IMG/VR virus record: IMGVR_UViG_3300045988_028050
Coordinates: 1 to 40,250 of that record
Origin: a virus
Length of the DNA: 40,250 nt
Reading direction: 5' to 3' (one strand)
The notes under the pieces are model-generated. The model did no database searches. It was given only the letters and a program-made list of their open reading frames with translations, and had not been told where the DNA came from. A program made the translations under genes and the position numbers. Positions 1 through 40,250 of the stretch are shown here, in pieces (within the stretch, counting starts at the first letter, position 1; each line of letters opens with the position of its first letter).

Positions 1-99
1 AAAGCGCCGGCTGTGATGCTGTCCGCATTCAGATTCGTCACGTTGATCTCGTCGGCGTCGATGGTGCCGCCCCGGATGCGGTCGGCGCTCATGAAGCCC
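1..99. repeat. Terminal direct repeat, copy A (99 bp), identical to 40152-40250
   Basis: Read directly: bases 1-99 equal bases 40152-40250 with no mismatch. This is the usual signature of an assembler overlap on a circular molecule. Confidence 0.95.
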
Positions 100-1868
100 G
101 TGGTGATGTTGGCGCCGTTAATGACCGTCTGTCCGGCCGTTTTCAGGCTCTCGAAGGGCACCAGCCCGCGGAAGCTGATCTGCGTGCTGGACAGCGCGAT
201 CTTTCCCGACCGCAGATCCAGCGACGCACCAGTGTTATCTGCGTTATTGGTGACCTTGATGCTCAACCCTTCAGCAAACAGCTTCAGGTCGGTCATATTG
301 CCGTCCTGATCTGCAATGTGGGACTGGATGCCCTGCACCGTCACCTCCAGCTTATGCAGCGCCGCCGCCTGCCGGTATGTCTCACGCCGCTCCGTGGTCG
401 GCTGCGGCCGCGCCGCGCTGCCGGTGCTCTGATACTCGCTGCTCACGCCGCCCTTGTAGGTGATGGTGTGCCGGAAAACGGGCAGCGGCACGCCGTCCAC
501 GCGGATGATGTCCCCGGCCTGCACCGCCCAGTTCCCCAGGGCGCGTACCGTCATCGGCTGATACGTCCCAAAGGCAGCCAGCCGGCTGCGGATGGGCTCG
601 GCCAGCGCCCGCACCGTCTCCTCCTGCCCGTACAGCATGGGGTTGTCCATGATCTGATACACGTTCCCTTTGCTGCCGACCAGCACCCCCACATCGTTCT
701 CCGCACACAGTACCTGCACGCCGGTGACCTGCGGCACAGTAAACTCCGCCCTGTCCGTGTCCGGAAAGTATTGTCCGGAGCTAAGGGAGAGTGCGGCGTC
801 CTGGAACCAGACCAGCTCCAAAGCGCCGTTGCGCGTCATTCTGGCATAGCTGCACGCCGCCTCCGCGATCCATTTCAGCACATCCCGATAGGTCAGCGCA
901 GATGCAGCTATGGGCGCGGAGGCGAGCGTCCGGCCGCTGTTGACAAACGTCCCCGTGGTGGCCAGGGGCACGCCCACCCGCAGGCACAGCTTCCGCAGCA
1001 GATCCTGCAGGGTGATGGGATAGCTCAGCGATCGCCACCAATCCGTGGCGTCGGCATCGAAGCGCACCATCCTGTCGTTGGCGGTCACGGCCACCGTCAG
1101 CGTCCGGCGCTTACTGGGCGTGTCCGCAGTGAAAACGCCCAGCGGCACATACTCATACCGCTCCACGGCGGTGTCGGTAAACTCGTAGCAGAGATCGTCT
1201 GCATACCACAAACCTCGACCCGTCCAACCCTGCAGCTTGCGGCGCATGAATTCGCTCAGGTCGGTGGCCGGGGCGTACTCAGCCCACTTCCGCACCGCCG
1301 TCTGCGCCCAGGTATAGCGCGCCAGATCTGCCCAGGTGTAGTCGTCCAGGTGCTCCAGCGCAGAGCCTGTCCATATCGCCGTCCACACATCACCGCTTTC
1401 CAGCACGCAGTATACCGTGCTGCCGTCCGCTACGATGGCATACACAGCACTCTCCGGCTGCGCCGGGGATGCAGAGCCGTTCACCTTCAGATACGGCTCC
1501 GTGTCACACCCGTCCAGCCGCACCCGGGCAGCGGTGCCGTAGCCCAGCACCGCCGTGCATACGCTGTCCTTGCCCCGTGTCCATGCCGCGCTGTCGGTCC
1601 TTACGCCCAGCAGCACCCGGCACTCTCCGTAGGAGAAGTTATCCAGCAGCCCGGCGCGGTTCAATATGTGCATCTGCAGCTCCGCCGACGGCGCGGCGCC
1701 CACGGTCAGATCGTCGTCCGGGTTCAGGTACTCCGCTGCCTCCAGCCCGCCGGCCTGCAGATCCTCCGCCGTGAAGATCACCGGCGAATCCAGAAACCGC
1801 ACCAGTGGCCGGATGACTGCGTTCCGCGCGTACACCGCCTCGCGAAACGCGCTGCTCACTTGATACAA
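1..1868 (-). CDS. Tail-associated protein (Tal position, prophage-tail/endopeptidase type), 5' part; continues across the circular junction into 39833-40151
   Basis: Absent from the ORF track because it has no stop inside the window. TTG at 1868 is preceded by GGAGGTG (1874-1880), directly after the stop of the upstream gene. As far as I hand-translated it the frame stays open; the full stretch to base 1 needs recalling on the rotated sequence. It is in phase with ORF 39833-40243 once the 99-bp overlap is removed, giving a joined product of 728 aa. It follows the tape measure and the Dit-position gene. Plus-strand ORF 318-2180 is its Arg/Pro/His-rich shadow. Confidence 0.75.
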   Translation of the reverse strand, partial: MYQVSSAFREAVYARNAVIRPLVRFLDSPVIFTAEDLQAGGLEAAEYLNPDDDLTVGAAPSAELQMHILNRAGLLDNFSYGECRVLLGVRTDSAAWTRGKDSVCTAVLGYGTAARVRLDGCDTEPYLKVNGSASPAQPESAVYAIVADGSTVYCVLESGDVWTAIWTGSALEHLDDYTWADLARYTWAQTAVRKWAEYAPATDLSEFMRRKLQGWTGRGLWYADDLCYEFTDTAVERYEYVPLGVFTADTPSKRRTLTVAVTANDRMVRFDADATDWWRSLSYPITLQDLLRKLCLRVGVPLATTGTFVNSGRTLASAPIAASALTYRDVLKWIAEAACSYARMTRNGALELVWFQDAALSLSSGQYFPDTDRAEFTVPQVTGVQVLCAENDVGVLVGSKGNVYQIMDNPMLYGQEETVRALAEPIRSRLAAFGTYQPMTVRALGNWAVQAGDIIRVDGVPLPVFRHTITYKGGVSSEYQSTGSAARPQPTTERRETYRQAAALHKLEVTVQGIQSHIADQDGNMTDLKLFAEGLSIKVTNNADNTGASLDLRSGKIALSSTQISFRGLVPFESLKTAGQTVINGANITTGFMSADRIRGGTIDADEINVTNLNADSITAGA

Positions 1869-1880
1869 GCCGCCACCTCC

Positions 1881-2282
1881 TCAGTACTCGATAAATGCAT
1901 AGCGCACGGCGTCGTAAAAAATATTATTTTCACTGCAATGATTGATTGTGAATTGCGGATTTGGCATGTAGCAATCAGCCGTTCTGTAACTATCTGTTTC
2001 CATGTCATAGTATTCCACTTCTACTGTGCGCTCTATGTTTTGCGTTGTCATCCCAAGAGCACTGTTGATAAGCACGATATCTTCGTTATCGACCGGAAGA
2101 GTTTGCAACTCGATTTTTACCGGCATGTGTTGACAAACAGACCTGTGCAACACTCCGGAAGCATCGCGCCCAGAATCTAAGTCAATGCGCTGATTGGGCG
2201 ATACTACATAGTTTTTCTCAGATATGTACTTTCCGGGAAACTCCATCCCGTTTACTTTAAGCAAATATCCTTTATAAGCCAT
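1881..2282 (-). CDS. Small tail component in the distal-tail (Dit) position, 133 aa
   Basis: Sits between the tape measure and Tal with tight spacing. Visibly AT-richer than its neighbours. Function assigned by synteny only. Confidence 0.5.
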   Translation of the reverse strand: MAYKGYLLKVNGMEFPGKYISEKNYVVSPNQRIDLDSGRDASGVLHRSVCQHMPVKIELQTLPVDNEDIVLINSALGMTTQNIERTVEVEYYDMETDSYRTADCYMPNPQFTINHCSENNIFYDAVRYAFIEY

Positions 2283-2285
2283 ATT

Positions 2286-4304
2286 TTACCCCTTTACTCG
2301 TGCGTATGCGGCCAACGACTGGTCTACCCAGCGGCCTGTCGCGCTGTTTGGCGCCCCCAGCGTAAAGTCCTTCGCCGCCGTCGCGCGGGTGTAGTCCTCG
2401 ATAGCCTGGATGTTGCCGATCATACCAGTAGCAATAAACGCAGAGACAATAGCCTGTGCAAGCTGCGGAGACATATTTGCAAACGTTTGCGCCACGGCTT
2501 GCTGGATGGTTTCCAGTGGAGCTTCAACGTTTGTCCCGTGCTTTTGGTCTCCCAGCACGGCAAGAAATTCGCGGTTGGGAGGGATAACAGCGCCCTGCGC
2601 CAGACGGGGGATTTTAAGCTCGTTTACATGGGAAATATTGATGCCGAAGGATTTACCGCCGATACCCGGTATCCAATCCGGGATTTCAAAGTGTATCTTG
2701 TTCAGCTGGTCAATAAGCCAGTTGATACCTTTGATGATAAGGTTTACAGCCGCTTCCAAAACGCCGGCGATGGTATTCCAAATGCCCCGGAAAATTTCTT
2801 TGATACCTTCCCACGCTTTTTTCCAGTCCAGCGTAAACACGCCGGTCAGGAAATCAATAAGGCCGCCAAAGATTTGCTTGACACCATCGATAACATCGCT
2901 GACATAGGTTTTCGCCAGTTCAATGATTTCGTGAAAACGTCCGTTTGTTTTTCCGTCCAGCCAGTCCAGCAGACTTGTTAGACCCAGTTTAAACCAGTCA
3001 AAAATTCCAAACACAAATGTTTTCACGCCGGTAAGCATTTGGATAACCGACTGTTTCATTTTTTCTAAGTCGCCTGTCAGTATGCCGGAAATAAGCCCCA
3101 GCGCGCCCTGCACAATGCCCTTGATACCAGTCAACATATCTCCTACCGGAGTACCGGCAAGGCCGCACTTTTCTATTATGGTGTCTATGATCGCTCCAAA
3201 AATATACCCCACAAAGTCCAGCAAATCGGCCAGCAAAATACGGGCGTGGTTTACAAAGTTGATGATGTTGTCCAGCGCTGCGCCCCAATCTCCGGAGAAT
3301 ACGTTGCCGATAAACCCAGTGACATCCTTAAACAGGTTTACAATGTCCTGCCCGATCTTCTTGAACTTGTCCGCGATTTTATCAAGAAATGCGAAATTTG
3401 CCGCTGTGCTGAAATCCGGTAGAATAATGCCGGATCCGCCGCCACCTTCGCCGCTTAACTTGTTGATCTCATCAAACGACGCAAGCTGCTTACTGGCAGA
3501 CTTTGCCGCGCCTCCCACGCCCTTATATGCGTTTTTTTGGTCATTCAGGGATTTTGCCGCATTGGCGCTTTCCTTTGCCGTTGTTCCAAATAGGGCGGAT
3601 ACAATATTTGCGATAAACGAAACCACCGTAGCCAGTACCTTAACCAGCGCAGTAAACGCCGGGATAATGATCTGCACAAGCGGCTGTGCCAGCGTCAGCA
3701 GCGCACCCTTGAGCTGCGCAATAGCGTCTCGTGCTTCGCCGTTTACGGCCACCACGTCCGCCAGCCAATCCCGGATGGCCGCCAACGCACGGGCAATGAT
3801 GGTAAAGACCAGCGCACGCTTTGCCAGCATTTTTACGCGCTTCGTGAATGCCTCCATGCCCTTGGATGCTTTGTCCAACCCCTCTTGTATTTTACCGGCG
3901 TTTTTTCCGGTGTTGCCAAGCTGCTTACCTAACTCCCCTGCTTTTGCTTTTATACGGTCAAGCTCTGCTTCACCGTCACGGATAGAGGCGTTCTGCTTGT
4001 CCAATTTATCATTCATGGCGTTCCATTCTTTTTCCATAGACGCTACAGCTGCCTCCTGCTGCTTGATAGCATCACTGGTGAAGAACTTGCCGCCGCCCTT
4101 CATTTGCGCCAGCTTGGCCTTTGCTTCGTCAAGCTGTGCGCCCAAGTTGTTGGCTTGGTTAAACAAAGTATCTCGCGCGGATTTCTTGTTGGTGAGCTTT
4201 TCCTGCAGCGCTTCTATTTTCTTTTCCAGCGCATTGAGTTCTTTCTGCGCTTGCTTATCGTCAATGTCGGCCTTGATGATAACGGAGCCGTCCGCGTTTG
4301 CCAT
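2286..4304 (-). CDS. Tail tape measure protein, 672 aa
   Basis: Long coiled-coil N-terminus (KQAQKELNALEKKIEALQEKL...), Gly/Ala/Ile-rich hydrophobic repeats, and a position after the tail chaperones. Confidence 0.9.
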   Translation of the reverse strand: MANADGSVIIKADIDDKQAQKELNALEKKIEALQEKLTNKKSARDTLFNQANNLGAQLDEAKAKLAQMKGGGKFFTSDAIKQQEAAVASMEKEWNAMNDKLDKQNASIRDGEAELDRIKAKAGELGKQLGNTGKNAGKIQEGLDKASKGMEAFTKRVKMLAKRALVFTIIARALAAIRDWLADVVAVNGEARDAIAQLKGALLTLAQPLVQIIIPAFTALVKVLATVVSFIANIVSALFGTTAKESANAAKSLNDQKNAYKGVGGAAKSASKQLASFDEINKLSGEGGGGSGIILPDFSTAANFAFLDKIADKFKKIGQDIVNLFKDVTGFIGNVFSGDWGAALDNIINFVNHARILLADLLDFVGYIFGAIIDTIIEKCGLAGTPVGDMLTGIKGIVQGALGLISGILTGDLEKMKQSVIQMLTGVKTFVFGIFDWFKLGLTSLLDWLDGKTNGRFHEIIELAKTYVSDVIDGVKQIFGGLIDFLTGVFTLDWKKAWEGIKEIFRGIWNTIAGVLEAAVNLIIKGINWLIDQLNKIHFEIPDWIPGIGGKSFGINISHVNELKIPRLAQGAVIPPNREFLAVLGDQKHGTNVEAPLETIQQAVAQTFANMSPQLAQAIVSAFIATGMIGNIQAIEDYTRATAAKDFTLGAPNSATGRWVDQSLAAYARVKG

Positions 4305-4316
4305 ATAATCACCTAC

Positions 4317-4345
4317 TTGCTTTTATGGTATTTATGTGGTACTAT
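4317..4345 (+). promoter_or_regulatory. Sigma-70-like promoter of the reverse-oriented moron
   Basis: TTGCTT (4317-4322), a 17-nt spacer, then TGgTACTAT extended -10 (hexamer 4340-4345), 40 nt upstream of the RBS GGAGGGTGG. Confidence 0.55.
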
Positions 4346-4384
4346 AAACAAACCACAAAAAAACTTCTTGGAGGGTGGAAGAAA

Positions 4385-4999
4385 ATGGATAAAATGACTA
4401 AGTGTAAGACCTGCGGCGCAGATATTGCAAAATCCGCGAAAACATGCCCAGTTTGCGGGGCCAAACAGAAAAAGCCGGTCGTGCTGATCGTTATAGCTGT
4501 GTTTATTGCTATCGGCATTATTGGCACCGCGCTTGGCGGTAGCTCCCCAGAAAAGGTGGGGACTACAGACGAAAAACCAGGAAACGGATCATCTGATTCG
4601 CAGAAAACGGAATTTGCAGTTGGTGACGTTGTATCTCTTAAAGACATTGAAGTCACATTTGTGTCTTGCACCCAATCAAGCGGAGAAGGTTTTTACACAC
4701 CAGACAGCGGCAACGTGTTTCTATTTTGCGAATTTGCCATTGAAAACAAATCCAGCAAAGATATTTCCATAAGCTCTATAATGTCTTTTGAAGCGTATGT
4801 CGATGACTACTCCACAAACATGAGCATGACCGGAACGTTGGCCGCAGACAAAGGTCAGTTGGACGGTACTGTTGCATCAGGGAAAAAGATGTCCGGCGTA
4901 ATAGGCTACGAAGTACCAGCAGATTGGAAAACGATTGAAATCAGATTTACCCCGGATTTTTGGTCTGGAAACGACATTACATTTATTGCGAATCACTGA
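4385..4999 (+). CDS. Zinc-ribbon / single-TM / DUF4352-like extracytoplasmic protein (moron)
   Basis: ATG 4385 is preceded by GGAGGGTGGAAGAAA. CKTCGADI..CPVCGAK zinc ribbon, TM VVLIVIAVFIAIGIIGTAL, and a beta-rich C-terminus (FLFCEFAIENKS..ISSIMSFEAYVDD..GVIGYEVP) typical of DUF4352. The only plus-strand gene inside the tail module. Confidence 0.75.
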   Translation: MDKMTKCKTCGADIAKSAKTCPVCGAKQKKPVVLIVIAVFIAIGIIGTALGGSSPEKVGTTDEKPGNGSSDSQKTEFAVGDVVSLKDIEVTFVSCTQSSGEGFYTPDSGNVFLFCEFAIENKSSKDISISSIMSFEAYVDDYSTNMSMTGTLAADKGQLDGTVASGKKMSGVIGYEVPADWKTIEIRFTPDFWSGNDITFIANH

Positions 5000-5009
5000 C
5001 CGCTACGCA

Positions 5010-5033
5010 GCCGCCTTCCGGGGCGGCTTTTTT
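5010..5033 (+). terminator. Intrinsic terminator after the moron
   Basis: GCCGCC-ttccgg-GGCGGC followed by TTTTTT (5028-5033). Confidence 0.8.
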
Positions 5034-5577
5034 ACGTCCAGCCCTTAATGACTTCTTCCTCCGCCTCCGAGTACCTGCGCTTAATGTCGATAGCGTCTCG
5101 GTTTCTGCGGTAAAACTCCTTGTCGGATTTGTCTTTTAGCTTGCCCTTTGCTTTTAAGTCTCGGATCCTCACGATTTGGGCAAAGTAGCAATCCCCGATT
5201 TCTCCGTAGTATGAAAGAAACGTCCACCAATGCAGATACGGCACCGCCCGCACCTCCTGCCCCGCTATGCGGTTGATAGGGGCGATGAGCAGTTGAAAGT
5301 CCTGTTCCCAGTCCATCAATTTGGTTGATTTTTTTTGCGTTTCCTCATTTCCGCCGTTGATAAACCAAAAGCACTGTTTTATCGCTTCTTCCACGTGCTC
5401 CCCAGGCATGGTGAAAAACCCGGGGTAAAACATTCCCAAAACGCCGATGCACTTTTCTTCGCTCGTTAGTTCAACAGCAGACAGCACCGAGAATATGTCC
5501 AGTATCACGCGGAAATCCGTTTCTATTGGGTATTCCGTTCCACACACCTCAAGGCTCGTTGGAAGGTCGTACATCAT
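5032..5577 (-). CDS. Bacteriophage Gp15-family tail protein
   Basis: N-terminus MYDLPTSLEVCGTEYPIETDFRVILDIF matches my recollection of the Gp15 family. Lies just upstream of the tape measure. Confidence 0.65.
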   Translation of the reverse strand: MMYDLPTSLEVCGTEYPIETDFRVILDIFSVLSAVELTSEEKCIGVLGMFYPGFFTMPGEHVEEAIKQCFWFINGGNEETQKKSTKLMDWEQDFQLLIAPINRIAGQEVRAVPYLHWWTFLSYYGEIGDCYFAQIVRIRDLKAKGKLKDKSDKEFYRRNRDAIDIKRRYSEAEEEVIKGWT

Positions 5578-5990
5578 CTGTGATACTTGGCCGTATACTT
5601 CGCAAGCCTCTCACTGTGAAAAGCCTTTTCACGCTTAATCTCCTCGTCCAGCTCGTCCATGATGGCAACCATCAGGTTCATCCACAGCGGCGCACCGTCC
5701 GCGATAGCGTAAACGCTCACGTCGCCAAACAGCGGCTCACACACGGGCTGCTCAAACACCCCGTCAATAGTCTCGCGCATTTCGGCGTCCATATTTCGGA
5801 GCCAGTCAAACATTTCGCGGGCGCTCATTTTTTCTACGTTATCGTCCCGCGCATCCTGCTTCTTTTTCAGCGCGTCAAACGCTGTGTAAAGCTTGTCTGC
5901 AAACGCCGGATCGCTGGGATTAAAATACACCGTGCATTTGTCATTCAGGTGGTATTCCTGTACGCCGGTAGTGATTGTCAGTTCCTTCAT
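5574..5990 (-). CDS. Tail assembly chaperone-like protein
   Basis: Sits between the major tail protein and Gp15/TMP. Acidic C-terminus. ATGA overlap with the next gene. Confidence 0.5.
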   Translation of the reverse strand: MKELTITTGVQEYHLNDKCTVYFNPSDPAFADKLYTAFDALKKKQDARDDNVEKMSAREMFDWLRNMDAEMRETIDGVFEQPVCEPLFGDVSVYAIADGAPLWMNLMVAIMDELDEEIKREKAFHSERLAKYTAKYHR

Positions 5991-6030
5991 GTGTTCCCTC
6001 CAAAACAGGGGCGGTTGCCCGCCCCTTTAT

Positions 6031-6552
6031 TTAGGCCGCAGTAAACTCAATAGTGCCGCTGCTGCCCTTCTTTACAGTGCCCACAGTGCGGGTGCCGCCA
6101 TAGGTGATCTCGCTGGTGATGTTCAGGGTGCCGCCGCCCTCGCCGCCGATGCCGGTAATGGCAATAGCGCAAGCGTCGTAGCGCTCCGCGAACATCGCCT
6201 CGCCGCTGGTGGCGTAGAAGTGACCGATCATCATGTCCTGATTTGCCAGCGCCTGGGCGTCCTGGTCTTTGACGGCCAGGTTCCACATCTTCACCGCCGC
6301 AGCATCGCCCGCATCCAAAGGAATGGGGTCAAAGGTCTGCGTGATGGTGGGCTTCTTCATGGTCGTAAAGGTGTGTCCCAGAATGTCCTGCTTGGTGTCG
6401 GTGCTCCAGTCCATTTCCTCGCTGCTGTCCTCGACGCGCTTACCGATAGCGCTCCACACAGGCGCGGATGCGGTGCCGGTGTTCAGGTACGCAATAAGCA
6501 GTTCGCGGTCAATGGTCTGGCCCACTGTGGTGTTGAATTCCAAATCTGCCAT
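6031..6552 (-). CDS. Major tail protein
   Basis: 173 aa, beta-rich, in the right position after the head-tail joining genes. RBS present. Confidence 0.65.
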   Translation of the reverse strand: MADLEFNTTVGQTIDRELLIAYLNTGTASAPVWSAIGKRVEDSSEEMDWSTDTKQDILGHTFTTMKKPTITQTFDPIPLDAGDAAAVKMWNLAVKDQDAQALANQDMMIGHFYATSGEAMFAERYDACAIAITGIGGEGGGTLNITSEITYGGTRTVGTVKKGSSGTIEFTAA

Positions 6553-6998
6553 TATACATTCACCTCGTAATTCAGTTTCATAAGGATTTGGTGATCTTCG
6601 TCCCCGTTTTCATACATGGCAAACAGGGAAGATCGCGTGGTTGGCTCCATGCTGATAACGCGCTTGTCATCGCCAATGTTTGGTTTCTGGCCGTTTGCCC
6701 AATCCCCGATAGCGTTCAACAGTTCGTCAGCCTTGAGCCGTTTGTCGTTGCTGTTCCCCGGCTTAACTCGGTAGATTATCTTGAACTGATACTCCGCCAC
6801 ATAACCGCCGGTGATATACTTTCGCACGATGTAAGCCGCCTGAATGGTCGACATCGCCATAGCGGAAGTGTCGGCAGGAAGAAACTCAAAGCGGATAAGG
6901 TCAACTGGCAGCTCCGGGTATGTGTTCAGCCACACAAGCAGCTTGCGCGATACCTGATCCTCTTCCGCCGCTGACACGGCCTTTTTAATCTTTTCCAA
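6552..6998 (-). CDS. Head-tail joining / tail terminator-like protein
   Basis: Synteny (SPP1 gp17 position). Start overlaps the neighbouring stop. Confidence 0.5.
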   Translation of the reverse strand: MEKIKKAVSAAEEDQVSRKLLVWLNTYPELPVDLIRFEFLPADTSAMAMSTIQAAYIVRKYITGGYVAEYQFKIIYRVKPGNSNDKRLKADELLNAIGDWANGQKPNIGDDKRVISMEPTTRSSLFAMYENGDEDHQILMKLNYEVNV

Positions 6999-7404
6999 AT
7001 TTCTTCACCGCCTTATCTGCCACCCGCACCCACTTCTCCATGTTCTGCGCTTTGGAAGCATCAAACCAATGTGCCTGTGCCTGCGGATGCATTGTTGTGT
7101 TAAATACAAGATTTCGGTCTGTTGTCACCTTGTGCCCGCCTTTTGGGGCGTATGTGCTGCCGGTCGCCGGGTCTACCATCACCTTACCGTAGTACAGGAA
7201 GCGGGCGTATGGGCCGGGGTAAATGACCTCGTTACCGACCACCCGCGTTCTCTGCGTCAGAGAGCCTGTAAGCGCAGGGACAAATGGGGTGGTATCTTTC
7301 ATCACCTGTTGCGCTAAAGCGCTTTCAGCGCGGCTACAGACCCTTGCAAGCTGCCGCTTTACCTCGTCCATGCCGGACACGTCAACAGAAAACTTGAGCG
7401 ACAT
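6985..7404 (-). CDS. Head-tail joining protein (HK97 gp10 / minor-capsid-like)
   Basis: Start refined to ATG 7404 (MSLKFSV...), just after the TAA of the upstream gene. Motifs TPFVPALTGSL and YPGPYARFLYYG. Confidence 0.55.
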   Translation of the reverse strand: MSLKFSVDVSGMDEVKRQLARVCSRAESALAQQVMKDTTPFVPALTGSLTQRTRVVGNEVIYPGPYARFLYYGKVMVDPATGSTYAPKGGHKVTTDRNLVFNTTMHPQAQAHWFDASKAQNMEKWVRVADKAVKKFGKD

Positions 7405-7405
7405 C

Positions 7406-7864
7406 TTATGCCCCTCCGACTTCCCAATGCTGCATATCCACGCTGCCAAAATCTTTCTCGTCTACTTTGGTCACGTTGTAGCAGCCGTCCTGTGCCATAG
7501 CCACATCCTCTTTGTCTGTGACAAACTCGCCTTTCACAAAGAACGTCAGCCCGCCGTTACCGTTCACAGACAGCGTCCACAGCCCGGACTTGTCCGCCGC
7601 CGCAAGAAACGCCTGCGGGGGCGCGTAGGTCTTGGCCTTGCCTGTCGTGCCGTCCACCGCTTTTACGGAAAACGGAATGTACAGGTTTACCGCGTCCGCG
7701 CTCTCAAGTCCGCTTTCACGCACGTTGACAGCCTTGCTGGCCTGCAGCATAACCCCGCGCATGATGGTCACATACAGCTTTGTAGTTTCCTCAAAGGTCG
7801 CCGCGTCTGTCTCCTGCACGGCATTGTAGACCGTTATAGTGTGGGGCGCGTACAACCACAGCAC
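7406..7864 (-). CDS. Head closure / connector-associated protein
   Basis: Synteny only. Confidence 0.45.
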   Translation of the reverse strand: MLWLYAPHTITVYNAVQETDAATFEETTKLYVTIMRGVMLQASKAVNVRESGLESADAVNLYIPFSVKAVDGTTGKAKTYAPPQAFLAAADKSGLWTLSVNGNGGLTFFVKGEFVTDKEDVAMAQDGCYNVTKVDEKDFGSVDMQHWEVGGA

Positions 7865-8271
7865 CCCCTTCCCCGATACAGCAGCCCGGTATGGGCTAGA
7901 TACTCGTTACAGGTCGCCGCCAGCAGTTTCTTCGCCCCGTCCGTTGCACTTAGCGCAGCCACGGCGCTTTCACCGCCGCTGGCCAGCGTCCGGGAGTACC
8001 CGCCTACCGTTTCGCTTTTTACATCATCCCCGGTCACCGCGCTTGTCAGCCTGGTTGCGGCAAGCTGCTGTGCGGCTTCGATTACCTGATACTTGTCCAC
8101 CAGTGCACAGCAGCACATTTTTACAGCGTCCATATCAGCGTTATTTTTTGCCCGGTTTTGGGTGTAGTAATCGAGGAAGGAGCTGGCTCTTACAGCCAGA
8201 CGCGGGAAATCTTCCTCGCTCACGGTGCCCATATAGGTGCCGGAGTAGTAAGAATAATCAGCGTATGTCAT
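7834..8271 (-). CDS. Head-tail connector (gp6-like adaptor)
   Basis: N-terminus MTYADYSYYSGTYMG..SEEDFPRLAVRASSFLD is typical of phage gp6-like connectors. Lies directly after the major capsid gene. Confidence 0.6.
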   Translation of the reverse strand: MTYADYSYYSGTYMGTVSEEDFPRLAVRASSFLDYYTQNRAKNNADMDAVKMCCCALVDKYQVIEAAQQLAATRLTSAVTGDDVKSETVGGYSRTLASGGESAVAALSATDGAKKLLAATCNEYLAHTGLLYRGRGCCGCTRPTL

Positions 8272-8291
8272 ATGAGCCAGCTCCTTTCAAA

Positions 8292-9290
8292 TCAACTGCC
8301 GGTTTTGGGGGACAGGATGATGCCATCCAGCACAGCGGCTTTCAGGGTGTTCTTCAGCACCACACCGGCCACAAGCTCGACTTCGCCGGTCTTCACAGCA
8401 CCGGGGGCGTTCATGTCGGGCATATAGCTGGAGATGACGCTGTTGCCGGTGGGGGAGATACCGTGGAAGCCGTCCAGGCCGATACTCACCGCGTAGATGC
8501 TGGTGGTGCCGTTGGCAGAAGCAGTAGCGGCAGATGTGCCGATAACGTCCACGGAGTTAGTACCGTTGTAGTACTTGCCCATGTCCATCAGGGGGATACC
8601 GGCAAAGGTCTCCACCACCTGACCAAAGTCATTCTTGGTGCGCTCGTAGTAACCGGCGCGGCGGGCGCAGGAACGCACCTTCATCAGCATGTCGCCGTTC
8701 ATCATCAGCATGGTGGTGTCACCGTCGATGGTGTGAACCAGCTGATCCAGCTGGTCGATAAACGCGTTGGCGTTGCTATCCAGCAGGGCAGAGGTGGACA
8801 GGTTGATGTCGGAAGTCAGCTCCGTAGAAGTGCCGGACAGCAGTTTCTTCAGGCCGTCAAAGGTGCCGGTCACATAACCAGCGCCGGTAGCGGCGGAAGT
8901 GCCGTTGATGACCAGGTTGTGGAAGTAGTTGCTGGTCGCCTTAATTTTCTGCTGTGCCTGGAACGCCAGTTCGTCCACAGCGCCGGAGGTGTTCTGCAGC
9001 ACACGGTCAACGGAGAAGGAACCGCCCATGATGATGGCCTTTGCGGTCTTCTCAACGCGCTTGGCTTCGTTGGCGGTGTACTCGCTGTTGATCGCACGAA
9101 CAGCGGCGGTAGAGGGGGTGTTCAGCTGAATGTAGCCGTAGGTCAGGGTGGAACCACCTGTGCCCGGAGAGATGGCGTTATCAAACACCAGTCTGTCCAG
9201 CAGCAGAGAACTGCGGCGAAATTCGTCGACGATCATCTGGTCGACCTTGTCGGCCATGCCGACCTTAGCTTCAGCAAGAGTAATAGCCAT
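8292..9290 (-). CDS. Major capsid protein
   Basis: 332 aa, follows the scaffold gene, strong RBS, typical size and composition. Confidence 0.85.
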   Translation of the reverse strand: MAITLAEAKVGMADKVDQMIVDEFRRSSLLLDRLVFDNAISPGTGGSTLTYGYIQLNTPSTAAVRAINSEYTANEAKRVEKTAKAIIMGGSFSVDRVLQNTSGAVDELAFQAQQKIKATSNYFHNLVINGTSAATGAGYVTGTFDGLKKLLSGTSTELTSDINLSTSALLDSNANAFIDQLDQLVHTIDGDTTMLMMNGDMLMKVRSCARRAGYYERTKNDFGQVVETFAGIPLMDMGKYYNGTNSVDVIGTSAATASANGTTSIYAVSIGLDGFHGISPTGNSVISSYMPDMNAPGAVKTGEVELVAGVVLKNTLKAAVLDGIILSPKTGS

Positions 9291-9305
9291 GTGTCATTGT
9301 CTCCT

Positions 9306-9878
9306 TTACTTGTCGTATTTTTCGTGGAGCGCACCCAGCAAAGACGTGGGCTTCGTTTCACGAGTGCCGCCCTCAAGCGAACCCTGCGTGTCAACACGAG
9401 CGCCAGCCTTTACAAATGCGCTGGGATCCTCGGACTTTGCTTTTTCGAGGTACTTGTCGAACCCATCCAAAGCGCCGTCCTTCATTTCGAGCTTGCTGTC
9501 TCCGATACCCGCTCGGAAAGCCTTTTCCGCAGACTTGGAGGAAAACTTCACGCCGCTGTCGGCAATCGCCTTGTCAATGGCGGTCTGATAATCCCGCTGT
9601 GCAAGTTGCGCCTTGTACGCTTCGGTTTCCTTGTCATACTTGCCTTGCAGCTCGTCCAGCTTTTCCTGGATTTTGGCAGCGTCACCGCTGGTCTTTTTCA
9701 GCTCCGCGATGTCCTTATCCCGGTCTGCGACCTGCTGTTCCAGCGCGTCCTTGTCCGCCTTTGCGTCCTCTGCGGCTTTTTTGTGCTTCTCGATGTCCTT
9801 GCCGTTCATGGCAAAAACCTTGTCCGCCTGCTCTTCCGTCAGGCCGATGTTCAACAGCTCTTCTTTCTTCATGTTCAA
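9306..9878 (-). CDS. Scaffolding protein
   Basis: Highly charged coiled-coil protein (KADKDALEQQVADRDKDIAELKK...) immediately upstream of the capsid gene. Confidence 0.8.
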   Translation of the reverse strand: MNMKKEELLNIGLTEEQADKVFAMNGKDIEKHKKAAEDAKADKDALEQQVADRDKDIAELKKTSGDAAKIQEKLDELQGKYDKETEAYKAQLAQRDYQTAIDKAIADSGVKFSSKSAEKAFRAGIGDSKLEMKDGALDGFDKYLEKAKSEDPSAFVKAGARVDTQGSLEGGTRETKPTSLLGALHEKYDK

Positions 9879-9989
9879 CTCCTTACGGGATAGGCTTTTT
9901 AGGTCGTTGCCATGACCACCCCGCCTGCACTTTTAGGCTTGCAGATAGCCGATTTTTGTATAACCCCCGCATACGCGGTTTTTACTGAA

Positions 9990-10030
9990 ATTGAAAAAGC
10001 CAACCTGTAAGAAATTCTTACAAGTTGGCT
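9990..10030 (-). terminator. Intrinsic terminator inside the head module
   Basis: On the minus strand: AGCCAACTTGTAAGAA-t-TTCTTACAGGTTGGCT (one mismatch) followed by TTTTTCAATTT. Confidence 0.7.
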
Positions 10031-10054
10031 CCTATTGCCCTTCCCAGTGCCCGA

Positions 10055-10189
10055 TTACACCGGGGATTGATATTTGATTTTCTTTTGGACTTCCAACACG
10101 ATAACGCCGTCGCCCTTTCGCCGCACCTCGGCGTTGTTGCCGCGCTTCAAGATGGCTTCGATAGCCTGTACCATTTCATCACGGTTCAT
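10055..10189 (-). CDS. Small hypothetical protein, 44 aa
   Basis: Below the ORF-track size cutoff. ATG 10189 is preceded by GAGGT. Hand translation gives MNRDEMVQAIEAILKRGNNAEVRRKGDGVIVLEVQKKIKYQSPV. The terminator above follows it. Confidence 0.4.
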   Translation of the reverse strand: MNRDEMVQAIEAILKRGNNAEVRRKGDGVIVLEVQKKIKYQSPV

Positions 10190-10280
10190 TGACTACCTCA
10201 ATTTCTTTGGGGGCAACATCCGTAAGTTCAACTTTTGCGCCATCATCGGTTCAAGCACAATTCCTTCGTAACCTCTTACT

Positions 10281-11462
10281 TTAATTCTCATACAGCACCT
10301 TCATCCTTTCCCGTTGCTCCGGCAGCCCCGCCGCCTTGCTGAACGCTTTGTATTTGGCGTTCAGGCGGCGCAGTTTGATATTCACGGCCTGTTCTTCGTC
10401 TTTCAGCCCTGCGGCGCTGTACGCCGCCTTTTCGCGCTTGAGCTTGCGTATGGTGCGCTCCACCTTGCGCTGCTCCTGCGTGGCTTCGTATGCCGTATAG
10501 GTCTTGCCATCAAACGTACAGCCCAGCCCATCGTCAATGTGGGAAAGCTGTTCGTCGGTGTAAGTGCGTTCGCTTACACCTTCCACCCAAATATCGCGCC
10601 TGTGTCGGCAGTTGGCTCCTTCCAGCCCATCCACAGCGCCCAGGCCGCACACCTCGTAGATGTTTGGGTAGATGTCGCCACTGCGGGTGGAATACACTTT
10701 GCCCTGCCACTCCTTGTGCGATGACCACGGCGACCGCCCCGGTACATCACGCGCCCCGGCATGGGCGGACACCTCGTAGTAAGGCGTTTTTAGGTATTCC
10801 GACGCCTGCTCTGTGTACTTCGCGCACAGCTGCGATACGCCCGTCATAACTGCGCGGCGCGCTGCAACGTCTACATGGTCACGGTGTCCGCTTTCATAGT
10901 CCACCACGCGCAGTCCGCCGCTTGCAAGCTCTCTTACGGCGTCTTTGATAGCTTGCCCATAAGAGATAGCCCCGCTTTCTACTTTCAACGTAGCGGCATT
11001 TAAAGCCCACTGGTACGCCTTTGCCGGGGAAAGCATTGTGCGCCCTGCGTCTACCAAAAAGCCCATCGAAGCGGTGATGTTTCGGAACACGTCCTGCGTC
11101 TGCCGTTTTATGGCGTCAATGGTGGTTGCATCCACCAGCACGTCAGGCTTTGTGACATGGGCAAAGTCTATGACATCGGCGTAATACTTTTGGTTGCGCT
11201 CCACCACATCGTCTATTAGCTCGTTCAGCTTCTTCTCGCTGATGCCGGTGGCCTGTCGTATGGCTTTCTCAATCTCTTTTAGATCGATGCCATGCGCCCG
11301 CAGCGCCTTGATGTCCTGCACCGTGACCTCGTTCAACTTGTCCCGCAGCTTTAGCCGGGAGCATATCTCTGTAAGCAACGTGTCCTCAATCCCACGGTAC
11401 AGCTCTGCCAGTTCCTCGGGCATGGCATCCAGCAGTTCGGGGGTGAATGGATACTTGCTCAT
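10281..11462 (-). CDS. Head morphogenesis / minor capsid protein (Mu F / SPP1 gp7 family)
   Basis: C-terminal motifs YEVSAHAGARDVPGRSPWSSHKEWQGKVY and ANCRHRRD, positioned after the portal. The start is either ATG 11462 or TTG 11486. Confidence 0.85.
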   Translation of the reverse strand: MSKYPFTPELLDAMPEELAELYRGIEDTLLTEICSRLKLRDKLNEVTVQDIKALRAHGIDLKEIEKAIRQATGISEKKLNELIDDVVERNQKYYADVIDFAHVTKPDVLVDATTIDAIKRQTQDVFRNITASMGFLVDAGRTMLSPAKAYQWALNAATLKVESGAISYGQAIKDAVRELASGGLRVVDYESGHRDHVDVAARRAVMTGVSQLCAKYTEQASEYLKTPYYEVSAHAGARDVPGRSPWSSHKEWQGKVYSTRSGDIYPNIYEVCGLGAVDGLEGANCRHRRDIWVEGVSERTYTDEQLSHIDDGLGCTFDGKTYTAYEATQEQRKVERTIRKLKREKAAYSAAGLKDEEQAVNIKLRRLNAKYKAFSKAAGLPEQRERMKVLYEN

Positions 11463-11547
11463 CTTACATGGCCCAAAACTACCCAATTAGGGTTTTCATC
11501 TGTGCCAATGTTTACCCAAAAAGTACCGGGGTTTTCTCCATAGCCCA

Positions 11548-12978
11548 TTACTCCACCTCCTGTTGCTGCTCCGTGGTCATGTCCTGCATCTTTGGCAACG
11601 CCGCTTTTGCGGTGGCCTCGTCCTCGTTCATGTATTTGGCGCGAAACTCCCAGTCGTTCATAATGCCAGCACTAAGCATCTGCATATCGCGGGAAAACTC
11701 GCTTTGCTTGTCCTCTATGATGCTGTCATCAAAGTCGATGGAAATCTCCACATCCTCATTCAGCCCAGCGTTCATGGCCGTGTTACCCAGCCGTAGCAGG
11801 ATGCGGCATAGCTCCACCAGCGCTTGTTCCAGCACGATCTCCATCTTTTTGATGGTGCGGAACATGGTGGAGTTTTCGCTGATGACCTGTGTGGCAGTTG
11901 CCACGCTGCCGCCATCAAAGCGGTAATAGGTTTCACCGAAGCCGCACTTGCTGGAAAGGATGTTCAACTGGTCTTGGATGCCGGTGTTGTGCTCCGCCGT
12001 CCGCAGCGTCATGTCAATAGGCGTTACAACTGCGCCGTCTTCTGTATCCTCCGGCATGACGTAAAACACCACATCGTCAGGGTCAAAAGCGGGGGTGCCG
12101 TCAAGATACTGCGCCGCAGACGGCTTGACCATGATGCGCTTCTTGCCCAGCTTGAACTCGTTGACGTAGCTGTCATAGGCAATATCTACGCCCTGCAATA
12201 CGTCAATGGCATTGGCGTAGACCGCAATACCGGTTGGCAGCAGATAATTGACGTTGTTTGCAATGTTAGGCCGGTCAATGACAAACTGCCGCTTGTCGCT
12301 GCCCGTGTGCACTACAGGTGGGATATTTTCAAAGCCCTTGACATTTACAAGCTGTTCGTCCGCCAGCTGCTCATTGTCGTACCGATAGATGCGGTTCTCA
12401 ATGGCATAGTTGCCGTTGTCCTCACGCCGATGTATCTGCAAGTACAGATAATCTTTACCGCCCCGCGTAACAGCGGAAGAAAACGCGCACTCGCTGATAT
12501 ACCCATTTTGCCAGGACAGCGGGTAGATGTTTTCGATAGTCACATAATCCAGCACGATACCGGATGCGTTGCCTGGTACAATATCACCGCTTTCGCTGAT
12601 CTCCTGGCCAATGACGCGGGGAACATAGGCCACAGTGCCCAGGGCAGATTTCATCTCCTGCATCTCGTTGGCCTTGACGGTAAAGTTGTTTTCCGTCAGC
12701 ACCAAATCGATGAACTCCTGCTCTTTTTGCCCCTCAAGCGTGATTTGGACTTTCTCGTTCATCAAGAGATTAGCCCAATCCTCGCACAGCTTCTTGCCCA
12801 TGCCAAGAGAATAGCGCTTGCAGGCAACTATGCTCTCGCCGTTTCTCACGCTGTAACTGTGGAAGCCTTTTACATCGCCCTGGTACCAGCTTTTCCACTC
12901 TGCAACCTTGCTGTAAAAGCTGTCCGGGATGGTGGTATAGCCCAGCTCATCCAGTTTGATGATAACCGCGTTACTCAT
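11548..12978 (-). CDS. Portal protein (SPP1 gp6-like)
   Basis: 476 aa, directly after terL with an ATGA overlap. N-terminal region typical of SPP1-type portals. Confidence 0.9.
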   Translation of the reverse strand: MSNAVIIKLDELGYTTIPDSFYSKVAEWKSWYQGDVKGFHSYSVRNGESIVACKRYSLGMGKKLCEDWANLLMNEKVQITLEGQKEQEFIDLVLTENNFTVKANEMQEMKSALGTVAYVPRVIGQEISESGDIVPGNASGIVLDYVTIENIYPLSWQNGYISECAFSSAVTRGGKDYLYLQIHRREDNGNYAIENRIYRYDNEQLADEQLVNVKGFENIPPVVHTGSDKRQFVIDRPNIANNVNYLLPTGIAVYANAIDVLQGVDIAYDSYVNEFKLGKKRIMVKPSAAQYLDGTPAFDPDDVVFYVMPEDTEDGAVVTPIDMTLRTAEHNTGIQDQLNILSSKCGFGETYYRFDGGSVATATQVISENSTMFRTIKKMEIVLEQALVELCRILLRLGNTAMNAGLNEDVEISIDFDDSIIEDKQSEFSRDMQMLSAGIMNDWEFRAKYMNEDEATAKAALPKMQDMTTEQQQEVE

Positions 12979-14216
12979 GCAATAACTCCCATCCGACGGG
13001 AAATGCGCTCAACAGCGTACCGGGTGGCATCTATCAAATGGTTGTTTTCATCCGGGTAGCCGCTGATAATATCTCCGTCTTTGTTTCGGTCGTATTCGTA
13101 ATTCACAAACTCGTTGTATGCGTTTGGCGTGCGTTTTCGGTCAATGACGATCTTGCGCCGCTGCAGCCACTTCATGCCGTAGTCAACAGAGCCAGGGCCT
13201 TTGACCGCCGCTTTTGCCGGAAGCCCCATAGCGCGATAGTCCGCCACGCTCTTAGGCTCTGCGCTGTCGCACGTTATATAAGCGTCTTTGTACCCGCGCT
13301 GGATGATGATGTTGCCGCTTGCTTCGTTGGTGAGCTTGTTCTGATAGATTTCATCCATCAGGTAGATAGTCTCCCGCGCTCTGTCGTAATGCAGGCGGAT
13401 AAAGGCAAAGGGATCCGGGAACCAACCATAGTCCACGCCTTGATAAATGTGGTCAAAATGCGACATTTCCTCGTCGGTGATCTCCCGCAGTTCCAGGTTG
13501 TCAAACACGTTGCCGCCCGTACCCACAGGAATGCCCAAATACTCGTGCTGGTACGCTCTCTCGTCCGTGGCCTTGAGATGTTCCGCCTCTGCCAGAAACT
13601 GCTCACCCAGCCACTCCGGTGGGGCTTGCAAGTACGTTGACTTGTGGCACAGCCTGTCTGTGCGTTCTTCCAGGCTGTCCTTGTTCGCCCAGTTATCGCG
13701 GCTTATCGGCGGGTTGTAGCTTTCAAAGTTCCAATACTTCGACCCGCCGCGCATTGTAGACTGTAAAATCGTTCGTATCTCGGCGCGACCGGCAAACTGG
13801 TCTTTTTCTTCAAAGTGCGTCACGGCAATGTAGCCAAACGGCACCTTAATGGACTTTATCTTCATTGGGTCGTCCGCGCCCCGGAACATGATTTTCTGTC
13901 CGGTAGGCTTATAAATCAGCTCCATCGGGGAAACCTTTGCTTCCCAATACGCCGCCATGCCCAGCTCACCGATTGCCCATATATACTGTGCGTACACGCT
14001 GTCACGGATGGTGTTTGCCACCTTTCGCAGCACCAGCGCGTGTGTGCCGGGGTTGTTTATCAGCAGCAGGGGCACCAGCACAGACACCGTAGAGGACTTC
14101 AACGAACCGCGCCCGCCGCTGAAATCGTAGTGCGTGTGACCATGCAGAAACACGTCATGCGCCACGTCGTAGAACGCAGAGCCAATTTTTTCAGACAGCC
14201 GGATGTCAGACATCAA
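12975..14216 (-). CDS. terL: Terminase large subunit (PBSX-type)
   Basis: Walker A-like FSGGRGSLKSS, conserved nuclease C-terminus, correct size and position. Confidence 0.92.
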   Translation of the reverse strand: MMSDIRLSEKIGSAFYDVAHDVFLHGHTHYDFSGGRGSLKSSTVSVLVPLLLINNPGTHALVLRKVANTIRDSVYAQYIWAIGELGMAAYWEAKVSPMELIYKPTGQKIMFRGADDPMKIKSIKVPFGYIAVTHFEEKDQFAGRAEIRTILQSTMRGGSKYWNFESYNPPISRDNWANKDSLEERTDRLCHKSTYLQAPPEWLGEQFLAEAEHLKATDERAYQHEYLGIPVGTGGNVFDNLELREITDEEMSHFDHIYQGVDYGWFPDPFAFIRLHYDRARETIYLMDEIYQNKLTNEASGNIIIQRGYKDAYITCDSAEPKSVADYRAMGLPAKAAVKGPGSVDYGMKWLQRRKIVIDRKRTPNAYNEFVNYEYDRNKDGDIISGYPDENNHLIDATRYAVERISRRMGVIA

Positions 14217-14598
14217 TTATCACCCGGACCCTCTCGCTGTCATCATTAGCGCTCTTCTCTTGTAGTAGCGTCCACTTGTCGATCAGCGTCCCAATGGCCG
14301 TAGTGATCTGGCTTGGCGTGGCCTCCGCCAGCTTTTCCGGGTCGTTCAGCACCGCCAATCCCTTGCCGATGATCTGACACACCACGTCCCGCTGGCTTTC
14401 CATATACGCCAAAACGTCCGCCGTGTTCTCCTCTTTTTTCTGCTCACACTTTTCCACAATGTCGGCATTTGCCCGAACAATGTTTTTAACCGTGGTCGCT
14501 GAAACGCCGTTGATTTTCGCGGTGGCGCAATAGTTGCTGGTCTGCACATAGTCCGCCAGTATTTTCTTCTTTTGACGGTCTGTCAGCCTTGCCGCCAT
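14206..14598 (-). CDS. terS: Terminase small subunit (HTH type)
   Basis: Start refined to ATG 14598, preceded by GAGGTG. MAARLTDRQKKKILADYVQTSNYCATAKINGVSATTVKNIV is an HTH. Overlaps the terL start. Confidence 0.7.
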   Translation of the reverse strand: MAARLTDRQKKKILADYVQTSNYCATAKINGVSATTVKNIVRANADIVEKCEQKKEENTADVLAYMESQRDVVCQIIGKGLAVLNDPEKLAEATPSQITTAIGTLIDKWTLLQEKSANDDSERVRVIIDV

Positions 14599-15114
14599 GT
14601 CACACCTCGCTTTGCCTGACGCACCGGCCTCCCACCACTGGCCTTTGTCATTGGCACGTCTGTACCCGGCTTTCGCCTCACCTAATATGTTCCCGCCGTG
14701 AGCTATGCGCCCCGCAAGCACACATAGCATCCGCCACAGCGAAATACTTTGGAGTAAGCAGACTATTTGGGACGCATCCCATACAGCGGCCTGCCAGCGC
14801 ATCTCCTGTTGTTTTACACAATCGGTCGGGTGCCATCACGTATCCATACTATCCTACATAGCGGCTTTGTCCTAAGACAACCGCCACCACACCACATCCA
14901 CGCCTCGGAGTTCTCTCAAGCGCGGTGGTACCCAGACCAACCACGGAACTTTACAGCCCTGCGCCGGTACGTCGGTCGCATCCGTTCATCTTTACAAAGC
15001 CGGTGCCAGCCAATACATAAATTACTTCGTCCTGCCGCTTTCGTACAGCGCACAGGAAAGACCACTTTCGCAGGCTTACGCTCCGTGCGGCTGCGAGGCA
15101 AGATGTCACGCCTA
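14599..15114 (-). ncRNA. Candidate large structured non-coding RNA or long structured leader between the tRNA-like gene and terS
   Basis: 516 nt with no credible ORF on either strand in an otherwise gap-free genome. Several stable helices are visible on the minus-strand transcript, e.g. GCTATGTGT..GCGCATAGC, GCGGTTGTC-ttag-GACAA-ag-CCGC and GGC-GAAA-GCC. Strand assumed from the adjacent tRNA-like gene. Confidence 0.3.
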
Positions 15115-15193
15115 TGGTGCAGACAGCAAGATTTGAACTTGCGAACCCGAAAATTCTTCATATCGGAGCTGTATCCACCCAGCTTCTGCCTGC
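15115..15193 (-). tRNA. tRNA-like gene with a non-canonical anticodon arm, CCA encoded
   Basis: Minus-strand read: GCAGGCA GA AGCT GGGTGGATAC AGCT C CGATA TGAAGAAT TTTCG GGTTC GCAAG TTCAAAT CTTGC TGTCTGC A CCA. The 7-bp acceptor, 4-bp D stem and 5-bp T stem with TTCAAAT loop are canonical. The anticodon stem has a T-T mismatch and the loop is 8 nt. Confidence 0.55.
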
Positions 15194-15235
15194 ATATTGC
15201 TCCCTCCGGGCGGAGCCGAAGCCCCGCCCATCAGG

Positions 15236-15290
15236 AAAAGAAGAGGGAAAAGAAAAAAGATGGAGATGCAGAGTTTGCCCCTGCATCTCC
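15236..15290 (-). terminator. Intrinsic terminator ending the early/middle operon
   Basis: On the minus strand: GGAGATGCAG-gggcaaact-CTGCATCTCC followed by ATCTTTTTTCTTTTCCC. Confidence 0.85.
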
Positions 15291-15334
15291 ACGTTATCAC
15301 ATCTTTTTTTGTTGTTGCATTTCGTTGTGCAACA

Positions 15335-15559
15335 TCACCTAATTTCTGCGTTTACATACGGCGCATACTCTTCTTTTATCGCACATTCTTTCAGCGGGCA
15401 GTAGCGGCAATTTTTAGCAAAAGGGCACTCGCGCCGTTCTGCTCTGGATATACAGCGAGATACAGTGGATGTGCTTACACCAAAATGCCGCGCAATCGTA
15501 CTCATGCGCCAGCCGCACTCAAAGTATAGCCTCAAGTATTCAACCGTCTGCTCTTTCAC
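15335..15559 (-). CDS. Small HTH protein with a C-terminal Cys4 cluster (candidate late-gene regulator)
   Basis: GTG 15559 overlaps the upstream TGA (GTGA). WRMSTIARHFGVSTSTVSRCISRA is an HTH, followed by CPFAKNCRYCPLKEC. It is the last gene before the terminator and terS. Confidence 0.55.
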   Translation of the reverse strand: MKEQTVEYLRLYFECGWRMSTIARHFGVSTSTVSRCISRAERRECPFAKNCRYCPLKECAIKEEYAPYVNAEIR

Positions 15560-15765
15560 CCTACCACCTCCTCCGGGAAGAACGTCTCCCGCACCCCGCC
15601 GCACTCCGCCACGATGTACCGCCCCTTCGGGTGCACATACACCACCGTGCCTTTGCGTATAGGGAATTTCTTTTCTTCGCACCCCTTACCGGGGAATAAG
15701 TCCGGCAGCGTCATAAACCGCGCTCGGATCACATCACCCTTCTGCATTGCCGCCTCCGCCTCCAT
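15556..15765 (-). CDS. Hypothetical protein, 69 aa
   Basis: ORF track; compact operon context. Confidence 0.5.
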   Translation of the reverse strand: MEAEAAMQKGDVIRARFMTLPDLFPGKGCEEKKFPIRKGTVVYVHPKGRYIVAECGGVRETFFPEEVVG

Positions 15766-15919
15766 AGAATACGTCTATCTCAAGTTCGTGCCCTCTATAC
15801 CCCGGTCCGCGATCACCAGGGGGCCATGTCGGTATGCTGTATCTGTATCTTTCTCCGTCTGGCTTTGTGACATCAAGGATTACACCTGGCCCAAGTTCTT
15901 CAATAGATATATCAGCCAT
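15734..15919 (-). CDS. Hypothetical protein, 61 aa
   Basis: Start refined to ATG 15919, preceded by GGGAGGA. Confidence 0.5.
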   Translation of the reverse strand: MADISIEELGPGVILDVTKPDGERYRYSIPTWPPGDRGPGYRGHELEIDVFYGGGGGNAEG

Positions 15920-15923
15920 TGGC

Positions 15924-16184
15924 TTATCCTCCCTCGTGGCAATATCCGTTTTCGTCCGTGTCCTTGCTCCAATAGGTGCAGTGCAGGACATTTCCGATCA
16001 CCACTGATTGATAGCAGTCCTTGCATCGCACCACCGGAGCAACATCAGCGGCGGGCTGTGCGTCTACCTCCCGTATCACGTCTTCAAGCAGACCGCAGCC
16101 TTGCTCGTCATCAACATCCGCATGAGCATCCCGCCAATTCTCCAAAATTTTGCATAACGCTTCACGCTCAATGTATTCAGCCAT
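15924..16184 (-). CDS. Hypothetical protein, 86 aa (MAEYIEREAL... family common in gut phages)
   Basis: Start refined to ATG 16184, preceded by GGGGAGGAG. Confidence 0.55.
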   Translation of the reverse strand: MAEYIEREALCKILENWRDAHADVDDEQGCGLLEDVIREVDAQPAADVAPVVRCKDCYQSVVIGNVLHCTYWSKDTDENGYCHEGG

Positions 16185-16356
16185 TGTCGTTCTCCTCCCC
16201 ATTGAACCACTTCCGCAGTTCGTGAGCGCACGAAACACACAGCTCGTAGTCGTTGTCGTTCATATCGTTTTTAACACGCCGCATACCGGCATAGGTGACG
16301 GAGTTGTACGGGTTGATCTCCGCTCCGCAGCGGTCACACACTCTCTTTGTCGCCAT
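16177..16356 (-). CDS. Small zinc-ribbon protein, 59 aa
   Basis: Start refined to ATG 16356 (GGGAGTG RBS). CDRCG...CVSC. Confidence 0.5.
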   Translation of the reverse strand: MATKRVCDRCGAEINPYNSVTYAGMRRVKNDMNDNDYELCVSCAHELRKWFNGEENDNG

Positions 16357-16723
16357 TGTCAGCACTCCCATAAAACGCCTCTAAGTCATCCTGCGCTTTG
16401 TTAACAAAATCGGGGCAAGCCAAGCATTCCGGTATCGGGTCATCCGTCATCGGGTCAACCCATCCGAGACAGTAGATGTGGTCTTTCTTTCCGTCGTTCC
16501 ATTCGTGAGACGGGCGTCCTCGCTTACCCAGCACACACATAACCGTTGCCATTGTCGGCACCTCCATTCTCACCTTGCATTTAATCTCGGCGTTTATGAT
16601 CCTCGCCATCTTCACGAACTCTCTCCACTTCCACAACTCGTGCTTATCATCAGGGCCGGTATCCCACTGACCATCATACGATTTGATTTCGTTGCTCCAA
16701 TAGTCGTCCATGTTGTCAGCCAT
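16334..16723 (-). CDS. Hypothetical protein, 129 aa
   Basis: ORF track; operon context. Confidence 0.55.
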   Translation of the reverse strand: MADNMDDYWSNEIKSYDGQWDTGPDDKHELWKWREFVKMARIINAEIKCKVRMEVPTMATVMCVLGKRGRPSHEWNDGKKDHIYCLGWVDPMTDDPIPECLACPDFVNKAQDDLEAFYGSADNGDKESV

Positions 16724-17219
16724 TCTTCATCGCCTCCAGTGCTTTTTCCGCCTCCTCGCTCACCGGTGAAATGTACCCAGCAGCAATATTTTCAAGGAAG
16801 ATGTTGTATGGCCGGTGAAACACGATCCCTTTGCTCACATAGGCGACTGCAAAGTGCACCCTTTTTATAAGGCGCGGATTTTCTGGATAACTTGTATCAA
16901 GCATTACGCCGCCAGTCCCGACCGGCAGCACCGCCACGCGCCCGTCCTTGTCGGCCTCGGCCAGCTCCCGCAGGCGGTCATAGCTGCAAAAACTTTCCAA
17001 ATCAGCAAGTCGCATAAGCTTCAGCGCGATTTCGTCCGCCCTATCCTTCGGCAACACTTCTTCCGGCTCGCAGTCGCTATCCTCGTAGGCGGCAAGGCGT
17101 TCGCAGATTTCGACCTTAAATTCACAGTCCTCAGTGCGGCATCCCATGCCGCCGCACGGTTCTTTAAAGCATCTCGGGTAATGCGCATGCCCATTTTCGC
17201 GTTTTGTCAGTCGTTCCAT
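16716..17219 (-). CDS. Hypothetical protein, 167 aa, Cys-rich N-terminus with an RLAAYEDS motif
   Basis: Start refined to ATG 17219 (MERLTKRENGH...). The longer track ORF has an Arg-rich, non-protein-like extension. Confidence 0.55.
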   Translation of the reverse strand: MERLTKRENGHAHYPRCFKEPCGGMGCRTEDCEFKVEICERLAAYEDSDCEPEEVLPKDRADEIALKLMRLADLESFCSYDRLRELAEADKDGRVAVLPVGTGGVMLDTSYPENPRLIKRVHFAVAYVSKGIVFHRPYNIFLENIAAGYISPVSEEAEKALEAMKNG

Positions 17220-17350
17220 CGTTCCACATCCCCTTTCAGTTCGTCGTACAACTCGCTGAACCGCTTGTTCCACTTCCTTAGTCCGAAGAAACAGCACACG
17301 CCCAGCACGATCCACAGCCCGCTGGCGATGTCTTGCAACAAATTTTCCAT
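17207..17350 (-). CDS. Small single-TM protein, 47 aa
   Basis: Below the track cutoff. ATG 17350 is preceded by TAGGAGGTGGAG. Hand translation gives MENLLQDIASGLWIVLGVCCFFGLRKWNKRFSELYDELKGDVERWND. Confidence 0.5.
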   Translation of the reverse strand: MENLLQDIASGLWIVLGVCCFFGLRKWNKRFSELYDELKGDVERWND

Positions 17351-17361
17351 CACTCCACCTC

Positions 17362-17553
17362 CTAACATCCAGCCCCAACGCCATAATCGGGATTATTGGT
17401 CATCCTTGCAATTTCGTCTGCGGTCAGCGTATGATTGCTTGCAGTGTATGTAACAGACCCTTTACACCTGTTCTGACACGCCAAGCACTCGCACTGGTTA
17501 CAGTTACTTGTTGCATTCTGCCGAAATGGACAGAGATAATTAAAACAGTCCAT
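17362..17553 (-). CDS. Cys-rich small protein, 63 aa
   Basis: ATG 17553 overlaps the upstream TGA (TGATG) and is preceded by GGAGGG. Ends in TAG. Confidence 0.5.
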   Translation of the reverse strand: MDCFNYLCPFRQNATSNCNQCECLACQNRCKGSVTYTASNHTLTADEIARMTNNPDYGVGAGC

Positions 17554-17807
17554 CACATTTCCCTCCATCTGCACCCGTCACAGGCGCCCTCGTGTGCGTG
17601 TTTGTACTTCCCGCAGTATTTGCATAGCTCGTTGATAATGTCTTTCCGGTCTGCGCCCAGCTTCATGTTGCTGTCAAACAGCGTTTCATTGATGGCGGCG
17701 TACTGCTCGGCGGTGTTCTTTGCACCCTGCAGTTCCTCTTTCAGTTTCACGATTTCGCAAATTGCATTGCCGTTTGCCGCCATCATGTCGGTCACATCGT
17801 TCGGCAT
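17553..17807 (-). CDS. Hypothetical protein, 84 aa as annotated (see finding on the upstream open frame)
   Basis: ORF track. C-terminal CKYCGKYKHAHEGACDGC. Confidence 0.5.
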   Translation of the reverse strand: MPNDVTDMMAANGNAICEIVKLKEELQGAKNTAEQYAAINETLFDSNMKLGADRKDIINELCKYCGKYKHAHEGACDGCRWREM

Positions 17808-17930
17808 CAGGCCGGTGTCCTCGTAGGCGGCAAGGCGGCTCCACGCCGCTGGCCTCGGTTTCGCGGTTCTTGGTCTGTGCGATACTCCAATGTGTGCAGG
17901 GGGCTTCCGCCGATCAGTATTTTCATTCCA

Positions 17931-18206
17931 TCAATCTCCAAACACCACGCCGCACTCGTCCTTCAGCACGTCCTTGATGTGCTTCCGCTTGATGCGGCCC
18001 TCGTTTATCTCCTCTGCCAGTTTTTCCAGGCACTCGTACAGATACGCGATGCTCTGCGTGTCCCGGCTGTCCGATGTCTCCTCAAAGACGTGCCAGCCGC
18101 ATTTGTCCATCAGCACCATCGCCACCATGTCCATGTTCTCCCGTGTGCCTTGCAGTTTGCCACGCATAAAGATGCGGTCATACCTGCTCAAATGCTGCTT
18201 GCCCAT
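17931..18206 (-). CDS. Hypothetical protein, 91 aa
   Basis: ORF track; operon context. Confidence 0.5.
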   Translation of the reverse strand: MGKQHLSRYDRIFMRGKLQGTRENMDMVAMVLMDKCGWHVFEETSDSRDTQSIAYLYECLEKLAEEINEGRIKRKHIKDVLKDECGVVFGD

Positions 18207-18207
18207 G

Positions 18208-19281
18208 TCAATACCTCACTCCGATATAGTCCAGCACCCGCGCATAACCGAGGCCGTCTTTCGTGGGCTTCCACAGCGCATCCGTGTCGAACGCCCCACC
18301 GCCGATGCAGAACTGGTAGTGCTTCGGGTGTGTCAGTTTCATGCGTTCAAAGCGGTTGACGCCTTTTTCCAAGTGCGCACCGAACGCGCAGAACATACAC
18401 CCTGTGCGTTGGCAGCCCGTGCAGTGCAGATTGCAGTCGATCAGCGTCGCGCCGTAGTCATTCTCGCCGTCGCTGGCTACGATGTCGCCGTACACGCTGG
18501 CGTAGGGCAGTTGGTGGTCTACGATGAAGCGAAGCACATCCTGCTCCGTCCAGAAACTCATGGGCTTGCTCATCGGTCGCTTTCCCTCAAAGGCGTTGCA
18601 GCCGGTGGCAGTCCACTTAATCATCCGAAGCCGACTTTCTTCCGCCATTATCGCGGTAGTTGGCACACGCTTTTCTTGATGCTCGTATCTGTGCATAGGC
18701 GATTTTTTCATAACCTTGCAGCACGAATCGGAAATTAAAAACGGCGCAGGGAGTAAAAACGCCCATTGTTCGCAGTTATACGGCGATTTTCCCCCGTCCT
18801 TGTCTAAATACTCGCCACGCAACCTTTGTGCAGATTTTCCGGCGGGGTTTATTCTCGCGTTCCCGATATACGCCGACACTTCTTTGCTCACAATGCTGTA
18901 CCCGTACTTCGTCACCACCTGCCGAATGTTCATCTTCGGGCGTAGACGGTGAAGGTTTACGGTCACGCGGGGAAACTCCCTCCGCAGCCAGTCGGCGTAC
19001 TCATTGACAAACTTCTGTATCTCAGGGTACTCCAGCCCAGTGTTCACAAAAACCAAATTCAACTCCCACGGAGGTGTCCTGAAACTCGACAGGTACCGCG
19101 CCGCCAGATACGCCAGCACCGTGCTGTCCTTTCCGCCGGAGAAACTGACATAGCACCTTCCGCCCCATGCGGTGTACCACTCGTCCAACTTTTCGTAGGT
19201 CAGTATCTCTTTGTCCTGCACGTCCAGCGCCATCAGTTTCCTTGCCGCCTCATTCGTCAGCGGCTGATTTGTGCGCTCCAC
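18208..19281 (-). CDS. PAPS-reductase / DndC-like PP-loop protein with a C-terminal Cys cluster
   Basis: PP-loop SFSGGKDS. C-terminal CTGCQRTGCMFCAF. Start refined to GTG 19281, 6 nt after GGAGGTG and directly after the methyltransferase TGA. Confidence 0.8.
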   Translation of the reverse strand: MERTNQPLTNEAARKLMALDVQDKEILTYEKLDEWYTAWGGRCYVSFSGGKDSTVLAYLAARYLSSFRTPPWELNLVFVNTGLEYPEIQKFVNEYADWLRREFPRVTVNLHRLRPKMNIRQVVTKYGYSIVSKEVSAYIGNARINPAGKSAQRLRGEYLDKDGGKSPYNCEQWAFLLPAPFLISDSCCKVMKKSPMHRYEHQEKRVPTTAIMAEESRLRMIKWTATGCNAFEGKRPMSKPMSFWTEQDVLRFIVDHQLPYASVYGDIVASDGENDYGATLIDCNLHCTGCQRTGCMFCAFGAHLEKGVNRFERMKLTHPKHYQFCIGGGAFDTDALWKPTKDGLGYARVLDYIGVRY

Positions 19282-19282
19282 G

Positions 19283-20086
19283 TCACACCTCCAGTGAAAT
19301 TTGCCCATCGTCACTACAGGCGAGCATTTCTTCCTGAGCTTTTTTGCAAAAATCGCGGCTAATTTCGAACCCATATCCACGTCTGCCGGTTTCCATGCAC
19401 GCCCTCAATGTTGACCCGCTACCTGCGCATGGGTCTATTACAACATCACCCGGATCTGTAAAAATCTCAATAAGCCGCTTCAACACCTTTACAGGCTTTT
19501 GCGTTGGATGAATTTTCGGAATCTCTCTCCCGTCTCGTTCCCATTGAAACCAGTCAAAAACCATTTTCCCAGTTCCTCTAATTGGCTTCCCGTTTTCCCC
19601 AATCTCGCGGCCATTGTTGAACTTTGGCAATTTATCCCGGTACAAAACAACGGCAAACTCCGTGGCGCCAACTATTCTCATATTCGCCTTAAGTACCTGC
19701 GCCGAATAGTTTTTACAGAAAAACAGAGGGAACCAATTTTTGAAACCATAACGTGCGCCGTACTCGGCGACGGCCTGTATTTGTTCAAACGCGCAAAACA
19801 CAATCATGGCCGGCGCTTTCCCCTTTTCCTTCGGCTCAGGTTTTAACAAGCGAGAGCAAAAGTGCATGTACTCCGCGATTTTGAAATACCCGTCAGAATT
19901 AAAAAACCGTTTTTTTGCAAACTTGCTTTCACCGTTTGCGTTGTCTCCGCCGTTATACCACATCGGATTGCTACCGTAAGCGTCCGTGCCAATGTTATAC
20001 GGGATATCTGCAATAACAAGCTGCGCCTTTGGTATTCCGTACTTCTTAAAGTTCTGAAAGTTATCATTAAACAGCTGAACTTTCAC
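19283..20086 (-). CDS. DNA methyltransferase (N6/N4 family, beta-type motif order)
   Basis: Motif IV ADIPYN near the N-terminus and the AdoMet motif VIDPCAGSGST near the C-terminus. Confidence 0.85.
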   Translation of the reverse strand: MKVQLFNDNFQNFKKYGIPKAQLVIADIPYNIGTDAYGSNPMWYNGGDNANGESKFAKKRFFNSDGYFKIAEYMHFCSRLLKPEPKEKGKAPAMIVFCAFEQIQAVAEYGARYGFKNWFPLFFCKNYSAQVLKANMRIVGATEFAVVLYRDKLPKFNNGREIGENGKPIRGTGKMVFDWFQWERDGREIPKIHPTQKPVKVLKRLIEIFTDPGDVVIDPCAGSGSTLRACMETGRRGYGFEISRDFCKKAQEEMLACSDDGQISLEV

Positions 20087-20089
20087 GCT

Positions 20090-20530
20090 TCACACCTCCC
20101 GTATAGCAAACCCGTACCTACTGCGGAACAGCTTTGCTTTCATGGCATACTCGCGGGTACGCATCCCCTTTACGTCCTCCACCACCGGCAACCAATACCG
20201 CTGGCCGTAGCTGTCAGGAGCCGTTCTGCGCTCGTACACGAAGTCTGCGATGTAGTCGATGCTTTTCACCTTGTCGCCATCAAACGTCGTGTACGCCTCT
20301 TGCAAGCAGTACCGCACCTGCAATTTCAGCCCACGTATCTCCCCGGCCTTTTGCAGCAGCATCAGCGCGTCATAGCGCTCCGCCTCCTTCTTGCTGTCAA
20401 AGGTAAGCTTGCCGCGCTTTGTCTTCTGCGCCTTGTATTTGCTTCTCTTTTCTTCCGTTTGCAAATTCTGCAAAATCTGCTTCTGCGCCGCAGGACTAAG
20501 CCGCGCCAGATCGTCACTTTTCAAGCCCAT
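20090..20530 (-). CDS. DUF1064-family protein
   Basis: FDSKKEAERYDALMLLQKAGEIRGLKLQ and the YIADFVY pattern match DUF1064 as I recall it. Confidence 0.7.
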   Translation of the reverse strand: MGLKSDDLARLSPAAQKQILQNLQTEEKRSKYKAQKTKRGKLTFDSKKEAERYDALMLLQKAGEIRGLKLQVRYCLQEAYTTFDGDKVKSIDYIADFVYERRTAPDSYGQRYWLPVVEDVKGMRTREYAMKAKLFRSRYGFAIREV

Positions 20531-20732
20531 TCTCCAGTCCTCTTTTCTCCAATCCTCGTTTGTTCATCGTGTACCGCAGCCTTGCGGTCTGCTTCTTCTG
20601 CTCACCGCAGCGGTCGCAGGTGCCGGGTGCCCAGATATACGGGTCGGGGGCAAATATGTACTCCATCCACATAGCCCGCACGCAGTCGGCGCACAGCCTG
20701 CCGGACGCGATCTCCCATGCGCCGTCGTTCAT
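20514..20732 (-). CDS. Small zinc-ribbon protein, 72 aa
   Basis: Start refined to ATG 20732 (ATGA overlap with the loader gene). CADC...CDRCG. Confidence 0.5.
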   Translation of the reverse strand: MNDGAWEIASGRLCADCVRAMWMEYIFAPDPYIWAPGTCDRCGEQKKQTARLRYTMNKRGLEKRGLENGLEK

Positions 20733-21454
20733 CTCAGCCTCCAGTTCTTCCCGCTGCCCGTCACGCTCATGGTAAAGCCCTTTGACCGCTCCGCAATGCG
20801 GGATCCTATCGCCTCGTCCCAGTCCAATATCTGGCCTATCGTCCGCTCGGAGCTGATGATCGTAGCGCACTCCGGCTTTATGTACCGTGCGTTGAGTATT
20901 TCAAACGCAATGTTCCGGTCGGCCTCCGTCACGTTGCCCTTGAGAAAGTCGTCGATGTAAAGCACGCGGATGGTTTTTAGTTTACCTACAGCATCGGCGT
21001 ACAGCTCCGCATCGTTTACCTTTGCCTTGATGGAAGGAATGTCCGCCCGCCACTGCATGTACCGCACCGGCAAGCCTGCCTCCATCAGCTTCCCGCAGAT
21101 TGCCGTGCACAGATGCGTCTTGCCGCTGCCGGGGTTCCCGCCAGCATAGAACCACTTCCCGCGCCAGTCCGTGATATACGCCTCTGCCATCTGCTTGGCC
21201 TGCTTCTGCCAAGTCTCCGCCGTCTGGTACGTCTCCAGCGTACAGCTTTCCAGCAGTCCGGCAAGCCCGCTTCGTTCAATGCGCCGCTGGTTGTCCTTGC
21301 GTATATGGCAAGGGCAGCTCCGGGTCATAAGCTCCCCGGTAACACTGCGTGTGACCGTATAACCCCTGTCCTCGCAGTCCGGGCACTCAAAGTACGACTT
21401 CTCCGGGGATATTCCATTTTTTCGCAGATTCTCCAGCACTGCCGTTACATCCAC
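20729..21454 (-). CDS. DnaC/IstB-like AAA+ helicase loader
   Basis: Walker A GNPGSGKTHL and Walker B VLYIDDF. N-terminal Cys4. Confidence 0.85.
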   Translation of the reverse strand: MDVTAVLENLRKNGISPEKSYFECPDCEDRGYTVTRSVTGELMTRSCPCHIRKDNQRRIERSGLAGLLESCTLETYQTAETWQKQAKQMAEAYITDWRGKWFYAGGNPGSGKTHLCTAICGKLMEAGLPVRYMQWRADIPSIKAKVNDAELYADAVGKLKTIRVLYIDDFLKGNVTEADRNIAFEILNARYIKPECATIISSERTIGQILDWDEAIGSRIAERSKGFTMSVTGSGKNWRLR

Positions 21455-22022
21455 CTCCGTGTTCCTCCTTCCATCTCGTCTCCCAGCTCCGCACAGCGGC
21501 TTTCCAGTCCTTCATGTGGTTCTTGCCTACCATCCAGCCCTTTTGCTCGTAAAAGGCCACAAAGCGCTCTGCGTTGACGTGGTAGCCCTGCGCCTTCACA
21601 TAGGCAGACACATCATCAGCGGATGGCTGTGTGAAGCGCGCCGCGCGTGTATCACTCACACCGTTAGGTGGGAGTGAATTATCTTTGGTTTTGTCTTTGG
21701 TTTTGTCTTTGGTTTGGTACGTTTCGTATACGGTCGTATTCGTTCGTATACCATCGTATACGGTCGTACCCTCCTGCCGTGCATATCGTTTCTCTATGTT
21801 GCGCTGGTTCTTTGCGCATCTCTCGTCATACGCTGCTTTCGCCCTGTTTATATCGTCCGCAATAAAATCGAATGCGATCGACTCCCGTCCCGTAAGTTCC
21901 TCCGTCTCTCCGGTCTCGCCATATTCCAGCAAAGACCGTACAAGCCGACCTACCTCTTGATCTGAAAGTTTCTCTAATTTCTTGCGATAACTGTAATAAA
22001 AGGGAATGTACTCAAGAGCCAC
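21387..22022 (-). CDS. Replisome organiser / DnaD-like replication protein
   Basis: N-terminus YIPFYYSYRKKLEKLSDQEVGRLVRSLLEYGETGE is typical of phage replication organisers. Lies upstream of the loader and contains iterons. Confidence 0.65.
   Translation of the reverse strand: MALEYIPFYYSYRKKLEKLSDQEVGRLVRSLLEYGETGETEELTGRESIAFDFIADDINRAKAAYDERCAKNQRNIEKRYARQEGTTVYDGIRTNTTVYETYQTKDKTKDKTKDNSLPPNGVSDTRAARFTQPSADDVSAYVKAQGYHVNAERFVAFYEQKGWMVGKNHMKDWKAAVRSWETRWKEEHGGGCNGSAGESAKKWNIPGEVVL
21683..21770. repeat. Iteron cluster (candidate origin of replication) inside the organiser gene
   Basis: Three tandem 12-mers CTTTGGTTTTGT (21683-21718, the third imperfect). TCGTATACGGTCGTA occurs at 21724 and again at 21754, with a partial copy TCGTATACC at 21744. 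Confidence 0.65.
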
Positions 22023-22035
22023 TATGCGCCACCTC

Positions 22036-22350
22036 TCACTCCTTCGGCGATACGCCTATGACGTACACCCCGCGCTCCTTGTCCAACCACACATCGCCCG
22101 TGTAGTTCTCCAGTGCCTTACTCACAAGGTCGGCGGGTACCTCCAGATGCCAGCCCCACAGCGTGTCGCAGTCCTCCCGCTTCTCTCCGAAGGTAATGGC
22201 GCAAGCCACATAGTGCGCCGTGATTGCCTTCCTGTAGTCCTGCACGGCACCGGTCAACTCTGACAGGTGCTGCCGCTGCCGCTGTATGATGGTCTGTAGG
22301 TGCGTGTTCTGCCGCCGCAGCGCCTTGATCTCGTCCTGCATCTTGCCCAT
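22036..22350 (-). CDS. Hypothetical protein, 104 aa
   Basis: ORF track; RBS AAAGGGGGTGG. Confidence 0.55.
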   Translation of the reverse strand: MGKMQDEIKALRRQNTHLQTIIQRQRQHLSELTGAVQDYRKAITAHYVACAITFGEKREDCDTLWGWHLEVPADLVSKALENYTGDVWLDKERGVYVIGVSPKE

Positions 22351-22364
22351 TCACGCCACCCCCT

Positions 22365-22760
22365 TTAGAACGGCAAATCGCTGTCGTCCTCGTCCATCTC
22401 CACGAACTGGCTCTTGCCGTCCGTCCGGGGCGGCATACCCTGCGCGTCCTCGTTCTTGCCGCAGAAATGTACCCGATCAACGGTCATCTCCGTCACACTG
22501 CGGTCATTGCCGTTTTTGTCCTGGTATTCGCGGGTGGCCAGCTTGCCCTCCACCAGGATTTCCTTGCCCTTGTACCAGTATTTGCAGATCAGCTCCGCCG
22601 TGCCCTGCCACGCCACGCAGTTCAGAAACAGCTTCGTCTCCCGGTCTTTGATGGTCTCGCTCCACGCCACGCGGAAGCTGCACACCGCCGTACCATTGTT
22701 GGTTCTCCGCATCTCAGGATCCGCACAAAGACGTCCCTGCAAAATCATTCTGTTTACCAT
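22365..22760 (-). CDS. ssb: Single-stranded DNA-binding protein
   Basis: OB-fold N-terminus (MILQGRLCADPEMRRT..G) and an acidic tail ending DEDDSDLPF. Confidence 0.93.
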   Translation of the reverse strand: MVNRMILQGRLCADPEMRRTNNGTAVCSFRVAWSETIKDRETKLFLNCVAWQGTAELICKYWYKGKEILVEGKLATREYQDKNGNDRSVTEMTVDRVHFCGKNEDAQGMPPRTDGKSQFVEMDEDDSDLPF

Positions 22761-22771
22761 ATCAAATCTCC

Positions 22772-23050
22772 TTACAAATATGATTTCCCAAATTCTCGCC
22801 GGAAGTCCTCTTCCGTCCAGCCCTGTTCCCGCATGGCCTTAAGCTGTCCGTACCGCCGCAATATACGCATCTGATCGCCGTTGCGGTGTACGGCTGTCTT
22901 TCCGTTCCTGTGGCACCTGTTGCCGCACAGGTACACAACAAGGCCGTATTTCTCGCTTTTCTTGCGGTTCGCGCCGCCCAGCAGATGATGCTTCTCCAAC
23001 GGATCGCTTGGGTCATTCCTGCCGCACAGGAAGCACCGCTTGTCCTCCAT
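22772..23050 (-). CDS. HNH-like zinc-binding protein
   Basis: CFLCGR...LEKHHLLGGANRKKSEKYGLVVYLCGNRCH. Confidence 0.55.
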   Translation of the reverse strand: MEDKRCFLCGRNDPSDPLEKHHLLGGANRKKSEKYGLVVYLCGNRCHRNGKTAVHRNGDQMRILRRYGQLKAMREQGWTEEDFRREFGKSYL

Positions 23051-23249
23051 TCCTTACCTCCGTCCCGTCCCATTCGTATTCAGGGCAGCGGTGGATAGCG
23101 TAGCTGTGCATGCAGTACTTGCCTCCGCCGCTCCCGTGACACTTTACCGTCGGTGTTGCGTCCCATCCGGGCACCGGTTCTGGATTCTTTTTCGTCCAGC
23201 TGCACCCGCCGTAACACTTCTTGCATGTCCAACATGGCTGCATGTTCAT
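23013..23249 (-). CDS. Cys-rich small protein, 78 aa
   Basis: ATG 23249 overlaps the upstream TGA (ATGA). CWTCKKCYGGC. Confidence 0.45.
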   Translation of the reverse strand: MNMQPCWTCKKCYGGCSWTKKNPEPVPGWDATPTVKCHGSGGGKYCMHSYAIHRCPEYEWDGTEVRNGGQAVLPVRQE

Positions 23250-23776
23250 CCGCTCACCTCTCCCCACCGGCTCACCAGCGCGTCCAGCTCTGCCGGTGTC
23301 ATAGTCTCAATTCCCGCGGCCTTACAGTCCTGCACAATGGTATCTATCAGCCGGGACATTTGCTCTGTATCATAGGTGCTGCTGCCATACCATACCGTTA
23401 CGGTCACGCAGCCCTTTAGCTTGCTGGGAAACGTCTCTGCCATCCAGCCGATACCGTTCCGTTCCCAGCTCCGGCAGAACGCATCCGCCGCCTTTTCCCG
23501 CAGGCATAGCACATCGCTCACACCTCCGATGTTCCGTATCTCCTGCCGGTACACCTCCTGTTTGGAGATGCCGTAGTGTGCCGCCAGCCTGTCCAGCAAT
23601 ACCCAGCAATAGGCGTTGGCATCCAGGCTACGCTTCTTCCGGTACTTCTTAACGGCAACGTCCACGTCGCATTCGTGCAGTTCGTCAAACAGGCCGCCCA
23701 CATTCTCGTTGGTGCGGATGGTCAGCAGCCAGCCGCCGTCACGGGCAACGGCCAGGTCGTGGAGCCTAGCCCGCAT
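23246..23776 (-). CDS. NinB/Orf-like recombination mediator (tentative)
   Basis: KKRSLDANAYCWVLLDRLA resembles the lambda NinB RSLDQNRKLWACLGDV motif. Sits next to the annealase. Confidence 0.4.
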   Translation of the reverse strand: MRARLHDLAVARDGGWLLTIRTNENVGGLFDELHECDVDVAVKKYRKKRSLDANAYCWVLLDRLAAHYGISKQEVYRQEIRNIGGVSDVLCLREKAADAFCRSWERNGIGWMAETFPSKLKGCVTVTVWYGSSTYDTEQMSRLIDTIVQDCKAAGIETMTPAELDALVSRWGEVSG

Positions 23777-24410
23777 TTTTCTCTGCCGCTCTCATACACT
23801 TGATACACAAAGGACGCTGGAATTTGATCTGTGTATACTTGCTGATATCGGCAGCCTCCCACACTTCGCCGCTTCCGTTCTTGGCGCTCTTGATCTTCCC
23901 GCCGCAGTCTGCGCAGTCCAGAGTGGCCGCGATCTCTGGTGTAGGGTCAAGACGTGCGTTGTCTCGCCCCCTGTCGGTTCCTGTGTACTTGGTGGCATCC
24001 GCCGCCCAATAGATGTCCGCGCCAAAGCCCAGCGCCTTGCATGCCACGGAGATAGCATCCGTCAGTGCCATCTTAAAGCACTCGTCAGAGGTGTACAGGC
24101 CGTTTTTCTCCCGCGCCACAAACGCGCTGCCGCCGGTGCCAGGTATAGCTTCCGACCATGCGCCGTCCACCTTCACAAACAGGTCAATGTCCAGAAACGC
24201 AGCCACTTCACCGTTTGCGCCATGTTCCAGCCGCTTGTCTGTGACGATGTACTTCCAGCCAATGCCGCAGGGTCCGAACTGCTCCGTCAGGGTTTTCAGC
24301 CGCCACATGGGGTTGATGTCCGTCTTGCCCTTCAAGCGGCCTGCCCCGATCTGCCTTTTGGCGCTGTCCGGTACGCTTCGCACCGCGTTATAGATAGCCA
24401 GGTTCTCCAT
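23766..24410 (-). CDS. Rad52/Sak-type single-strand annealing protein with a C-terminal zinc ribbon (tentative)
   Basis: Motifs INPMWRLKTLTEQFGPCGIGW and MALTDAISVACKALGFGADIYW. Lies between Gp157 and the NinB-like gene, with SSB downstream. Confidence 0.55.
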   Translation of the reverse strand: MENLAIYNAVRSVPDSAKRQIGAGRLKGKTDINPMWRLKTLTEQFGPCGIGWKYIVTDKRLEHGANGEVAAFLDIDLFVKVDGAWSEAIPGTGGSAFVAREKNGLYTSDECFKMALTDAISVACKALGFGADIYWAADATKYTGTDRGRDNARLDPTPEIAATLDCADCGGKIKSAKNGSGEVWEAADISKYTQIKFQRPLCIKCMRAAEKNAG

Positions 24411-24901
24411 CACTTCACCCCCATGTTCATCCGCTCGGCGATCTCCGCACCGTCCACCGCAACGCCGGCTTTCAGCAGCGGTGCAATGTCGCTCTTGGAT
24501 ACCGTGGGCGCTGCATACGTCACCTTGCCGTCATAGCCGTTGTCCATGCACCACCGCACCAGCTCTTCCATGTTGGTGATCTCTACCGCCGTGCTCTTGC
24601 GGTAGGTCACTGAACACTTTGCCGTCTGGGAGGGATGCCCGTCCAGCGCCCGGTCAACGTAGTCCCGCAGCCGGTCGCGCTTGCGCTCCATCGTGCGGCG
24701 GCGCTCCGCCAATTCCTTTTCCTCGTCCCGGATGGCCTTTGCCTCTGCGTCCAGGCTCTTAGACCAGCACACCATGTTCTCGATCTTGTGCTCCCTGTCC
24801 ATCTGCAGCTGCTCGAAAGCATCGTAGTCCAGCAGCTCACCGGTCTCCGGGTCGATCAGCGCCTCCAGCGCCTGGTCAATGTGGTATAAACTCAAGCTCA
24901 T
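24410..24901 (-). CDS. Siphovirus Gp157-family protein
   Basis: Start refined to ATG 24901 (ATGA overlap). MSLSLYHIDQALEALIDPETGELLDYDAFEQL plus a coiled coil, typical of Gp157. Confidence 0.65.
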   Translation of the reverse strand: MSLSLYHIDQALEALIDPETGELLDYDAFEQLQMDREHKIENMVCWSKSLDAEAKAIRDEEKELAERRRTMERKRDRLRDYVDRALDGHPSQTAKCSVTYRKSTAVEITNMEELVRWCMDNGYDGKVTYAAPTVSKSDIAPLLKAGVAVDGAEIAERMNMGVK

Positions 24902-25077
24902 TTCTTTTCCTCCCATGCGTCTACCGTTCGGATGCACACATCGCATCCCACGGTTTCGCCGTATATGTTCTTGTACAGGGTATCTGTTTCCTCGCCGCAT
25001 ACCGGGCAGCGCGGCACCTTGTAATCTTTCGGTTCTGCCGGCCTTTCCGGCTCCCAGTATTCCATTACGCTTCTCAT
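24898..25077 (-). CDS. Small zinc-ribbon protein, 59 aa
   Basis: ATG 25077 (ATGA overlap). CPVCG...CDVC. Confidence 0.5.
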   Translation of the reverse strand: MRSVMEYWEPERPAEPKDYKVPRCPVCGEETDTLYKNIYGETVGCDVCIRTVDAWEEKK

Positions 25078-25592
25078 ACCGGCCTCCCAGCCGCTTTCAG
25101 CACGTCCCGCATAGGCTTCCGCGCCTTTAGGATAGACATGGCCCGCGCCGTCTCCCGCCTGTATTGCCGCCACAGGTCGCTCAGCTCGTCGCTCTGGTAG
25201 TACCCGTCCCCGTCGTTGCAGATCATCACGCCTTGCTTCTTGGCTTCCGCCACGGCCTTCCGCATCTTCCGGTCGGTGGTGTGCAGCGCCGCCGCCAGAT
25301 CCTCCCGGCTGATGGCATTCCTGCGCCCGCTGGGTATCAGACCGGCGATCCGCTCAGTCTCCGCTGTCCGCTGGGGAATGTCGGCTTTCTCGTCCTCACC
25401 GAACAGATACGCCCTGCTTGTCCGCAGCGCCGCCTCCAGGGCTGTCATGACCTCCTCTGTTGGCAGGCACGCGCCGTTTTCAAACCGGCTCACCATGCTT
25501 ACGTCCATCCGTGGGTCTGTCAGCTTCAGAATGCCGCTAACCTCCTCCTGCGTCAGCCCCAGCTCCAACCGCCGTTCTTTCAGTCTGTTCAT
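25074..25592 (-). CDS. XRE-family HTH protein with an additional C-terminal domain
   Basis: Start refined to ATG 25592 (ATGA overlap, GGAGTGGAG RBS). LKERRLELGLTQEEVS...VSRFENG. Confidence 0.7.
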   Translation of the reverse strand: MNRLKERRLELGLTQEEVSGILKLTDPRMDVSMVSRFENGACLPTEEVMTALEAALRTSRAYLFGEDEKADIPQRTAETERIAGLIPSGRRNAISREDLAAALHTTDRKMRKAVAEAKKQGVMICNDGDGYYQSDELSDLWRQYRRETARAMSILKARKPMRDVLKAAGRPV

Positions 25593-25807
25593 CGTCTCCA
25601 CTCCTTTCCGATTTTCCTCCGCATTGCCTGCTCCAAGCTGCGCCACTTCCCGGCCTCTACAATGTTGGTATCCTGCACCGCCTTTGCCACGCGCTCATAC
25701 TCTGCGTTCCGCTGCGCTTCGTACCTTGCCCACGCCGCGCAGCTCCCGTGGCACCCGACCTCGCGCCGGTCGCACCGCACCCCGCAGGGCGGCACAATCA
25801 TACTCAT
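25589..25807 (-). CDS. Cys-rich small protein, 72 aa
   Basis: ATG 25807 (ATGA overlap). CGVRCDRREVGCHGSC. Confidence 0.5.
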   Translation of the reverse strand: MSMIVPPCGVRCDRREVGCHGSCAAWARYEAQRNAEYERVAKAVQDTNIVEAGKWRSLEQAMRRKIGKEWRR

Positions 25808-26202
25808 TCCCACTTCACCAGCGCTTTCACCACGCCGGCCTGTGCCGCGTCCTCGTGGCTCATCAGCACATCCACCGTGTAGCCGTACACACCGGTATCG
25901 GCTGCTATGTAAGTCTTACCGCCCAGCGTCACGGTGCTGCCCAGCGGAATGACGTCCGGGTCTACCGCCACCGCCTCGCCGATGCGCGCCCACCGTCCGG
26001 AGGCCGTCAGCACCTTGCCGTCCCGCTGGTTCATGTGGGCGTAAGGTGTGCAGCAGGCGCAGTACCCGGTGATGTCGCACACGATCAGGTTCTCCGCCTC
26101 CCCGGCCACCGGCACCTCTGTCACGACCGGCTCCGCTGTGTGCTCCGGCTCGCCCTCCACCTCCGGCAGCGTCAGGCACCACGCCAGAAACGCCAGCAGC
26201 AT
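25804..26202 (-). CDS. 3D-domain (RlpA/MltA-like double-psi barrel) cell-wall protein; the N-terminal signal anchor is interrupted by an in-frame TAG (see finding)
   Basis: TGYCACCTPYAHM..TASG...IAVDPDVIPLGSTV..YIAADTG..VDV is the 3D-domain pattern. The RBS-supported ATG is at 26301, upstream of the TAG at 26206-26208. Confidence 0.7.
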   Translation of the reverse strand: MLLAFLAWCLTLPEVEGEPEHTAEPVVTEVPVAGEAENLIVCDITGYCACCTPYAHMNQRDGKVLTASGRWARIGEAVAVDPDVIPLGSTVTLGGKTYIAADTGVYGYTVDVLMSHEDAAQAGVVKALVKWE

Positions 26203-26321
26203 CGCCTACAGGATCAGCGCCACCACCCACAGCCGCCTGCACCATCTTCTGGTGCGGCATAGCAGGGAGTATTCCCGCGCCCGCCTGTTCCGCTCTCTCA
26301 TACCCGTTACCTCCATGCGGC

Positions 26322-26606
26322 CTAAATGTTCCATGTGCAGTTCTTTGCCAGACGCTTAACTGCGTTGTCCCTGCAAATTGCCTTGATTGTGCATCGCACC
26401 GGCCGTCCTGTAGCGTTTTCCACGCCGGAAAATTCTATCCAGCGATAAGATTGACCGCGAACTCCGGACGGCTTCATGCGACCCTCCGGGAGTATCACAT
26501 CAATCGTCTTTCGCTCTTTGTCATAGCTTCCGAGTACCGTTTCGCAATCGGAGAAAGACGTCTTGTACCTGCGGTACAACATCGTTTCGATTGTCGTTCC
26601 GTTCAT
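26322..26606 (-). CDS. Hypothetical protein, 94 aa
   Basis: Start refined to ATG 26606 (ATGA overlap with a 29-codon micro-ORF). The longer track ORF has a non-protein-like extension. Confidence 0.5.
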   Translation of the reverse strand: MNGTTIETMLYRRYKTSFSDCETVLGSYDKERKTIDVILPEGRMKPSGVRGQSYRWIEFSGVENATGRPVRCTIKAICRDNAVKRLAKNCTWNI

Positions 26607-26892
26607 CGCCCCAGCGCCTCCACGCCCTTGACGATAGCCCAGCTCAGCCACGCCGCGCCGATAAACGCCAGCGTCCATGCAAACCAACTCATGTCGTTTC
26701 CTCCTGCCGAATGTACTCGACCTCGATAATTTCCATTCCGTTCTGCCGTGCCCATAACATCACGGCAATTTCAGCACACGTCATAATCTCTTGCCTTTCC
26801 TCTGCGGTCGTGGTATACTATCCGCAGAACATTTTGGTAGATGTTTCGGAGACGCCCTGTCCAGTGCCGCAACCACTGGGCGGGGCTTTTTC

Positions 26893-27096
26893 TTACCCCT
26901 GCGGCATCGTCCCCATCAGCTCCTCCACCTTCACGCCGTAGTGCTTCGCTACCAGCTTCGCGTGCTTCGGGTGCGGCTTAATGCCGTTCTTCCAGTTCGT
27001 AATGGACGTCTGATGTACGCCGATAGCCTTTGCCAGTCGGTAACTCGTCTCGCCGTGTTCCTCCTGCAACCGTGCGAGGTTTTCACCAAATCCCAA
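26893..27096 (-). CDS. Cro-like XRE HTH protein (first gene of the lytic transcript)
   Basis: TTG start 7 nt after GGAGG. ETSYRLAKAIGVHQTSITNWKNG is an HTH. Divergent from the CI-like gene. Confidence 0.75.
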   Translation of the reverse strand: MGFGENLARLQEEHGETSYRLAKAIGVHQTSITNWKNGIKPHPKHAKLVAKHYGVKVEELMGTMPQG

Positions 27097-27125
27097 AATA
27101 TCACCTCCAAAGTTAGATTATTTTC

Positions 27126-27154
27126 TTGACAAATTAGAGTATTTGTGATAGTTT
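27126..27154 (+). promoter_or_regulatory. Candidate lysogenic promoter
   Basis: TTGACA (27126-27131), a 17-nt spacer, then TGaTAGTTT extended -10 (27149-27154). Confidence 0.45.
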
Positions 27155-27234
27155 GGTTTTGCTACAAACTTTCCTATCACGCCAGCCCTATTTATCGGGG
27201 TGGTGCAGGTTTTTATTGCCTGTCCACGACGACA

Positions 27235-27263
27235 ATTATACCCTAACTTAGGGCATCTGTCAA
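27235..27263 (-). promoter_or_regulatory. Consensus lytic promoter
   Basis: Minus-strand read: TTGACA (27263-27258), 17 nt, TATAAT (27240-27235). The 13-bp palindrome CCCTAAcTTAGGG fills the spacer. Confidence 0.8.
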
Positions 27264-27298
27264 CCGAATTTAGGGTGTCAAAATGCACTAAATTAGGG
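27241..27298. promoter_or_regulatory. TTAGGG operator set
   Basis: CCCTAAcTTAGGG (27241-27253), AATTTAGGGTG (TTAGGG at 27270-27275) and AAATTAGGGTT (TTAGGG at 27293-27298). The 11-mer AAATTAGGGTT recurs at 28847-28857. Confidence 0.6.
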
Positions 27299-27308
27299 TT
27301 CTGTTTTT

Positions 27309-27665
27309 ATGAGTTTTACCAATAATTTTAACTACGCTTTAGAGCAGCGCGAATATTCTGCGTACAGATTTGCAAAAATTATAGGAGTAAACGGTCAATC
27401 TGTCGCAAACTGGAAAGCGGGCACTGTAATTCCGCACCCCAAAACGCGCCAAAAAATAGCCGAGCATTTCGGCATTACGCTTGCGGAGCTGGACGGTGAC
27501 GAACTGCCCGTCCTGCCGCCGGAAGGCGCAAAAAAAGCCCCCGCCGCAAAGGGCGAGGACGAAGCAAAGCTTGCACAATTTGTAGACGGCTTTATGCGCC
27601 TTACTCCTCAACAAAAGGATACTGTGCTTGCTCTAATAAAAGGCTTTCTACAAGATCAAGCATAA
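27309..27665 (+). CDS. CI-like XRE-family repressor
   Basis: N-terminal HTH (EYSAYRFAKIIGVNGQSVANWKAG), a flexible linker and a short C-terminal helix. First gene of the plus-strand lysogeny module. Confidence 0.8.
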   Translation: MSFTNNFNYALEQREYSAYRFAKIIGVNGQSVANWKAGTVIPHPKTRQKIAEHFGITLAELDGDELPVLPPEGAKKAPAAKGEDEAKLAQFVDGFMRLTPQQKDTVLALIKGFLQDQA

Positions 27666-27729
27666 CGTCTTTTTGCTCCGGGGTTAGCATCATAAAAAGT
27701 GCGGCTGCCATTTTTACCTGGTTGTCCAT
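27601..27729 (-). CDS. Antisense micro-ORF, 42 aa, resembling the repressor C-terminal tail
   Basis: ATG 27729 is preceded by AAAGGGGAAAGAA. Hand translation gives MDNQVKMAAALFMMLTPEQKDVMLDLVESLLLEQAQYPFVEE. Overlaps the last 65 nt of the repressor gene in antisense. Confidence 0.35.
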   Translation of the reverse strand: MDNQVKMAAALFMMLTPEQKDVMLDLVESLLLEQAQYPFVEE

Positions 27730-27858
27730 TTCTTTCCCCTTTCTTAATTTGACATATTATTTTCTCGGTGTACAACTAAGTTAGTACACTTATAGTTACG
27801 CACACGCTGTTTGTTGCCCACAAATGGGCAACACATTGAAAATTTTTGGGGGGCTAAA

Positions 27859-28755
27859 ATGAAAAGGCATCGTAAACTAAAGGCTGTAGTTATTTTTGTT
27901 CTCACTTTGTTTTTTACCATTATAGCGTTGTTGCTCATTCCTTTCGCAAGTGTGCCACAAGAAGACGGAACGGCAATGCTTACTTATGGCGCGACCGCAG
28001 CTCTTATTATTGTCCCGTCCGCGTTTACAGCATTGTTTGTGTGGATTGATAAGCGCGTTGAAAAAGCAAGCTTGCCGCAAGAGCCTTTTATTACTGCCAA
28101 TGGCAAAGCCCACGATCCGCTCATACCGGATGCAATAAAAGTAGTCATGGAAACCGGGCAAGCGTCCGTTTCTATGCTGCAGCGTAAGCTCAATCTTGGG
28201 TATTCTCAAGCCTTACGATTGATCGACGAGATGGAAACGCTGGGTATTGTCGGCCCGTTCGAAGGTTCTCGGCCTCGGCAAATATTGCTTACGCGGTCAC
28301 AATGCGAAGCGCTTATTCCAACGCTTAAGATTGCCCGCGCAAATTCATGTTTCGCGCCTTGTGAAGCAAGCAATCCGGACGCGGAGCTATACAAAATAGA
28401 TGGAATGGAAGGGCACGATTTTGAGTATTGGTGTGCAGACCTTCTAAAGAAAAACGGTTTTTCCAATGTTGAAGTCACACGTGGCAGCGGAGATCAGGGC
28501 GTTGACGTCCTTGCTAAATTTGGCGATGCCAAATATGCCATTCAATGTAAGTGCTATTCTTTCGATTTAGGAAACAAGCCGGTGCAGGAAGTAAATGCTG
28601 GAAAAGCATTTTACCATTGTCATATTGGGGTTGTAATGACAAATAGGTATTTTACAGCAGGCGCGAAAGAAATTGCGGAAGCAACCGGCGTTTTGCTGTG
28701 GGATAGGGACACGCTTAAGCGCTTGATTAAAAATGGGGGGCGTAATGATGATTAA
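27859..28755 (+). CDS. Membrane-anchored FtsK-gamma (winged helix) + Mrr_cat (PD-(D/E)xK) nuclease fusion
   Basis: Two N-terminal TM helices. DPLIPDAIKVVMETGQASVSMLQRKLNLGYSQALRLIDEMETLGIVGPFEGSRPRQILL is an FtsK/SpoIIIE gamma domain. GHDFEYWCADLL..GSGDQGVDVLA..AIQCKCY..VVMTNRYFT is an Mrr-type nuclease core. Confidence 0.8.
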   Translation: MKRHRKLKAVVIFVLTLFFTIIALLLIPFASVPQEDGTAMLTYGATAALIIVPSAFTALFVWIDKRVEKASLPQEPFITANGKAHDPLIPDAIKVVMETGQASVSMLQRKLNLGYSQALRLIDEMETLGIVGPFEGSRPRQILLTRSQCEALIPTLKIARANSCFAPCEASNPDAELYKIDGMEGHDFEYWCADLLKKNGFSNVEVTRGSGDQGVDVLAKFGDAKYAIQCKCYSFDLGNKPVQEVNAGKAFYHCHIGVVMTNRYFTAGAKEIAEATGVLLWDRDTLKRLIKNGGRNDD

Positions 28756-28766
28756 AGCAAGCAAAT

Positions 28767-28806
28767 AGCCCCGCTGCTCCCGCAACGGACAGCGGGGCTA
28801 TTTTGC
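28767..28806 (+). terminator. Intrinsic terminator after the nuclease gene
   Basis: AGCCCCGCTG, a 13-nt loop, CAGCGGGGCT, then ATTTTG. Confidence 0.8.
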
Positions 28807-28856
28807 CGGTGGCCTCCCGGCTTTCCGGCTGCACGTTCACACTAACAAATTAGGGT

Positions 28857-28885
28857 TTGGCAGGGCAATACCAAATTCGGATAAT
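28857..28885 (+). promoter_or_regulatory. Candidate promoter of the HTH-TM / integrase operon, overlapped by a TTAGGG operator
   Basis: TTGGCA (28857-28862), a 17-nt spacer, GATAAT (28880-28885). AAATTAGGGTT (28847-28857) abuts the -35. Confidence 0.55.
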
Positions 28886-28946
28886 TACCGTTTGCGGCAA
28901 AACAGAATTGGGATTCTTCTGCCCGAAAAAGGAGTAAAAGGGGAAA

Positions 28947-29558
28947 ATGGTAAAAACATTGCAGGATTTGTGCAGGGATGCAAAAGACCGACAGAATTTA
29001 ACTATACAAGATTTGTCCGACATGACGGACATTTCAGCATCAACCATAAGCAATTTTTTCTCCGCATCATCAAAGGAGCCGAGCGTGTACAAAATGGGTT
29101 TAATTTGTGCCGCGCTTGGCGTTTCGATGGACGAATATTTCGGGATTGAAAAAGAAGTGACAACGGAAGATCAATTGACGAAAGCCAATGAACAGCTGAA
29201 GCATCAAAAGCAGCTGCATGATGCCGATGTGCAGATAGCCCATCTTGAGGGCAGCATGGAGCAGATGGCAAAAACCATTAACTACCATCGCAAGAAATCG
29301 CGGGACACAAAATTTGCTATTTATGGCCTTACGCTTTTGTGCGCCATATTTATGGCTGTTATCGTGGGATATATCTTTTTTGACTACCACATTCCCCATA
29401 AGGGGCTTATTCAGGGCGGGCAAGCTGGTGTATTTGCATGGATTGTCTTTTTGCTTCTTGCCGCCGGTATTGGCATTTTTGCCGCTATTTTGATGATGTA
29501 TTTGCGCTATGCAAAGAAGTATACATTGTCGCCAGATAAGGGAGGAGATGAACAATGA
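28947..29558 (+). CDS. Membrane-anchored XRE-family HTH protein (HTH, coiled coil, two C-terminal TM helices)
   Basis: LTIQDLSDMTDISASTISNFFS is an HTH. TMs are FAIYGLTLLCAIFMAVIVGYIFF and VFAWIVFLLLAAGIGIFAAILMMY. Its stop overlaps the integrase ATG (ATGA). Confidence 0.75.
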   Translation: MVKTLQDLCRDAKDRQNLTIQDLSDMTDISASTISNFFSASSKEPSVYKMGLICAALGVSMDEYFGIEKEVTTEDQLTKANEQLKHQKQLHDADVQIAHLEGSMEQMAKTINYHRKKSRDTKFAIYGLTLLCAIFMAVIVGYIFFDYHIPHKGLIQGGQAGVFAWIVFLLLAAGIGIFAAILMMYLRYAKKYTLSPDKGGDEQ

Positions 29559-30877
29559 GTGTAGTATTGCGGGCAGCATTATACCCGCGTGTGTCCACAG
29601 AAGAACAGAAAAAGTTTGGCCTGTCTATTCACGATCAGCAGAACGACCTCGAAGAATACGCCAAAGCCCACAATATGAAGGTGGTAGGCGTTTTCCAGGA
29701 TGCCGGGTTTTCCGCCAGAAAGAAGATTGAAAAGCGTCCCGCCATGCTTCAACTGCTGGAAGCCGTAAAGCATGATGAAATAGACATTATTCTTGTCACA
29801 AAGCTGGACCGGTGGTTTCGCAACATCGGCGAGTATTACAAAGTGCAGGAAATCCTTGAAGCCCACAACGTGTCATGGAAAACGATTTACGAGGACTACG
29901 ACACGTCTACAGCTGCAGGCCGGTTGAAGATTAACATTATGCTTTCCGTAGCACAGGACGAAGCTGACCGCGCCAGTGAACGCATAAAAAAAGTGCTTGA
30001 TGCAAAAAAAGATCGAAATGAGGTTTGCACCGGTCATCTTCCTAAAGGCTATAAAAGAGAGGGTAAGTTTGCGGTTATAGACAAAGAAGCAGAGCCGATA
30101 ATGCGCAGATTTTTTTCAACCTTCTTTGAAACCGGCGCAATAACAAAGGCGATGGATGCTGTGCCTGAATTAAATCTCAACTATAAAACCGCAAGCGCGA
30201 TACTGAATAACACCGCTTATATGGGCAAATGGAACGGCCTTACGCTGCCGCCGTACCTAACACAACAGGAATTTCAAAGGGTACAAGAATTAAGGCGGCG
30301 AGTTACAAGAAAATCACCGTATAACCGCATCTATTTATTCTCGGGGCTTACCGTGTGCGGCGAGTGTGGGAGAAGAATGACAGGACACCCTACCACATTA
30401 AAAGATGGCACGTGTGTTTACAAGTATCTTTGCCAGGGCGCGAAGCAAAGAAGGGGGTGTGACAATGGCTTAGTTGTTCGCGAACAAGACATAGAAAATT
30501 ATTTCATGTTTTCCATTGACGAACAGATACAGATCAAACTAAAAGCTAAAGCCCAGCACGCGCCCAAAATTAACACCGACGCGCAAATTAAAGCTATACA
30601 AAAAAAGCTTGCCAAACTGTCTGAGTTGTATATAGATGACATGATCTCAAAGCCAGACTACTCTAAAAAGTACGCAGAGCTGACGAAGCAAGTAGAGGCG
30701 CTTAAACAAACACAAGTACAAAGCCGCGCTCCGGAAGAAGTCGCGGACTTGTTCGCCCCCGGCTGGCAAGACATTTATAAAGATCTTACCCGCGAGAACA
30801 AACGGGCTTTTTGGAAACTCAAAATAAAAGAAATCCGGCTATACAAAGACAGCCGGATTGAATTCGATTTTCTCTAA
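29555..30877 (+). CDS. int: Large serine recombinase (integrase)
   Basis: Resolvase catalytic N-terminus (AALYPRVSTEEQ), recombinase domain, zinc ribbon CGECGRRM...C, and a C-terminal coiled coil. Confidence 0.92.
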   Translation: MSVVLRAALYPRVSTEEQKKFGLSIHDQQNDLEEYAKAHNMKVVGVFQDAGFSARKKIEKRPAMLQLLEAVKHDEIDIILVTKLDRWFRNIGEYYKVQEILEAHNVSWKTIYEDYDTSTAAGRLKINIMLSVAQDEADRASERIKKVLDAKKDRNEVCTGHLPKGYKREGKFAVIDKEAEPIMRRFFSTFFETGAITKAMDAVPELNLNYKTASAILNNTAYMGKWNGLTLPPYLTQQEFQRVQELRRRVTRKSPYNRIYLFSGLTVCGECGRRMTGHPTTLKDGTCVYKYLCQGAKQRRGCDNGLVVREQDIENYFMFSIDEQIQIKLKAKAQHAPKINTDAQIKAIQKKLAKLSELYIDDMISKPDYSKKYAELTKQVEALKQTQVQSRAPEEVADLFAPGWQDIYKDLTRENKRAFWKLKIKEIRLYKDSRIEFDFL

Positions 30878-30879
30878 AA

Positions 30880-30919
30880 ACTTAGTTAGACGTAACCTGA
30901 CGGTTGCATCCAACTAAGT
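30880..30919. other. Candidate attP core
   Basis: Two 18-nt arms, ACTTAGTTAGACGTAACC and GGTTGCATCCAACTAAGT (15/18 complementary), flank the central TGAC. It begins 3 bp after the integrase stop. Confidence 0.5.
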
Positions 30920-30958
30920 ACACGGCAATATCCCCCGCCCAAACAGGCGGGGGATCGC

Positions 30959-31273
30959 TTATCCTCGCATCTTTCGCATCACGTTATCATACATTCGCGC
31001 ATTGGTTACTTTCAGCGCATCCATCAACTCGTCCACTATGGCCCACGCCTGTTCCGGCGCGCGGGATGATACCGCTTGCATGAAGTCACTGTCACCGTCT
31101 ACCACATCAGGAGCCGGCGCGCTGGAATACATAGCCACCGGTGCAGGGTTTCTCTGCCCTTCGTGCTGGTTTTGTATAATGTACAGCGCGGCCAACTTCT
31201 CGTAGTTCGGCCAGCTTGACTGTTCCGTTTCCAGTCTGGCTATCCAGGCTTTAAGTTCCTTTTCGTCGATCAA
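30959..31273 (-). CDS. Hypothetical protein, 104 aa (accessory cassette, last gene)
   Basis: ORF track. The C-terminal AWAIVDELMDALKVTNARMYDNVMRKM motif recurs in Clostridia, by my recollection only. Confidence 0.55.
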   Translation of the reverse strand: MIDEKELKAWIARLETEQSSWPNYEKLAALYIIQNQHEGQRNPAPVAMYSSAPAPDVVDGDSDFMQAVSSRAPEQAWAIVDELMDALKVTNARMYDNVMRKMRG

Positions 31274-31289
31274 GGGGAACTACCCCCTC

Positions 31290-31706
31290 TCAGCCCTCCA
31301 CGGCATCCATGCACCGCTGAATGGCGTTGCGGATTGTATCATCGTCCGCATTGTCCAGCATCTCCTGCAGCTGGCGCTTCATGTCGTCCTTCGCACTGTC
31401 GCGGCTATAATGTCCGCGCACGTAGTGAGTGCCGCGCCGTGCGTAGGAGCTGCCGCCGCCGTAGCTGTCGCGGGAATACCTGCGCTGGGAATAGTCGCCG
31501 TCGCGGGAGTAACGCCGCTGGGAATAATCGCCGTCGCGGCTGTATCCTTCGTCGTCCATCAGATCGATCTTGTCGATGTTCTTGATGGTGCTTACCAGCT
31601 TATGCGCGATGTCCAGATCCCCGGCGCCCAGCTCTCCTTTGTGGGCGATTTCGTCAAGCTCCTTGCACAGCATATCGCGCAAATCGTACATTGCTTTCAT
31701 GCTCAT
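31290..31706 (-). CDS. Hypothetical protein with an R/S/Y/D-rich tandem repeat, 138 aa
   Basis: ORF track. Helical ends flank GYSRDGDYSQRRYSRDGDYSQRRYSRDSYGGGSSYARRG. Confidence 0.6.
   Translation of the reverse strand: MSMKAMYDLRDMLCKELDEIAHKGELGAGDLDIAHKLVSTIKNIDKIDLMDDEGYSRDGDYSQRRYSRDGDYSQRRYSRDSYGGGSSYARRGTHYVRGHYSRDSAKDDMKRQLQEMLDNADDDTIRNAIQRCMDAVEG
31467..31539. repeat. 33-nt tandem repeat, about 2.2 copies, inside the CDS
   Basis: 31467-31499 and 31500-31532 align along their whole length with a few substitutions. A third unit starts at 31533. They encode the YSRDGDYSQRR repeats. Confidence 0.8.
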
Positions 31707-31718
31707 AGTTTGCTCCTT

Positions 31719-32141
31719 TCAGCTTACGCGGTCAACGGTCAAGTTGGAGTTGGCGAAATTGATTGCCTGTGCGCTCGTGTTTTCCATAGCTACAGTCAGG
31801 CAACAGCCCTTCGGCACTTCCACAATGGCGCTGACATAAATGTTGAAATAGTTTTCCACTGCGGCGGGTGTAACGGTCGCCACGGCACTACTAAGCGGTT
31901 CCCCGTTGATAGCCAGCGCGGCGGTAATAGCTTCCACCGTGCCGCCGGTAGGGATAGCGATGTTGCCGCCAAAAGCCACGCGAAAACGTGCCTTGCACTG
32001 GTTTGTCAGCCCGCGCAAAGTTACGATGCCTGCTCCGGCTCGATGCACGATGCACGGCTTGCTGTTGACCGCGGTTTCCGTCAGAGGCACATTCTGCCCT
32101 GCGGCCACAGTCACGATATTGGCGTTGGTAAATTCGGCCAA
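31719..32141 (-). CDS. Beta-rich protein, 140 aa, with a pattern reminiscent of C1q/TNF-like BclA C-terminal domains (tentative)
   Basis: Start refined to TTG 32141, 7 nt after AAAGGAG. Alternating hydrophobic pattern: VTVAAGQNVPL..IVTLRG..FRVAFGGNI..ALAINGEPL..VAMENTS..SNLTVDRV. Confidence 0.6.
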   Translation of the reverse strand: MAEFTNANIVTVAAGQNVPLTETAVNSKPCIVHRAGAGIVTLRGLTNQCKARFRVAFGGNIAIPTGGTVEAITAALAINGEPLSSAVATVTPAAVENYFNIYVSAIVEVPKGCCLTVAMENTSAQAINFANSNLTVDRVS

Positions 32142-32256
32142 AATAATCACTCCTTTCAAAATACAGCGGCGGAGCTATTGCCCCGCCGCGTTGGTGTCAG
32201 TATCAGCACGGGGCTGAACAGTTCGGAAATCCCGAACAGCTGGTGCTATGCACTTT

Positions 32257-32985
32257 TCAGCAGCCGCAGCCGGTTCCGCATCCGCCATAGCCGCTGCCCG
32301 CCCACGGATTACAAGTGATGTAAGCTGGGGTGGGGCAAGGGCGCAGCTGGGAAATCAGGTAGTTGTTCTGCGCAGCCTGAGAAGCGGCAAGGCGCAACTC
32401 CTGATTGGCACTTTCCAGATCGCGCATCTTGCTCTGCGTCAGGAAGTCGAGGATCGCGCGGCTGTTGCTGTTGGCGTTGTCGATGATGTCGCGCGTGGCG
32501 TTCTGCACGGTGTTGCGCGTGTCACACGCCTGCGCCGCCATGTCGTAGCGCACGCCCTCGATGCTGCGCTGGGTGGTGCAGCAACATTCAGCTGCCTGCA
32601 TCTGCATGGCGTTGAGCTGCTGCATTAGCGCCGCCTGCTGGTTGCTACGGGACAGCTCGGCCTGTGCAAAGCCGTTTGCCATCGCCATGTTGGTGCCGTT
32701 GACAAGCTGCGCCTGCTGGTAAAACCCGTCGCAAAGTCCCTGATTTACACTGTCGATCTTGCGCTCGACATTGGCAAAGTCAGAGGTCAGAACATAACCG
32801 TCCATCACGCCGTTGCCGCCGTTACCGAAACCAAAGCCGTTACCCCAGCCGCCGAACGCGGCGAAAATAAGGAACAGAACGATCCACCACGCACCATCAC
32901 CGCCCCAGCCGAAACCGTTACCGTTTCCGGTGTTGGCAGGAGCCACAGGCATAGTCATCATGGGGGTGCCATCGGAAAGAGACAT
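32257..32985 (-). CDS. Gly-rich membrane protein with a Gln/Asn-rich helical region and a Cys-rich C-terminus, 242 aa
   Basis: Strong RBS AAGGAGTG. GNGNGFGWGGDGAWWIVLFLIFAAFGGWGNGFGFGNGGNG is a YjcZ-like segment. Internal CCC, and a C-terminal GYGGCGTGCGC. Confidence 0.7.
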   Translation of the reverse strand: MSLSDGTPMMTMPVAPANTGNGNGFGWGGDGAWWIVLFLIFAAFGGWGNGFGFGNGGNGVMDGYVLTSDFANVERKIDSVNQGLCDGFYQQAQLVNGTNMAMANGFAQAELSRSNQQAALMQQLNAMQMQAAECCCTTQRSIEGVRYDMAAQACDTRNTVQNATRDIIDNANSNSRAILDFLTQSKMRDLESANQELRLAASQAAQNNYLISQLRPCPTPAYITCNPWAGSGYGGCGTGCGC

Positions 32986-33038
32986 AGTATCACTCCTTTT
33001 GAAAAAATATTTATATCAAACCGTGGCCACGATTTTGA

Positions 33039-33260
33039 TTACTTGAAAAGCCCCTGAAATTGGTTCGCCATTGACTGTATCTTGTTCAACTGATCTTGTG
33101 AGATTCTGCCGCTTTGCAGCATTTTCTCTACTTCCGCTTTTGGGTCGCCTTTAAAGCTCGCTTTGAATTGCTTAAACTGCTGCAAAAGCTGAGGAAAGCC
33201 GCTCATCGACCTCGGCATCTGCCCGCCGCACAATGCATTGAAAAACGGATTGTTACTCAT
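33039..33260 (-). CDS. Hypothetical protein, 73 aa
   Basis: ATG overlaps the end of the upstream gene. MSNNPFFNAL...QQFKQFKASFKGDPKAEVEKML. Confidence 0.55.
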   Translation of the reverse strand: MSNNPFFNALCGGQMPRSMSGFPQLLQQFKQFKASFKGDPKAEVEKMLQSGRISQDQLNKIQSMANQFQGLFK

Positions 33261-33693
33261 CGTCCTCGTCCTCCTCCACCTTGCGTTTCTTCTTGCCCTT
33301 CATTTCGCCCACAAGAGCCGCCAGCGCGTCGAACTCTTTACGGGTCACATATTCCGGGGCGGGAGCTTTCTGCGCGTCAGGAGCGCTTGCAAGGCGTTCT
33401 ACAAGGTCATACGTCTTAAGGGTCGGCTTGCCGCTTGCATCGGTCTGTTTTAGGTACACCACGGGAGCCGTGCTGTCCCACAGCGCAATAGCGGAGTTAG
33501 GCGCGATCAGCCAGTTTTCCGCCTCCGGCCTACCAGCTACCCACTGTACGCCGCCCTGCGCCACCGGGTTCTGCATGGGCGGGATTTGCGGTATCTGCGG
33601 CGGCATGGTCTGCATCTGCTGCTGTCGAAGCTGAGCAAGGTTGTCCTGCATCGGCTGCGGGTAATAAGGGTTAAAATACGGATTAAATGCCAT
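33253..33693 (-). CDS. Pro/Gln-rich protein with a KKKRKVEEDEDDE tail, 146 aa
   Basis: RBS GAGG. N-terminal low-complexity region, then a globular segment VQWVAGRPEAENWLIAPNSAIALWDSTAPVVYLKQTDASGKP. Confidence 0.6.
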   Translation of the reverse strand: MAFNPYFNPYYPQPMQDNLAQLRQQQMQTMPPQIPQIPPMQNPVAQGGVQWVAGRPEAENWLIAPNSAIALWDSTAPVVYLKQTDASGKPTLKTYDLVERLASAPDAQKAPAPEYVTRKEFDALAALVGEMKGKKKRKVEEDEDDE

Positions 33694-33695
33694 AG

Positions 33696-34079
33696 TTACG
33701 CCTCACTTTCTTTTTGCCAGTAATACAAAACAATTTCGTTTTCGCTGTTCCAGCTGTCGTAGATCACGCCGTCCTGAACACATACAACGTGCCCGGATAG
33801 CGCAAGGATAAACGTCCCTTCCGGGTGTTCGTCGGCAAACCTACCGACCGTGTAGCAATCCGGGCAAGTGTCCGGCACAATGTACCGCCGATAGCCTATA
33901 CGACGCAGATACGCGCCCCACACTGCGTTGGCCGACGGCATATCCCCTTCCAGATACCCCTGCACCGCCATAGCAAGGTACGTTTCGCCCCACTCTTTCC
34001 CGGTGGCTTTGGAGATAGCCCGCACAGTGCAATCCCCCACGTTTTTCCCACGCGGGTTCTTGTTGTAATAGCTATACAT
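33696..34079 (-). CDS. Papain-fold / C39-like cysteine peptidase candidate, 127 aa
   Basis: Candidate Cys-His-Asp triad: GDCTVRAIS, SGHVVCV, YDSW. The family is common in gut phage and plasmid sequences, by my recollection only. Confidence 0.55.
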   Translation of the reverse strand: MYSYYNKNPRGKNVGDCTVRAISKATGKEWGETYLAMAVQGYLEGDMPSANAVWGAYLRRIGYRRYIVPDTCPDCYTVGRFADEHPEGTFILALSGHVVCVQDGVIYDSWNSENEIVLYYWQKESEA

Positions 34080-34203
34080 GAGCTGCTACCAACTCGATAA
34101 CTTGCACATAGGATTTCAGCCCCGGAAGATCGTCCTGATACGCCCAAATGATGTCCTCCGCCATTTGCTGTGTAAATCCCAACGACACCAGCTTTTCGAC
34201 CAT
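34072..34203 (-). CDS. Small protein, 43 aa (first gene of the cassette)
   Basis: Start refined to ATG 34203, 6 nt after GGAGGTG. Its stop overlaps the next start. Confidence 0.45.
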   Translation of the reverse strand: MVEKLVSLGFTQQMAEDIIWAYQDDLPGLKSYVQVIELVAAHV

Positions 34204-34236
34204 GCAAGCACCTCCGTTTCTTGCAATAAGCGTAAC

Positions 34237-34262
34237 AAAAAACTGCCCCCGCAAAGGGGCAG
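34237..34262 (-). terminator. Intrinsic terminator 34 nt upstream of the cassette start
   Basis: On the minus strand: CTGCCCC-tttgcg-GGGGCAG followed by TTTTTTG. Confidence 0.8.
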
Positions 34263-34410
34263 TTAAAGGTCAGAAAAAGGCCGTTAATTTGCGAAATATT
34301 TACTTGTACAATACCGCAGAAACGGTGTATAATAAAACCAGCCACTTCGAAATGCTCCCGGAGGGCATCTTCCCCATTCATTATGCCCGGTTCCCCCCCC
34401 CTACCGGGCG

Positions 34411-34445
34411 CAAACAAAGAAGCCGCACCTAAATGGTGCGGCTTC
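34411..34445 (-). terminator. Intrinsic terminator after the sigma-region-4-like gene (hairpin usable on both strands)
   Basis: GAAGCCGCACC-5 nt-GGTGCGGCTTC followed by TTTGTTTG on the minus strand and TTTCTT on the plus strand. Confidence 0.75.
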
Positions 34446-34674
34446 TTTCTTCGTCTGCAAATTTCTGATACGCCCTTTTGCGGCACCGCTTTACCGTTTC
34501 CGGAGAAACATTCAGCAGGAACGCAGTTTCGCAATAGCTCTTCCGTTTTACGTCACATTCAATAACGCACACCGCTTCGTCAGGCGGTAGCTGTACGCTC
34601 ATCACATACGCAATAGCCCGCTTTGGTGCCATGCTCTGCAATCTGCGCCGTATCTGCTTGTGGTAGCTGTCCAT
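34429..34674 (-). CDS. Sigma-70 region-4-like HTH protein, 81 aa
   Basis: LPPDEAVCVIECDVKRKSYCETAFLLNVSPETVKRCRKRAYQKF follows the sigma region 4 pattern. No clear Shine-Dalgarno sequence, so confidence is lower. Confidence 0.45.
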   Translation of the reverse strand: MDSYHKQIRRRLQSMAPKRAIAYVMSVQLPPDEAVCVIECDVKRKSYCETAFLLNVSPETVKRCRKRAYQKFADEERSRTI

Positions 34675-34761
34675 AACACGGTTATAGCCGTGAGCTTGCG
34701 GGACTTTACGCCGGGGAAAGAGGCGGCTTGTCGTAGCTCTTTCCCGCCCAGCAGATTTATT

Positions 34762-35445
34762 TTACTTCACGATCTCCCACGTGCCGCACGTTCCTGCTCT
34801 GTTCATGATCTTCACCAGCAGCTCGCCGGGGGTCATAGGCTTCTCCGGCTCCGCAGGCTTCGTCTCCTCCACATACGGAATACCGAACCACTCACACAGC
34901 CCCTTGGCCGCGCTCTCCGCGATCTCCTTCATGTGGGTGTGGAACCATGTGGCGTCCTCCATGTTGTCGTGAAACACGTGCTCCTCGTAGAAGCTCACCG
35001 CCTTGGGCTTGTAAAGCTCATACCACTTGGATCTGGCCACCAGCTTCACCGTGCGCGGGTAAATCTGCTTCCGGTACTTCACCATGATCTCGCCCAGCTT
35101 CTTGCCGTTCTTTGAGTAGGTGTAGTACATAGGGAAGCAACCCCGGGAGTTACCCTTGCCGTCTGCGCTGCCGTTGGTGTGGCTGACGTAATGCACGTCT
35201 GCGCCCCAAGCGTCGCTCTCCCGCACGTTCTGCTTCATGATGGCGTCGCCGTTGTCGCCGTTCATGGGGGTGCGCCGGTAGCCGCGCTTGGTGGCAATGC
35301 CGCAGCGGTTCAGGATCGGCTCAAGGATGTCGATGTACTCGTTGTTCTCCAGTGCCTCATAGCACTGCTGCCCGTCCGGGCGAGGATATACACAGGGGTT
35401 TGCCATGTGCATAGCCGGGGACAGGTAGACCTTCGGGGCGGCCAT
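34762..35445 (-). CDS. Endolysin, N-acetylmuramoyl-L-alanine amidase (Amidase_3-like)
   Basis: VYLSPAMHMANPC...ADVHYVSHTNGSADGKGNSRG pattern. Immediately follows the holin. Confidence 0.75.
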   Translation of the reverse strand: MAAPKVYLSPAMHMANPCVYPRPDGQQCYEALENNEYIDILEPILNRCGIATKRGYRRTPMNGDNGDAIMKQNVRESDAWGADVHYVSHTNGSADGKGNSRGCFPMYYTYSKNGKKLGEIMVKYRKQIYPRTVKLVARSKWYELYKPKAVSFYEEHVFHDNMEDATWFHTHMKEIAESAAKGLCEWFGIPYVEETKPAEPEKPMTPGELLVKIMNRAGTCGTWEIVK

Positions 35446-35736
35446 TTACATAGCCTCCTCGTTGTTGGTAGACTTCATCTGCTTAAACACCTGATTAACG
35501 CCCGTTGCGGTCAGGCCGGACATAATGCCCACGGCAACCGCCGTAAAGTAGTCCTCGGCGGGGAAATCCGGCATGTGGAACGCCAGTGCCAGCGCACCGA
35601 TGATGCCGCCGCACACGCCGCAAATAATGGGGATCCATTTGCTGTCCAGCGCCGTAGCCTTCACGATCATGCCGACCAGATAGCAGATGACGATGATAGC
35701 GGCAACAGTGGCCACTCCGATAGTGTTGATGTCCAT
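35446..35736 (-). CDS. Holin
   Basis: 96 aa with three hydrophobic helices and a charged C-terminus (KQMKSTNNEEAM). Abuts the endolysin start. Confidence 0.8.
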   Translation of the reverse strand: MDINTIGVATVAAIIVICYLVGMIVKATALDSKWIPIICGVCGGIIGALALAFHMPDFPAEDYFTAVAVGIMSGLTATGVNQVFKQMKSTNNEEAM

Positions 35737-35755
35737 AGTTACTTCCTTTCCGGCT

Positions 35756-36064
35756 TTACGCCTCTCGCTTGATGGGCAGTTTCCTTACTTCCTCCATGAC
35801 CCTTTTTGCACTGCCGTTGCCGCCCATCTTCTCATACGGCTGATACAGATAGTCATTGAGGTTTTCGTACTCGTCCTGCGTGATATAACCCCGGGTCACG
35901 TATGCCATGCCCAGATGGATAATGCGGTCATGTGCCAGACCCACCAGCATCTTCCGCTCTGCGTTGTTCTTGTCCGCCCGCTTCGATACCAGCGCCCACA
36001 AGCCGCTGCTTGTCAGCACCGCTACCGCCAGCGGTACGGCGATCTGCTGTACCCACGGTTCCAT
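35756..36064 (-). CDS. N-terminally membrane-anchored protein, 102 aa (lysis-cassette associated)
   Basis: Start refined to ATG 36064, preceded by AAAGGAGA. TM IAVPLAVAVLTSSGLWALV. Confidence 0.6.
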   Translation of the reverse strand: MEPWVQQIAVPLAVAVLTSSGLWALVSKRADKNNAERKMLVGLAHDRIIHLGMAYVTRGYITQDEYENLNDYLYQPYEKMGGNGSAKRVMEEVRKLPIKREA

Positions 36065-36077
36065 TCGCTCTCCTTTC

Positions 36078-36323
36078 TCACCCATACCACGGCTCACTGC
36101 CGCCTGTCTTTGGCGACAGCGCCGGCTGGGAGCTTTCTATCTCTCCTGTGCCGCCCGGTGCGGACGCCGCCTCTCCGTTGCTGGCCGCCACCCGCTGTCT
36201 CTCCTCCGGCAGCTGCACCGCATGTGGATGCCTCCTGCCCGCATACAGCGTCAGGGCGATGATGCCGCCAATGATGGCGCATAAAAGCAGATGGTAAGCG
36301 GCAACTCGGATCCAGAGCTTCAT
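36078..36323 (-). CDS. Small membrane protein, 81 aa
   Basis: ATG 36323 is preceded by GGGGAGGA. TM VAAYHLLLCAIIGGIIALTLYA. Only this tail of the 213-aa track ORF looks like protein. Confidence 0.55.
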   Translation of the reverse strand: MKLWIRVAAYHLLLCAIIGGIIALTLYAGRRHPHAVQLPEERQRVAASNGEAASAPGGTGEIESSQPALSPKTGGSEPWYG

Positions 36324-36355
36324 TAGCGTCCTCCCCGGTGTCCGAATCGAACACC

Positions 36356-36805
36356 TTACTCCATAGACACCTTTAGGTTGTTTTCGTAGATCAGCAGGGT
36401 ATTGCCCTCCGGTACCGTGACGGGTGTGGTCAGTGCACCGGCCATGACGGGCGCACCGCCAGTCTGCGCGGAAAACAGCCCGAAGTGCGTCACTGTGCCG
36501 AAGCCTCCGCCGCCCTCCACCGCCGTGGCGATGTAGATCTTGTTGCTGCCGTTCTTGATCTCCCCGCTGGCCGCCGCGTCCATCGTGTAGGTGGCAGTGT
36601 TGCCCTTGATGCCCAGCCGCACCCGCTTGTAGCCCGTGGCGGCGCCGGGCTCGGTGAAGTTGGTGATGGCACCTGCGGCCGAGAGGGTCGGCGTGGTTGT
36701 GCTGACGCCCAGATAGCACTCCCCCGCCGTGGGGATCGCCGGGTTGCTGTCGCCCCTGGCAAAAAATGCGTTCAGCAGCGCGTTGCTAATTGCAGTTGCG
36801 ATCAT
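36356..36805 (-). CDS. Tail-fibre-region structural protein, 149 aa
   Basis: Start refined to ATG 36805, preceded by TGGAGGT. Pattern AISNALLNAFF...YLGVST...GYKRV...VTHFGLF seen in phage fibre-associated proteins. Confidence 0.55.
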   Translation of the reverse strand: MIATAISNALLNAFFARGDSNPAIPTAGECYLGVSTTTPTLSAAGAITNFTEPGAATGYKRVRLGIKGNTATYTMDAAASGEIKNGSNKIYIATAVEGGGGFGTVTHFGLFSAQTGGAPVMAGALTTPVTVPEGNTLLIYENNLKVSME

Positions 36806-36829
36806 AGTTTTTACCTCCATTTTATAAAA

Positions 36830-38278
36830 TTAGTTTGTTACTTCTGTTGCCTTCAGGGTGCCGGTGTCGTCTACGGTGATTTCGAATTTCTTCCCGTTGT
36901 CAGAATAAAGATACAGTGATTTTTGGTCATAGTTTACAAGCTGCGGAATAGCTTTAAGAGAAAGCGGTTCTGTGCCAAAATCCCCTGTGCTGGCATCCTC
37001 TATATTAACTGTGGTTAAACTTTTGGTATAGGCTATCACATCGCCAGATTTCATATAAGCAAACCATATTCCAGCAGTCAGAGTAATTCCGGGAGCTACT
37101 TCGAAAGCTCGATGTACAACAGCACCATACTCCCCACACGCTATCGTGTCATCTAAGTTTTTTTGAAGAACACTGGGCGTGTTCAGTTGAACCGTCGCGT
37201 CCCCTTGTGGGCTATAAAACACAACCGACCCTCCAAAAAGCTGATAATACCACGGAGTATCATCACTCACTTTTACAAACGCCACCCCGCCGGATGCATC
37301 TCCGTTAACCCACGCAACTTCTTTACCGGTCAAGTCGCCGTCAAAAGTATATGTTTTGGATGGCACTTCGCCTGAAAGTCCGGTGGAAAACCCCCCCGGC
37401 CTATTTTTTACATAGTCCACTGCTGTACTATCGTTCTGCGCCCAGTTTGCTTGCACGCCGCCCCCACCTCCTGCCACATTCACCGTCGCCGTTAGCTTGC
37501 TCATCCCGTCATACCCCGCGTCCGGAGTTACCTCTGTGGTGCCGTTGGAGGTGATAGACACTGACTTCTCCTGTAAATTTCCACCGCCGCTGGGCACATT
37601 GACATTTAGCGCCACCTTGCGGATGCCGCTTTTGCCCGCCGTGGGTACGATGGTCTGCGCCCCGTTCTCCGTCACATCCACGCTCTGGGTGTCCTGTGTC
37701 ACCTCGGACAGCAGGGCGTAGAAGTTGCTTGCGTTCAGCAGGTCGTTGGGCTGCTGGATGCCGAAGGTCACGGCGGCAGGGTCTGCGATTTGGGCATAGC
37801 CCGCAACAGTCCCATCCTTGTCATACAACATCTGTCCCCATCCGGGCTGTGCGGTAAACACCGCCGCGCTCTCGATGTTAAGAATTTCCAGTAGAACCGC
37901 GCTGCTAAGCGGCTCGTAGAGGTACAACAGCATCGTCGTCGTCCACGGCGTTTCCGTGACACCCGTAACAGGGGTCTTGTATATCCGCATGGAGGCAATG
38001 GGCTTTGTGTTCTTGCCTTCCACTGGCCCGCTGACTGCACCAGCGAAATTGCCTCTGTCCAATTCCCCCAAAAAAGTCCCGTCACCCATGTTCAAAGCAA
38101 AAACGCCATCCGTCAGCTCGTGGGTAGGAGGGTCTTGCAGGGTGTAGTTGATCAGAGGTCGCTGGACATAGTAGGTGTTCCCACTACCGTCTACCTTGGG
38201 CACGGCGATGGTGCCGATGTCCGTATAGCTCTGCTCCTCGTCATACAGGTCTTTCAGCTTGATGTTTTCTGCCATCAC
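36830..38278 (-). CDS. Tail fibre / receptor-binding candidate, 482 aa
   Basis: Large beta-rich protein in the fibre region. Its 3' third is visibly AT-richer than its 5' part. Confidence 0.6.
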   Translation of the reverse strand: MMAENIKLKDLYDEEQSYTDIGTIAVPKVDGSGNTYYVQRPLINYTLQDPPTHELTDGVFALNMGDGTFLGELDRGNFAGAVSGPVEGKNTKPIASMRIYKTPVTGVTETPWTTTMLLYLYEPLSSAVLLEILNIESAAVFTAQPGWGQMLYDKDGTVAGYAQIADPAAVTFGIQQPNDLLNASNFYALLSEVTQDTQSVDVTENGAQTIVPTAGKSGIRKVALNVNVPSGGGNLQEKSVSITSNGTTEVTPDAGYDGMSKLTATVNVAGGGGGVQANWAQNDSTAVDYVKNRPGGFSTGLSGEVPSKTYTFDGDLTGKEVAWVNGDASGGVAFVKVSDDTPWYYQLFGGSVVFYSPQGDATVQLNTPSVLQKNLDDTIACGEYGAVVHRAFEVAPGITLTAGIWFAYMKSGDVIAYTKSLTTVNIEDASTGDFGTEPLSLKAIPQLVNYDQKSLYLYSDNGKKFEITVDDTGTLKATEVTN

Positions 38279-39144
38279 GTTACCTCCAAGATATTTCCAA
38301 GTACGCCGTCCTGCTTTACAGCCGCACTATATACCTGCTTTACAACCAGCAGCGCCCCGTACTGCACCGGGTCGATCCAGCCTACCGCCTTGCAAGTCGC
38401 TTCGCTTTTAATTGCCGTCATGGCTGTTCCGCCCAGCTGTGCCGACTTTTTGAGTAGCAGTTGTACTGATGCTTGCGCTTTTGTCGCCGCTTCCCCCTCC
38501 ACTGCCTCGCTCAAGCCCGCCTCCGCCGTGACCGCTCCGATCATCTGCGCCGCCAACGTATCGATATCGCCACGCGATGTCGCGGAGATATGGGGCAAGC
38601 CTCCGGGGACAAAACCCTGCGTGAAAGCTGTCTGCAGCCGCCGCACACGGCTCCGTACCGCCTTTGCCGATTGCCTCAGCAGTGCAGGCGGCGCTATCGT
38701 CACCGGCAGCGTGGGGCTGCTGTGGGGCAGGGCGTGCAGCGCCAGCGTGTACGCCTCTGCCGCCTCCGGGTGTTTGGCGCCCGATGCCAGCAGCTTTACC
38801 GTCGCCGGAAAGCGCAGCGCGTAATCGCCGCCGGTGATGCTGATAGCCTCCGCCACCGCCAGGCATACCGGTGCCCACCGATAGGGCAGGGCGGCCTCCA
38901 GCAGCTGCGACAGGATGGCCTCGGCTATTGCCTCCCGCACCCCCAGCACCGGCAGCGCCAGCGTCATACGCGCCGCGGCGGCAGGGGACAGCGCGCCGTC
39001 ACCCTGCAGCTCCGCCATCAGGTACTCCACGCCCTGCAGCGACCGGATGTCCTCCCTCCACACCAGAATGTCCCCCAGATAGGCCGCCACATGGTGCCGA
39101 CCGCGGAAATACACCTGGTGTATTTCATCGTTGTAAAAGATCAT
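38275..39144 (-). CDS. Tail-fibre-region protein, 289 aa
   Basis: ORF track. In frame with the upstream ORF across a single TAG. Confidence 0.55.
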   Translation of the reverse strand: MIFYNDEIHQVYFRGRHHVAAYLGDILVWREDIRSLQGVEYLMAELQGDGALSPAAAARMTLALPVLGVREAIAEAILSQLLEAALPYRWAPVCLAVAEAISITGGDYALRFPATVKLLASGAKHPEAAEAYTLALHALPHSSPTLPVTIAPPALLRQSAKAVRSRVRRLQTAFTQGFVPGGLPHISATSRGDIDTLAAQMIGAVTAEAGLSEAVEGEAATKAQASVQLLLKKSAQLGGTAMTAIKSEATCKAVGWIDPVQYGALLVVKQVYSAAVKQDGVLGNILEVT

Positions 39145-39150
39145 AGGCCG

Positions 39151-39417
39151 CTACTCCAGATCCCGGTAATCCCGGATCAGATACAGGGTGTCGGCGTCCG
39201 GGCTGGAGGGCAGCTTGTCCACGCTGACCACCTTCACGATGGTACCGATGACTTCATTCATGGCGCCCACCAGATTGCCGCGCTGCTGCGTCTTCAGGGC
39301 GCCCATATCGCCGATGGCCTCGTCCAGCACATCGGCGTTTCCGTTAAAGTCCTCCACCCGCACATAGTCCGAACCCTGCGGCTTTGTCAGTCCCAGATTA
39401 GGCGTCTGCGTTGCCAT
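39151..39417 (-). CDS. Tail-fibre N-terminal-motif protein, 88 aa
   Basis: MATQTPNLGLTKPQGSDYVRVEDFNGNADVLD is the common N-terminal motif of Firmicute phage fibre proteins. RBS GGAGG. Confidence 0.6.
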   Translation of the reverse strand: MATQTPNLGLTKPQGSDYVRVEDFNGNADVLDEAIGDMGALKTQQRGNLVGAMNEVIGTIVKVVSVDKLPSSPDADTLYLIRDYRDLE

Positions 39418-39544
39418 GCTTCTTTGCCTCCTTCCTCAGCTCGTTCACCTCATTGATGCACGCCACCACGATGGCGCAGTTTTCGTAGCCCTTCACCTGC
39501 AGCATGCCCAGCAGCTGTACGATTTTATCCAGCTTTTCCCGCAC
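39398..39544 (-). CDS. Small protein, 48 aa
   Basis: Below the track cutoff. GTG 39544 follows GAGGTGA. Hand translation gives MREKLDKIVQLLGMLQVKGYENCAIVVACINEVNELRKEAKKHGNADA. It bridges two genes with overlaps. Confidence 0.4.
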   Translation of the reverse strand: MREKLDKIVQLLGMLQVKGYENCAIVVACINEVNELRKEAKKHGNADA

Positions 39545-39545
39545 C

Positions 39546-39827
39546 TCAACTCACCTCGCCTTCATAGGCCCGCCGCAGCGACACCCGTACCGCCGAGGCG
39601 TCATTGTAGGCGTATTCCACGCCCAGCAGCTTGGTATACCCCTCATATACGGTCACCTCGTTCCCGGCGCGGTACTCCATGCGCCGGGTGTTGTCCGGGT
39701 CCCCGAAGATCTCCAGCGCCCCGGCCAGAGATGCGTGCAGAATATCCACATACAGGATCCCCACGCTGGCCAGCCCGCAGAAGGGGCACTCAAACTGGGC
39801 TCCATCACTTGTAATAAAAACAGACAT
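39546..39827 (-). CDS. Hypothetical protein, 93 aa
   Basis: Start refined to ATG 39827, preceded by GGGAGGT, just after the Tal stop. Confidence 0.55.
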   Translation of the reverse strand: MSVFITSDGAQFECPFCGLASVGILYVDILHASLAGALEIFGDPDNTRRMEYRAGNEVTVYEGYTKLLGVEYAYNDASAVRVSLRRAYEGEVS

Positions 39828-39832
39828 TATTT

Positions 39833-40250
39833 CTACCTCCCTATCACATACGTGGCTAAATCTTTCTTCATAGTTCTGTAGTTTTCTCCGTCGATCATGA
39901 ACGTATTGCCCGCCACGGTCAAAGCAGAAATTTCTGAGACTGCTGCGTACATTTTTTTCGTCCACAAGTTATCCGCTTGCATTTGACCCGTCACAATCTT
40001 AGTGGCATAAATAACATCTGCGAAGTACCCGTTGATAGTGCTGTTGCAGGTGGACGGGTACACGGATCCGCTGGTCAGGTGCCGGTTGACAATGGCGTCT
40101 GTCGCGATCTTGCTTGCGGTGATGGCGTTGGCCTCAATGCGGTCGCCGGAAAAAGCGCCGGCTGTGATGCTGTCCGCATTCAGATTCGTCACGTTGATCT
40201 CGTCGGCGTCGATGGTGCCGCCCCGGATGCGGTCGGCGCTCATGAAGCCC
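39833..40250 (-). CDS. 3' part of the Tal-like tail protein that starts at 1868 (junction-spanning)
   Basis: The frame is continuous with 1-1868 on the circle. Bases 40152-40250 duplicate 1-99. Repetitive ...ADEINVTNLNADSITAGAFSGDRIEANAITASKIATDAI... is fibre-like. Confidence 0.75.
   Translation of the reverse strand, partial: GFMSADRIRGGTIDADEINVTNLNADSITAGAFSGDRIEANAITASKIATDAIVNRHLTSGSVYPSTCNSTINGYFADVIYATKIVTGQMQADNLWTKKMYAAVSEISALTVAGNTFMIDGENYRTMKKDLATYVIGR
40152..40250. repeat. Terminal direct repeat, copy B (99 bp), identical to 1-99
   Basis: Read directly. Confidence 0.95.

Follow-up and report, generated by a model that had tools for sequence, protein, structure and literature searches.

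A prophage gene for a predicted membrane-anchored nuclease with an FtsK gamma domain, a candidate barrier to incoming DNA

Results

The gene and its phage

The DNA analysed here, hereafter the window, is a stretch of 40,250 nucleotides comprising positions 1 to 40,250 of IMG/VR virus record IMGVR_UViG_3300045988_028050. It comes from a gut-bacterial prophage that has been seen many times. Next to a repressor, an HTH-TM gene and an integrase it carries a plus-strand gene for a protein of 298 amino acids, in which a hairpin of two transmembrane (TM) helices, an FtsK gamma winged helix and an Mrr-type nuclease domain follow one another (Table 1). The open frame extends upstream to a TTG codon at 27811, and we place the start at the ATG because every close homologue begins at MKR. 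A preceding sequence-only reading had proposed this three-module anatomy, which is borne out by Pfam, hydropathy, an AF2 model (mean pLDDT 85.9) and Foldseek searches with that model. The same reading had described the gene as AT-richer than the phage backbone. This is true (G+C 0.458, against 0.55-0.57 for the backbone), but not peculiar to this gene: G+C is 0.476 in the repressor, 0.435 in the HTH-TM gene and 0.453 in the integrase, and the lysogeny module is AT-rich over its entire 27.0-30.9 kb. We therefore reject base composition as the mark of a separate cassette.

Table 1. Features of the nuclease gene and its flanks, in window coordinates.
Feature	Position	Strand	Basis
Promoter-like site: TTGACA (27749-27754), 16-nt spacer, weak -10-like TACAAC (27771-27776)	27749..27776	+	Sequence reading
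Near-palindrome of 22 bp, GTGTACAACTaAGTTaGTACAC	27768..27789	.	Sequence reading
Hairpin in the 5' leader: perfect 9-bp stem, 4-nt loop, followed by T-run and RBS	27812..27833	+	Sequence reading
RBS GGGGGG, 5 nt before the ATG	27848..27853	+	Sequence reading; kept in relatives
CDS (ATG start, 298 aa) for the TM hairpin, FtsK gamma and Mrr modules	27859..28755	+	ORF, Pfam, homologue alignment, AF2, Foldseek
Anchor hairpin: TM1 (aa 9-27) and TM2 (aa 45-63), joined by a short, acidic outside loop	27883..28047	+	Hydropathy; AF2 helices 2-25 and 43-70; positive-inside rule
FtsK gamma winged-helix domain, aa 84-144	28108..28290	+	Pfam, 2ve8 sequence match, Foldseek 2ve9
Mrr_cat PD-(D/E)xK nuclease domain, aa 180-290	28396..28728	+	Pfam, invariant residues, Foldseek
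Catalytic codons: D216; Q229-C230-K231	28504-28506; 28543-28551	+	
Intrinsic terminator: perfect 14-bp stem, 13-nt loop, T-run	28763..28806	+	Repeat/terminator scan

The nuclease domain

Mrr_cat (PF04471) matches the C-terminal part of the protein at full length (E=3.7e-30; score 104.8 bits, cut-off 21), covering all profile positions from 1 to 115. The catalytic elements GDQGVD (aa 211-216) and QCK (aa 229-231), described in advance as intact, proved to be so: E189, D216, Q229 and K231 are invariant across 38 aligned homologues, and conservation of the catalytic D, Q and K is 90% or more across 80 genome loci. The AF2 model has a restriction-endonuclease-like fold in this part and matches the Mrr-like nucleases MspJI (E=2.8e-6), AspBHI and AF1548 in Foldseek, the last superposing with an rmsd of 2.8 Å over 120 columns. 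As judged from its sequence, then, the gene product is an Mrr-type PD-(D/E)xK DNA endonuclease with an intact active site. We rejected an inactive nuclease, since the match to NA-iREase1 (E=2.7e-8) is far weaker than that to Mrr_cat and the catalytic residues are intact. C192 and C230 of the nuclease core are invariant in the homologue alignment. A Fe-S or other metal cluster formed by conserved C192, C230, C232 and C254 was considered and dropped, as C232 is replaced by N, R or H in many members of the clade.

Beside Mrr_cat, the only domain that Pfam finds in the 298-residue protein is FtsK_gamma; neither Mrr_N nor SRA nor any other modified-base reader was matched.

The gamma domain

The FtsK_gamma match is also full-length (E=7.8e-25), and a PDB sequence search returns the FtsK gamma structures 2ve8 and 2j5o at 5e-11. 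In the AF2 model the domain matches KOPS-bound FtsK gamma (2ve9) with a TM-score of 0.91 and an rmsd of 1.2 Å. It shares 54% of its residues with the gamma domain of an Oscillospiraceae FtsK. The protein is nevertheless not an FtsK because the RecA-like motor is missing: Pfam finds neither of the alpha/beta motor families (PF01580, PF17854) in the 298 residues, which leave no room for one.

In E. coli the residues that read KOPS are N1296, R1300 and E1303 (PMC2533119). The corresponding residues of the window protein are S116, R120 and D123; the family consensus at these positions is A/S, R (57%) and D (88%), and the Oscillospiraceae FtsK gamma has A, R and D. The gamma domain of the window protein may read a different motif than KOPS, or none. 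Within the 40 kb of the phage, a length that gives such counts low power, KOPS (GGGNAGGG) occurs twice on the plus strand and twice on the minus strand, without bias, SRS (GAGAAGGG) occurs on neither strand, and a count of all skewed 7- and 8-mers returned only coding-strand composition bias. The proposal that motif polarity spares self DNA is therefore unsupported, since the KOPS-reading residues of E. coli are not kept as a set and the phage has no KOPS or SRS bias.

The membrane anchor

AF2 shows the anchor as a helical hairpin. Lysine and arginine number five before TM1, none in the loop and three after TM2, a distribution that predicts an N-in/C-in topology and hence places both the gamma domain and the nuclease on the cytoplasmic side. 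Whether both soluble domains are cytoplasmic was a point raised at the outset, and hydropathy and the positive-inside rule give the predicted answer yes. The same rule predicts N-in/C-in for all 52 of the 52 homologues with two TM segments; the test is a crude charge count, ambiguous for family members with one TM segment. No signal peptide or lipobox is evident in the window protein. Disorder is predicted for the two linkers that flank the gamma domain, where pLDDT drops below 50 (aa 71-78 and 160-169), and the AF2 model gives no reliable arrangement of the domains relative to one another (pTM 0.48).

A large family with permuted modules

Relatives of the protein fall into at least 2,600 protein clusters and occur in at least 549 species genomes, almost all from Clostridia, and on 252 viral contigs. 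Among the 121 closest proteins the modules are found in the order TM-gamma-Mrr (56), TM-Mrr-gamma (33) or Mrr-gamma-TM (6), with TM-Mrr-gamma-Mrr (2) and TM-Mrr-gamma-gamma (1) as rarer arrangements. A membrane segment is present in 98 of these proteins (81%), and no TM segment is predicted in the remaining 23 (19%). Because the modules are kept together in such varied orders, 98 of the 121 proteins with a membrane segment among them, their association appears from these sequences to be selected, not accidental. The free permutation of three modules is also a natural experiment on which parts must stay together. Mean pairwise identity among close homologues falls from 68% in the nuclease to 54% in the gamma domain and 18% in the anchor region.

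The protein is no singular design. It belongs to a very large family that is already catalogued, its members being named 'restriction endonuclease' at NCBI, and is unstudied: our literature search, from which subscription journals were mostly absent, found nothing on a combination of FtsK gamma with Mrr or another nuclease in a prophage or anti-phage setting.

DNA around the gene

The gene had been credited with regulatory DNA of its own. The TTGACA, the near-palindrome and the hairpin are all present where they had been reported, but the palindrome is not conserved and the 130 bp upstream also serve a divergent gene, conserved and of 42 aa, which lies on the minus strand across this intergenic region. 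The TTGACA is not followed by a consensus -10 at 16-18 nt; the sole candidate, TACAAC at 16 nt, fails the -10 rule of our promoter scan. We compared this region with that of two relatives, L090 and L092, which are 80% and 67% identical. Both retain TTGAC followed, after 16 nt, by a TAnnnN hexamer (TTGACT-16-TAGAAT and TTGACT-16-TATTGT, respectively). The number of promoter-like matches in the region does not differ from chance (8 versus 5.5 +/- 2.2 expected).

The near-palindrome overlaps an alternative promoter-like site from the scan, TGTACA-16-TATAGT (27769-27796), and two such near-palindromes occur in the 40-kb window versus 0.39 expected. We rejected a conserved operator, since the 22-bp palindrome is kept in neither relative; an operator role is possible but unsupported.

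The hairpin, first described as having an 8-bp stem at 27813-27832, is there with a stem that is really 9 bp long, 27812-27820 pairing with 27825-27833. It is conserved in L090 and L092, in the latter with a compensatory change of C-G to A-T and a longer T-run, and is missing upstream of homologues located in a tail module. Perfect hairpins of at least 8 bp number 7 in the window versus 2.6 expected.

The gene also has the terminator ascribed to it, the stem of which begins 8 nt past the stop codon (arms 28763-28776 and 28790-28803). Given the flanking A-tract, it could act in both directions. The gene lies on the strand of the repressor and integrase and has its own promoter-like site and terminator, from which we infer that it is probably expressed in the lysogen.

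Genomic context

The gene is a mobile single-gene prophage moron, an accessory gene with its own expression signals. Its usual position is between repressor and integrase, and in unrelated prophages it has an XRE or S24 repressor on one side and an integrase of the serine or tyrosine type on the other. The 26 gamma+Mrr loci from species genomes include 13 integrases within two genes, 10 HTH_3 and 6 Peptidase_S24. Sister phages that share the tail module carry the gene by itself, on the opposite strand, between Phage_Gp15 and a tape-measure-like gene. The top families of the 89 neighbouring genes in the 26 loci include no recurrent partner gene and no methyltransferase. The downstream 203-aa HTH-TM gene was considered as a conserved partner and rejected: it is present only in the lineage of the window phage, and loci outside that lineage have different intervening genes, or none. 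The nuclease gene's own terminator, the lack of a recurrent partner and this second moron hotspot agree with the earlier description of a self-contained cassette in the lysogeny module.

PADLOC (PADLOC-DB v2) assigns no system to the window protein, as had been anticipated, and all 11 matches cover the Mrr domain alone. This domain resembles the nucleases of ZorD, PDC-S02 or LmuA, ZorD being the best match (3.7e-19), confined to positions 937-1061 of a model of 1,071 positions. On 78 neighbouring proteins PADLOC gave only repressor-like HTH/M78 matches and singletons, with no sign of a defence island.

Homologues are mostly found in prophages, not in loci for chromosome segregation or sporulation, which would have pointed to another function. 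Three of 80 genome loci adjoin ftsK/spoIIIE, and two of these three come from one lineage. In L004 and L029 the gene directly follows ftsK in a ClpP-like/YlzJ/FtsK neighbourhood, which resembles the B. subtilis tepA-ylzJ-spoIIIE region; in one of these loci its second gamma domain is 97% identical to that of the adjacent FtsK. In L021 a gene of the Mrr clade is flanked by two FtsK-like genes.

Discussion

A nuclease that may act where DNA enters

The explanation that we favour for the whole, with a probability of roughly 0.45, is that this single gene encodes a membrane exclusion nuclease that cuts incoming DNA. The membrane hairpin would keep the gamma domain and the nuclease at the cytoplasmic face, where the gamma winged helix, lying in the tether between anchor and nuclease, would serve as a DNA-capturing module. 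The nuclease would then cut double-stranded DNA that appears beside the membrane, for example the genome of a superinfecting phage at the moment of injection, and the outcome would be defence or the exclusion of superinfecting phages. Protection of the resident chromosome and prophage would come mainly from membrane confinement, perhaps with some auto-inhibition, instead of methylation or a sequence code. The anchor region, which varies strongly, may serve to bring the enzyme to entry sites.

Several observations touch on such a mode of action from different sides. The neighbours of the gene are not enriched for known defence genes, and the fifth or so of close homologues without a predicted TM segment (19%) also count against it. 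The loci adjoining ftsK hint at a link to DNA translocases that simple cutting at entry sites does not need, and a generic DNA-binding role leaves unexplained why the FtsK gamma fold is chosen so consistently. In its favour stand the two full-length domains with invariant catalytic residues, the predicted cytoplasmic topology, the modules' staying together through permutation, the conservation gradient and the prophage moron positions without a recurrent partner. Moreover, ZorD, whose nuclease is the closest to the Mrr domain among known defence proteins, is also recruited to the membrane.

Alternative functions

The protein might instead be an Mrr-like or Type IV restriction enzyme in which gamma replaces the recognition domain and targets a modification or a motif, the anchor being secondary and limiting self-damage. 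Its best structural matches, MspJI and AspBHI, are modification-dependent enzymes; no cognate methyltransferase lies nearby, as expected for Type IV; the 23 of 121 close homologues without a TM segment would fit an optional anchor; and the base-reading positions of gamma differ between family members, which diversifying specificities would lead one to expect. E. coli Mrr itself has a winged helix, a linker and Mrr_cat in this order, the order seen here. Against this stand the lack of Pfam matches to Mrr_N, SRA or other modified-base readers and the gamma domain itself, since we know of no FtsK gamma that reads DNA modifications. Moreover, 81% of the close homologues retain the anchor through every permutation of the domains, which argues that it is central. 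We consider such an enzyme somewhat unlikely.

An abortive-infection effector is unlikely. The nuclease would be parked at the membrane, released or activated on infection, for example by membrane perturbation or proteolysis, and would then degrade host and phage DNA and kill the cell. The nuclease is conserved and, as judged from sequence, potent, there is no immunity partner, and the disordered linkers around gamma could be cleaved. In an analogous protein, SNIPE, tethering masks a lethal activity, as the version without its TM segment is highly toxic (PMC13190303). However, no sensor domain or protease partner was seen, and such an effector has no need of a DNA-binding domain in the stretch that links its anchor to its nuclease.

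In a reading that we hold to be distinctly unlikely, gamma would read the chromosome-polarity code of the host or dock on a pump like FtsK/SpoIIIE, so that the membrane nuclease polices translocated DNA and spares DNA with the resident FtsK-orienting motifs. The DNA policed may be that of phage injection, of conjugative double-stranded DNA pumps or of the septum, and the chromosomal copy with a gamma 97% identical to that of the neighbouring FtsK may be an ancestral or domesticated form. If true, this would be a new principle for telling self from non-self. The use of gamma and the near-identical gamma of the ftsK-adjacent copy also raise a testable question, whether a chromosome-polarity reader can be reused for immunity.

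It is very unlikely that the protein is the partner of a translocase, with gamma binding host FtsK-orienting motifs or docking on the pump and the nuclease processing DNA that crosses the septum or membrane in division, sporulation, or conjugative or phage DNA pumping. L004 and L029, L021 and the 54% identity of the window gamma to that of an Oscillospiraceae FtsK all suggest this relationship, but only 3 of 80 genome loci adjoin ftsK, and the great majority of genes occupy prophage moron positions. A septal nuclease is of no evident use to a prophage, and the phage has no KOPS or SRS bias.

Two further roles are weaker still. An accessory factor for integration or excision, whose gamma would switch on or guide the recombinase next to it in the way that FtsK gamma activates the tyrosine recombinase XerD (PMC2965235), would fit the frequent position directly upstream of a co-oriented integrase, but is highly improbable: the integrases beside the gene come from the serine and the tyrosine family, which are unrelated, some copies of the gene lie in tail modules far from any integrase, and an invariant nuclease site and membrane anchor are out of place in a directionality factor. 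Least probable of all is a surface or extracellular DNase acting as a lysogenic-conversion factor on environmental or biofilm DNA; streptococcal prophages do encode DNases, and family members with one TM segment could in principle have the C-terminus outside, but N-in/C-in fits the window protein and all 52 two-TM homologues, no signal peptide or lipobox is evident, and the invariant C192 and C230 suit the reducing cytoplasm.

Implications

If the nuclease does cut DNA at entry sites, this form of defence was invented at least twice from unrelated parts, having first been shown in 2026 for one E. coli protein, and would be common in prophages of the Gram-positive anaerobes that dominate the gut, the Oscillospiraceae and Lachnospiraceae. 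In these bacteria, to our knowledge, almost no defence systems have been tested. The large size of the family, its one compact gene and a cultured relative in Roseburia phage Jekyll make the idea directly testable by point mutants and domain deletions. Should cutting at entry sites be the wrong interpretation, the protein is still an unstudied and highly conserved nuclease found in hundreds of gut prophages.

Comparison with known systems

With FtsK and SpoIIIE the protein shares the gamma fold, its sequence signature and the 54% identity to a Clostridial FtsK gamma; it differs in the missing alpha/beta motor, in the fusion of gamma to a nuclease and in having S, R and D at the KOPS positions. 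Like E. coli Mrr, MspJI and AspBHI, it has the Mrr_cat fold with a D...QxK active site and a recognition domain followed by the nuclease, and no companion methyltransferase; unlike them, it has FtsK gamma in place of Mrr_N or SRA, a membrane anchor and a prophage moron context.

The resemblance to ZorD of type I Zorya lies in the C-terminal Mrr-like nuclease, the source of the best PADLOC match. ZorD itself is soluble, joins a SNF2 helicase to the nuclease in about 1,070 aa and acts together with ZorABC, whereas the window protein has neither helicase nor ZorAB and its nuclease is itself anchored in the membrane. ZorD degrades DNA near the membrane once recruited by the ZorAB membrane complex, and membrane localisation is a recognised route to specificity for defence nucleases (PMC12904381).

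The 'putative restriction endonuclease' of Roseburia phage Jekyll (LR596902, 42230-43072), a cultured temperate phage, belongs to the same Mrr clade, has the AIQCKCY motif, has a membrane anchor and likewise lies with Xre/ImmA-type regulators on one side and a serine integrase on the other. Its anchor is different, a Zn-ribbon plus a TM2 domain, and it has no gamma domain.

The sequence-only reading knew of no characterised system with this architecture. The literature that we searched contains none, but the same logic is found in SNIPE of E. coli, which joins a nuclease to a TM anchor and a DNA-binding domain and spares self DNA by location, not sequence (Saxton et al., Nature 2026, PMC13190303). 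Both are single polypeptides from stand-alone genes with a membrane anchor, a DNA binder in the middle and a C-terminal cytoplasmic nuclease, as predicted for the window protein. In SNIPE conservation declines from the nuclease through the DNA-binding domain to the N-terminal region, and 66% of homologues have one or two TM segments (PMC13190303); the family described here has the same gradient, and TM segments are thus found in about two thirds to four fifths of the homologues in the two cases. No part is homologous: SNIPE has DUF4041 and GIY-YIG, neither of which Pfam matches in the window protein, where FtsK gamma and an Mrr-type PD-(D/E)xK nuclease stand instead. SNIPE has one TM segment with the N-terminus outside, in contrast to the two-helix hairpin here; it is a Gram-negative protein that binds ManYZ and tape-measure proteins; and free permutation of the domain order is particular to the window protein's family. 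By this analogy the explanation that we favour would amount to the logic shown experimentally for SNIPE, built from unrelated parts, and the window protein would be a non-homologous analogue of SNIPE rather than a member of its family.

Results

Anatomy of the gene and its protein

The span 27749-28806 comprises a single gene plus flanking signals. Its longest open frame starts at TTG 27811, but the ATG, five bases 3′ of a GGGGGG, is taken as the start because every close homologue begins MKR. The sequence-only reading had described the product as two membrane (TM) helices, an FtsK gamma domain and an Mrr core with intact catalytic elements, and this description is borne out. Both domains give full-length Pfam matches (see table), and by sequence comparison its gamma part hits 2ve8/2j5o, solved structures of FtsK gamma, at 5e-11. 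An AlphaFold2 model, computed from an alignment of 38 homologues, has a mean pLDDT of 85.9, with low confidence confined to the linkers at aa 71-78 and 160-169. In Foldseek comparisons with the PDB, its middle resembles KOPS-bound FtsK gamma 2ve9 (TM-score 0.91, rmsd 1.2 A) and its C-terminal half the Mrr-like enzymes MspJI, AspBHI and AF1548. Residues E189, D216, Q229 and K231 are invariant across the homologue alignment, and the predicted Mrr-type active site is intact and strongly conserved. Four cysteines (aa 192, 230, 232 and 254; window 28432-28620) lie in the first helix of the Mrr domain and around the catalytic lysine (QCKCY); they are invariant or nearly so in the gamma-bearing subfamily, and other members of the clade have N, R or H in place of C232.

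In the window protein Lys/Arg residues number five before helix 1 and three after helix 2, and the 17-residue loop has none; from this distribution the positive-inside rule predicts that both soluble domains are cytoplasmic, as it does for 52 of 52 homologues with two predicted helices.

Features of the gamma-Mrr locus, its surroundings and the ftsK-adjacent copies
Feature	Position	Strand	Remarks
gamma-Mrr CDS	27859-28755	+	298 aa, ATG start
Two hydrophobic helices	aa 9-27 and 45-63		hairpin
FtsK_gamma domain	aa 84-144		Pfam, E=7.8e-25
Mrr_cat domain	aa 180-290		Pfam, E=3.7e-30
GDQGVD motif	aa 211-216		Mrr domain
QCK motif	aa 229-231		Mrr domain
Leader hairpin	27812-27833		9 bp
Terminator of gamma-Mrr gene	28763-28776/28790-28803		perfect 14-bp stem, then T-run
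42-aa gene (MDNQVKMAAALFMMLTPEQKDVMLDLVESLLLEQAQYPFVEE)	27601-27729	-	conserved, divergent from gamma-Mrr gene
Terminator of 42-aa gene	27560-27537	-	strong, within repressor coding sequence
Promoter TTGACA-17-TATAAT	27263-27235	-	perfect, Cro/repressor switch region
HTH-TM protein	28947-29558	+	203 aa, N-terminal XRE HTH, C-terminal membrane helices
Zn-ribbon + DUF4352/DUF5067 protein	4298-4999	+	233 aa, second moron, AT-richer patch
Phage_Gp15	5032-5577	-
Coiled-coil, tape-measure-like gene	2286-4304	-	large, 672 aa
Copy in contig L004	8001-9266
Copy in contig L029	6765-8759		appears frameshifted
Copy in contig L021	7344-8828		494-aa Mrr protein without TM or gamma

Flanking signals and neighbouring regulatory elements

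All four DNA features named in the sequence-only reading are present at the positions it had assigned them. The terminator, graded strong, begins eight bases 3′ of the stop codon and is the gene's own, as claimed. The leader hairpin, described as having an 8-bp stem, is one base pair longer; it is present in relatives with 80% and 67% protein identity, and the more distant of the two shows one compensatory change (C-G to A-T). TTGAC stands upstream in all relatives, each time followed at 16 bases by a TAnnnN hexamer; the window's own hexamer is a weak TACAAC. The promoter scan made no call for the TTGACA/TACAAC pair, and promoter-like matches around the gene do not exceed their frequency in shuffled sequence. 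Near-palindromes like the 22-bp one are statistically unusual (2 in the window versus 0.39 expected), and this one is not conserved in the relatives compared. The 130 bases 5′ of the gene are a divergent intergenic region shared with the minus-strand 42-aa gene. The idea that the gene has regulatory DNA of its own is not supported for the palindrome or for exclusive possession of the upstream region. Nor is AT-richness specific to this gene: its G+C of 0.458 compares with 0.476 for the repressor, 0.435 for the HTH-TM gene and 0.453 for the integrase (0.55-0.57 across the remaining phage), and since these genes are similarly low, low G+C is a mark of the whole lysogeny module.

The 42-aa gene overlaps the final 65 bases of the repressor gene in antisense and has AAGGGGA as its ribosome-binding site. 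Gene callers predict it in every relative, and the substitutions it has undergone sit in third positions of minus-frame codons. Its peptide is similar to the C-terminus of the repressor (FMRLTPQQKDTVLALIKGFL), and the gene may specify an antisense RNA of the OOP type and/or a small anti-repressor mimicking the repressor's C-terminal helix.

An operator-like repeat, AAATTAGGGT(T), occurs at 27240-27299 and 28845-28857, with inverted copies within the Cro/repressor switch region. The copy at 28847-28857 overlaps a promoter-like TTGGCA-17-GATAAT (28857-28885) that precedes the HTH-TM/integrase pair, an arrangement suggesting that the phage repressor or Cro governs the integrase operon. The HTH-TM protein, which has a weak DUF2207_C-like match and a stop codon overlapping the serine recombinase start, is conserved only within the window's phage lineage and appears to be a membrane-anchored regulator.

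Genomic context and mobility

The window and its close relatives share the order Cro-like gene (minus strand), 118-aa XRE repressor, gamma-Mrr gene, 203-aa HTH-TM gene and serine recombinase. Matching placements are found in an unrelated RecT/YqaJ prophage integrated next to host genes and in an unrelated Rep/ParAB element, and the cultured Roseburia phage Jekyll carries a Zn-ribbon/TM2/Mrr version between an Xre/ImmA-type pair and the integrase. We examined the two genes on each side of the gene in 26 species-genome loci with gamma+Mrr, many truncated by contig ends, and counted 8 tyrosine integrases, 5 serine recombinases, 10 HTH_3 and 6 Peptidase_S24 genes, and no methyltransferase or other recurrent partner.

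In sister phages with the window's tail module (L094, L113, representing 21 contigs, and L148, representing 18), the gene is found by itself, on the opposite strand, between Phage_Gp15 and the coiled-coil gene. This slot, filled in the window by a second moron, there holds a TM-(gamma)-Mrr gene, and in contig L010 a DUF4352 gene lies directly 3′ of the gamma-Mrr gene. Placement between repressor and integrase in unrelated elements, together with placement in tail modules of sister phages, indicates a self-contained cassette moving between moron hotspots, and gives the earlier "cassette" claim firmer support than it gets from the local DNA motifs.

Family and distribution

A protein search with the window protein matched 2,663 clusters. 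Both domains occur in all of the best 120, which span 224-512 aa and of which the few named proteins are called "restriction endonuclease". In these 120 plus the window protein (n = 121), the orders are TM-gamma-Mrr (56), TM-Mrr-gamma (33), gamma-Mrr (17), Mrr-gamma-TM (6), Mrr-gamma (5), TM-Mrr-gamma-Mrr (2), TM-Mrr-gamma-gamma (1) and Mrr-gamma-gamma (1), which we describe as every possible module order, and 98 of the 121 have a membrane segment outside gamma and Mrr. That the three modules are kept together despite repeated reshuffling argues for functional coupling among them. Pairwise identity averages 68% in the nuclease, 54% in gamma and 18% in the anchor region.

Scanning one genome per species found relatives in at least 549 genomes, nearly all Clostridia (Oscillospiraceae, Lachnospiraceae, Acutalibacteraceae). 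Among the best 80 of these loci Mrr_cat is found in 79 and FtsK_gamma in only 30, the gamma-less ones having mostly membrane segments and uncharacterised regions; we therefore regard the Mrr clade marked by AIQCKCY as a putative mobile nuclease module with gamma as its commonest identifiable partner. Relatives are encoded on 252 viral contigs in IMG/VR, the best 80 of which form 23 clusters at 85% identity.

Unrelated phages, too, commonly encode FtsK gamma domains: 101 mycobacteriophage, 23 Pseudomonas and 12 Gordonia phage records have one, and the genes concerned carry the annotations RusA-like resolvase, RdgC, "FtsK-like translocase" or sliding clamp. Phages thus seem to reuse gamma widely as a DNA-binding part of the proteins that process their DNA.

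Discussion

What the gamma-Mrr gene does we infer entirely. A lysogen would produce the enzyme, which would lie on the inner membrane face, where gamma would serve to hold DNA. It would cut double-stranded DNA at the membrane, most plausibly the genome of a superinfecting phage as it is injected, and the resident genome would be spared through its distance from the membrane, perhaps also through auto-inhibition. We give this reading, a membrane nuclease cutting incoming DNA by a mechanism like that of SNIPE, a probability of roughly 0.45. It is probable, more broadly, that the gene encodes an exclusion or defence nuclease carried by the prophage, whatever its mechanism.

Alternatively, gamma could be the recognition domain of a protein that works as a Type IV-like restriction enzyme. 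The layout and structural matches agree with this, but the persistence of the membrane anchor does not, and we think it unlikely. An abortive-infection effector let go from the membrane is more doubtful.

The sequence-only reading also proposed that gamma spares genomes of the right motif polarity. The KOPS-reading residues of E. coli FtsK, N1296, R1300 and E1303 (PMC2533119), align with S116, R120 and D123 of the window protein, and the family has A or S, R in 57% and D in 88% at these positions, where gamma resembles the Clostridial FtsK gamma compared, unlike the E. coli KOPS reader. The phage genome has 2+2 KOPS sites, no SRS sites and k-mers skewed by coding-strand bias only, a comparison of low power in 40 kb. 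Such sparing now looks improbable, and is kept alive by the nuclease copy adjoining ftsK.

Genes of ftsK type adjoin only 3 of the best 80 loci from the species-genome scan; integrase and repressor neighbours recur in the 26-locus sample. The chromosomal copies in L004 and L029 are TM-Mrr-gamma-gamma genes immediately 3′ of ftsK, in a ClpP-like/YlzJ/FtsK neighbourhood, and the 97% identity of such a nuclease's second gamma to that of the adjoining FtsK suggests recent duplication or gene conversion. In L021, also chromosomal, the Mrr protein is flanked by two FtsK-like genes (953 and 582 aa). That the enzyme is a partner of FtsK/SpoIIIE-type pumps is, in our estimation, very unlikely. A recombination accessory factor is less credible again, the neighbouring integrases being both serine and tyrosine and other copies lying within tail modules, and a surface DNase, to which the predicted topology is contrary, is the least probable.

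Judged by sequence, the window protein belongs to the Mrr_cat nuclease superfamily, all of whose testable features it displays, and has a true FtsK gamma domain, yet without the motor it is not an FtsK. It lacks the modified-base reader that defines Type IV enzymes, the DUF4041 and GIY-YIG domains of SNIPE, and the helicase and ZorABC of Zorya, whose ZorD nuclease domain is the closest to its Mrr domain among known defence proteins. PADLOC gives no system, as the sequence-only reading expected, NCBIfam has no model for it, and PHROGs divides it between a gamma family and a family of unknown function. A literature search of incomplete coverage found no account of TM, FtsK gamma and Mrr together; the sequence-only reading, which knew of no characterised defence system with this architecture, stands to that extent, but the mechanism proposed here has been demonstrated for SNIPE, which is built from other domains. 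We accordingly rate the protein as a putative membrane-localised defence nuclease of apparently undescribed architecture. The family is large, occurs in understudied gut anaerobes and is readily testable, and its DNA-binding domain is an unusual choice.

Membrane localisation, as in Zorya, Kiwa and SNIPE, is treated in a 2026 review as one specificity class of defence nucleases (PMC12904381). SNIPE, a TM anchor with DNA-binding DUF4041 and a GIY-YIG nuclease, cuts lambda DNA during injection and not following prophage induction, turns toxic without its TM segment, and matches the gamma-Mrr family in conservation gradient and in the fraction of homologues bearing TM segments (PMC13190303).

Follow-up and report, generated by a model that had tools for sequence, protein, structure and literature searches.

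A syntenic gene module encoding a predicted BclA-like jelly-roll protein in tailed phages of gut Clostridia

What is the function of the eight closely packed minus-strand open reading frames (P1 to P8, positions 30959-34203) that lie 3' of the holin and amidase genes, and convergent with a serine integrase gene, in the viral record IMGVR_UViG_3300045988_028050 (the window, 40,250 nucleotides analysed at full length)? A preliminary description, made from the sequence alone, saw in them an eight-gene accessory cassette, possibly lysogenic-conversion cargo or spore-surface components. The eight ORFs are present and as tightly packed as was described, and the region forms a self-contained module that moves horizontally among tailed phages of gut Clostridia. 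It is larger than first noted, with nine genes (P0-P8) and a regulatory RNA: a sigma-70 region-4 gene lies upstream, and terminators and a structured RNA are further parts of it. The synteny, the fold suggested for P6 and the Cys-His-Asp pattern suggested for P2 stood up to analysis, while the conversion-cargo reading, the eight-gene unit and the likening of two proteins to the YjcZ and C39 families did not.

Gene content, terminators and a structured RNA

The module is flanked by genes for a holin (35446-35736, Phage_holin_5_2) and an amidase (34762-35445, Amidase_3-like, a weak match under Pfam's cut-off) on one side and by the convergent serine recombinase gene (29555-30877) on the other. 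P1/P2 and P3/P4 each overlap by 8 nt, gaps of only 2, 12 and 16 nt separate P2/P3, P6/P7 and P7/P8, and wider gaps are found between P4 and P5 (53 nt) and between P5 and P6 (115 nt). Identical copies of each P1-P8 protein are on record in many contigs and P6 and P2 each have at least about 8,000 cluster-level homologues, so these are genes rather than chance ORFs. Public records annotate all of the module genes as 'hypothetical', apart from single annotations of P1 and P4; six of the P1-P8 proteins match PHROGs without known function, none of the eight matched Pfam, NCBIfam or PADLOC, and no known virion, replication or defence family was found among them with profile libraries including PADLOC, in agreement with the first impression of the cassette. 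P1 (34072-34203, minus strand, 43 aa) is a small, helical, UBA-like protein, with a weak Pfam UBA match (E=0.1) and a 'UBA-like domain protein' label in one public annotation. A 60-aa reading of P1 from a TTG codon (to 34254) was rejected, as it enters a terminator hairpin and public collections record the 43-aa form.

P0 (34429-34674, minus strand, 81 aa) contains sigma-70 region 4 only (Pfam Sigma70_r4_2, E=6.4e-9) and is a putative regulator of the module; it was detected alongside the cassette in 29 of the 88 sources, lying 5' of P1/P2 or between P2 and P3. The module holds three intrinsic terminators. Directly 3' of P0, T0 (34411-34445, minus strand) was read from the sequence as GAAGCCGCACC-attta-GGTGCGGCTTC followed by TTTGTTTG, its loop holding the P0 stop codon, and a hairpin with a T-run was seen by eye at this place in essentially all of 23 listed gaps, with extended -10-like motifs 3' of it in many loci. 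T1 (34231-34264, minus strand), called by a terminator scan 28 nt before the ribosome-binding site and start of P1, has a 10 bp stem with 6 G-C pairs, followed by TTTTTGTTACG. Just 3' of P5 lies a structured RNA (32157-32246, minus strand) consisting of hairpins H1 (32237-32221) and H2 (32217-32203), a conserved TAYTGAC-like spacer and, at its end, an intrinsic terminator (32189-32166) with a U-run. Its covariance model, R1, has exactly one hit at each locus where it occurs (58 of 87 sources), in every case just 3' of P5; 96.2% of cells are paired and 14 of 15 pairs have double changes, values that 0 of 500 shuffles reached. H1 stems of differing sequence are formed in at least 31 of 37 sequences, the RNA has no match in Rfam, and it is kept even where foreign genes have been inserted beside it. 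A further G+C-rich hairpin, TCCCCCGCC-tgttt-GGGCGGGGGA (30931-30954, minus strand), was read 3' of the P8 stop codon between the convergent P8 and integrase genes; it has a weak T-run and was not among the terminators called by the scan.

Distribution of the module and its two genomic slots

The gene order P2-P3-P4-P5-P6-P7(-P8) recurs in 87 phage or prophage loci whose hosts are Oscillospiraceae, Lachnospiraceae and relatives, bearing out an earlier suggestion that such genes co-occur in Clostridial genomes. These loci were chosen through P6 and so the co-occurrence figures are conditional on it: among 88 sources P5 was found in 83, a P7-like protein in 75, P4 in 57 (with a divergent form in 14 more), P8 in 28 and P1 in 12. 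P1 and P8 are the least conserved members, P1 lowest of all, and P6 is the best conserved. The order is retained although the proteins are merely 25-60% identical to those of the window, as would be expected if they made up one complex or pathway. All of the inspected loci have a phage or prophage context and thus there is no sign of the set travelling outside phages, as had been thought conceivable.

Two slots are occupied, one 3' of the lysin gene and the other between the minor-capsid (Phage_min_cap2) and scaffold (Phage_scaffold) genes, and in both the module is co-directional with the late genes. At least 10 loci have it inside the head operon, and in one of them (L053) the P2 start overlaps the stop of the minor-capsid gene; in the window and many other loci it stands at the prophage end, with the lysin on one side and the integrase or host genes on the other. 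Comparing the window with the head-slot phages, P6 is 59-60%, P2 50-58% and P5 39-41% identical, above the 23-32% of the minor-capsid and portal proteins. The module has a G+C content of 0.54-0.585, similar to the phage core, against 0.44-0.47 in the integrase module.

The module is also carried by Butyrivibrio phage Ceridwen, which lacks an integrase and has been observed in the lytic cycle only. Together with the head-operon slot and the core-like G+C content, this leaves the proposal of classic lysogenic-conversion cargo next to attP poorly supported. A spore-specific role, also suggested at first, is unlikely because Butyrivibrio, Lachnospira, Agathobacter and Subdoligranulum, genera not known to sporulate, are among those named in the record titles; spores are nowhere mentioned in the Ceridwen host paper.

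Predicted folds and features of the module proteins

P6 (31719-32141, minus strand, 140 aa from a TTG start) corresponds to phrog_20016 and has an invariant GCC motif. Its mechanical ORF is 146 aa, nearly all homologues are called in the 140-aa form, and clustering of the homologues at 50% identity gives 577 clusters, and of the 150 listed the near-complete ones are about 135-157 aa long. An AF2 model (pLDDT 94.3) was compared with the PDB using Foldseek and the best match was the C-terminal domain of F-BclA (9h38, E=6.5e-7, TM 0.70-0.77), followed in order by ExsFA (7r1m), BxpB (8d02) and BclA (1wck), with EDA-A1, 4-1BBL and C1q lower down. Model and search agree with the all-beta, C1q/TNF/BclA-like pattern pointed out earlier, and P6 is confidently predicted to be a TNF/C1q jelly roll nearest to the exosporium proteins F-BclA, ExsFA, BxpB and BclA.

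The same jelly roll forms the tips of the Bacillus exosporium and endospore appendages (BclA, F-BclA, ExsFA/BxpB; Foldseek E from 6.5e-7 to 1e-5, TM about 0.7) and P6 resembles ExsFA/BxpB in standing alone as a single domain of about 140 aa. Cys motifs of the CC type recur in endospore-appendage proteins (PMC12357932). The likeness to the exosporium, with its Cys-rich ExsY/CotY lattice, extends to the partners of P6, which are a Cys-rich P5, Tyr/Ser/Arg/Gly-rich proteins and a protease, and to the absence by inspection of signal peptides, which would imply cytoplasmic assembly followed by lysis. In contrast to the exosporium proteins, P6 has no Pfam match and no PDB match by profile and thus no membership at the sequence level, no search found P5 to be an ExsY/CotY homologue, collagen-like repeats and an exosporium leader are absent from the module, and the genes are phage-encoded, including in the lytic Butyrivibrio phage. 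The fold also resembles phage spike and fibre knobs, being common to the central spike of Staphylococcus phage phi812, the short fibre of cyanophage A-1(L) and the collagen-like fibres of giant viruses, in which it serves as a trimeric binding domain at the distal end of virion appendages, and the neighbouring helical P5 could act as a shaft. Unlike such knobs, P6 is a separate 140-aa polypeptide rather than a fibre C-terminus, its gene is outside the tail module, it is far better conserved than receptor-binding tips usually are, and a peptidase and low-complexity proteins are encoded with it.

P2 (33696-34079, minus strand, 127 aa) matches phrog_3754, to which no function is assigned. The Cys-His-Asp pattern already recognised in it proved to be invariant in an alignment of homologues (D16, C17, H97, D108, W110 and S112), and an AF2 model (pLDDT 92) places Cys17 at a helix N-terminus with His97 and Asp108 on neighbouring strands, so that P2 is a presumed peptidase with papain-like topology. 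It shares the order of Cys, His and Asp and their secondary-structure context with the papain-like peptidases (C39, Josephin and other deubiquitinases, and NlpC/P60-type amidases such as Tae4), the superfamily from which its best, weak Foldseek matches come (Josephin-2, E=0.34, then TssM, Tae4 and PLpro), but neither its sequence nor its structure matches any single family significantly, no model supports membership of C39, and it is merely 127 aa with no transporter or other fused domain. Cassettes without P2 carry instead a small HExxH peptidase of about 105 aa, located 3' of P7, and within the cassette the two are mutually exclusive.

P5 (32257-32985, minus strand, 242 aa; phrog_16490) has a hydrophobic segment and a helical body that contains Cys residues, among them a CCC motif, and its C-terminus is rich in Cys and Gly. 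The segment (about residues 32-48) is Gly/Trp/Phe-rich, almost without flanking Lys or Arg, and conserved in 67 of 72 homologues (the scoring left out P3, P4 and P6-P8); CCC is present in 70 of the 72, which have a mean of 11 Cys, 4 of them within the last 25 aa. These features match those first described for P5, but no model supports a YjcZ assignment, and a profile search gave only non-significant HA2 fusion-peptide-like and keratin matches (E of at least 0.13). P3 (33253-33693, minus strand, 146 aa; phrog_21718) begins with a Gln/Pro/Tyr-rich stretch and ends in a charged tail, with a small conserved domain at its centre; in 69 homologues Q/P/Y/N/M make up 62% of the first 45 residues and charged residues 38% of the last 30, in line with its earlier description as Pro/Gln-rich with a charged tail, and its profile had no match in the PDB. 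In P7 (31290-31706, minus strand, 138 aa; phrog_28802) helical ends enclose an Arg/Ser/Tyr/Gly/Asp-rich low-complexity region, with a mean of 82% R/S/Y/G/D/N in the best 40-aa window of 72 homologues, and TRF confirmed the reported tandem repeat as one of 11 aa (33-nt period, 2.2 copies, 31467-31539). P4 (33039-33260, minus strand, 73 aa; phrog_22984, 'DUF2680' in one public annotation) is small, helical and Gln-rich, and the helical P8 (30959-31273, minus strand, 104 aa) has no PDB match and a C-terminal motif, YGDSxF...DELMDTLxVVNxRxY, conserved in 24 aligned homologues. No signal peptide was recognised in any of the module proteins on reading their sequences.

Possible functions of the module

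We propose that the module acts late, in the lytic programme, and tentatively suggest that its product may be an assembly with a structural or adhesive role, which lysis would release and which might be attached to virions. Favouring this are the rigid gene order, the late-operon settings, Ceridwen, the core-like G+C content and conservation above that of the head proteins; the P6 fold, the P5 hydrophobic segment, the peptidase and the conserved Cys residues (CCC and C-terminal in P5, GCC in P6); and the module's own regulation through P0, terminators, -10-like motifs and a covarying RNA. P0, with its own terminator at the gene end, would help to activate a promoter downstream of itself, transcription would run through P1/P2-P5 to the structured RNA and terminator 3' of P5, and read-through there might set the dose of P6-P8. 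As the module proteins are without signal peptides, assembly would take place in the cytoplasm of a cell near lysis, as that of exosporium proteins does in the mother cell. P5 could be a Cys-rich helical rod whose Gly/Trp/Phe-rich hydrophobic end serves as base or stalk, with trimers of P6 as distal knobs, P3 and P7 as linkers or matrix, P4 and P8 as small adaptors, and P2, or the HExxH enzyme in variant cassettes, maturing at least one component. The knobbed, possibly Cys-linked product would be freed by holin/endolysin lysis, most plausibly on virions or else coating debris or membrane, and may bind a conserved ligand outside the cell. Counting against this are the absence of a match to any virion family in Pfam or PHROGs for any member, the weak peptidase match of P2 (Foldseek E of at least 0.34) and the generic docking that a decoration would need to move between capsids whose minor-capsid and portal proteins are 23-32% identical. 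An ordinary membrane anchor, which the P5 segment could be, would make the product cell-bound rather than virion-bound, and the prophage-end position and moron-like insulation by terminators also fit a prophage-expressed gene set.

Such a set would be a moron transcribed from its own promoter in the lysogen, with membrane-anchored P5 and a P6 cap altering the host envelope, for example in superinfection exclusion, surface masking or lysogen adhesion. With morons and conversion cassettes at the lysis-att junction of Gram-positive prophages the module shares its position in the window and many loci, terminator insulation, its own regulator and mobility between phages; extended -10-like motifs stand 3' of the P0 terminator in many loci, and P5 has one hydrophobic segment. 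We consider this unlikely, since the module is also found in a phage without an integrase and in at least 10 head operons and is like the phage core in composition, P6 would have no route to the cell surface, as by inspection none of the products carries a signal peptide for secretion, the P5 segment is without the positive flanks that a normal anchor has, and exclusion genes are usually single and variable rather than a rigid set of seven to nine.

Release at lysis, as is known for Shiga toxin and colicins, would also suit a bacteriocin-like or host-directed effector, with P6 as receptor-binding knob, a membrane-active P5 and P2 as activating protease. The adjoining holin and lysin genes, the lack of signal peptides by inspection, the Gly/aromatic-rich hydrophobic N-terminal segment and Cys-rich end of P5, the constant presence of a peptidase (P2 or HExxH), and a TNF-like binding fold in P6 that is strongly conserved across phages of differing host families all fit, but this is a doubtful reading, as no toxin, bacteriocin or immunity family was matched, neither a transporter nor a recognisable immunity gene is present, the head-operon loci are not beside lysis genes, and seven to nine conserved components would be a large number for a toxin. 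An intracellular late function, whether lysis timing at the membrane, an assembly condensate or scaffold, or an unrecognised counter-defence complex, appears about equally doubtful. Inspection found no export signal in any product, the low-complexity regions of P3 and P7 are prion-like or RGG-like and of the condensate-forming kind, P2 is weakly deubiquitinase-like, P1 is UBA-like in one annotation, and the module adjoins lysis genes in many loci. Set against these, the TNF/C1q fold is to our knowledge always extracellular and we know of no cytoplasmic role for it, PADLOC and other libraries gave no match, the deubiquitinase matches of P2 are non-significant, and P6, as the most conserved member here, contrasts with counter-defence genes, which tend to be early, small and fast-evolving. 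That these are unrelated small phage genes held together by shared descent alone is very improbable, for while all are 'hypothetical' in public records and P1, P8 and P0 frequently go undetected, they are translationally coupled, their order is kept across a change of slot and beside head genes that are only 23-32% identical, a non-orthologous peptidase, encoded elsewhere in the module, has taken the place of P2 in variant cassettes, and the dedicated RNA has been retained despite foreign genes inserted next to it.

Gene content and distribution of the cassette

All eight minus-strand genes of the preliminary description were found from ORF coordinates, namely P1 (34072-34203, 43 aa), P2 (33696-34079, 127 aa), P3 (33253-33693, 146 aa), P4 (33039-33260, 73 aa), P5 (32257-32985, 242 aa), P6 (31719-32141, 140 aa, with a TTG start), P7 (31290-31706, 138 aa) and P8 (30959-31273, 104 aa), and the finding is both real and larger than was first reported. 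Just upstream of them, on the same strand, lies P0 (34429-34674), recognised with Pfam and NCBIfam as a sigma-70 region-4-only protein. Overlaps of 8 nt join P1 to P2 and P3 to P4, P2 and P3 are spaced by 2 nt, and the widest gaps are those between P4 and P5 (53 nt) and between P5 and P6 (115 nt). The upstream side of the cassette carries a Phage_holin_5_2 holin and an Amidase_3-like lysin (a weak match, under the Pfam cut-off), and the downstream side a convergent serine recombinase followed by an HTH_3 protein with a membrane domain and an Mrr_cat/FtsK-gamma protein. Exact copies of proteins from the window are present in public records (DAL42436-DAL42440, “Caudoviricetes sp.”). Between the tail-fibre genes and the holin, a 154-aa protein (36356-36820, minus strand) matches Pfam Gp80, the podophage GP4 fibre I protein (E=9e-17).

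Neither Pfam nor NCBIfam gave a match for P1-P8, and PADLOC gave none for any of the nine proteins P0-P8. Strong PHROGs matches were obtained for P2-P7 (E 1e-16 to 1e-57), all to families of “unknown function”, and the structural category was absent from all Pfam and PHROG matches of cassette proteins, so the early statement that no virion or defence component is recognisable here holds for these collections. With no PADLOC match and a late-operon setting, a defence system was rejected. Homologues are annotated as hypothetical proteins throughout the RefSeq genomes of cultured Lachnospira and Vescimonas and in the GenBank record of a Lachnospiraceae isolate, and Pfam scans of 123 homologues of P3, P4, P5, P7 and P8, taken one by one, gave nothing for those families. 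Literature on the Butyrivibrio phage Ceridwen, on BclA/C1q- and TNF-like phage proteins, on F-ENA and on phage sporulation genes yielded no account of the module.

Seven phage records show the order P2 to P8, among them those of Ceridwen, an isolated phage of Butyrivibrio, and of three “Dulem” viruses from the lemur gut. Searching GTDB with the P6 alignment, at one genome per species, gave 143 relatives, from which 80 loci were kept. When the 88 source records, which were chosen through P6 and many of which are truncated contigs, were scanned with iterated HMMs, P5 was matched in 83, a P7-like protein in 75, P3 in 73, P4 in 57 (with a divergent form in 14 more), P2 in 54, P0 in 29, P8 in 28 and P1 in 12. 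Gene order in these sources was invariably P2 P3 P4 P5 P6 P7, optionally preceded by P0 and P1 and followed by P8. Judged by record titles, nearly all hosts are Oscillospiraceae, Lachnospiraceae, Acutalibacteraceae or other Clostridia, with a few probably mis-binned, which bears out the preliminary statement that several of these small proteins co-occur in Clostridial genomes. The set is thus syntenic elsewhere, but every locus inspected has a phage or prophage setting. Together with P0 and an RNA element it forms a self-contained, mobile module of rigid gene order with its own putative regulator.

Relatives of P6 and of P2 each number at least about 8,000 in a 90%-identity protein collection, and the P6 family makes up 577 clusters at 50% identity; samples with the module came from humans, lemurs, rodents and ruminants. 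The module is therefore among the most abundant unexplained gene sets of gut phages, and its function, once learned, would annotate thousands of phage genomes together. No homologue of P3 was found in isolated phages.

Some loci hold a variant cassette (L004, L006, L033, L037, L046-L048, L062, L068, L070, L075 and L087) in which P2 is missing, P4 is divergent and the P7-like protein is longer (about 210-250 aa), and which ends in an HExxH metallopeptidase of roughly 105 aa; in Dulem virus 39 and L033 this variant is directly downstream of an integrase gene. The cassette is also a hot spot at which accessory or selfish insertions cluster (L039:6825-7940, L043:7138-7962, L001:8455-9318 and L002:6410-6961). 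Inserts seen between P5 and P6 are a DNA methyltransferase-like gene and a PAPS-reductase-like gene; Ceridwen has an HNH-like gene separating P6 from P7, and in Dulem virus 33 an annotated endonuclease separates P4 from P5.

Genomic slots and transcription signals

The module occupies two kinds of site. A Pfam scan of the flanks showed that at the first it follows a lysin and holin (Amidase_2/3, GH25, CHAP and several holin families) and is itself followed by an integrase (12 tyrosine, 3 serine) or by host genes. At the second it stands in the head operon, preceded by Phage_min_cap2 (at least 10 loci) and followed by Phage_scaffold and the gene for the major capsid protein. The window has its own min_cap2 (10284-11486) and scaffold (9309-9878, Phage_scaffold) genes with only a GP20-b RNA motif between them; this Rfam match (9891-9950, minus strand, 56.7 bits, E=4e-10) is directly upstream of the scaffold gene, and the intergenic space is the second slot. 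Compared with phages that carry the module there, the window shows 23-32% identity in min_cap2 and portal, 59-60% in P6, 50-58% in P2 and 39-41% in P5. An unusual place for a holin was noted in Dulem virus 35, where a homologue of the window holin (54% identity, 10719-10976) lies between head-tail connector and minor-capsid genes.

The position next to attP had suggested cargo for lysogenic conversion, and a moron expressed from the prophage, altering the envelope or excluding other phages in the lysogen, would fit the insulation and mobility of the module. However, it is not restricted to temperate phages or to the prophage end: Ceridwen, whose host is Butyrivibrio fibrisolvens, lacks an integrase, has been observed in the lytic cycle only and nevertheless carries it, and at least 10 loci have it between minor-capsid and scaffold genes. 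Nor is its base composition foreign, as its G+C content (0.536-0.585 over 31-34 kb) is at the level of the phage structural genes, against 0.44-0.47 in the integrase module. We therefore regard the moron explanation as unlikely and the conversion claim as weakened, and the module is not tied to lysogeny. The lytic phage, the head-operon slot, the core-like G+C and the phage or prophage setting of every locus inspected together indicate a phage-specific unit which moves between the boundaries of late-region transcription units.

The lysogeny module of the window (27000-31000) has a G+C content of 0.44-0.47, below that of the rest of the phage (0.52-0.64), and comprises the serine recombinase, the HTH_3 protein with a DUF2207-like membrane domain, the end of which overlaps the integrase start, and the Mrr_cat plus FtsK-gamma protein (27811-28755).

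The terminators of the module are clear, and its promoter candidates are -10-like motifs in the sequence. One intrinsic terminator (34445-34411) lies at the end of P0 and a second (34264-34231) just before P1. By eye, a hairpin plus T-run follows P0 in essentially all of the 23 gaps listed, and many loci show, after the T-run, a motif like TGnGAAAATATAAT that could be an extended -10. The stretch of about 145 nt between the two terminators (34265-34410, minus strand), for which Rfam gave nothing above noise, is kept in the close relatives L008 and L013 and may be a leader or small RNA.

Directly 3' of P5 is an RNA element (32246-32157) made up of a hairpin of variable sequence, a second, covarying hairpin of 5 bp, a short spacer that is conserved and an intrinsic terminator, beyond which lies the ribosome-binding site of P6. 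Its covariance model found a single copy at each locus in 58 of 87 sources, always directly after P5, and this place is kept where P5 and P6 are separated by an inserted small ORF, methyltransferase or PAPS-reductase-like gene. In an alignment fitted to the covariance model, which favours structure in pair statistics, 96.2% of pairs were standard and 14 of 15 had changed on both sides, and none of 500 shuffles was as good. The element is absent from about ten loci in which P5 and P6 lie only 13-30 nt apart. Rfam gave no match at 32157-32246 (E<=1), GP20-b being its sole gathering-score match in the window, and inspection by eye found no antiterminator pairing consistent across classes. The RNA element may represent a new cis-regulatory element.

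Predicted folds and conserved features of the proteins

Sequence searches of the PDB gave no significant match, either with single sequences (P6, P2) or with profiles (P6, P2, P3, P5, P8, P7); the profile of P5 retrieved HA2 and keratin non-significantly, and that of P7 retrieved ATP synthase b, seemingly noise from a coiled coil.

P6 gave no Pfam or NCBIfam match at E<=0.1, and a profile of 50 homologues found no PDB relative (best E 0.16, unrelated). The AF2 model of P6 (pLDDT 94.3) is all-beta, with a ten-strand jelly roll of the TNF/C1q type, and its best Foldseek match in the PDB was the C-terminal domain of F-BclA (9h38, E=6.5e-7, TM 0.70-0.77), followed by ExsFA (7r1m), BxpB (8d02) and BclA (1wck) and then by TNF-family (EDA-A1, 4-1BBL) and C1q domains (prob 1.00, E 6.5e-7 to 3e-4 for these matches). 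The C1q/TNF/BclA resemblance proposed in the preliminary description is thus confirmed at the level of the fold. Foldseek also matched the central-spike knob of phi812 and cyanophage fibre domains, and among predicted viral structures the best matches were stand-alone proteins of 130-145 aa from uncultured gut phages, the next being the C-termini of collagen-like and tail-fibre proteins. Invariant in the family are GCC (113-114) and about 15 other positions. Among the 150 representatives listed, near-complete entries are about 135-157 aa long; the 140 aa of the window protein are domain only. Since P6 lacks collagen-like GXX repeats and an N-terminal exosporium leader, it was rejected as a BclA-type exosporium glycoprotein. 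Longer homologues were considered as fibre-like extensions and rejected, as they are chimeras of P2 or P3 with P6 that probably stem from deletion or from faulty assembly; in P0375, P0388, P0484 and P0519 an N-terminal portion of P2 or P3 is joined to a C-terminal portion of P6 at short shared motifs.

P2 had been described as a papain/C39-like protein with a Cys-His-Asp pattern. The residues C17, H97 and D108 do not vary in sets of 47 and of 69 sequences, and in the AF2 model (pLDDT 92) Cys17 opens the helix 17-26 at its N-terminus while His97 and Asp108 are on the neighbouring strands 97-102 and 105-108. Foldseek matches were weak (best E 0.34, to Josephin-2) and several were papain-like (Josephin-2, TssM, Tae4, PLpro). 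The triad and a papain-like topology therefore stand, but membership of C39 does not, as no Pfam or NCBIfam model of a peptidase family matched and no transporter gene was found in any locus whose cassette and flanks were scanned; for lack of a transporter a C39 bacteriocin-processing system was also rejected. From its model, P2 appears to be a papain-like enzyme outside C39 or any other defined family. Relatives of P2 occur singly in Bacillus, Geobacillus, Lak and Pseudomonas phages, and the neighbourhoods in Geobacillus GBK2 and Bacillus Tsamsa were uninformative.

Pfam scans of single homologues revealed that cassettes without P2 carry, right after the P7-like gene, a protein of roughly 105 aa with an HExxH motif and matches of the ImmA/IrrE, SprT and DUF6782 types. 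This peptidase and P2 are mutually exclusive within a cassette; a non-orthologous displacement of this kind speaks for a role of proteolysis in what the module does.

In a scoring of hydrophobic segments that, among P3-P8, covered P5, a segment rich in Gly, Trp and Phe was conserved in 67 of 72 P5 homologues, with hardly any Lys or Arg on either side. CCC is present in 70 of the 72, which have 7-16 Cys, four of them within the last 25 residues. Its supposed likeness to YjcZ extends to the Gly-rich hydrophobic pattern only, as no Pfam or NCBIfam model of that family matched P5 or any of 24 homologues scanned singly. P3 begins with 45 aa that are 62% Q/P/Y/N/M and continues into a small conserved domain and then a charged tail; in P7 the ends are helical and R/S/Y/G/D/N make up 82% of the central region; and P4, P8 and P1 are small proteins which look helical. 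Signal peptides are absent from the module products, as judged by reading the sequences. At its core the module thus combines one Cys-rich helical protein and one knob protein of the TNF/C1q type with a peptidase and two proteins of low complexity.

Possible functions of the module

Among known systems, the set of exosporium and appendage-tip proteins of Bacillus comes closest, which the module resembles in the fold of P6 and in its overall cast of proteins; it differs in sequence family and in lacking collagen repeats, leader and sporulation context. Record titles place the module in Lachnospira, Agathobacter and Subdoligranulum, and Ceridwen adds Butyrivibrio fibrisolvens; none of these four genera is known to sporulate. 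A spore-specific function was rejected from this host range.

We tentatively take this to be an accessory structural or adhesive module of phages, with a real chance of being something categorically new. We know of no case in which the TNF/C1q fold acts other than outside the cell, and this, with the late co-direction of the genes, their presence in a lytic phage and the lack of export signals by inspection, makes assembly in the cytoplasm late in infection and release through lysis the most likely course. Our tentative proposal is that what is so assembled would be a structural or adhesive product, either on virions or coating membrane or debris, and would bind a conserved ligand. In it P5 may form a base or stalk, trimers of P6 the knobs, and P3 and P7 a matrix or linkers, with P2 or the HExxH enzyme serving in maturation; by analogy, the mother-cell assembly of exosporium proteins mirrors such cytoplasmic assembly. 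A bolder and rather improbable form of the proposal is a portable kit by which tailed phages of gut anaerobes build an outer structure resembling an exosporium inside the cell that is about to lyse, where a Cys-linked P5 base and P6 knobs in a low-complexity matrix, matured by the kit's own protease, would wrap, decorate or occlude progeny virions, giving adhesion to a conserved gut ligand or protection in transit between animal hosts. If true, this would be a virion layer not known for tailed phages, with a sigma-like regulator and a new attenuator-type RNA.

It is doubtful that the products are instead a bacteriocin- or toxin-like complex released by lysis, and we are equally sceptical of a late role inside the cell, in lysis timing, as a condensate or in counter-defence. 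That the genes share no common function is very improbable.

An answer would tell whether phages of anaerobes make an extra structure, an adhesin or an effector late in infection, and the module is testable now, as it is present in the isolated phage Ceridwen and in the cultured lysogens Vescimonas fastidiosa MM35, Lachnospira intestinalis CLA-AA-H89B and Lachnospiraceae JLR.KK009. In MM35, a human-gut isolate, the cassette (NZ_AP023416.1, 251813-254547) is at the prophage end, after a holin and an amidase and adjoining host lactate genes, and the single match in a plasmid search was a prophage on the 861-kb replicon of this strain, which is filed as a plasmid.
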